From: an uncultured Clostridia bacterium
Lineage (GTDB): Bacteria > Bacillota > Clostridia > Oscillospirales > Acutalibacteraceae
DNA: 32,000 bases
Direction: 5' to 3'
Assembly (NCBI GenBank): GCA_944384905.1
Contig: CALWVE010000041.1
Location: 68,985-100,984 of the forward strand
Every line of letters begins with the position of its first letter. Position 1 is the stretch's first letter. The position numbers and the translations under genes are program-made. This document shows positions 1-32,000 of the stretch, one piece after another. Under the pieces are notes generated by a model. It was given only the letters and a program-made list of their open reading frames with translations. It did no database searches and was not told where the DNA came from.

Positions 1-257
1 TGTTTGCCTTTATCTTCGACACCGCCGGCGGCGTAATCTTCGCCAAGGTGCTGAACATCTTCCTCAAGAAGAAGATCAACCCGATGATCGGTGCAGCCGG
101 TATTTCGGCTTTCCCGATGTCCGGTCGTGTGGTTCACAAGATGGGTCTGAAAGAAGATCCGCAGAACTTCCTGCTGATGCAGGCCACCGGTGTGAACGTT
201 TCCGGCCAGATCGCTTCCGTTATCGCAGGCGGTTTGATCCTGAATTTCTTCATGTAA
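1..257 (+). CDS. Na+-translocating decarboxylase beta subunit (OadB/GcdB/MmdB family), C-terminal fragment entering from the left edge
   Basis: The frame is open from nt 3. Translation FAFIFDTAGGVIFAKVLNIFLKKKINPMIGAAGISAFPMSGRVV...ATGVNVSGQIASVIAGGLILNFFM resembles the conserved C-terminus of the membrane beta subunits of biotin-dependent sodium-pump decarboxylases. TAA at 255-257. Confidence 0.8.
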   Translation, partial: FAFIFDTAGGVIFAKVLNIFLKKKINPMIGAAGISAFPMSGRVVHKMGLKEDPQNFLLMQATGVNVSGQIASVIAGGLILNFFM

Positions 258-272
258 GGGAGGATACACATT

Positions 273-410
273 ATGACATTCAATCCCTGGGCTTTTGTTG
301 ACAATCTTTCTTATATGGGACTCGGCATGCTGGGTATCTTCGTGGTGATCGGCGTGATTATTCTCGTCACCATGCTGCTCAACAGCCTGACCAGCAAGAA
401 GGACAAATAA
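273..410 (+). CDS. 45-aa single-TM protein, OadG-like small subunit of the decarboxylase complex (absent from the ORF track)
   Basis: ATG at 273 lies 6 nt after GGGAGGA (258-264) and 15 nt after the upstream stop. Translation is MTFNPWAFVDNLSYMGLGMLGIFVVIGVIILVTMLLNSLTSKKDK, stop 408-410. The G-rich TM helix (GLGMLGIFVV) with a basic tail resembles OadG-family anchors. A terminator follows directly. Confidence 0.5.
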   Translation: MTFNPWAFVDNLSYMGLGMLGIFVVIGVIILVTMLLNSLTSKKDK

Positions 411-416
411 TTGACG

Positions 417-451
417 ATATTCCCCGTTTTGATAACGGGGAATATTTTTTT
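417..451 (+). terminator. Rho-independent terminator of the decarboxylase operon
   Basis: Perfect 12-bp stem ATATTCCCCGTT (417-428) / AACGGGGAATAT (434-445), 5-nt loop, then a T-run to 451. Confidence 0.75.
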
Positions 452-541
452 GCTTATATTTTCTTATATGAATAAAAATAGTGTAATTTTGTCACATATG
501 TGTTATAATTATCCCAAATAATCGATAAAGAAGGGATAACC

Positions 542-772
542 GTGGCCTATGTGCAAAAATTTGAACCCTATCGTTTTTACATAATCGTCACCACCATGCA
601 GGGATACCCTACGTTCGGTTTAGCTATGCTCGATGAAGCCGGACGCTGTGTATCCCTTATCGAAGATCTTTCATTAGATCGGGTCTATGTCAGCAAATTG
701 AAAAGTCTTTGTACCCTTTGGCAGCTAGACCCTTTACATCTGCAAGATCTTGCAGAAGATTTTCTAACCTGA
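542..772 (+). CDS. Hypothetical small protein (76 aa, GTG start)
   Basis: GTG at 542 follows GAAGGGA (529-535). An extended -10 TGtTATAAT sits at 501-509. The ORF lies in an AT-rich stretch between a terminator and the ppa promoter. I recognise no family. Confidence 0.4.
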   Translation: MAYVQKFEPYRFYIIVTTMQGYPTFGLAMLDEAGRCVSLIEDLSLDRVYVSKLKSLCTLWQLDPLHLQDLAEDFLT

Positions 773-819
773 CAATCCTTGAAATCTCTGAAGGCTTTGT
801 GTTTATGCACAATGTTCAA

Positions 820-848
820 TTGATTTTTTTGAGCAAATGTGCTATACT
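820..848 (+). promoter_or_regulatory. Sigma-A-type promoter for ppa
   Basis: TTGATT (820-825), 17-nt spacer, TATACT (843-848) preceded by TGc (extended -10). Confidence 0.5.
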
Positions 849-891
849 TCTATTGAAAAGAAAAGAATTTAAAAGCCCGAGGAGGCACATT

Positions 892-1428
892 ATGACGAAT
901 ATTTGGCACGATATTTCCCCTAAACGCATCAACAAAACCGATTTCTGCGCCGTTATCGAAATCACAAAAGGCGGCAAAACCAAATACGAACTGGATAAAG
1001 AAACCGGTATTCTTCAGCTGGACCGCGTATTGTATACTTCTACCCACTACCCGGCAAACTACGGGTTTATCCCGCGCACCTATGCAAACGACGGCGACCC
1101 GCTGGACGTGTTGGTTCTCTGCTCCGAAAATATCCTGCCTATGTCGCTGGTACGCTGCTATCCGATCGGCGTCATCATTATGGATGACAACGGCAAGGAC
1201 GACGAAAAAATTATTGCCATCCCGTTTGGCGACCCCACCTATAATACTTACCGCGATATCAGCGAACTGCCCAACCACATTTTCGATGAAATGCAGCATT
1301 TCTTCCATGTGTACAAACAGCTGGAATCCACCAAGCACACGGAAGTTACCAATGTTTTGGGACACGAAGACGCCGAACGCATCATTGAGTCCTGCATGGA
1401 ACGCTACGTAAACGACTTCTGCCGATGA
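892..1428 (+). CDS. ppa: Inorganic pyrophosphatase, family I
   Basis: ATG at 892 follows GGAGG (881-885). Translation MTNIWHDISP...YPANYGFIP...DGDPLDVLVL...DEKIIAIP carries classic family I PPase motifs. The 61 upstream codons of the track ORF (709-891) look non-coding and contain the promoter. Confidence 0.93.
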   Translation: MTNIWHDISPKRINKTDFCAVIEITKGGKTKYELDKETGILQLDRVLYTSTHYPANYGFIPRTYANDGDPLDVLVLCSENILPMSLVRCYPIGVIIMDDNGKDDEKIIAIPFGDPTYNTYRDISELPNHIFDEMQHFFHVYKQLESTKHTEVTNVLGHEDAERIIESCMERYVNDFCR

Positions 1429-1441
1429 GGCATGGCTTTTG

Positions 1442-1470
1442 TTGCAAAATGCGACAAATCCTGCTATACT
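1442..1470 (+). promoter_or_regulatory. Sigma-A-type promoter for the DAHP synthase gene
   Basis: TTGCAA (1442-1447), 17-nt spacer, TATACT (1465-1470) with TGc extended -10. Confidence 0.5.
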
Positions 1471-1511
1471 GAATTTATGAAAATGAATTGATACAAAGGG
1501 GTTTGTTTACC

Positions 1512-2540
1512 ATGTCCATGCAGCTTTTGCGCAAGCTTCCCACACCGGAAGAAATCAAACAATCGATTCCGCTTTCTCCTGAACTGGCCGCTATGAAAGC
1601 CCAGCGTGACCGCGAAATCGCTGATATTCTCACGGGTGCTTCTCATAAGTTTATTCTGATTATCGGCCCTTGCTCGGCAGACAGCGCCGATCCGGTGATT
1701 GAATACATCTCCCGCCTGCGCAAAGTAAAGGAAAAAGTGGAAGATAAAATTCTGATTATCCCGCGCATCTATACCAACAAACCCCGTACAACCGGCGAAG
1801 GCTACAAAGGCATGCTGCATCAGCCCGATCCCGAAGGAAAATCCGACCTGCTGGGCGGACTGCTTTCCATTCGTCATCTGCATCTGCGCGCCATTGAAGA
1901 AACCGGCTTTACCTGTGCAGACGAAATGCTCTACCCCGAAAATTACCGCTACCTTTCCGACCTGCTCTCATATGTTGCGGTGGGCGCACGTTCTGTAGAA
2001 AACCAGGCGCACCGCCTGACGGCCAGCGGCGTGGAAGTGCCGGTGGGCATGAAAAACCCCACCAGCGGCGACATTTCGGTTATGCTCAATTCAATTCTGG
2101 CCGCTCAGCACAAGCACACGTTTATCTATCGCAACTGGGAAGCCGTTACCGATGGCAACCCGCTGGCGCATGCGATTCTGCGCGGCTCCGTCAACAAGCA
2201 TGGGCAGTCTATCCCCAACTATCATTACGAAGATCTGCTGCATCTGTACTCGGCTTACGCCGACCGTCATCTGGAGAACATGGCTGTTATCGTGGATACC
2301 AACCATTCCAACTCCGACAAGCAGTATCTCGAACAAGTCCGCATCTGCAACGAAGTTTTGCATAGCTGCCGCCATAACAACGACATCTGTTCGATGGTGA
2401 AGGGCTTTATGGTGGAAAGCTATTTGGAAGACGGCAATCAGAAAGTGGACGGCGGCGTATACGGCAAATCCATCACAGACCCGTGTTTGGGCTGGGAAAA
2501 GACGGAAGCGCTGATTTATTCCATCGCCGACCAGCTTTAA
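1512..2540 (+). CDS. 3-deoxy-7-phosphoheptulonate (DAHP) synthase, class I alpha (AroF/G/H type)
   Basis: ATG at 1512 follows AAAGGGG. IIGPCS, KPRTT, GARSVENQ.HR, VGMKNP, GKSITDPC.GWE and overall colinearity match E. coli-type AroG. The isozyme and effector cannot be assigned. Confidence 0.92.
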   Translation: MSMQLLRKLPTPEEIKQSIPLSPELAAMKAQRDREIADILTGASHKFILIIGPCSADSADPVIEYISRLRKVKEKVEDKILIIPRIYTNKPRTTGEGYKGMLHQPDPEGKSDLLGGLLSIRHLHLRAIEETGFTCADEMLYPENYRYLSDLLSYVAVGARSVENQAHRLTASGVEVPVGMKNPTSGDISVMLNSILAAQHKHTFIYRNWEAVTDGNPLAHAILRGSVNKHGQSIPNYHYEDLLHLYSAYADRHLENMAVIVDTNHSNSDKQYLEQVRICNEVLHSCRHNNDICSMVKGFMVESYLEDGNQKVDGGVYGKSITDPCLGWEKTEALIYSIADQL

Positions 2541-2585
2541 TCAAATAAAACAGCCGGAGAACTCCATCCGGAACGGAGGAATATC

Positions 2586-3374
2586 ATGATCCTGGCTTTG
2601 GATATTGGCAACACAGCCATTACGCTGGGCTGTTATCGTGAAGACACCCCGGCTTTTATCTCCCGCATCACAACAGACCCAAAAAAAATGGAAGATCAGT
2701 ACGCCATTGACATTCGGGATATTCTGGAAATCTACGACACGACTCCCGCGCAGATTACCGGTTCCATTATTAGTTCGGTCGTCCCTCCCCTAACAGAGGC
2801 TGTGGCGCGAGCCGTGGAAAAAATCACGCACACTTCCCCCATGATCGTGAGCCCCGGCATTAAAACCGGGTTAAATATTCGCATCGATAACCCCGCTACG
2901 CTGGGCGCCGATCTGGTAGCCGACTGCGTGGCGGCGCTGGAACATTACCCGCTGCCCTGCATTATTTTTGATATGGGAACAGCGACATCCGTTTCGGTGC
3001 TCAACCAAAAAGGCGTGATGATCGGCGGCGCGCTGATGCCCGGTGTACGCATTTCGCTGGAAGCGTTATGCCAAAGCACGGCACAGCTGCCCAATATTGC
3101 GCTCACGCCGCCACGGCGGACAATCGGAACCAACACCATTGATTGTATGGCTTCGGGTACCTTGCTTGGTACCGCTTCGATGGTAGACGGCATGTGCGCG
3201 CGCATCGAGGAAGAATTGGGCGCCCCCTGCACGGTCATCGGCACCGGCGGGATGTCAAAAGATATTCTGCCTTTATGCCGCAGACCGGTTATCCATGACG
3301 AAAATCTGCTTTTAGACGGGCTGTATATCCTTTATAAGAAAAACAGCCAATCCAAACCGGCAACTACCGCCTGA
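2586..3374 (+). CDS. coaX: Type III pantothenate kinase
   Basis: N-terminus MILALDIGNT, central GADL motif and a ~260-aa length are typical of CoaX. RBS GGAGGA is upstream. Confidence 0.93.
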   Translation: MILALDIGNTAITLGCYREDTPAFISRITTDPKKMEDQYAIDIRDILEIYDTTPAQITGSIISSVVPPLTEAVARAVEKITHTSPMIVSPGIKTGLNIRIDNPATLGADLVADCVAALEHYPLPCIIFDMGTATSVSVLNQKGVMIGGALMPGVRISLEALCQSTAQLPNIALTPPRRTIGTNTIDCMASGTLLGTASMVDGMCARIEEELGAPCTVIGTGGMSKDILPLCRRPVIHDENLLLDGLYILYKKNSQSKPATTA

Positions 3375-3437
3375 TCAGCGGTTTGCAAATAAAAAATGCG
3401 CTGTATCCTCAAAGGAACAGCAGCAGGAGGTATTTTT

Positions 3438-4025
3438 ATGAATCACAACAAGATCGTCCGCATGGCTACTTTGGCCATTCTGACCGCCATCGTGGTGGTG
3501 CTGCAGCTGATGGGCAGCTTCATCCACATCGGGCCTGTCGCAATTTCGCTGACACTGATCCCGATTGTCGTTGGCGCAGCTATGCTGGGTACATCGGCCG
3601 GTGCTTTCCTGGGCTTTGTTTTCGGCCTGGTCGTTACCATCGCCTGCGTAAACGGCACCGATATGGGCGGCAATATGATGTTTGTCGCCAACCCGCCGCT
3701 GACCGTTTTCCTGTGCCTGCTCAAAGGTACGGCCGCTGGCGCTGTAGCCGGTCTGATCTATAAAGCTCTGAGCGCCAAAAACAAACTGGCCGCTGTTCTG
3801 GTGGCCGCGATTGCCGCCCCCGTTACCAACACCGGTATTTTCTGCGCGGCGCTGGCGCTGTTCTATCAGCCCACGCTGGTAGCCTGGGCCAACGGAACCG
3901 ATCTTCTGGTTTATATGTTCGTAGGCCTGGTTGGCGTCAACTTCATCGTTGAAACGCTGATCAACGTCGTTTGCAGCCCCATCATCCTGCGCATCATCGA
4001 CGCCGTAAAGACCAAGCTCGCCTGA
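3438..4025 (+). CDS. ECF transporter S component (substrate-capture subunit; pantothenate suggested only by coaX linkage)
   Basis: ATG at 3438 follows AGGAGG (3425-3430). The ~195-aa protein is very hydrophobic with about six helices and G/A-rich TM segments. No EcfA/T genes are adjacent, as is usual for group II ECF S components. Confidence 0.75.
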   Translation: MNHNKIVRMATLAILTAIVVVLQLMGSFIHIGPVAISLTLIPIVVGAAMLGTSAGAFLGFVFGLVVTIACVNGTDMGGNMMFVANPPLTVFLCLLKGTAAGAVAGLIYKALSAKNKLAAVLVAAIAAPVTNTGIFCAALALFYQPTLVAWANGTDLLVYMFVGLVGVNFIVETLINVVCSPIILRIIDAVKTKLA

Positions 4026-4040
4026 TTGTTTCTGCATTTG

Positions 4041-4070
4041 AAAAGCCGTTGGATTTCCAGCGGCTTTTTC
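4041..4070 (+). terminator. Rho-independent terminator
   Basis: AAAAGCCGTTGG / CCAGCGGCTTTT stem (one G-U pair), loop ATTTC, T-run. Confidence 0.7.
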
Positions 4071-4100
4071 CATACAATATCATAATTTTTATTGGGAGGG

Positions 4101-4589
4101 ATGTTTTTGGATTCTATTGTTAAGCAATTAGATCAGAATTTTGCAGATGAATTTTGCCGATTAAGAATAGCTCTGTTTACCGAATTGGGCGAACTCTCTT
4201 CCGATTCGGACTACACCGAGCTAAACGCAGCAACAAAGCAATATTATTTGTCGCACATTAAGAAGGATTTGATGAGCTGGGGAATTTTTGACAACGAAAA
4301 TCTTGTTGCCATCGGTTCACTTTGCTTGTTCTCCCGTATCCCTTATCAGGAAAATTTAACCGGCTCAGAAGGCTATATTCTTAACATCTACACCATTCCT
4401 TCCCACCGAAAGCTTGGATATGCAAAACGGATTTTAGATGAGATCATCCGGTACAGTCGTGAAAATCATATCAACAGATTGTGGCTCAATGCCAGTGAAC
4501 AAGGAAAAGAAGTTTATAAAAAATTAGGGTTCCAAGAAAAAGATAATGAAATGGAACTATTTTTACCGCATACTTCTTTGAATGACTAA
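4101..4589 (+). CDS. GNAT family N-acetyltransferase
   Basis: The acetyl-CoA motif region is YILNIYTIPSHRKLGYAKRILDEII...LWLNASEQGKEVYKKLGF. The start is ambiguous: ATG 4101 directly abuts GGGAGGG, while TTG 4107 has better spacing. The sequence is visibly AT-rich compared with its flanks. Confidence 0.85.
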   Translation: MFLDSIVKQLDQNFADEFCRLRIALFTELGELSSDSDYTELNAATKQYYLSHIKKDLMSWGIFDNENLVAIGSLCLFSRIPYQENLTGSEGYILNIYTIPSHRKLGYAKRILDEIIRYSRENHINRLWLNASEQGKEVYKKLGFQEKDNEMELFLPHTSLND

Positions 4590-4606
4590 AAGAAAGGAAC
4601 TGCTAG

Positions 4607-5392
4607 ATGGAACTCCATGTCATAATTCCAGATTTTGAGGTTATGTTCAGCCAGATCATGGACTTTCAAACAGAAAAAACCTCTCCATTCTGGTCAAAAC
4701 CGCTGTTTCATTTTTATCCTCAGTTGGACGAGCCCTATGCACTCTCGCTCTCGTTTGCAGACAGAAAACGCTATTTTGAGCAAACGTTGCAAAACGTTTA
4801 CGAGGAATTGAGACCTACTTTTCAGCAAAAAGCAAAGCTGTATCAAGCGTACTGGGAAACTTGCAAACCGCAGATTACCGCCGCTTTATCCGAAGCCTTT
4901 GGCATAGACTGCGGCGAGCTTTTAAACGATATGAACTGCCAGGTTTCTATGAATCCGATTTCTCCGCGCTATCTGAAAGAACGCACCTTCACGATTTTTT
5001 ATCTCAACAGCGAAAAAGGCATGATGGGACTGAGCATTCATGAAATCATTCATTTCGTCTGGTTTTTGGTGTGGAACCGGCTGTTTGAGGACTCCTACGA
5101 AGAATATGAAACACCTTCGCTCAAATGGATTCTAAGCGAAATGGTAGTGGAATCTATCATGAAAGACGAACGGCTGAGCTCCATCAATCCCTATTTTCCG
5201 CGGGAAAACGGTGGCTGCATTTATCCTTATTTCTATGACTTAGTCGTGGAAGAAAAGCCGATTCTGGACACACTGGATGAGCTATACCGAAGTCGGAACA
5301 TCCAAGATTTCATGAAAGAGAGCTACGCCTATTGTTTAGCGCACGAAACAGAAATCCGCGAGCATATCCGCCGTTCAGAAGATAATTTTTAA
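4607..5392 (+). CDS. Hypothetical protein with HExxH (zincin-like) motif
   Basis: ATG at 4607 follows AAAGGAA and lies 17 nt after the GNAT stop, so the two are probably one operon. LSIHEIIHFVWF contains HExxH. I recognise no other family signature. Confidence 0.7.
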   Translation: MELHVIIPDFEVMFSQIMDFQTEKTSPFWSKPLFHFYPQLDEPYALSLSFADRKRYFEQTLQNVYEELRPTFQQKAKLYQAYWETCKPQITAALSEAFGIDCGELLNDMNCQVSMNPISPRYLKERTFTIFYLNSEKGMMGLSIHEIIHFVWFLVWNRLFEDSYEEYETPSLKWILSEMVVESIMKDERLSSINPYFPRENGGCIYPYFYDLVVEEKPILDTLDELYRSRNIQDFMKESYAYCLAHETEIREHIRRSEDNF

Positions 5393-5407
5393 GAAATGTT
5401 CAAACAA

Positions 5408-5441
5408 AAAGCCGGCCTGAAAATCAGGTCGGCTTCGTTTT
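5408..5441. terminator. Bidirectional hairpin between convergent genes
   Basis: AAGCCGGCCTGA (5409-5420) / TCAGGTCGGCTT (5424-5435), A-run before and T-rich after. It abuts the stop of the minus-strand ABC gene. Confidence 0.6.
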
Positions 5442-6819
5442 ACATCTGCACAATTTCGTCTGCAAACATCTGCACTTCTTTGGGATCGTGCGTCACCAAA
5501 ATAACAGCACTGCCGCGCAAAGCTTCAAACACGCGCTTGGCCACGCGGTCGCGCAAGGCCGGGTCTAATCCCTGGAACGGTTCGTCCAGCAGCACCAGCG
5601 GCGCCGGAGCGGCCAGCATCGCCGCCAAAGCCACACGGCGTTTCATTCCGCCGCTGAGCTGTTCCACCGGCAGATCGGCGCTATCGGTCAGTTCTACCCA
5701 TTCCAGCAAACCATCCGCATCGGCATCCGGGCGGATAAACAGAATGTTTTCCCGCGCCGTGCGCCCGGGCAGCAATCGATTTTCCTGAAAAAGAAACGCA
5801 CAGTTTTCCTTGCCTGTCACACCGTTGTCGTCTGTTTCCAGCCCCGCCCAAATGCGCAGGCAGGTTGTTTTGCCTTCCCCAGAAGGTCCCAGCAGAGCCG
5901 TAACACGTCCGGCCTCAACCGGCAATGTAAAGTGATCCAACACCAGCCGCTCTCCGAAATGTTTGGTCAGCGGCGGAAGCGGATGAAGCTCTGTTGATTC
6001 AGCAGGTTTCGTTTTGGATTTCTTTGCCCGCAGCGGAATGCGCAGCGAGAAGCGGCGCGTAAGCCGCACAAAGGCAAATTCAAGCAGCAGGCTAAGCAGC
6101 ACCACAACAAACGTCCACGCAAACAAATCGGTGGTTTCGATGTAAATTTTGGCGTTGTAAAGCTGCGTACCGATAGCCATTTTCGGCGTACAAAGCACCT
6201 CCGCGGCAATTCCGGCCTTCCAGGCCAACCCCAACGAAGTTACCATGGCTGAAAGAAAATACGGAAACACCCCCGGCAGTACAACATACAAAAAAGTTCG
6301 CCAGCGGCTCACGCGAAACACCTGCGCTTTTTCCAGCAGCTCGGGATCGGTCTCGCGCAGACCTTGCGCCACGTTTCCGCACACCACCGGGGACACAATC
6401 AACCCACCGATAAACGACGGCACGGAAGCTCTGGAGATCCAGACAAGCGCCAAAATAATGAACGAAGCCACCGGCGTAGCTTTAGCAGCCGCCAATACCG
6501 GACGCAGCAGACACGCCATAATCGGCGAAACGGAGATCAGCACAGCGGCCAAAACGCCGGCTGCCGTTCCCCAGAAAAGTCCCCGAAGGACGTTCCACAG
6601 CGAAAAAAGCGTCGTTTGCCAAAATGCGGCCGTCCCGATCAGTTCCCCCAGGCGAAGAAAAACAGAAACAGGCGATGGGATCAGGATTTCCTGATCCACC
6701 GCCCGATAGACTATTTGCCACAATCCCAACCAAAAAAGCGCGCACAAAATCCAAGCCGCCCACGTTTTAAAGCGTGAGCGGTTTGCTTTTTCAGTTGCCT
6801 TCGTAGTAAAAATCTTCAT
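5440..6819 (-). CDS. ABC importer, fused permease (NitT/TauT SsuC-like) and ATP-binding domain
   Basis: The N-terminal ~260 aa hold about six TM helices with an EAA-like loop (AQGLRETDPELLEKAQVFRVSRWRTF). The C-terminal ~185 aa carry Walker A GPSGEGKTT, Q-loop FQE, signature LSGGMKRR, Walker B LVLLDEP and H-loop VTHD. RBS GGAGGAG is inside the upstream gene. Confidence 0.88.
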   Translation of the reverse strand: MKIFTTKATEKANRSRFKTWAAWILCALFWLGLWQIVYRAVDQEILIPSPVSVFLRLGELIGTAAFWQTTLFSLWNVLRGLFWGTAAGVLAAVLISVSPIMACLLRPVLAAAKATPVASFIILALVWISRASVPSFIGGLIVSPVVCGNVAQGLRETDPELLEKAQVFRVSRWRTFLYVVLPGVFPYFLSAMVTSLGLAWKAGIAAEVLCTPKMAIGTQLYNAKIYIETTDLFAWTFVVVLLSLLLEFAFVRLTRRFSLRIPLRAKKSKTKPAESTELHPLPPLTKHFGERLVLDHFTLPVEAGRVTALLGPSGEGKTTCLRIWAGLETDDNGVTGKENCAFLFQENRLLPGRTARENILFIRPDADADGLLEWVELTDSADLPVEQLSGGMKRRVALAAMLAAPAPLVLLDEPFQGLDPALRDRVAKRVFEALRGSAVILVTHDPKEVQMFADEIVQM

Positions 6820-7828
6820 TCGGCAGCGCTCCTCCTACAGAGGCGGGGTTGGCATCGAACAGAACCTGCAGATTTTCCTGCATAATTGCTTTCATTTCAT
6901 CGCCGGTAATCAAGACGATGTTGCAGTTCGGAATAGCCGCTTTGGCTACTTCTGCGCTGGGAACAATCTCCTGACGGGCGATCGCTTCCGGTGCGGTTTC
7001 ATCTTCGTTGACAAATTCCACGGACTGGGCATATTCTTCCATAAAGGCAGCCACAGCCTCGGGATGCTCCTCCACAAAATCCTTTCTTGCAATCACACAG
7101 CCCATAGCCAGATCGGCGTCACAAACTTTGCCCCATTCTTCGGTCATATCGAACGCGATGGAAAAGCCCAAGTCTTTGGAAAGCAGCGCCGTTACGTTCG
7201 GTTCCGGCAATACGACGATATCCGCTTTTCCGGCCGCAGCCTGTGCTACGACTTCGCTGTGTTCAGCACAATACTGAATGTCCACATCCGATGCGGGATC
7301 GATTCCGTTTTCGCTGAGCACTTTATTCAAAATATATTCCGGCGTGGCGCCCTGTCCGGCAGAATAAATCGTTTTGCCTTTGAGATCTTCCAGCGAATTC
7401 AGCTTTTCCTTAGAAAGGATATACAGCACGCCCAGCGTATTGACACCCAATACCTGTACATTGCCGGAAGTCTTTTTATAAAGCGTGGAAGCCACATTCA
7501 CAGGTGCTGCGGCGATATCGGCATCTCCGTTGGCAATGGCCGCCACAACATCGGTGGGCGCACCGCAGAGCGTGAACGTATAGTTGTTCTGCGCTTTGCC
7601 TTCAGCTGCGTTTTCCATCAGCTGAACCATGCCCATGCCCGTCGGGCCCTGCAGGGTATACACACTAACATCTTCCATCGGCGCGGCTGTGGATTCGGTT
7701 TCGGAAGAAACTTCAGAAGAACTTTCCCCAGCGGAAGACGACACAGAAGATGTTCCGTTTCCACCCGCACAGGCGCTCAAAGAAAATACCATGGCTGCCG
7801 CCAATAAAATTGAAAGAATTTTTTTCAT
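6791..7828 (-). CDS. ABC transporter substrate-binding lipoprotein (NMT1/SsuA-like)
   Basis: Signal peptide plus lipobox LSAC, then a Ser-rich linker and an SBP fold typical of nitrate/sulfonate/HMP-type binders. RBS AGAGGGAG. The 3' end overlaps the permease-ATPase start by 29 nt. Confidence 0.87.
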   Translation of the reverse strand: MKKILSILLAAAMVFSLSACAGGNGTSSVSSSAGESSSEVSSETESTAAPMEDVSVYTLQGPTGMGMVQLMENAAEGKAQNNYTFTLCGAPTDVVAAIANGDADIAAAPVNVASTLYKKTSGNVQVLGVNTLGVLYILSKEKLNSLEDLKGKTIYSAGQGATPEYILNKVLSENGIDPASDVDIQYCAEHSEVVAQAAAGKADIVVLPEPNVTALLSKDLGFSIAFDMTEEWGKVCDADLAMGCVIARKDFVEEHPEAVAAFMEEYAQSVEFVNEDETAPEAIARQEIVPSAEVAKAAIPNCNIVLITGDEMKAIMQENLQVLFDANPASVGGALPNEDFYYEGN

Positions 7829-7843
7829 GATCCATACTCCCTC

Positions 7844-7872
7844 TTGATTTGCTGGAGTTATTATACTATACT
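7844..7872 (+). promoter_or_regulatory. Candidate promoter of the Crp/Fnr-family gene
   Basis: TTGATT (7844-7849), 17-nt spacer, TATACT (7867-7872). Confidence 0.4.
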
Positions 7873-7901
7873 TGTTAAAAAATAAACGTTGCTATGGCAA
7901 C
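7860..7901 (-). promoter_or_regulatory. Candidate activator-dependent promoter of the ABC operon with a 5-N4-5 palindrome
   Basis: On the minus strand, TATAAT is at 7865-7860 and the -35 is poor (GTTTAT/CGTTTA). The palindrome GTTGC-TATG-GCAAC (7888-7901) ends 22 nt upstream of the -10, so its centre is near -41.5. Confidence 0.4.
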
Positions 7902-7914
7902 AAAAGAGGTTTCT

Positions 7915-8640
7915 ATGCCAGAAGATATTTTGTCCCGTTCTCCGCTTTTTGCGGGGATTGAAAAAGAAAAAATCGGCCATCTGTGCGCCTGTATGGGGTG
8001 CACAAACGGCCTGTATCATAAAAATGATGTCATTCTCCTGCAAGGGGATCGGGTTGGAAAAGCCGGGATCTTGTTGAGCGGTTCAATCCGGGCCGAAAGC
8101 AGCGGCTACAGCGGCGAACAAATTATTCAGTCTCGTCTGCGGGCCGGGGATGTGTTCGGCGACGCTTTGATGGCTGTACCCGAAAAAGAAAGCCCGGTCA
8201 GCATTATTGCCGAAGAAGAAACGCAGGTGCTTTTTCTCCCCTTTTCCGGCATTATGAACGGGTGCGAAAAAAACTGCCCGGAACATCAGCAGGTGCGCCT
8301 CAATCTGATGCGCGAAATCGCAGAAAAATTCTGGGGATTAAACCGAAAAGTGACTTATCTGAGCATCCGTTCTCTGCGCGGGCGCATAGCCGAATACCTG
8401 CACGATGAAATGAAGCAGAATCACAGCCAAACGCTTTATATTCCATACACACGGGAGGAACTCGCGGCCTTATTGGGCGTAAATCGCAGCGCTCTCTCAC
8501 GGGAATTAAGCCGAATGGCCCGGGAAGGCCTGATCTCCGTTTATCGGAACTCTTTCCGCATTTTGCAGCCCGAACAGCTCGATGCCTGCCGAACCGGAGA
8601 ATGTATGCAAAATTCTATCAATCAATACAGCAAAAAATAA
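7915..8640 (+). CDS. Crp/Fnr family transcriptional regulator (Cys-rich)
   Basis: cNMP-binding-like beta-roll (LFAGI...GDVFGD) and C-terminal HTH (REELAALLGVNRSALSRELSRMAREGLI). I prefer ATG 7915 (AAGAGG 6 nt upstream) over the track start 7894, which has no RBS and lies inside the palindrome. Confidence 0.87.
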   Translation: MPEDILSRSPLFAGIEKEKIGHLCACMGCTNGLYHKNDVILLQGDRVGKAGILLSGSIRAESSGYSGEQIIQSRLRAGDVFGDALMAVPEKESPVSIIAEEETQVLFLPFSGIMNGCEKNCPEHQQVRLNLMREIAEKFWGLNRKVTYLSIRSLRGRIAEYLHDEMKQNHSQTLYIPYTREELAALLGVNRSALSRELSRMAREGLISVYRNSFRILQPEQLDACRTGECMQNSINQYSKK

Positions 8641-8882
8641 ACAAGCGCGGCATATTCCAAAATGGCAATCGCCGGAAATCCGAGCCGAAAATACCAATGC
8701 TTTGTTTTATGTCGGAAGAAAAACATACCAAGCGTACCGCCAATTCCCCCGCCTAACAAAACAACAAGAAACAAAGTCTTTTCGGGAATGCGCCACAAAT
8801 GACGCCGCGCACGCCGTTTATCGATTCCCATCAGTGAAAAGGCCAAAATATTGATCCCTAAAAGAATATACCAAACCCACAT
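8622..8882 (-). CDS. DUF1294 domain membrane protein
   Basis: GIDKRRARRHLWRIPEKTL...GGGIGGTLGMFFFRHKTKHWYF is the DUF1294 signature. I prefer ATG 8882 (AGGAGA 6 nt upstream) over 8900. The 3' end overlaps the convergent regulator gene by 19 nt. Confidence 0.8.
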   Translation of the reverse strand: MWVWYILLGINILAFSLMGIDKRRARRHLWRIPEKTLFLVVLLGGGIGGTLGMFFFRHKTKHWYFRLGFPAIAILEYAALVYFLLY

Positions 8883-8908
8883 GAGCGTTCTCCTTTCCAT
8901 ACAGGCAA

Positions 8909-8936
8909 CAAAAAAGCAGGGCTAAAAGCCCTGCTC
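8909..8936 (-). terminator. Terminator downstream of the M23 peptidase gene
   Basis: AGCAGGGC (8915-8922) / GCCCTGCT (8927-8934), loop TAAA, followed on the minus strand by TTTTTT. Confidence 0.65.
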
Positions 8937-8949
8937 TTATTTTTAATTT

Positions 8950-10215
8950 TTACAGGCCAATAAACGGAGCCGGGTCTACGCGGGTACCGTATTCATAAAC
9001 CTCAAAGTGGAGGTGGTTACCAAACGAGTTACCCGTATTGCCTACATAGCCGATAACCTGTCCGCGCTCTACATACTGGCCGCTGGAAACCGCCAGGCTG
9101 CTGCAGTGTGCATACAGCGTGGAATAGGTGGAGTTATGAGCAATCTGTACGTAATAGCCCCAACCGTAACCCCACTCATCCGTGGAGTTAGCATCTACAA
9201 CGTAACCGCTTTCGGCAGCCACAATGGGCGTACCATAGTTTGCGGCAAAGTCGATTCCCTTATGGCCGCGATCGTCGCCCCAATAAGAGGAGATGTACAC
9301 ATAACCGGGGCAGGGCCATGCAAACATAGCGCCTGTTTCATAATCGCCGCCGGAGCCACCTTCGGAGCCGCCTTCACTGCCGGAACCGGAATCGCCGGTA
9401 TTATCATCGCCACCGGAGTTTCCGCTCTGGTTCTGATCTTCCTGCTCCAGTTTATCCTGCCAAGCTTCATCTTCAAGAATCTGCTGCAGCTGTTCTTCAA
9501 GAATGTTGCTTTCTTCTTCGGTCTGCTGACGCTGGCCTTCTACTTCAATCTGCTGGCTGCGCAGATCTTCCAAAACGGCTTCGCATTCGGCTTCCAGACT
9601 CTGCAGTTCGGCCTGCTTGTCCTCCAAAGAGGTACGAAGCTCGGCTGCGGTTTCACGATCAGCCTGAACCTGGTTTCTGGTATCTTCGGTGCGATCCATA
9701 TAAGCAGAAACTTCTTCGATCAGCTGAGCGTCGTGCTCTGTAACAGCCTTCATCAGTTCGGCCTTTTCGGCGAACTCCGTCCAGCTATTGCTGCTCAGAA
9801 GAATCTGCAGTGTGCTTTCCTGACCGGATTCGTACAGCACCTTGATGCGCTGTTTAAGCAGTTCCATCGTAGAATCGATTTCGGCTTCTGCGGCATCCAA
9901 CTCGGCATCCAGCTCACGGATGTTTTCATCCAGCGCACTGATGTTGGCAATCGAAGCATCGATTTCGTCCTGAACCGAGCTGATCTGCTCCTGCAAGGTG
10001 TTGTAATATTCAAGCTGTTTGCTTTCATCATCTTTCAAAGAATCGAGCTTGCTCTGCAGCTCGTCCTGTTGGGCCTGCAAAGCGCTGATTTCTTCTTTTA
10101 CTTCATCAGAAGTTTTTGCAAAAACTTGTCCGGCCGGGCTGCACACCACAGCGGAGGCCAGCACACAAATGCTCAGTGCGGCCGAGAGAACTCTCTGGCG
10201 AATCGGTTTGTTCAT
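8950..10215 (-). CDS. M23 family peptidoglycan metalloendopeptidase with N-terminal coiled coil (EnvC/PcsB-like architecture)
   Basis: Signal/TM segment, a long E/Q/L-rich coiled coil, a G/S/D linker, then an M23 domain with catalytic HKGIDF and GNHLHFEV motifs intact. The start is ATG 10215, or GTG 10227 as in the track. Confidence 0.88.
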   Translation of the reverse strand: MNKPIRQRVLSAALSICVLASAVVCSPAGQVFAKTSDEVKEEISALQAQQDELQSKLDSLKDDESKQLEYYNTLQEQISSVQDEIDASIANISALDENIRELDAELDAAEAEIDSTMELLKQRIKVLYESGQESTLQILLSSNSWTEFAEKAELMKAVTEHDAQLIEEVSAYMDRTEDTRNQVQADRETAAELRTSLEDKQAELQSLEAECEAVLEDLRSQQIEVEGQRQQTEEESNILEEQLQQILEDEAWQDKLEQEDQNQSGNSGGDDNTGDSGSGSEGGSEGGSGGDYETGAMFAWPCPGYVYISSYWGDDRGHKGIDFAANYGTPIVAAESGYVVDANSTDEWGYGWGYYVQIAHNSTYSTLYAHCSSLAVSSGQYVERGQVIGYVGNTGNSFGNHLHFEVYEYGTRVDPAPFIGL

Positions 10216-10328
10216 ATGTATACGCACCTACCTTTTTCAACTTAAACAATCGGTTGATGTTTCACGTCTTTTACTGAAATGAGTTTGAAATGATTTTGTA
10301 ACCTTTTTGTCACTATTTTAGCATAGAT

Positions 10329-10367
10329 AAAATCGTTATGATTCCATAAGGGAATTATAACGATTTT
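10329..10367. repeat. 39-nt near-perfect palindrome (17-bp arms); probable terminator of the 10402-10854 gene
   Basis: AAAATCGTTATGATTCC (10329-10345), loop ATAAG, GGAATTATAACGATTTT (10351-10367). The only imperfection is one G-T pair. The minus-strand RNA ends in UUUUAUCUAU. Confidence 0.5.
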
Positions 10368-10401
10368 GTAATAAAAAATTTATAATTTAATTTTTCAAAA
10401 A

Positions 10402-10854
10402 TCATTTTCTAAAGTGCGTACGATCATGATAATACCGCTCATTCAAAGCAGCGTGGCTGGAACGTGTCTTTTTCCAGCGGCTTCTGGCAGCCGAACGCGG
10501 TTCAACAGCATTCCGGCCGCGAGCCCGGGCGCCGCAGATAAACAGAATAATCACCAGCACACAAGCCAAAATCACAATCCAGGCGATCGTTCCGATCGGA
10601 TACTGCTGGCGCTCTGTCTGTGACGGCAACGATGACATGGGCTCGGTATTGATAAATTCCCGTTCTCCCGAAGATACAGCTGAATTGGCAGACGAAGCGG
10701 AAGACACCATAGACGAACCTGCTGACGATTCGATCAAACTTCCCGATTCCCCGGAAGAAACCTCAGCCGCAAAAGCAAACGTTCCCCAAGAGAGCAAGCC
10801 AAAAAGCAAAACCAACAAGAAAACCGGTGTCCACCTCCGGCGAAACTGCATCAT
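10402..10854 (-). CDS. Hypothetical Ser-rich bitopic membrane protein
   Basis: I prefer ATG 10854 (AAGGAG 6 nt upstream). It has an N-terminal signal/TM segment, a low-complexity Ser-rich region, a second TM (IAWIVILACVLVIILFI) and a basic tail. No family recognised. Confidence 0.6.
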   Translation of the reverse strand: MMQFRRRWTPVFLLVLLFGLLSWGTFAFAAEVSSGESGSLIESSAGSSMVSSASSANSAVSSGEREFINTEPMSSLPSQTERQQYPIGTIAWIVILACVLVIILFICGARARGRNAVEPRSAARSRWKKTRSSHAALNERYYHDRTHFRK

Positions 10855-10890
10855 ACACTTCTCCTTTTTCATTCCCGATTTGCTTTTCCT

Positions 10891-10919
10891 ATTATAGTAC
10901 AGAAAAGATGCGGCTGCAA
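10891..10919 (-). promoter_or_regulatory. Sigma-A-type promoter for the Ser-rich membrane protein gene
   Basis: Minus strand: TTGCAG (10919-10914), 17-nt spacer, TATAAT (10896-10891). Confidence 0.5.
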
Positions 10920-10929
10920 GAGGCGAAAA

Positions 10930-11970
10930 TCAGGCGGCGTAACGCAGCAAAACATCGGCTAAAGCATCGCCAAACAAAGACCCGGCGTAAAGAACTTCCG
11001 AAAGCGTATTGACATGGGTGCCGAATTCCACGAGCAGCGAATTGTGCGTTGCGTTCATATTATACCGGCGGTCACAAAAATCAAGCGGACGCATCAGCGA
11101 ACCATATTTTTCCGTAGCCTGTTCCTGAACTTTCAGCGCCATATGCAGATTATCCTGCCAATCCGGGAAACCATAGGAACCATCGGGATCGCGGCCGGTT
11201 ATAATCATCACCTGAGAAGCTTTGCGTCCGTTGATTTCTACCGTCGGCTTATAGGCCGTTCCGTCTTCGGCAATCATGGCGTCGCGGTGAATGTCGAGTG
11301 TCATCACAATAGAAGGATACTGTTCCAGATTCTTTTTTATGGTTTCCCACGAGCGATCGTAAGCACCTGTATAAACCGGATCGTCATGGACAGTTTTATC
11401 GTGAATCACGCCGATTCCGCGTGCACGCAGCGCTTCGGCCACCTTCTCCCCTACGGCCACCACGCTCTGGCTTTCATCTAATGTACGGGATGGGTCCGTA
11501 TCGTAAACACGGCCGGTAAAAGCCGGCAAGAAACATTCGGTGGTGTGCGTGTGGTAAATCAAAACCATCGGTGTGCCGTCCGTTAAAATGGAAATGTCCG
11601 GGTCAACCTGGAGTTCCTGCGCAAGATCGAGCCCTGCATCCGTTGTATCGCGGACAAAAAAGTTTCCGATCTGCTCCCCGCCATCCAGAAGAACCTCTTC
11701 CACCGGGTTTCCGCCTTCGGCAGGGGCTTCGCTGCTTTCTGTCTCGTTGGAAGAAACATCGGACTTGGAATAGGGCGCGTCACTTTCCAGATAGGTGATC
11801 TGCCGGTTGCCCGGCGGATTCACAATATCCCCCGAGGGCAGTATACCATGCAGACTGCCCTGCACCGCCGAGGAAATAATTACACAAACCAGCAGCAGAG
11901 AAGCCCAAACCAACCACGGGCGCACGCCGCCTTTCCGGCGGGGCCGCCGCCGAAAACCGACAAAACGCAT
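10930..11970 (-). CDS. spoIIP: Stage II sporulation protein P
   Basis: N-terminal TM segment, then the hallmark LIYHTHTTE and MTLDIHRDA motifs. Size is ~346 aa. Confidence 0.88.
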   Translation of the reverse strand: MRFVGFRRRPRRKGGVRPWLVWASLLLVCVIISSAVQGSLHGILPSGDIVNPPGNRQITYLESDAPYSKSDVSSNETESSEAPAEGGNPVEEVLLDGGEQIGNFFVRDTTDAGLDLAQELQVDPDISILTDGTPMVLIYHTHTTECFLPAFTGRVYDTDPSRTLDESQSVVAVGEKVAEALRARGIGVIHDKTVHDDPVYTGAYDRSWETIKKNLEQYPSIVMTLDIHRDAMIAEDGTAYKPTVEINGRKASQVMIITGRDPDGSYGFPDWQDNLHMALKVQEQATEKYGSLMRPLDFCDRRYNMNATHNSLLVEFGTHVNTLSEVLYAGSLFGDALADVLLRYAA

Positions 11971-12003
11971 CCCGACACCTCACCCTTTTTTTACTTCTGC
12001 GGT

Positions 12004-12033
12004 ATCTATATGCACACCGAGGGTGAGAATATG
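12004..12033 (-). promoter_or_regulatory. Weak sigma-E-like promoter candidate for spoIIP
   Basis: Minus strand: cATAtt, 17 nt, CATATAGAT. This partially matches the B. subtilis SigE pattern ATA-(16-18)-CATACAnT. Confidence 0.25.
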
Positions 12034-12040
12034 AATCGGA

Positions 12041-14176
12041 TCAGAACTTGTGGCGGCGCAGCAGCAGCGAACTGGTTACAACAGAAACGGAACTGAACGC
12101 CATACAGGTTCCGGCCACGATCGGGTTTAAAAGGCCAAAGGCCGCCAGCGGAATGCCGATTATATTATAGATAAACGCCCAGAAAAGGTTCTGGCGGATT
12201 TTACGCAGCGTCAGTTTGGAAATACGGATGGCACGCAGGCAATCGCCCAGATTGCCGCTCATAATCACCAGTCCGCTCGCGTTGGCGGCGATATCCGTAC
12301 CCGTACCCATGGCCATGCCGACATCGGCCGCAGCCAGTGCGGGCGCGTCGTTGGCGCCGTCGCCCACCATGGCGACCACACGCCCCTGTGCTTTATATTC
12401 TGCAACAATCGCCTGTTTATCCCCCGGAAGCACGCGGGCGCGCACATCTTCGATGCCGACACGGGCGGCAATGCTGCGGGCCGTCACTTCGTTATCGCCG
12501 GTCAGCATCGTCACGCGGATACCGGCCTCTTTCATGGCGGCAATCGCTTCCGCAGAACCGGGCTTAACCGGATCGGCTACGGCGATCACGCCGCAGAAAA
12601 CATCGTCGCAATACACGGCCACAGCCGTTTTTCCCTGCATTTCAAACCGCTTCAGCTCCTCGGCGGCCTGATCGTCTCCCTCTTTCGGGCGGCCCACATA
12701 AACGATATGGCCGTCTACCCGCGCCGTCACGCCAAAGCCGACCTGCGCCGAAAAATCTTCCGACTGAGGCAAGGACTCTTCCCGTTCTTCTGCATAAGCG
12801 GCGATGGCGCGTCCAATGGGATGTTCGCTGTCCCGCTCGGCCGCACCGGCCAGATGAAGCAGTTCGTCTACGCCCATCCCGTGTCCTTTCAGATCGGTTA
12901 CTTCGGGCGTACCCAGCGTAATCGTACCGGTTTTATCGAGCACAATCTGGTTGATACGGCTGGCGGTTTCCAGCGCATCGGCATCGCGGATCAAAATACC
13001 CGCACCCGCGGCCATACCGGAGCCCACCATAATCGCGGTAGGGGTAGCCAATCCCAGCGCACACGGGCAGGCAATCACCATCACGCCCACACCGTGGCTC
13101 ACGGCCACATCCAAATTGCCGGTCACCCATAAAGTGATGAGAAAAGTGATGACAGCCAGACTCAGAATCGTGGGAACAAAAACCGCCGCCACACGATCGA
13201 CTGTTTTCTGGATAGGCGGGCGGCTTTCCTGCGCGCCGCGCACCATTTTCACAATGGCCTGCAGCATCGTCGCGCCGCCCGTCTGTGCCACACGGAACGT
13301 AACCGCGCCTTCGCGGTTCACCGTTCCGGCGTAAACGGGATCACCCGGATGCTTTTCCACGGGGATGCTTTCGCCCGTGAGCATCGATTCATCCACGGCG
13401 GAAATGCCGGAAACGATTTCCCCGTCGGCCGCCACGGCTTCTCCGGGACGCACACGCACTTCGTCGCCCTCCTGAAGCTGTGAAACCGGAACCGCTTCTT
13501 CTTTTCCGCCGCGCACAACCGTAGCCTGACGAGGCTGCAACCGCAAAAGCGAATCCACAGCATCGTTGGCGCGCAGTTTGGCGCGGGACTCAAACAGTTT
13601 ACCCAGCAGAACCAGCGTAATCACCATGGCGCTGGCCTCGAAATAAAACGTATGGCCGCCGGAGAAAAGCTGCCACACGCTGTAGGCGTAGGCGCAAAGC
13701 GTACCCAGCGACACCAGCACATCCATGTTGGCGCTGCCGGCGCGGATGGAATCAAACGCACCGCGGAAAAAGCGGAATCCGATGATAAACTGCACCGGCG
13801 TGGCAAAAGCAAATTGCAGCCAGCCGTTATGCAGCACATGCATGGCGGCAGAATTCGGCGCCGCGAACATCAACACCATCATCACAAAAAACGGCAGAGA
13901 CAACACCAGCGACGCTAAGAACGTTGCCCAAAGCAGCCGATACTCCCGCTTTTGGAAATCCGATTTATTTTCAATCACGCTGTAGCCCGCTTTTTTCACA
14001 CACTTTTTCATAGCGGACGGCGTAACACGCGCTTCATCATACGTAACAGCCGCCGATTCCGACGCATAACTCACCGAGGCTGCTTCGACGCCGGGCAATT
14101 TTTTGAGCGCCCGTTCCACGGCATTCGCACACATCACACAGTGCATACCGCCGATTTCAAGATCGATTTCTTTCAT
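12041..14176 (-). CDS. copA: Copper-translocating P1B-type ATPase
   Basis: One N-terminal HMA domain (GMHCVMC), TGES, CPC ([11 protein letters not shown]), DKTGT, SEHP and GDGANDAP motifs. 711 aa. Confidence 0.93.
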
Positions 14177-14208
14177 CTGTCTGAACCTCCGATTTAATAT
14201 CTACAAAT

Positions 14209-14237
14209 ATGGTATACTTTAAATCTGCAATTGTCAA
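14209..14237 (-). promoter_or_regulatory. Candidate copA promoter
   Basis: Minus strand: TTGACA (14237-14232), 17-nt spacer, TACCAT (14214-14209). Confidence 0.35.
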
Positions 14238-14308
14238 GTCCCCTCAAAGAATCGGATGATTTTTTATAAGATTTCTTTCCGACATCGAAAAAATTCATAT
14301 TTCATCTG

Positions 14309-14348
14309 TTTACAAAGGGTATTGGGCATGATATACTAATCAAGTATA
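14309..14348 (+). promoter_or_regulatory. Promoter of the small-ORF/copZ transcript with an overlapping inverted repeat
   Basis: TTTACA (14309-14314), 17-nt spacer, TGaTATACT (14329-14337). The inverted repeat TATACT-N5-AGTATA (14332-14348) overlaps the -10. Confidence 0.55.
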
Positions 14349-14407
14349 AATTAACTGAATTTAAAGAAAAGTCGGCCGCTCGGGCCGGAAACGGAAAGGA
14401 GATCCGT

Positions 14408-14527
14408 ATGAGCAAAGCAACCGCAAAAAAGAATAAACCCACTGCCATGCAGCTTGCCGTACGTATTGTAGCCGGTGTGCTGGCCGTGTTGATGATTGTT
14501 ACCATGTTTGCCGGACTGCTGTTCTAA
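14408..14527 (+). CDS. 39-aa single-TM protein upstream of copZ (absent from the ORF track)
   Basis: ATG at 14408 follows AAAGGAG (14395-14401). Translation is MSKATAKKNKPTAMQLAVRIVAGVLAVLMIVTMFAGLLF, TAA at 14525-14527. It is 27 nt upstream of copZ with no terminator between. Confidence 0.45.
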   Translation: MSKATAKKNKPTAMQLAVRIVAGVLAVLMIVTMFAGLLF

Positions 14528-14554
14528 GCAGCATTTAGAAAGGAGCCATTTAAA

Positions 14555-14779
14555 ATGTCCCTGTTTTCCAAAAAAGAAAAAATCACAATCGGTGTAGAAG
14601 GTATGCACTGCCAGATGTGCGTGAAAAACCTGACCCGCGGTCTGAAAGAAACAAACGGTATCACGGACGCTGTTGTCAGCCTGGAAGAGAAAAACGCCAT
14701 GGTGACGTTTGATCCCGCCAAAATCGACGCCGAAGGCATTCGCGCTGTCGTGCGTGAATGCGGCTATCAGCCTGTATAA
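14555..14779 (+). CDS. copZ: Copper chaperone / heavy-metal-associated domain protein
   Basis: HMA fold with GMHCQMC, 74 aa, RBS AAAGGAG. Confidence 0.88.
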   Translation: MSLFSKKEKITIGVEGMHCQMCVKNLTRGLKETNGITDAVVSLEEKNAMVTFDPAKIDAEGIRAVVRECGYQPV

Positions 14780-14796
14780 TTTTTGTTTTGCTTTTC

Positions 14797-14826
14797 AGCG
14801 TCCGCTTACGGCGGACGCTTTTTGTT
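14797..14826 (+). terminator. Rho-independent terminator after copZ
   Basis: AGCGTCCGC / GCGGACGCT stem, 5-nt loop, TTTTTGTTT. Confidence 0.75.
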
Positions 14827-14855
14827 TAAAAAGCGTGTTCTTCCCTTTCCTGCCC

Positions 14856-14884
14856 TTGCATTTTGGCGGGTAAAAGGCTATAAT
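14856..14884 (+). promoter_or_regulatory. Sigma-A-type promoter for metG
   Basis: TTGCAT (14856-14861), 17-nt spacer, TATAAT (14879-14884). Confidence 0.55.
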
Positions 14885-14946
14885 AATGATTAGCTGTGCG
14901 AATTTCGTACAGCCGTGTACACCTAAAAAATTTGGAGGTCAACACA

Positions 14947-16914
14947 ATGGAACGGAAAACATTTTACATCACAACCCCGATCTACTATCCGAGCGGAAAT
15001 CCGCATATCGGCCACAGCTACTGCACCGTAGCCAGCGACGCCATCGCCCGCTATAAGCGAATGCAGGGGTATGATGTGATGTTCCTGACCGGTACCGACG
15101 AGCACGGCCTGAAAATTGAGCAGAAGGCCGAGGCACAGGGTATTTCCCCCAAGGAATATGTCGATCACATCGTTTCGATCTTCCAGAACCTCTGGAAGCT
15201 TCTCAATATCAGCAACGACCGCTTTATCCGCACCACCGACGACTATCACGTGAAGGGCGTGCAGAAAATCTTCAAAGAGCTGTATGACCGCGGCGAAATC
15301 TACAAAGGCAAGTACGAAGGCTGGTACTGCACCGACTGCGAAGCCTTCTGGACGGAAACGCAGCTTAAAGACGGCAAGTGCCCCGACTGCGGCCGCGACG
15401 TAAAATGGGCCGAAGAAGAAGCCTATTTCTTCCGCCTTTCCAAATACGGCGATCGCATTCTGCAGCTGTATGAAGAACATCCGGAATTTATTCAGCCGGA
15501 AAGCCGTAAAAACGAGATGATCAACTTCATCAAGCAGGGCCTGGGCGATCTGTGCGTTTCCCGTACCAGCTTTACCTGGGGCGTGCCGGTTGATTTCGAC
15601 CCGAAGCACGTTGTGTATGTTTGGGTAGATGCACTGCCCAACTATATCACCGCGCTGGGTTACGGCAGCGATAACCTTTCCGATTACAACAAATACTGGC
15701 CGGCCGACGTCCACTTTGTGGGTAAGGAAATCGTCCGGTTCCACACGATTATCTGGCCCGCCATCCTGATGGCGCTGGATTTGCCCCTGCCCAAGCAGGT
15801 GTATGGCCACGGCTGGCTGTTGTTCGGCGACGGCACCAAGATGAGCAAATCCAAGGGCAACGTGGTTGACCCGTATATTCTCTGCGAACGCTACGGCGTG
15901 GACGCGATCCGTTACTTCCTGCTGCGCGAAATCCCGTTCGGCAGCGACGGCCTGTTCACCAACGAAGCGCTGATCGGCCGCATCAACTCCGATCTGGCCA
16001 ACGATCTGGGCAACCTGCTCTCCCGCACCACCGCCATGGTGCAGAAATATTTCGGCGGCGTGATTCCGGCCGAACGCGAAGCCGATGCGCTCGATAACGA
16101 GCTGATCGAAATGGCTTCCACTCTGCGCGACCGCTGCGACGCGGCAATTGATAAGTATCAGTTCTCCAACGCGCTGGCGGAGATCTGGAAACTGATTGCC
16201 CGCAGCAACAAATATATCGACGAAACCATGCCGTGGGCACTGGGCAAAGACGAAAGCAAAAAAGCCCGTCTGGCGGCTGTCATGTACAACCTGTGCGAAA
16301 GCCTGCGCATTGTTTCCATCCTGCTGGCTCCGTTTATGCCGCAGACCACGCCGCGTATTCAGGAACAGCTGGGTGTTTCCGGCGACGCCGTTTCGTATGA
16401 AAGCGCCGGCAAGTGGGGCGTGCTGCCCGAGGGAACCGAGATCCGCAAGGGCGAAACGCTCTTCCCGCGTATCGACGTGAACAAGGAAATTGAAGAGCTG
16501 AACAAGCTGATCCCCAACCCCATGGACAAGAAAAAGGAAGAAGCCAAGGCCGAAGCGCCCAAGGCGGAAGAAAAAGCCGCTCCCGCCGGTGTGGCACAGA
16601 TCGGCATCGACGATTTCGGCAAAGTCGAACTGCGTGTGGCGAAAGTCATCGCCTGCGAACCGATCAAGCGCGCCAAGAAGCTTTTGAAGCTGACGCTCAA
16701 CGACGGTGAAGGCGAACGCACGGTTGCCAGCGGCATCGCTCAGTGGTATAAGCCGGAAGACCTGATCGGCCACCACGTGGTAATTGTAGCGAACCTCAAG
16801 CCCGCTAAGCTGTGCGGTGTGGAAAGCCAGGGCATGATTCTGGCCGCCGATGTCGGCGACGACGTGAAGGTACTGTTCGTGGATAACATCCCGGCAGGCG
16901 CCTCGATCCACTAA
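14947..16914 (+). CDS. metG: Methionine--tRNA ligase with C-terminal tRNA-binding (EMAP/Trbp111-like) domain
   Basis: ATG at 14947 follows GGAGG. HIGH (NPHIGHSY), Zn knuckles (CTDCE...CPDCG), KMSKS, and a C-terminal domain GKVELRVAKV...VANLKPAKLCGVESQGMILAA. Confidence 0.95.
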   Translation: MERKTFYITTPIYYPSGNPHIGHSYCTVASDAIARYKRMQGYDVMFLTGTDEHGLKIEQKAEAQGISPKEYVDHIVSIFQNLWKLLNISNDRFIRTTDDYHVKGVQKIFKELYDRGEIYKGKYEGWYCTDCEAFWTETQLKDGKCPDCGRDVKWAEEEAYFFRLSKYGDRILQLYEEHPEFIQPESRKNEMINFIKQGLGDLCVSRTSFTWGVPVDFDPKHVVYVWVDALPNYITALGYGSDNLSDYNKYWPADVHFVGKEIVRFHTIIWPAILMALDLPLPKQVYGHGWLLFGDGTKMSKSKGNVVDPYILCERYGVDAIRYFLLREIPFGSDGLFTNEALIGRINSDLANDLGNLLSRTTAMVQKYFGGVIPAEREADALDNELIEMASTLRDRCDAAIDKYQFSNALAEIWKLIARSNKYIDETMPWALGKDESKKARLAAVMYNLCESLRIVSILLAPFMPQTTPRIQEQLGVSGDAVSYESAGKWGVLPEGTEIRKGETLFPRIDVNKEIEELNKLIPNPMDKKKEEAKAEAPKAEEKAAPAGVAQIGIDDFGKVELRVAKVIACEPIKRAKKLLKLTLNDGEGERTVASGIAQWYKPEDLIGHHVVIVANLKPAKLCGVESQGMILAADVGDDVKVLFVDNIPAGASIH

Positions 16915-16920
16915 AAATCA

Positions 16921-16956
16921 AAAGCCGCCGGAAAAACCACCGGCGGCTGTTTTTTA
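16921..16956 (+). terminator. Hairpin + T-run after metG (possibly leaky, tatD follows)
   Basis: AGCCGCCGG (16923-16931) / CCGGCGGCT (16940-16948), then TTTTTT. Confidence 0.65.
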
Positions 16957-16981
16957 CTGCTCTATACTCTAGGAGGATTGC

Positions 16982-17752
16982 ATGGAATCTCTGATTTTCG
17001 ATACCCACGCCCACTACGACGCGGAAGCGTTTGCAGAAGATTGCAGCGACGTACTGGCCCGCCTGCCCGAAAAAGGCGTGTGCGGCATCATCAACAACGG
17101 CACCGATCTTGAAAGCTCGGCTGTTTCGATCAAACTGGCCGAAACCTACGACTATATCTATGCCGCGGCGGGTATCCATCCCGAACTGGCGGCGGCTTAC
17201 CGCGCCGAAGATGTGGAAAAACTGCGTCCGCTGCTGGCTCATCCCAAAACGGTCGCGCTGGGCGAAATCGGTCTGGACTATCACTACGAAGATGCCTGTC
17301 CGCGTGAACAGCAGAAAGAAATCTTTGAAGCGCAGCTGCGTTTAGCCAATGAACTGGAGATGCCTGTCATCATCCACGACCGCGAAGCGCACGGCGACAC
17401 GATAGATCTTCTGCGCAAGTACCGCCCCAAAGGAACGCTGCACTGCTTTTCAGGCAGCGTGGAAATGGCACGTGAAATCATCCAATTGGGGCTTTATATC
17501 GGTCTCGGCGGCGTTATTACGTTTAAAAACGCCCGCCACAGCGTAGAAGTGGCCGCGGAAATTCCGCTCGACCGCCTTCTGCTCGAAACGGACGCACCGT
17601 ATATGGCGCCGGTTCCCTTCCGCGGCAAGCGCTGCGATTCCTCGATGATCGTTTATGTTGCCGATCGCATTGCACAAATCCGCGGTTTGACGACAAGTGA
17701 GGTATTGGCCGCCACGCGTGAAAACGCCCGTCGGCTTTATAAAATCTCATAA
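16982..17752 (+). CDS. tatD: TatD family metal-dependent hydrolase (YabD-like)
   Basis: DTHAHY N-terminus, EIGLDYHY, IIHDREA, ETDAPYM. It sits directly downstream of metG, as does B. subtilis metS-yabD. Confidence 0.9.
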   Translation: MESLIFDTHAHYDAEAFAEDCSDVLARLPEKGVCGIINNGTDLESSAVSIKLAETYDYIYAAAGIHPELAAAYRAEDVEKLRPLLAHPKTVALGEIGLDYHYEDACPREQQKEIFEAQLRLANELEMPVIIHDREAHGDTIDLLRKYRPKGTLHCFSGSVEMAREIIQLGLYIGLGGVITFKNARHSVEVAAEIPLDRLLLETDAPYMAPVPFRGKRCDSSMIVYVADRIAQIRGLTTSEVLAATRENARRLYKIS

Positions 17753-17760
17753 ACTCAAAA

Positions 17761-17790
17761 AAGAGCCCGCTGATTTATCAGCGGGCTTTG
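17761..17790. terminator. Bidirectional terminator between convergent tatD and the lipoprotein gene
   Basis: AGCCCGCTG (17764-17772) / CAGCGGGCT (17779-17787), A-run upstream and T-rich downstream. Confidence 0.7.
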
Positions 17791-17795
17791 CTTAT

Positions 17796-19004
17796 TCATT
17801 TGGAAAAGAAACAGATTTTCCCGGCGGATTCATCCACCGTATAACGCAGGTCAAAGAGTTTGCAGAAATCTTCGGCCGTAACACCTACACAAAATGTAGC
17901 GCCCACGTTGTGTTCCTCATCAACCGTTTTATATGCCAAAGGAATCGTTTCGCCGTTACGCTTCACACGCAGGTCTTCTACGCTTTTATCGTAAACGGCT
18001 CTCATTTCCCAGGTTGTATCGCCGATCGTCCATTCGCTTCGATACACGCCGTCCGCAGACTCCGCCGTGTAGCTGCCGCCCAGCGCCCGTACATATTCCC
18101 GGTTGATCAGCGGAACACTGGTTGAATCCGAAAGAAACCCAATATCCATCACCAGCATATACGATTGCTGTTCTTCGCTGTACCAGGCATATTTATAGGA
18201 ATCTGTTGTAAGCCCATACTGTGAATACGGATTATCCGTACTGTCGTACAGCATTTCCTCTCCGTCAAGTTCGATCGTCTCCAACAAAGAAACATGCTTA
18301 TCCTGCAAATACTGCGGCGGTATGTCCCCTCTGTTTTCGATCTTGCCGTCCGTGCAAAGCTGCGCATACTGATTGGCCAAACTGTTATACAGTTCCTCCC
18401 GGCTGTTTTGCCCTGTGAGCATCACATCGGTAATGTTTGTCCAGTTATCGTGCGCATCCATATCTTCCTGCGAAGGATACCAAACCACATGCACACGCGC
18501 CACGGGATGCTCGCTGAGAAATTCCGGCGCATTATAGGCAAGCTCGCGGCTGTAAACGGCATCCGCCTGGAGCAAAACATCCACGACGCTGTCGAGATCC
18601 GAAAAAGAGAGCAGCTGCATCCAGCCGTACGAATCCTCATACGCATCATGCGCGCGCAAAATTTCGCGAACCTCATCCGCATACAGATCATGCACAACCG
18701 AAACATAGTTGCAGCTGATCTCACGGGTATAAAACGAGGTTTTCGTGGCGTCGATCCAGATCGGGCTCAGATAGCTGTTTGCTGTAAATTCGAGTCCGCG
18801 ATCGCGCGTACGGAAACGATATTCCATATTATCCGGCGTTTCTTCGATAAGCTCTCGGCCGATTTCGTCATAGGCTTCTTTGCAGATTTCGTCCACATAT
18901 TCCAACACTTCGCGCCGTCCGTAGATTTCGGCATCGGCGCCAAGGCAAGAACAAAGGGAAACGCAGAGAAGCACCGCCAGCAGCAAGCCAAGCATTCGTT
19001 TCAT
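17796..19004 (-). CDS. Hypothetical lipoprotein (402 aa), no recognisable domain
   Basis: Signal peptide MKRMLGLLLAVLLCVSLCSC with a lipobox-like LCSC. RBS GGGGGAA. It starts only 36 nt after the upstream glycosidase gene. Confidence 0.72.
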   Translation of the reverse strand: MKRMLGLLLAVLLCVSLCSCLGADAEIYGRREVLEYVDEICKEAYDEIGRELIEETPDNMEYRFRTRDRGLEFTANSYLSPIWIDATKTSFYTREISCNYVSVVHDLYADEVREILRAHDAYEDSYGWMQLLSFSDLDSVVDVLLQADAVYSRELAYNAPEFLSEHPVARVHVVWYPSQEDMDAHDNWTNITDVMLTGQNSREELYNSLANQYAQLCTDGKIENRGDIPPQYLQDKHVSLLETIELDGEEMLYDSTDNPYSQYGLTTDSYKYAWYSEEQQSYMLVMDIGFLSDSTSVPLINREYVRALGGSYTAESADGVYRSEWTIGDTTWEMRAVYDKSVEDLRVKRNGETIPLAYKTVDEEHNVGATFCVGVTAEDFCKLFDLRYTVDESAGKICFFSK

Positions 19005-19040
19005 CTTCGTTTCCCCCGTTTCATTTTATTTGAAAACTGC

Positions 19041-21005
19041 TTAATAATCCAATTCGATAATCTGATAGCCGTCGATCACCGGAACGGTAAAGCTGCCGTT
19101 TTCCAGCGCGATTTCGCGGCCTTCGGGCTGCAGAACCGCTTTCTTCAGCGTTTCAGGCACACGCACCCGAACCTGTACATCCGCAAGCTTCGTGCGTTCT
19201 TCGATAATATCGATTTCGGCCGATTTGCGGACCGGGATATAAGAAAGCAGGTGCAGCGTATAGCGGTTCTGTTCCGGCTGATGCAGCAGGTTGACCGTCA
19301 GCGTGGACGGGCCGTCGTGCTCCACACAAAGCGAGCCGATCAGATGCGTCAGCGCATTTTTCACCAGCAGTTTGCACCAGCGCGGCGCATTGGCGCGATA
19401 CTGACCGAAGATCGGATGCGAGAACACTACCACACCGTTGTTTTCAAACACAGAGGGATAGGTCTCTCCTTTCGCGGACGGCGTATAGCGATGCGAACAG
19501 AACAGGCGGCCTTCGCGCGCAAAATAAGGCGCACGAGCCGAAAGCAGTGTTTCGGCGCCGCAGGAAGCCAGTTCTTCGCCGGCAAGATAGATCACATATT
19601 CTGCGCCGGATTCCAGCCCTTCGCCCAGCGGACCGTCGGCCACCAGGAAATCGGGGAATAGCGCGCGCTTGCCGCGATTTTCCACGCCGTAGCACTCGGG
19701 ATAGCGCCCGTTCTCCATCAGGCCGCCGCGGCCGGCAGCCAGAATTTTGCCGCCGTTTTTCACATAAGCATTCAGCTTCTCAGCCAGCTCTGCCGTGCCC
19801 GGAATATCTTCCGGCACGATCAGCAGACGATACGCAGAGAAATCCATCTCCGTATCGACTACATTATACTGAAGCGCCAATTCATCGAGCATTTGGCAAG
19901 CGCCCAAAAGCGCATCTGAAAGCTGATTTTCAACCAGCGGGTTTTCGGCCGTAAGCAGCGCCACTTCGGCTACCGGCCGGCTGGGCAGCGCGAACGCTTC
20001 GCGTTCCTCAAACTGGCGGTAAACTTTGCCGATGAGTTTATACGTCGTCGGGTTCACATGACCGTCCGGCTCCAGCTGGTCGCCGATCGAGCAGGCGCAG
20101 CCCATCGAAAGCATGCGGAAGGCTTCAAATTCCAGCGCAGCCTGATTTTTATAGGAATGGAAATCGCCCCAAGAGGTATGGAATTTACCGGTCATACCCA
20201 GGCAGGGTTTGCCCAACGTACGGGCATAGCGCACCGTTGCCGGGAAATGCAGATAGCCCCAGCCGCCGGACGGCAGGCTTTCAAGTTCAAAATGCGAATA
20301 GGTGTCTTTGCTGGGCTTGGTGCAGGGGCCGACATGTCCTGCATTATAGAAAATCGTGCAGTTCGGATTGTATTCACGAACCACGGCGCTCATTTTTTCT
20401 TTAAAGCGCTTCATCGTAAACGCGGCAAACGCACGAACGGCCGTTTCGTCGTTCATGTCGATGCCCTTCTGTTCCATCTCGCGGCGACAGGAGGCACACA
20501 GGCACGGACGGATGCCGACAATGTCAAAGAAAAGTCCGTCCAGTTCGTCGCCCAGCATTTCGCAGACTTCACGGGTCTGGGCTTCCAGGAAATCATAATA
20601 GCCCGTATTTACGCACAACGACTGATAAAAACCGGGCTTTGTAAAGGAATCGCCCTCGTGGGAACCATCGGCTTTACGGATCAGCCATTCGGGATGGTTT
20701 TCAGCGGAATGATAATCCCACTGCACCGTAATATAAACCGGCGCGCGAACGCCTGCTTCGTGCAGAGCGCGAACCTGCTTGAGCAGCAGGTTGGGTTCGC
20801 TCAAATTCGGATGAATCCGATCGGGGAAACGCTTGGACGGATAATACAGCCAGCCATGATGGCAGCGGGCAAACACCGTTACCGAGCTGACGTGCGCATC
20901 TTTAAAAGCCTTGGCAAAGGCTTTTTCATCAAAAGCCGAGCCAATGCCAGGAATATGTTCCGAAGTGTGAAAATCCAGATGAATCTGGCGCGGTGAAAGC
21001 TGCAT
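19041..21005 (-). CDS. Putative glycoside hydrolase, GHL6 / GH42-like (beta-galactosidase trimerisation-domain type)
   Basis: N-terminus RQIHLDFHTSE...CHHGW.YYPS is typical of the GHL6 TIM-barrel family. A central Rossmann-like region resembles the GH42 trimerisation domain. Recognised from memory, not searched. Confidence 0.7.
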   Translation of the reverse strand: MQLSPRQIHLDFHTSEHIPGIGSAFDEKAFAKAFKDAHVSSVTVFARCHHGWLYYPSKRFPDRIHPNLSEPNLLLKQVRALHEAGVRAPVYITVQWDYHSAENHPEWLIRKADGSHEGDSFTKPGFYQSLCVNTGYYDFLEAQTREVCEMLGDELDGLFFDIVGIRPCLCASCRREMEQKGIDMNDETAVRAFAAFTMKRFKEKMSAVVREYNPNCTIFYNAGHVGPCTKPSKDTYSHFELESLPSGGWGYLHFPATVRYARTLGKPCLGMTGKFHTSWGDFHSYKNQAALEFEAFRMLSMGCACSIGDQLEPDGHVNPTTYKLIGKVYRQFEEREAFALPSRPVAEVALLTAENPLVENQLSDALLGACQMLDELALQYNVVDTEMDFSAYRLLIVPEDIPGTAELAEKLNAYVKNGGKILAAGRGGLMENGRYPECYGVENRGKRALFPDFLVADGPLGEGLESGAEYVIYLAGEELASCGAETLLSARAPYFAREGRLFCSHRYTPSAKGETYPSVFENNGVVVFSHPIFGQYRANAPRWCKLLVKNALTHLIGSLCVEHDGPSTLTVNLLHQPEQNRYTLHLLSYIPVRKSAEIDIIEERTKLADVQVRVRVPETLKKAVLQPEGREIALENGSFTVPVIDGYQIIELDY

Positions 21006-21039
21006 ACAAACTCCTCCAAAATACTAGGTTGTTGCCTGC

Positions 21040-21068
21040 ATGATAGCATACGCCTATTGGGATGTCAA
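21040..21068 (-). promoter_or_regulatory. Candidate promoter of the GHL6-lipoprotein operon
   Basis: Minus strand: TTGACA (21068-21063), 17-nt spacer, TATCAT (21045-21040). Confidence 0.45.
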
Positions 21069-21072
21069 TTGA

Positions 21073-21092
21073 TTTGAAAAACTTTTTTCAAA
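21073..21092. repeat. 20-bp A/T-rich palindrome between divergent glycosidase genes
   Basis: TTTGAAAAA-CT-TTTTTCAAA has 9-bp perfect arms and sits 4 nt upstream of the -35 of the minus-strand promoter. Confidence 0.5.
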
Positions 21093-21121
21093 CGTTCCAA
21101 CTGCCGCTAAAAGAAAACTAT

Positions 21122-21150
21122 TTGCTTTTTTGATCGCTATACGATACAAT
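21122..21150 (+). promoter_or_regulatory. Candidate promoter of the GH88 gene
   Basis: TTGCTT (21122-21127), 17-nt spacer, TACAAT (21145-21150). Confidence 0.45.
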
Positions 21151-21200
21151 AGAAAATAGAAAAGAAATTTGTGCCGTCAGCACAAGGATGGAGGATTAAT

Positions 21201-22337
21201 ATGTTGACTGCTGAAAATCAGAAGTGGTTGGACGAAGTTTGGGGCAAAATCCAGACCAAAATGTCCGCTGAAGTTGACCGCATCGGGGACAAGATCCCTT
21301 ACATTCCGGAAAACGGAAAATATGTTGATATGTCCGATGGAAGAATCGGTTGGTGGACCAACGGTTTCTGGCCGGGCATGCTGTGGCAGATGTATCATGC
21401 CACCGGCGACGAACGCTATAAGAAAGCCGCAGAAGGCGTTGAAAAGAAACTGGACGAGCCGCTTAACGGCGGTAACACCGACCACGACACCGGCTTTTTG
21501 TGGCTGCATTCCGCCGTTGCCGATTATCGTCTGACCGGCAACGAAGAATCCAAAACCCGCGGCATCCACGCTGCCAACATTCTGGCCGGCCGCTACAATG
21601 CCGACGGCAAATTCATCCGCGCCTGGAACAACTGGGACAAAGAAAATGACCGTACCGGCTGGATCATCATCGACTGCATGATGAACATTCCGCTGCTGTA
21701 TTGGGCAACCGACATGATCGGTGATCCCCGCTATAAGCAGATCGCCATGCACCATGCCGATACCGCCATGGAAAAGATCGTCCGCGAAGACGGTTCCTGC
21801 TACCATATCGTAGCCCTGAATCCCGATACCGGCGATGTTGAATTCTATCCGCCCTGCCAGGGCTATGATCCGAACGGCTCCTGGTCCCGCGGTCAGGCCT
21901 GGGCTATCTACGGCTTTGCCCTTTCCTACAAGCATACTGGTAAGCAGGAATACCTGGACGCCGCCAAAAAAGTGGCTCATTATTTCCTGGCCAACGTGGC
22001 CCAGACCGGCAATGTACCGCTGGTTGACTTCCGTGCGCCGGCCGAACCGGTAATGTACGACTCCACCGCTGCCGCCTGTGCCGCCTGCGGTATGCTGGAA
22101 ATCGCACAGCATGTGCCGGAATTCGAAAAGCCGCTGTACTTCAACGGTGCCGTAAACATGCTAAAAGCCACCATGGAGAAGTTCTGCAACTGGGATCCGG
22201 AAGCAGACAGCATCCTGGGCGGCGGTACGGTTGCCTATCACGCCAAGGGCCAGATCGAAGTGCCGATCATCTACGGCGATTACTTCATGATCGAAGCCGT
22301 TCTGCGCCTGCTGGGCAAAGATTTCCTGATCTGGTAA
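21201..22337 (+). CDS. GH88 unsaturated glucuronyl / unsaturated disaccharide hydrolase
   Basis: ATG at 21201 follows GGATGGAGGA. WWTNGFWPG, DHDTGF, IIDCMMN, SRGQAWAIYGF and an (alpha/alpha)6-type length (~378 aa) are typical of UGL-family GH88. Confidence 0.88.
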   Translation: MLTAENQKWLDEVWGKIQTKMSAEVDRIGDKIPYIPENGKYVDMSDGRIGWWTNGFWPGMLWQMYHATGDERYKKAAEGVEKKLDEPLNGGNTDHDTGFLWLHSAVADYRLTGNEESKTRGIHAANILAGRYNADGKFIRAWNNWDKENDRTGWIIIDCMMNIPLLYWATDMIGDPRYKQIAMHHADTAMEKIVREDGSCYHIVALNPDTGDVEFYPPCQGYDPNGSWSRGQAWAIYGFALSYKHTGKQEYLDAAKKVAHYFLANVAQTGNVPLVDFRAPAEPVMYDSTAAACAACGMLEIAQHVPEFEKPLYFNGAVNMLKATMEKFCNWDPEADSILGGGTVAYHAKGQIEVPIIYGDYFMIEAVLRLLGKDFLIW

Positions 22338-22351
22338 TTTTATCTTTCCAT

Positions 22352-22391
22352 AAAAAATGCACCCGTTTTTCACGGGTGCATTTCTTTTTTT
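22352..22391. terminator. Bidirectional terminator between convergent GH88 and Eis-like genes
   Basis: AAATGCACCCG (22355-22365) / CGGGTGCATTT (22373-22383), A-run before and T-run after. Confidence 0.75.
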
Positions 22392-22396
22392 ATGAT

Positions 22397-23605
22397 TTAG
22401 AAGTGATCGGTGAAGAACATCTGTTTGCGAACAAAAACTTTTTCCAGCACATCCCGGTTGCCGTGAACGCTTACATCGGAAAGATATTCCGTCTGCGCCA
22501 GTTCCACAAAACCGACGGCCAGCTGAGAGAACCGCTGGATCGTCACGGAAAGATCAAGCTCTTCCTCTGTAAGTTCTACCGAAAGCGCCTGCCCGTCTGC
22601 AAACGATACGGCATAAGTTCCGTTATTTTCGGGCAGGAACGCATCGCTCACCTGTATGGTAAAGCGTCCCGCTTCTTCGGGATAGCGCATCAGTTCCAGC
22701 GCTTTCTGTACACAGATAATCCGCATCTGGCCGTGCGGCGAAACAAGTTGACTGCATTCATACGGCTCCGGAATCATCGCCGAAACCGGCACATCTTCGG
22801 GCAGCTCCAGCCGCACTGCACGATACTGCGCGCGCAGACGATAGAAGAAGCCAAACACCTGACGCAGATCGTCCGGCGTAAGATAGGCCAGGTCACGCAC
22901 TTCGGCCAGATACCCATGTTCCTTCTCCATCGGCTTGGGAACAAAAATCACATACGCGCGCGGCAGGCCGTCTTCTCCGCAGAAAACATATTTATAAACG
23001 CGGTCTTTAAACGGATCGCCCTTTGCTGCCCACCACTGGTCGTCGCGGCGATGGATCGCCAGATTTTTCCCTTTAATAAATTCGGCGTGAACCGTTTTGA
23101 GATCGTCGAGCGGATCGTCTTTGCGGCACATATACACGTCCATCGTACAGGCAAAAGACTGGAACGCGTCGATCTCGATCTGCCAGGAAGCCTGTGTACA
23201 GCAAAGCTCGTAACCAAACTGGCGGTAATACGGATGAGAAAACGGGAACAGATACGAAAGCAAAAAGCCTTTCTGATACATCTCGCGGAACTGTTCGCGG
23301 AAAATGGCGCGAATACCGCCCTTGCTGCGGAATTCCGGCAGCGAACTAACGCCGCCCACGCCGCCGGCCGCCACGATATGCCCGTCAAATTCAACGCTGT
23401 AAATGTTGTTGGTCATCGTAGCGCAGATATCTTCGTTTTCATCCATAGCTCCCCAGAGATCATCCCGACGAGGCTTGTCCTTGGCTTCCTGATAAACTTT
23501 CAGGCGTTCATCGATATCCGTGCTGGATACAAAACCGACGGCACTGGTCATATCGTGCGCCAGAATTTCTTCAGGCGTGACAAGCTTTTTTACTTTGGGT
23601 TCCAT
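22397..23605 (-). CDS. Eis-like GNAT N-acetyltransferase (GNAT + GNAT-like + SCP2-like C-terminal architecture)
   Basis: ~400 aa. GGVGGVSSLPEFRSKGGIRAIF...LFPFSHPYYRQFGYE is characteristic of Eis-family enzymes. RBS GAGGAGGGG. Confidence 0.82.
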   Translation of the reverse strand: MEPKVKKLVTPEEILAHDMTSAVGFVSSTDIDERLKVYQEAKDKPRRDDLWGAMDENEDICATMTNNIYSVEFDGHIVAAGGVGGVSSLPEFRSKGGIRAIFREQFREMYQKGFLLSYLFPFSHPYYRQFGYELCCTQASWQIEIDAFQSFACTMDVYMCRKDDPLDDLKTVHAEFIKGKNLAIHRRDDQWWAAKGDPFKDRVYKYVFCGEDGLPRAYVIFVPKPMEKEHGYLAEVRDLAYLTPDDLRQVFGFFYRLRAQYRAVRLELPEDVPVSAMIPEPYECSQLVSPHGQMRIICVQKALELMRYPEEAGRFTIQVSDAFLPENNGTYAVSFADGQALSVELTEEELDLSVTIQRFSQLAVGFVELAQTEYLSDVSVHGNRDVLEKVFVRKQMFFTDHF

Positions 23606-23668
23606 TCAACACCCCTCCTCGAAGTCAATGGCACCAGTATAGCAGAATTGTAAGATTAGAGCAATATT

Positions 23669-23699
23669 TGTGCAGAATATAATTTTGAAAATGTGCAGA
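23669..23699 (+). repeat. Direct repeat TGTGCAGA x2 (23-bp period) just upstream of the -35
   Basis: TGTGCAGA occurs at 23669-23676 and 23692-23699. A third GCAGAAT is at 23642-23648. The proximal copy ends 5 nt before TTGACA. Confidence 0.45.
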
Positions 23700-23704
23700 T
23701 TTCC

Positions 23705-23733
23705 TTGACACCTCTTAGCTTCGGGGGTATAAT
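23705..23733 (+). promoter_or_regulatory. Consensus sigma-A promoter of the TIM/GFO/TIM operon
   Basis: TTGACA (23705-23710), 17-nt spacer, TATAAT (23728-23733). Both hexamers are perfect. Confidence 0.7.
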
Positions 23734-23776
23734 TGCCCTGTATAATGGCTTTCAAGTGTCATGGGGAGGAATCAGC

Positions 23777-24553
23777 ATGCTCAGAGCAGGTATTCAGGTT
23801 TCCAGCGTAAAAGCCTATCTGCAAACCGCAGAAGACGTTCGCAAGTCTTTTCTGAAATTCGGCGAAATGGGCTATACCCGCGCCCAGCTGCAATGGATCG
23901 GCAAGGATGTTCCCGCCGCCGTAATTGCCGAAGCGCTTAAGGAAAGCGGAATGGAATCCTGGGGAATTCAGGATTACTATGAAGAAATTCTGGCCGATAT
24001 GGATTACTATCTGGGCCTGTGCGAAGCAACCGGCGGACGCTATCTGTGCGTCAGCGGTATTCCGGCTGTGTATAAAGAAAACGGCACGGTTACACTCGAA
24101 GGTCTGCGCCGCATGGCCGATGACCTGAATCATCTGGTTGAAGATCTCTCCCATCGCGGTATGGTGGCTACTTTCCATCCGCGCTGGCAGGAATACGAAC
24201 TCGTGGAAGGCAAACCCGCCACGGCCTGGCTGATGGAAATGACCGATCCGCGCTTCCAGCTGACGCTCGACCTCAACCATGTGGTTCGTGCCGGTGAAGA
24301 CCCGGTGGCCTGGATTCTCAATATGCAGGGCCGCCAGGATATGGTTCACTATAAAGACATGGTGGACGCCACAAAAGAAAAATCCGTTCTGGTTCCCGCC
24401 GGACAGGGCTGCCTTGACGGAAAAGCCATTTTGGATGCCTGCCGCAAAGCCGGTGTACAAACTGTTTTTGCCGAGCAGGAAAGCTGGGATAAAGATCCCT
24501 TTATTTGCCTGAAAGAAAGCTACGATTTCCTGGCTTCTCACGGCATCCGATAA
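23777..24553 (+). CDS. Sugar phosphate isomerase/epimerase family protein (xylose-isomerase-like TIM barrel), paralog 1
   Basis: ATG at 23777 follows GGGGAGGA. The C-terminal half aligns by eye with the 25673 gene through shared FH..EY, TLD, HYKDM, EQ[ED] and DPF.CLK.SY..L motifs. Confidence 0.85.
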   Translation: MLRAGIQVSSVKAYLQTAEDVRKSFLKFGEMGYTRAQLQWIGKDVPAAVIAEALKESGMESWGIQDYYEEILADMDYYLGLCEATGGRYLCVSGIPAVYKENGTVTLEGLRRMADDLNHLVEDLSHRGMVATFHPRWQEYELVEGKPATAWLMEMTDPRFQLTLDLNHVVRAGEDPVAWILNMQGRQDMVHYKDMVDATKEKSVLVPAGQGCLDGKAILDACRKAGVQTVFAEQESWDKDPFICLKESYDFLASHGIR

Positions 24554-24605
24554 AATCGTCAATTTTGCCGCTTTGAGCGGCTGGTATATTTAGGAGGAAT
24601 TGATT

Positions 24606-25655
24606 ATGTCAGATCCAATTCGTGTTGGCCTGATCGGCCTGGGCCGCGCCGGTACCGGTATGCACCGCAAAGAGCTGCTGCCCCGTCAGGACAAATTTCA
24701 GTTTTATGCCGTATGTGATGAAATCCCGGAACGCTGCCAGGCATTCCACGATGAATTCGGCAGCAAGATGTATTCGAAGATCGAAGACATCCTGGCTGAT
24801 CCCGATGTTGAACTGATCGACATCGCTACCCGTTCCTGCGACCACTACAAGCACGCTAAAATGGCTCTGTTGGCCGGCAAAGACGTTATGCTCGAAAAGC
24901 CGTTCGCCCGTTCCGCTAAAGAAACGGCCGAACTGATCGCTCTGGGTTCTCAGCCGGGCGGCCCGAAGCTGTACATCCGTCACAACCGCCGTTTTGAGGC
25001 CGGTTTCTGCAAAGTCAACGAGATCATCGATTCCGGCATGCTGGGCGATGTTTACGAAATCAAACTGACCCGCAACCAGTATCAGCGCCGTGCCGACTGG
25101 CAGACGATTCACGAATACGGCGGCGGCCAGCTGCTCAACTGGGGCCCGCATATCGTTGACCACTCTCTGCGTTTCTGCGGTGGGGACTATGTAAGCATGT
25201 ATTCCAACATCAAGCAGGTTGCCGCAGCCGGCGATTGCGAAGACCACATCAAGATCGTCTTTACCGGCGTAAACGGCCGCATTGTTGATATGGAAATCAG
25301 CGGCGGCGTTGCTCTGCCCACGCCTGTTTACATGGTTTACGGCTCCAAGGGTACGCTGGTCAGCACCAAGGACGGTTTCCATGTACGTTATCTCGATCCC
25401 GACAACAAGCTGCCCAAGCTCGAAGCTGATCCTTCCACGCCGGACATCCATGCCGGTTTTGGCAACAAAGAAGAGATCAAGTGGATCGAAAAGGATATTC
25501 CGCTCGATGATGAAGGCGAATCCGCAACCTTCCGCATATGGGATGCGCTGTATGATACCATCCGCACCGGCAAGGCTTATCCGATTAAACTCAACGAGGC
25601 TGCTAAAGTTATCGAAGTAATCGAAAAAGTCAAGATGGGTACCATCTTTGAATAA
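24606..25655 (+). CDS. Gfo/Idh/MocA family NAD(P)-dependent oxidoreductase
   Basis: ATG at 24606 is 8 nt after AGGAGG. It has the Rossmann motif VGLIGLGRAG and the EKP motif (MLEKPFA). Confidence 0.88.
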   Translation: MSDPIRVGLIGLGRAGTGMHRKELLPRQDKFQFYAVCDEIPERCQAFHDEFGSKMYSKIEDILADPDVELIDIATRSCDHYKHAKMALLAGKDVMLEKPFARSAKETAELIALGSQPGGPKLYIRHNRRFEAGFCKVNEIIDSGMLGDVYEIKLTRNQYQRRADWQTIHEYGGGQLLNWGPHIVDHSLRFCGGDYVSMYSNIKQVAAAGDCEDHIKIVFTGVNGRIVDMEISGGVALPTPVYMVYGSKGTLVSTKDGFHVRYLDPDNKLPKLEADPSTPDIHAGFGNKEEIKWIEKDIPLDDEGESATFRIWDALYDTIRTGKAYPIKLNEAAKVIEVIEKVKMGTIFE

Positions 25656-25672
25656 TAAAGGAGGAAATCCCC

Positions 25673-26455
25673 ATGGCTTATGATATGACGATCGGTGCAC
25701 AGCTTTACACCGTACATGACTATACAAAAACGCTGGAAGGTTTTGCCGAAGCGCTGAAAAAAGTTGCCGACATCGGCTACACCACCGTTCAGGTTTCCGG
25801 CACCTGCGCTTTCGAGCCCGAATGGCTGCGCGAGGAATTGAAGAAAAACGGTTTGGAATGCCCGCTTACCCATTCCCCGATGGATAAGATGATCGAAAAT
25901 CCCGATAAGGTTGTGGCTGATCACAAAGTATTCGGCTGCAAATACATCGGTATCGGCTCCATGCCCGGCAACCTGAAGGAAAACGGCCATTCCGTATATG
26001 AAAACTTTGTTGCCAACGGCAAACCGGTCGCCAAGCGTTTTGCGGAACTGGGCGCTTATATGATGTTCCACAACCACAATGCGGAATATCTGATGGAGCA
26101 TGACGGCAAGAACTACATGCAGCTGCTCTCTGAAGCTTTTGCACCCGACGAAATGGGCTTTACGCTCGATACCTACTGGGCCAAAGCAGGCGGCTATGAT
26201 CCCGTTGAAGAGATCAAACGTCTGAGCGGTCGCCTCCCCTGCATCCACTACAAGGATATGGAAGTGCTCGGCGACGGTACAACCCGCTTCTCCTGGGTCG
26301 GCGGCGGTATTCTCGATTTCGAGAAGATCAGCGACGCAGCTCAGGCAGCCGGTACCAAATACATCTTTGTTGAACAGGATAACTGCTTCGGCGAAGATCC
26401 GTTTGAATGCCTGAAGAAGAGCTATCAGTATCTGACTTCTATCGGCCTGAAATAA
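25673..26455 (+). CDS. Sugar phosphate isomerase/epimerase family protein (xylose-isomerase-like TIM barrel), paralog 2
   Basis: RBS AAAGGAGGA. It starts 17 nt after the oxidoreductase stop. FHNHNAEY, TLDTYW, HYKDM and VEQD motifs. Confidence 0.87.
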   Translation: MAYDMTIGAQLYTVHDYTKTLEGFAEALKKVADIGYTTVQVSGTCAFEPEWLREELKKNGLECPLTHSPMDKMIENPDKVVADHKVFGCKYIGIGSMPGNLKENGHSVYENFVANGKPVAKRFAELGAYMMFHNHNAEYLMEHDGKNYMQLLSEAFAPDEMGFTLDTYWAKAGGYDPVEEIKRLSGRLPCIHYKDMEVLGDGTTRFSWVGGGILDFEKISDAAQAAGTKYIFVEQDNCFGEDPFECLKKSYQYLTSIGLK

Positions 26456-26467
26456 TTAGAACAAGCG

Positions 26468-26500
26468 AAGCCGCTCCTCAAACGGGAGCGGCTTTTGTTT
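26468..26500 (+). terminator. Rho-independent terminator of the TIM/GFO/TIM operon
   Basis: AAGCCGCTCC / GGAGCGGCTT stem, 7-nt loop, TTTTGTTTT. Confidence 0.75.
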
Positions 26501-26516
26501 TGCCGTTTTACGGGTC

Positions 26517-26553
26517 AAAAAAGCTGCTGCCCAATCCGAGCAGCAGCTTTTTA
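26517..26553 (-). terminator. Terminator of the LRR lipoprotein gene
   Basis: AAAAAGCTGCTGC / GCAGCAGCTTTTT perfect 13-bp arms, 9-nt loop. The minus-strand T-run follows. Confidence 0.75.
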
Positions 26554-26565
26554 TTAAATGATGAA

Positions 26566-28329
26566 TTATTCGAAATCGTAGGCTTCGTATTGTACTTCGT
26601 TCAGCTTAGCCATAATTTCGGCATCCGAATCCGGAACACAGTAAACCGTCAAATTCTCCTTATCGGTTGTATCGAAGATATTGCGGCCGTATTCTTCAAG
26701 TGTGGCCGGAATATAAACTTTCTCGAGCGCCTTGCACTGGGCAAATACGGAATCACCAAACTTCGTCACCGTATCGCTGATGTGAACTTCTTTTAATCCA
26801 TAGCAGCGATAGAAAACATTGCTGCCCAATTCCGTAACGCCTTCCGGAATCGTCATAGAAGTTATATTTTCACAAGAAGCAAATACGTAATCCCCGATTT
26901 CTTCGATCTGCATGGTGCTGAAATCAAAGCTGGTCAGCGCATCACAGCTGCTGAACAAGCCTTCGGGCAGCGTCTTGATCGAAGCCGGCAGCGTCAGGCC
27001 GGTAAGCGAATCGCAATCCGCAAAAGCATAAGCGCCCAACTTTTCCAGGCTATCGGGCAAAACCGGATGAACCAGAGAGTCACAGGCGGAGAAAGCATAT
27101 TCGCCAATCGAAGTGAGCGAATTGCCCTCAAACGTCAGCGTAGCAAGCGCCGGGCAATCACAGAAAGCCGTATCGCCGATTTCCGTTACGGAAGCGGGGA
27201 TCGTAATCCCCTTGAGCGATGTACAACCCGCAAAAGCATTGGAGCCAATCTTGGTCACCGTAGAGGGAATCGTAAACTCCGTAAAGCTGCTGCATCCATA
27301 GAATGTGTACTCTTTGATTTCCGTAACGCCTTCCGGCAGATCTACGCCCTTGAGCGAGGAGCAATTCTGGAAAACATAGCCGGGAAGATCGGTCAGATGA
27401 TCCGGCAGCGAAACGGAAGTAAGTCCGGTGCAGCCGTAAAAGATAGCTTCGCCGATCGTCTCAACCGTTTCCGGAACCACCATTTCGGTCAGCGATGTGC
27501 ATTCCGAAAAAACGCCGCCTTGCAATTCCTTAATGTTGGCGCCAATCGTAAACGATTTCAGGTTACTGCACTGATAAAACAGGCTTTCACTCAAAACCGT
27601 AACGCCTTCGGGAATCGTAATTTCCGTAATCGAAGAGCAGCCCATAAAGCAGGAAGAACCGATTTCCGTGATTCCCTTGGGAAGGTCAATAGACTTGAGG
27701 GAAGAACACTTGGAAAATACGCCTTGTCCCAGTTTAGTCAGCCCCTCGGGAAGCGTAACGCTTTCAAGCGCCGTACAGCCCATAAAAGCGCCGTCATCAA
27801 TCGAAGTTACCTGCTCGGGAACCGTATAGCTGGTCAGGCTGGTGCAGTTACCGAAAAGAGCCGCGGGCATTTCTTTCATATATTTCGGGAAAGCAAACTC
27901 CTTCAGGTTTGTGCAGCCATAAAAAGCGGCTTCGCCCAAAACCTGCAGCGTTTCCGGCACATTCACGGTGCTGAGCATCGTGCAGCCATAAAATGCCTGC
28001 GCGCCAATCGTTGTAATGGAAGACGGCAGCGTAACAGACGTAAGCGTGGTATTTTCGGCAAAGGCGCCTGCGGCAATACCCGTTACCGGCAGATTTTCAT
28101 AAGTAGCCGGCACTTCAACCGCACTGTCCGTACCATTATAAGCCGCAATTTCTACATACGTATCATAAATCTGATACTCCCACGTTTCACCCGTTCCGGA
28201 TACTTCCGAACCGAAAATTCCGGGATCACTGCCTGAGGGCAGATTGGTTTTGCAGCCTGCCATGGCCAGGCAAAATGCAACCAGCAGCAGCCCCATGGCC
28301 GCCAGCCGGAAAACAGACCGTCGTTTCAT
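26566..28329 (-). CDS. BspA-type leucine-rich repeat (LRR_5) surface lipoprotein
   Basis: Signal peptide with lipobox LAMAGC, then about 20 tandem ~23-aa units of the form L.SV.IP..VT.IG..AF..C..L. Confidence 0.87.
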   Translation of the reverse strand: MKRRSVFRLAAMGLLLVAFCLAMAGCKTNLPSGSDPGIFGSEVSGTGETWEYQIYDTYVEIAAYNGTDSAVEVPATYENLPVTGIAAGAFAENTTLTSVTLPSSITTIGAQAFYGCTMLSTVNVPETLQVLGEAAFYGCTNLKEFAFPKYMKEMPAALFGNCTSLTSYTVPEQVTSIDDGAFMGCTALESVTLPEGLTKLGQGVFSKCSSLKSIDLPKGITEIGSSCFMGCSSITEITIPEGVTVLSESLFYQCSNLKSFTIGANIKELQGGVFSECTSLTEMVVPETVETIGEAIFYGCTGLTSVSLPDHLTDLPGYVFQNCSSLKGVDLPEGVTEIKEYTFYGCSSFTEFTIPSTVTKIGSNAFAGCTSLKGITIPASVTEIGDTAFCDCPALATLTFEGNSLTSIGEYAFSACDSLVHPVLPDSLEKLGAYAFADCDSLTGLTLPASIKTLPEGLFSSCDALTSFDFSTMQIEEIGDYVFASCENITSMTIPEGVTELGSNVFYRCYGLKEVHISDTVTKFGDSVFAQCKALEKVYIPATLEEYGRNIFDTTDKENLTVYCVPDSDAEIMAKLNEVQYEAYDFE

Positions 28330-28398
28330 GTAAGAATCCTCCTTGAATGACTTGAGTCCGCTCGCTGTTTTACAATAGTTTTACAGCCTAACATTTTT

Positions 28399-28427
28399 AT
28401 TATAGCGGATAGACTTATCCTGTGCAA
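28399..28427 (-). promoter_or_regulatory. Sigma-A-type promoter of the LRR gene
   Basis: Minus strand: TTGCAC (28427-28422), 17-nt spacer, TATAAT (28404-28399). Confidence 0.55.
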
Positions 28428-28444
28428 GCGTAGAGAAGTGAATT

Positions 28445-29623
28445 TTAAGTGAAGTCCTCATCACAAGCGCTTATCTTATAAATTCGAACCTCTTTATTTA
28501 ATTTTCGGGCATAGTCAAGCGAGTTTTTCGTTCCCTTGGAAACGCCGTCCCAGATCGCTACCACCAGATCGGCTCGCTCAATAATTTCCCGGTTTCTTAC
28601 CAATGGCGCGGCGCGTCCATAGCGGCTATAATCCGGCCGGATCACCGTACACGGCAAATTGTGTTCCCGGGCGTATTGCTCCGCCAATTGATCCACGCCT
28701 TCCGCTCCGCCGGTAATAATTTCGCTTGTCTGCGCAGGAATAAACGCATCGATCGACATATCAACTCCGCGCGATCCGATTACGGCAACTGCCACGGGAT
28801 TTTTTGGCGGTTCAAAATCTTCAAAAATACAGACCGCTCCGTCTTCTTTCAGTTCGTTATACGTATCCATATCCGACACCGTCCAACTCAATTCAGTCAA
28901 TCCAAAAAGTTTTTTTGCCAGCCGCAAAGAAAGAATTTTGCGGTAATGCCAATTATAAGCTACAAAATCTGGCCGCGTCCAGAAACTAGTCAGTAAGTTT
29001 TCGGCAGCCCATAAAGCCGGTCTCGGCAGCGCCGTCTGTTCTTTTGAAAAATGCGTCAGCAGCTGCCCTCGGAAAACACGCGGCCGATTTTTTCTAATCC
29101 AATGAAGCACCGTAGGATCGAACGACTCGATTGCAAAATTTCCGTCATACGCATCCAGCAGCCGAAAAACAGCTTCGCACAGCCGTGCGGTATCCCGCTG
29201 CGTTTTAAGCTCAATCAACAAAGGGACGCGCCCTTTTATTTCGGCCAGTACCTGAGAAAATTCCGGAACCGCTTCACCGGAAGGAAAACGATAGCACAGA
29301 AGTTGCCGCAAGGAAAGCTCCGAAATCCGCTCGTGCCGGCCAAATAAGCGCAGCAAATTATCATCATGAAAAACAACCGGCACGCCGTCTCGGGTCAGGC
29401 GGACATCGAGTTCGATGCCCCAGCCGCCCCCAACAGCCGCCCGAAACGCCGGCAGGGTGTTTTCTTCTATAAACCGTGTTTTGTTATGCAGTCCGCGGTG
29501 GGCATAATCATACCGGCAAAATGGTTTTGAATCCGGCCGATGAAAAAGCCGGGGTGCAATCAAAAAAAGCCCTATCCCAAACGCCGCAGACAAACCTAAA
29601 AAAATAGACAAAAAAAGCTGCAT
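28445..29623 (-). CDS. Membrane-anchored glycerophosphodiester phosphodiesterase (GDPD) fused to a C-terminal SLOG (DUF2493/YpsA-like) domain
   Basis: I prefer ATG 29623 (GAAGGAG 8 nt upstream) over the track start 29704. TM helix LFLSIFLGLSAAFGIGLFLIAP. GDPD motifs YAHRGL, ENTLPAF, GIELDVRLTRDGVPVVFHDDNL. After the linker EPPKNP comes VAVIGSRG...IITGGAEGVDQLAEQYA...APLVRNREII...VVAIWDGVSKGTKNSLDYARK (about 28448-28795). Confidence 0.8.
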   Translation of the reverse strand: MQLFLSIFLGLSAAFGIGLFLIAPRLFHRPDSKPFCRYDYAHRGLHNKTRFIEENTLPAFRAAVGGGWGIELDVRLTRDGVPVVFHDDNLLRLFGRHERISELSLRQLLCYRFPSGEAVPEFSQVLAEIKGRVPLLIELKTQRDTARLCEAVFRLLDAYDGNFAIESFDPTVLHWIRKNRPRVFRGQLLTHFSKEQTALPRPALWAAENLLTSFWTRPDFVAYNWHYRKILSLRLAKKLFGLTELSWTVSDMDTYNELKEDGAVCIFEDFEPPKNPVAVAVIGSRGVDMSIDAFIPAQTSEIITGGAEGVDQLAEQYAREHNLPCTVIRPDYSRYGRAAPLVRNREIIERADLVVAIWDGVSKGTKNSLDYARKLNKEVRIYKISACDEDFT

Positions 29624-29654
29624 ATTTTCGGCTCCTTCGCCCGAAACAAACGGC

Positions 29655-29704
29655 TTGTTATTTACCCTGACTTTCAGTATACTGGATTTACCTTGAATCT
29701 TCAA
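29655..29704. promoter_or_regulatory. Overlapping divergent promoters sharing a palindromic -10 (AGTATACT)
   Basis: Plus strand: TTGTTA (29655-29660), 17 nt, TATACT (29678-29683). Minus strand: TTGAAG (29704-29699), 17 nt, TATACT (29681-29676). Confidence 0.45.
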
Positions 29705-29739
29705 CCGCTATTTTGATCGACGAAAAGAAGGGAATCTCC

Positions 29740-32000
29740 ATGAAATTTACCAAAGGTTACTGGCTGAATCTGCCCGGCGTTACCATCGCCGACGCTGTAC
29801 AGATTCGTCAGGTTCGCGCCGAAAACGATCGGCTCTATTTGTATGCCGTTCCCTATCCGCAGGATGAACGTGCGTTGGGCGGCCCTGTACTGGAAATGTA
29901 TGTCAGCGCGCCCGCGCCGGATATTCTTCGCATTCAGGCGGATCATTTTATCGGCAGCGCCAAGAAAATTCCTCAGTTTGAACTCAACTTCTCCCCCTGC
30001 TCGCTTAACATTCAGGAAGAAGAAAACAGCGTCACCGTAACCAACGGACGTCTTTCGCTGGTGATTCAGAAAAATCCGTGCGACATGACTTTTTATTGGG
30101 ACGGCGAATATCTCACACACGTCGGCAACCGTTTCGGCCATGCCATGATCAGCACCATCCAAACACCCGAAGGCCCGTATATGCGTGCCCAGCTCGATTT
30201 GGACGTGGGCGAAAAAGTCTATGGCTTGGGCGAACGCTTCACGCCGTTTGTGAAAAACGGACAGGTTGTGGATATGTGGAACGAAGACGGCGGTACCTGC
30301 AGCGAAATCGCCTATAAAAATATCCCGTTCTACCTGACCAACCGTGGCTATGGTGTGCTGGTCAATTCCAGCGACAAAGTTTCGTTTGAAGTCTGCTCCG
30401 AAGTCGTGACCCGCGTGCAGTTCAGCCTGCCCGGTGAATCGCTTGATTTCATGGTGATCGGCGGCGGTGAGATGAAAGGCGTGTTAGAGCGCTATACCGG
30501 CCTGACGGGCCGCCCGGCTTTGCCGCCTGCCTGGACGTTTGGCCTGTGGCTTTCTTCTTCGTTCACAACGTCTTACGATGAAGAGACCGTCAATCATTTT
30601 GTAGACGGCATGGCCCAGCGCGGCATCCCGCTTTCCGTCTTCCATTTCGATTGCTACTGGATGAGCGAAAACGAGTGGTGCAACTTTACCTGGGACAGCC
30701 GTGTTTTCCCCGATCCCAAAGGCATGCTGGCGCGCATGAAGGCGCGCGGCCTGCATATCTGCGTGTGGATCAATTCCTATATCGGGCAAAAATCTCCGCT
30801 GTTCAAAGAAGCCATGGAACATGGCTACCTGCTGCGCCGCCCCAACGGGGATGTTTGGCAATGGGATCTGTGGCAGGCCGGTATGGGTCTGGTGGATTTC
30901 ACGAACCCGGACGCCTGCGAATGGTTTAAATCCAAACTGCGCGCTCTGCTTGAAATGGGCGTGGATTGCTTTAAGACCGATTTCGGCGAACGCATCCCGA
31001 CGGACTGCGTGTATTTTGACGGTTCCGACCCAGAGCACATGCACAATTATTATACCTACTTATACAACAAAACCGTGTTTGAAGTATTGGAGGAATATAA
31101 AGGAAAAGGCGGCGCCTGCCTGTTTGCACGAAGTGCAACCGTAGGCGGACAGAAATTCCCGGCTCACTGGGGCGGCGACTGCACCTCCAACTATGTTTCC
31201 ATGGCGGAATCGCTGCGCGGCGGGCTTTCGCTGGCGCTGAGTGGGTTCGGCTTCTGGAGCCACGATATGAGCGGCTTTGAGGGCACCGCCTCGCCAGATG
31301 TTTATAAGCGCTGGGCGGCGTTCGGCCTGCTTTCCACCCATTCGCGGCTGCACGGTTCCCAGTCTTATCGCGTGCCGTGGCTGTTCGATGAAGAATCCGT
31401 AGACGTATTGCGGTTCTTCTCCAAACTGAAATGCCGCCTGATGCCCTATCTGTATGATGCTGCCGTACAGGCGCACGAAGAGGGCATCCCGGTTATGCGG
31501 GCAATGGTTTTGGCATTCCCGGGCGATATTGCGGCAGAAGACGCCGACCGGCAGTATATGCTGGGTGAAAACCTGCTGGTGGCTCCCGTTTTCCGTGAAG
31601 ACGGCCGCGTCGATTATTATTTGCCCGCCGGGAAATGGACGCACCTGCTTTCTGGCGACACCGCCCAAGGCGGCAGCTGGAAACGCGAAACCTACGACTA
31701 TTTCAGCCTTCCGCTGTTTGTCCGCTCCGGCAGCCTGATTGCGCTGGGCGAAGAGGAAGATCAGACCGTTTACGATTACACCGGCCGCTCCTGCCTGCAT
31801 CTGTTTGATCTTGCAGACGGACAGGAAGCTTCCTGCCGCACCTGTAATTCAGACGGCGTACATGAACGCACGGTAACCATCCGCCGCAAAGGAAACATGC
31901 TGCATGTACACGCCGAAGGCCGTTTCGAAAACACGCGCATCCAGCTGCGTAAGATGCCGGCGGTTCTCTCCTGCACCGGCTGCTCTTTTGAAGGGACAGA
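29740..32000 (+). CDS. yicI: GH31 alpha-xylosidase (YicI-like), 3' end beyond the window; not in the ORF track
   Basis: ATG at 29740 follows GAAGGGA. The frame stays open for 753 codons to the edge. MKFTKGYWL..., VYGLGERFT, YKNIPFYLTNRGYGVLVN, GRPALPPAWTFGLWL, VDCFKTDFGERIPTD, HWGGDC, GFGFWSHD and HSRLHGSQSYRVPW are colinear with E. coli YicI as I remember it. Confidence 0.92.
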   Translation, partial: MKFTKGYWLNLPGVTIADAVQIRQVRAENDRLYLYAVPYPQDERALGGPVLEMYVSAPAPDILRIQADHFIGSAKKIPQFELNFSPCSLNIQEEENSVTVTNGRLSLVIQKNPCDMTFYWDGEYLTHVGNRFGHAMISTIQTPEGPYMRAQLDLDVGEKVYGLGERFTPFVKNGQVVDMWNEDGGTCSEIAYKNIPFYLTNRGYGVLVNSSDKVSFEVCSEVVTRVQFSLPGESLDFMVIGGGEMKGVLERYTGLTGRPALPPAWTFGLWLSSSFTTSYDEETVNHFVDGMAQRGIPLSVFHFDCYWMSENEWCNFTWDSRVFPDPKGMLARMKARGLHICVWINSYIGQKSPLFKEAMEHGYLLRRPNGDVWQWDLWQAGMGLVDFTNPDACEWFKSKLRALLEMGVDCFKTDFGERIPTDCVYFDGSDPEHMHNYYTYLYNKTVFEVLEEYKGKGGACLFARSATVGGQKFPAHWGGDCTSNYVSMAESLRGGLSLALSGFGFWSHDMSGFEGTASPDVYKRWAAFGLLSTHSRLHGSQSYRVPWLFDEESVDVLRFFSKLKCRLMPYLYDAAVQAHEEGIPVMRAMVLAFPGDIAAEDADRQYMLGENLLVAPVFREDGRVDYYLPAGKWTHLLSGDTAQGGSWKRETYDYFSLPLFVRSGSLIALGEEEDQTVYDYTGRSCLHLFDLADGQEASCRTCNSDGVHERTVTIRRKGNMLHVHAEGRFENTRIQLRKMPAVLSCTGCSFEGT

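Follow-up and report, generated by a model that had tools for sequence, protein, structure and literature searches.

An apparently young fusion of a membrane-anchored GDPD with a YAcAr/DUF2493-type SLOG module in uncultured Oscillospirales

The SLOG families were reportedly defined in a 2015 NAR paper by Burroughs et al. YAcAr/DUF2493 is a large family of small, phage-abundant proteins; binding or processing of nucleotide-derived ligands is so far a prediction made for them in the literature (PMC7824862), where we found no member with an experimentally established function. DprA and ShosA, to which the module described here will be compared, bind ssDNA (PMC11961720). The membrane-anchored GDPDs (glycerophosphodiesterases) of Clostridia, about 277 aa long, form a family with thousands of homologs that have an identical layout of TM helix and GDPD domain and the same invariant catalytic residues.

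Here we describe an ORF in which a protein of the latter kind continues into a module of the former kind. It lies in a 32-kb stretch of DNA from an uncultured gut Clostridia species, which is called the window below. The initial annotation knew of no characterised GDPD-SLOG protein, and none was found in this work either. On balance we lean towards reading the locus as a young fusion of a gene pair, in which the SLOG would be an accessory to a cytoplasm-facing, membrane-tethered GDPD.

The fused ORF and its surroundings

The features discussed in the text are the following.

26566..28329, minus strand: BspA-type LRR lipoprotein gene, 587 aa, downstream (Pfam LRR_5, E=7e-152)
28426-28399, minus strand: promoter-like site of the LRR gene (consensus scan)
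28445..29623, minus strand: fused ORF, 392 aa plus stop codon (TM, GDPD, linker, SLOG)
28448..28795, minus strand: YAcAr/DUF2493-type SLOG module, residues 277-392, 116 aa (Pfam PF10686, PHROG 289, AF2, Foldseek)
28793..28795, minus strand: codon 277, GTG; its homolog in the sister species is the ATG with which their separate SLOG gene begins
28796-28813, minus strand: linker EPPKNP, codons 271-276
28796..28822, minus strand: fusion junction (alignments with sister species, junction read-outs)
28814..29500, minus strand: GDPD catalytic domain, residues 42-270 (Pfam PF03009)
29552..29620, minus strand: N-terminal TM anchor, residues ~2-24 (hydropathy, K/R counts)
29637-29632, minus strand: Shine-Dalgarno sequence AAGGAG, 8 nt 5' of the ATG of the fused ORF (read from the sequence)
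29704-29676, minus strand: putative promoter-like TTGAAG-17-TATACT (consensus scan only)
29740..32000, plus strand: GH31 glycosidase gene, divergent, running past the window end (Pfam GH31 domains)

The ORF is translated on the minus strand from the ATG at 29623 to the stop codon at 28445-28447, and ORF and Pfam data agree with the initial annotation that one frame encodes a TM helix, a full GDPD, the 6-aa linker and a C-terminal module. An exact copy of the protein is present in a public collection, on a 113-kb NCBI contig. The gene had also been described as having its own promoter and as being more AT-rich than its neighbours. The sequence TTGAAG-17-TATACT does exist, but it is a consensus match only. 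As to base composition, GC3 is clearly lower than in the neighbour genes (0.49 versus 0.62-0.73), but the overall GC content is barely below the window mean (0.497 versus 0.516). The GDPD has the lowest GC3 of the region.

The positive charges around the TM helix are all on one side, i.e. there is no K/R before it and there are four in the next 15 residues. The family shows the same tendency, with mean K/R counts of 0.7 before the helix and 3.6 after it, and with more after than before in 94% of the members (n=117). Because of the positive-inside rule, the predicted topology is N-out/C-in, i.e. the remainder of the protein would face the cytoplasm.

The GDPD domain matches PF03009 over profile positions 1-241 of 244 (E=2.4e-24, 87.2 bits versus a cutoff of 23.6). 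The residues H42 R43, E71 D73, H86 and E138 K140 fall on invariant columns of 23 aligned family members, and all are present. We take them to be the catalytic and metal-binding residues of the solved GDPDs (HR, E-x-D, second His, E/K); the catalytic His/Arg/Glu/Asp/Lys set appears intact. PDB searches by sequence and by fold returned 4oec, 2pz0, 3qvq, GlpQ (5t9c) and the S. aureus LPG-PLD (8ghi), and the top 50 Foldseek matches for the GDPD fold were nearly all GDPDs (E to 4e-12), residues 193-276 of the model being unreliable owing to a misaligned MSA. In the full-length AF2 prediction, MAFFT had aligned the last 80 residues of sequences that have a GDPD only with the SLOG region. The MSA is faulty at 193-276, and the resulting model (pTM 0.61, low pLDDT at 212-272) is uninformative on domain packing. 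The fused protein scored far under the cutoffs of the NCBIfam equivalogs tried (UgpQ-like PRK09454 and LPG-PLD).

The assignment of the C-terminal module to a DUF2493-like SLOG, made earlier from its motif pattern IGSRG...TGGAxGVD...RN..I...WDG.S.GT, was borne out by profiles, motifs and structure. PF10686 (YAcAr, formerly DUF2493) matches residues 299-335 and scores 35.2 bits when the full protein is scanned, and 38.2 bits with the C-terminal part alone (cutoff 28.2), the match spanning profile positions 30-66 of 66 only. PHROG 289 is matched at E=1.8e-21, and weaker matches were obtained to the SLOG-type Pfam families DprA, LDcluster4 and cpYpsA. The motifs VIGSRG, TGGAEGVD, VRNREII and WDGVSKGT are all present and correspond to invariant columns of 74 family members. 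The AF2 model of the module alone has a pLDDT of 93.9 and a pTM of 0.86, and the structure search that the initial annotation had proposed returned SLOG relatives: in BFVD, phage DUF2493/YspA-cpYpsA-related SLOG proteins (TMq 0.81-0.89, rmsd ~2 A), and in the PDB, ShosA (8zva, E=2e-4), DprA (3uqz/4ljk, TMq 0.74-0.77) and a MoCo-carrier. DNPH1 and nucleoside 2-deoxyribosyltransferases were also among the fold matches, the Pfam match to Nuc_deoxyrib_tr being weak, and ThsA (6lhx) ranked 31st with a TMq of 0.53. It was the fold search alone that placed the module among solved structures, as the PDB sequence search gave nothing significant (3imk E=0.1, DprA E=0.45). The DprA thresholds were missed (PF02481, 21 bits versus 29.6; TIGR00732, 16.6 versus 191), and the fused protein had no match to LOG (PF03641) even at E<=1. 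The catalytic motif of LOG proteins is PGGxGTxxE; the module has WDGVSKGTKNS at this position, without the Glu.

The gene was placed correctly by the initial annotation between an LRR lipoprotein gene and a glycosidase gene, as Pfam LRR_5 and GH31 matches agree. The LRR gene is syntenic throughout the GDPD-SLOG clade (L001, L002, L090-L092, L094), and the head-to-head order of GH31 and GDPD is conserved well outside the SLOG-bearing clade. The neighbours in the window are LRR, GH31, sugar-metabolism and housekeeping genes, and the setting is chromosomal. Pfam scans of the ORFs of at least 150 aa found no TIR, cyclase, other signal generator or defence gene in the 32 kb, which concurs with the earlier reading. 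PADLOC gave no ThsA match and only PsyrA (E=6.5e-4) and ShosA (E=5e-3), no PRTase toxin gene was found near the fused gene, and Rfam at gathering thresholds found no RNA element in the whole window. The locus looks like one of ordinary chromosomal metabolism or envelope maintenance and not like an immune module.

Reality and origin of the fusion

In the sister lineages L002, L090, L091 and L092, whose GDPDs are 52-72% identical, GDPD (~277 aa) and YAcAr SLOG (111-116 aa) are separate genes, and the stop of the first overlaps the start of the second as ATGA in all four. Stop/start overlaps of this kind are typical of translational coupling. Compared with the sister species, the junction in the window has a net gain of one nucleotide (28 versus 27 nt between TTTGA and GTRATCGG), so that the reading frame of the GDPD runs on into that of the SLOG and the overlap is lost. 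In the other fused alleles codon 277 encodes V, I or M, and the linker occurs as EPPKNP, EPPKDS or EPPKNS (15 alleles).

A spurious 1-nt indel, introduced in sequencing or assembly, could join two genuine genes in the same manner. The sister species do have two genes, and an A6 run (CCAAAAAAT) occurs at the junction in the window. Nevertheless, the junction has no stop, and the fused form is kept in 15 out of 15 listed protein variants, which are distinct and come from NCBI, ENA and Logan assemblies that are independent of one another (contigs up to 133 kb). Moreover, some fused alleles have no homopolymer at the junction (CCGAAAGATTCC), and the frame is kept between alleles at dS~0.1. We consider an artefact extremely improbable and, as far as assemblies can show, already refuted. 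The initial annotation had regarded separate genes in orthologs as the sign of an artefact; separate genes were indeed found, but the fusion is not an artefact.

At 90% identity the fused protein falls in a cluster of 20 members; 15 of these are listed, and all but one of the 15 have a length of 392 aa. Between the window and L001 the dN/dS ratio is 0.14 in the GDPD half (dS 0.12) and 0.07 in the SLOG half (dS 0.10). Since the fusion, purifying selection has acted on the GDPD half as well as on the SLOG half, and the fusion is fixed in the lineage of the window.

Proteins of 104-144 aa from the same species (P0121 and its cluster) looked at first like separate SLOG alleles, but none of them represents the ancestral two-gene state. 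The L093 contig begins within the ORF. Two low-coverage contigs of the same species have a damaged GDPD part and an intact SLOG: L003 descends from the fused form and has lost 76 nt by a deletion, and L094 has a TAG at codon 232, in the GDPD part, yet its junction is still fused. These two contigs hint that the GDPD half may be dispensable in some strains, or they may contain assembly errors.

The SLOGs linked to a GDPD form a single clade in the NJ tree and have diverged in parallel with the GDPD. Clade membership and synteny show that the SLOG has co-diverged with the GDPD since it was gained. Outside this clade the two genes are found apart: no SLOG lay within 6 kb of the GDPD in 80 GTDB loci with a GDPD 37-47% identical to that of the window (GH31 was upstream of the GDPD in 22 of these), and no GDPD adjoined the SLOG in 80 viral SLOG loci. 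SLOG relatives at 55-58% identity lie in unrelated chromosomal contexts and those at 40-55% identity in prophage-like contigs. The region 3' of the GDPD is variable in distant orthologs, where the ORF calls are noisy. The AT-richness might suggest horizontal transfer of the whole gene, which we rejected for the GDPD half, the synteny of GH31 and GDPD being conserved across genera. Among the 150 best-scoring matches from 1.84 billion cluster representatives there was no second GDPD-SLOG fusion.

The history of the locus can be outlined as follows. The GDPD is old at this place and is inherited vertically, head-to-head with GH31. A SLOG gene was gained once 3' of it, within a small clade of Caproiciproducens-related, uncultured Oscillospirales, and was probably drawn from the small YAcAr genes that phages carry as stand-alone genes, i.e. 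from a mobile element. The state before the fusion was one of adjacent genes for a membrane-anchored GDPD and a small YAcAr SLOG, with the ATG of the latter overlapping the GDPD stop (ATGA). In the species-level lineage of the window, a net gain of one nucleotide in the last few GDPD codons produced the 392-aa polypeptide with its 6-residue linker. We are highly confident that the fusion is genuine and arose from a co-translated, co-inherited gene pair. By its distribution it is a very young fusion of one lineage, and not an established family.

Possible functions of the pair

If the above reading is right, the single N-terminal helix, with positive charges on its C-terminal side, would keep the GDPD on the cytoplasmic side of the membrane, with the glycerophosphodiester bonds of lipid-derived substrates as its targets. 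The SLOG would be a stoichiometric accessory subunit with a nucleotide-type ligand that modulates or targets the GDPD, and the fusion would have turned a prior 1:1 partnership into a covalent one. That the SLOG functionally assists or regulates the GDPD as its partner is, taken by itself, a tentative proposal to which we give somewhat less than even chances. The partnership could be incidental, since most GDPD orthologs have no SLOG and most SLOG relatives have no GDPD.

The extreme form of this doubt is a neutral accident, i.e. a stranded mobile-element SLOG gene that landed downstream of the GDPD, with a meaningless overlap and fusion and with two modules that work independently on unrelated substrates. 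The abundance of the SLOG family in prophage-like contigs and unrelated chromosomal contexts is consistent with this, as are the limitation of the pairing to one small clade and of the fusion to one lineage, and the damaged GDPD alleles with intact SLOG. However, the ATGA overlap persists in 4/4 sister lineages despite 28-48% amino-acid divergence of the GDPD, GDPD and SLOG co-diverge as a unit, and purifying selection persists on both halves after the fusion. A 6-residue membrane tether that got in the way of an unrelated soluble function would probably be counter-selected. We regard such an accident as unlikely, though it deserves serious thought. A two-enzyme arrangement is a good deal less probable in our view. 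Here the SLOG would be a LOG/DNPH1-like N-glycosidase or other nucleotide-processing enzyme acting sequentially with the GDPD on a nucleotide-containing glycerophosphodiester, and the fusion would channel the pathway. Enzymes that catalyse successive steps of a pathway are often fused, some members of the SLOG superfamily are enzymes, and the DNPH1 and nucleoside 2-deoxyribosyltransferase folds and the weak Nuc_deoxyrib_tr match point in this direction. What argues against it is that LOG is not matched at E<=1, that the pairing is missing from nearly all GDPD orthologs, and that the nearest fold matches bind without catalysing anything (DprA and ShosA, which bind DNA, PMC11961720, and next the MoCo carrier).

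The initial annotation had thought either of an effector that cleaves lipids under the control of a ligand or of an enzyme that degrades a signal. In this case the SLOG would sense a nucleotide messenger, e.g. a cADPR isomer, and switch on a lipid-cleaving GDPD in a ThsA-like abortive infection or signal degradation. The precedent is ThsA, which shows that an effector-fused SLOG can be a ligand sensor (e.g. PMC11204291); moreover, the SLOG fold is confirmed, ThsA 6lhx is among the fold matches and the GDPD is membrane-tethered. Nevertheless, we found no support for the proposal: the window has no partner gene of the required kind, be it a TIR, a cyclase, another signal generator or a defence gene, PADLOC finds only weak PsyrA/ShosA similarity and no ThsA, and ThsA is a distant fold relative in comparison to phage DUF2493 proteins and DprA. 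The locus is also vertically inherited and syntenic beside sugar-metabolism genes, and the GDPD orthologs have no sensor at all. We therefore hold it to be very unlikely. An equally slim chance is given to the variant in which SLOG ligand binding would activate or oligomerise a GDPD that cleaves inner-leaflet phospholipids, the signal generator being encoded at another place or brought in by a phage. If the gated-effector reading were true, the protein would represent a novel type of membrane-disrupting effector gated by a SLOG, and the two-gene form of the sister species would be its unrecognised two-component version, with a domesticated phage YAcAr gene.

The fusion and the earlier conserved, co-diverging ATGA pair are a rare concrete clue to a physical or functional partner of a YAcAr protein, and the partner indicated is a cytoplasm-facing, membrane-tethered glycerophosphodiesterase. 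The sister species provide unfused controls, which makes the pair tractable for questions on the ligand of this SLOG type and on regulation of the enzyme. The locus is also a clean, datable case of gene fusion in which one base changed where a stop and a start codon overlap. Since the phylogenetic range is tiny and nothing indicates a new type of system, the locus is of modest general significance.

Comparison with known systems

In size, fold and the motifs GSR, GGAxGxD, RN and WDGxSxGT, the module agrees with the YAcAr/DUF2493 proteins (PF10686; PHROG 289) of phages and Firmicutes, and many stand-alone members are 40-58% identical to it. Most of the relatives found stand alone and are 104-140 aa in length, with a few longer ones, and a GDPD is present in none of them, whereas the module of the window is fused to a membrane GDPD. 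In four sampled prophage-like contigs the YAcAr gene lies between DNA-methyltransferase and amidoligase genes.

Among solved structures, the Rossmann-like domains of DprA and ShosA are the best matches, and they share the GxAxGxD and RNR-type motifs. In contrast to DprA, the module is about half the size of the Rossmann domain and has neither SAM nor winged-helix domains, and in contrast to ShosTA/PsyrTA, the locus has no PRTase toxin partner. With Thoeris ThsA (SIR2-SLOG) the concept is shared, i.e. a SLOG fused to a hydrolytic effector domain, and 6lhx is a detectable fold relative. However, the SLOG is of a different subfamily, the effector is a GDPD and not SIR2, and the ThsB/TIR partner, the PADLOC ThsA match and the defence-island context of Thoeris are absent from the window.

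Among the characterised GDPDs are UgpQ, GlpQ and the S. aureus lysophosphatidylglycerol phospholipase D, and the fold matches of the GDPD include 2pz0, 3qvq, 5t9c and 8ghi. In its N-terminal 276 aa the protein does not differ from ordinary members of the membrane-anchored ~277-aa GDPD family of Clostridia, and it is the C-terminal SLOG, carried by the lineage of the window only, that sets this protein apart from the other Clostridia GDPDs.

The fused gene and its genomic context

The fused gene consists of one uninterrupted frame of 392 aa with a Shine-Dalgarno sequence (AAGGAG) 8 nt 5' of its ATG. According to Pfam, residues 42-270 belong to the GDPD family (PF03009; E=2.4e-24, 87 bits against a cutoff of 23.6), and the C-terminal part matches YAcAr (PF10686, the former DUF2493, 'YspA, cpYpsA-related SLOG family') with 35 bits in the full protein and 38 bits when the C-terminal 116 aa are taken alone (cutoff 28.2). 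The linker EPPKNP occupies residues 271-276. Further SLOG matches in Pfam (DprA, LDcluster4, cpYpsA) were all sub-threshold, and NCBIfam gave weak, sub-threshold matches only. The SLOG motifs coincide with invariant columns across 74 aligned family members. The initial annotation, which had described a single GDPD-SLOG frame of the DUF2493 type with this linker and these motifs, was thus right on each of these points.

Features of the window discussed in the text
ATG 29623 to stop 28445-28447, minus: fused gene, 392 aa
26566-28329, minus: BspA-type LRR lipoprotein gene, 587 aa (LRR_5 E=7e-152; N-terminal lipobox-like LAMAGC)
29740-32000, plus: GH31 glycosidase gene, head-to-head with the fused gene (28445-29623, minus)
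5443-6819 and 6794-7828, minus: 459-aa ORF with fused ABC permease (BPD_transp_1) and ABC ATPase, beside an NMT1/THI5-type binding protein
22376-23653, both strands: overlapping ORFs, plus 425 aa without a Pfam match, minus 402 aa, GNAT/SCP2 (Eis-like) acetyltransferase

The window comes from the chromosome of a spore-forming member of the Clostridia. It carries housekeeping and general genes (SpoIIP, MetRS, TatD, inorganic pyrophosphatase, DAHP synthase, type III pantothenate kinase, P-type ATPase, M23 peptidase), and its MetRS is about 80% identical to those of Caproiciproducens, Caproicibacter and Caproicibacterium. Genes of sugar metabolism (GH31, GH88, GHL6, GFO/IDH/MocA, xylose-isomerase-like TIM barrels) lie near the fused gene. 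No RNA element was found in the window with Rfam. The fused gene had been described as more AT-rich than its neighbours, which holds for GC3 (0.49 versus 0.62-0.73) but not for the overall GC content (0.497), which is near the window mean of 0.516. The low GC3 is no sign of transfer, because it is lowest in the vertically inherited GDPD half.

We note that the ABC permease-ATPase ORF is another fused architecture within the window. Antisense or overlapping ORFs of 150-450 aa are numerous, e.g. 27067-28236, 9007-10245 and 18294-19661 (all plus); those tested had no family matches, and such ORFs seem to arise from base composition and not to be genes. At 22376-23653 the real gene is the minus-strand acetyltransferase, since only this strand has a Pfam match; it lies inside an otherwise plus-strand sugar-gene cluster. 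A promoter-like site precedes the LRR gene (28426-28399), and the intergenic region is conserved with L002, a contig of a sister lineage.

Origin and persistence of the junction

The closest non-fused relative, protein P0002 on contig L002, is 72% identical. There the GDPD (277 aa) and the YAcAr protein (116 aa) are encoded by two separate genes, in that order, with a 4-nt overlap (ATGA), and the same 587-aa LRR gene comes next. The arrangement is the same in the sister loci L090 (NCBI assembly GCA_965335735.1), L091 and L092, where the GDPD (277-281 aa) is 52-57% identical to that of the window and is followed by the ATGA overlap, a 111-aa YAcAr gene and an approximately 600-aa LRR gene. Between TTTGA and GT[G/A]ATCGG, the junction alignment has 28 nt in the window versus 27 nt in L002. 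The net gain of 1 nt takes the GDPD frame beyond its former stop into the SLOG frame, and the former SLOG ATG is now GTG, i.e. codon 277 of the fused gene. The comparison shows that two genes which overlapped at ATGA and were inherited together became one membrane-tethered polypeptide through a one-base event.

At 90% identity the fusion clusters into 20 distinct members, of which 15 are listed. Fourteen of these are 392 aa long, and they derive from assemblies of NCBI, ENA and Logan with contigs as long as 133 kb; the exact fused protein of the window lies on a 113-kb NCBI contig. All 15 listed members keep the fused junction, with EPPKNP, EPPKDS or EPPKNS as the linker and V, I or M at codon 277. 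Against the locus L001, the GDPD half has 23 synonymous and 11 non-synonymous differences (dN/dS 0.14, dS 0.12) and the SLOG half 8 and 2 (dN/dS 0.07, dS 0.10). Since the differences are mainly synonymous and the junction is kept in all listed members, the fused gene has persisted with both parts under selection. It is therefore extremely improbable that the fused frame is a spurious artefact. Separate genes in orthologs, which the initial annotation had taken as a possible sign of artefact, do occur in L002 and L090-L092, but the fusion is kept in the lineage of the window.

In two short, low-coverage metagenome contigs from the same species the gene is damaged, in forms derived from the fused one. 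L003 lacks 76 nt between TTGA repeats, a deletion equivalent to window 28812-28887, and codon 232 in L094 is the nonsense codon TAG; both lesions fall in the C-terminal part of GDPD. They may be true loss-of-function alleles, or errors of assembly at low coverage; the SLOG part is intact in both. An apparent split gene in L093 was rejected, as it reflects the contig end only.

Distribution of the pairing and of its parts

A full-protein search of 5.8 billion clustered proteins gave, among the matches listed, a single further cluster that combines the two domains (P0001; 97% identical, 392 aa), and the remaining 119 matches listed were GDPD only. The SLOG-only query returned 170 proteins, most of them stand-alone and 104-140 aa long, none with a GDPD domain. 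When 1.84 billion cluster representatives were scanned exhaustively by HMMER with the complete fusion, there was likewise no two-domain protein among the 150 top matches, which all cover only about residues 1-276; an independent fusion should have outscored them, so the architecture is rare. This is a young, lineage-restricted fusion of two already known domain families and not a new system.

None of 80 GTDB species genomes (GDPD 37-47% identical to that of the window) has a SLOG ORF within 6 kb of GDPD. In 22 of these 80 loci, as in the window, a GH31 gene lies upstream of GDPD on the other strand; here GH31 shares 65-73% identity with that of the window, GDPD only 38-45%. Examples are L010, L011, L015, L016 and L020 (Acutalibacter, Neglectibacter and others). 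This arrangement suggests an old functional or regulatory link, independent of SLOG. Because GH31 is kept upstream, GDPD is an old, vertically inherited gene at this locus, and the SLOG and LRR genes joined it downstream later. The LRR lipoprotein gene follows the GDPD-SLOG unit in every clade member and was found in none of the 80 GTDB loci (tblastn, E<=1e-10), so it may have arrived together with SLOG.

In a neighbour-joining tree the five SLOGs linked to a GDPD group as one clade, and their identity to that of the window (79%; 59-62%) tracks the GDPD identity (72%; 52-57%). The next-closest SLOGs (55-58%) have unrelated chromosomal contexts, one upstream of an aldo-keto reductase gene, another flanked by NTP_transf_5/MORN and DUF8091 genes. 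Viral contigs frequently carry relatives at 40-55% identity; in 4/4 loci sampled there the SLOG lies between ParB-DNA-methyltransferase and amidoligase genes, and none of 80 viral SLOG loci has a neighbouring GDPD. YAcAr, methyltransferase and amidoligase look like a recurrent mobile-element module. In the prophage-like IMG/VR contigs L095, L098, L100 and L104 the SLOG is at about 4001-4330, flanked by a ParB-fused or large DNA-methyltransferase and one or two 'amidoligase' genes.

Possible role of the pair

More than 5,000 homologs of the GDPD half were scored; nearly all are 270-300 aa long and share its N-terminal hydrophobic helix. The GDPD half is a typical member of this very large family. 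The family-invariant H42 R43, E71 D73, H86, E138 and K140 are all preserved. K/R are absent before the helix, and four occur within the 15 residues after it; the means in 117 family members are 0.7 and 3.6, with the same asymmetry in 94%. By the positive-inside rule the catalytic domain is therefore predicted to face the cytoplasm, which is compatible with an attached cytoplasmic-type SLOG.

The GDPD would act on lipid-derived glycerophosphodiesters, with the SLOG as its predicted ligand-binding accessory subunit, and the two proteins may already have acted jointly at 1:1 stoichiometry before the fusion. Prior joint action is suggested by the ATGA overlap kept in four sister lineages, which points to translational coupling, by the co-divergence and by the tolerated 6-residue tether. 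The rival reading, a neutral accident in which a stranded mobile-element gene came to lie beside GDPD, is unlikely but should be kept in mind; a two-step enzyme pair is a rather improbable one. A literature search for a characterised YAcAr protein found none, and the main value of the fusion is as a clue to a partner of this uncharacterised family.

The proposed fold search bore out the class of the C-terminal module. The C-terminal 118 aa were modelled with AF2 from a clean 74-sequence alignment, and the model reached pLDDT 93.9 and pTM 0.86. The closest solved structures are ShosA (8zva) and DprA (4ljk, 3uqz; TMq 0.74-0.77), with molybdenum-cofactor carrier proteins (6y01, 3imk) and DNPH1/deoxyribosyltransferases also among the best, and the closest predicted viral structures are annotated as DUF2493 or YspA-cpYpsA-related SLOG (TMq 0.81-0.89, rmsd about 2 A). 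Because of these matches and that to PHROG 289 (E=1.8e-21), we assign the modelled module to the YAcAr-type SLOGs. The ligand-gated, Thoeris-like effector of the initial annotation is speculative and quite improbable: as had been noted for TIR and cyclase, no TIR, cyclase, Nudix or defence gene turned up in the window, whose ORFs of 150 aa or more were scanned with Pfam, PADLOC gave only weak PsyrA and ShosA similarity, and ThsA (6lhx) ranks only 31st among the solved structures (TMq 0.53). By predicted fold, LOG and the ThsA sensor are more distant from the module than the DprA branch is, and the closest characterised folds, DprA and ShosA, bind ssDNA (PMC11961720).
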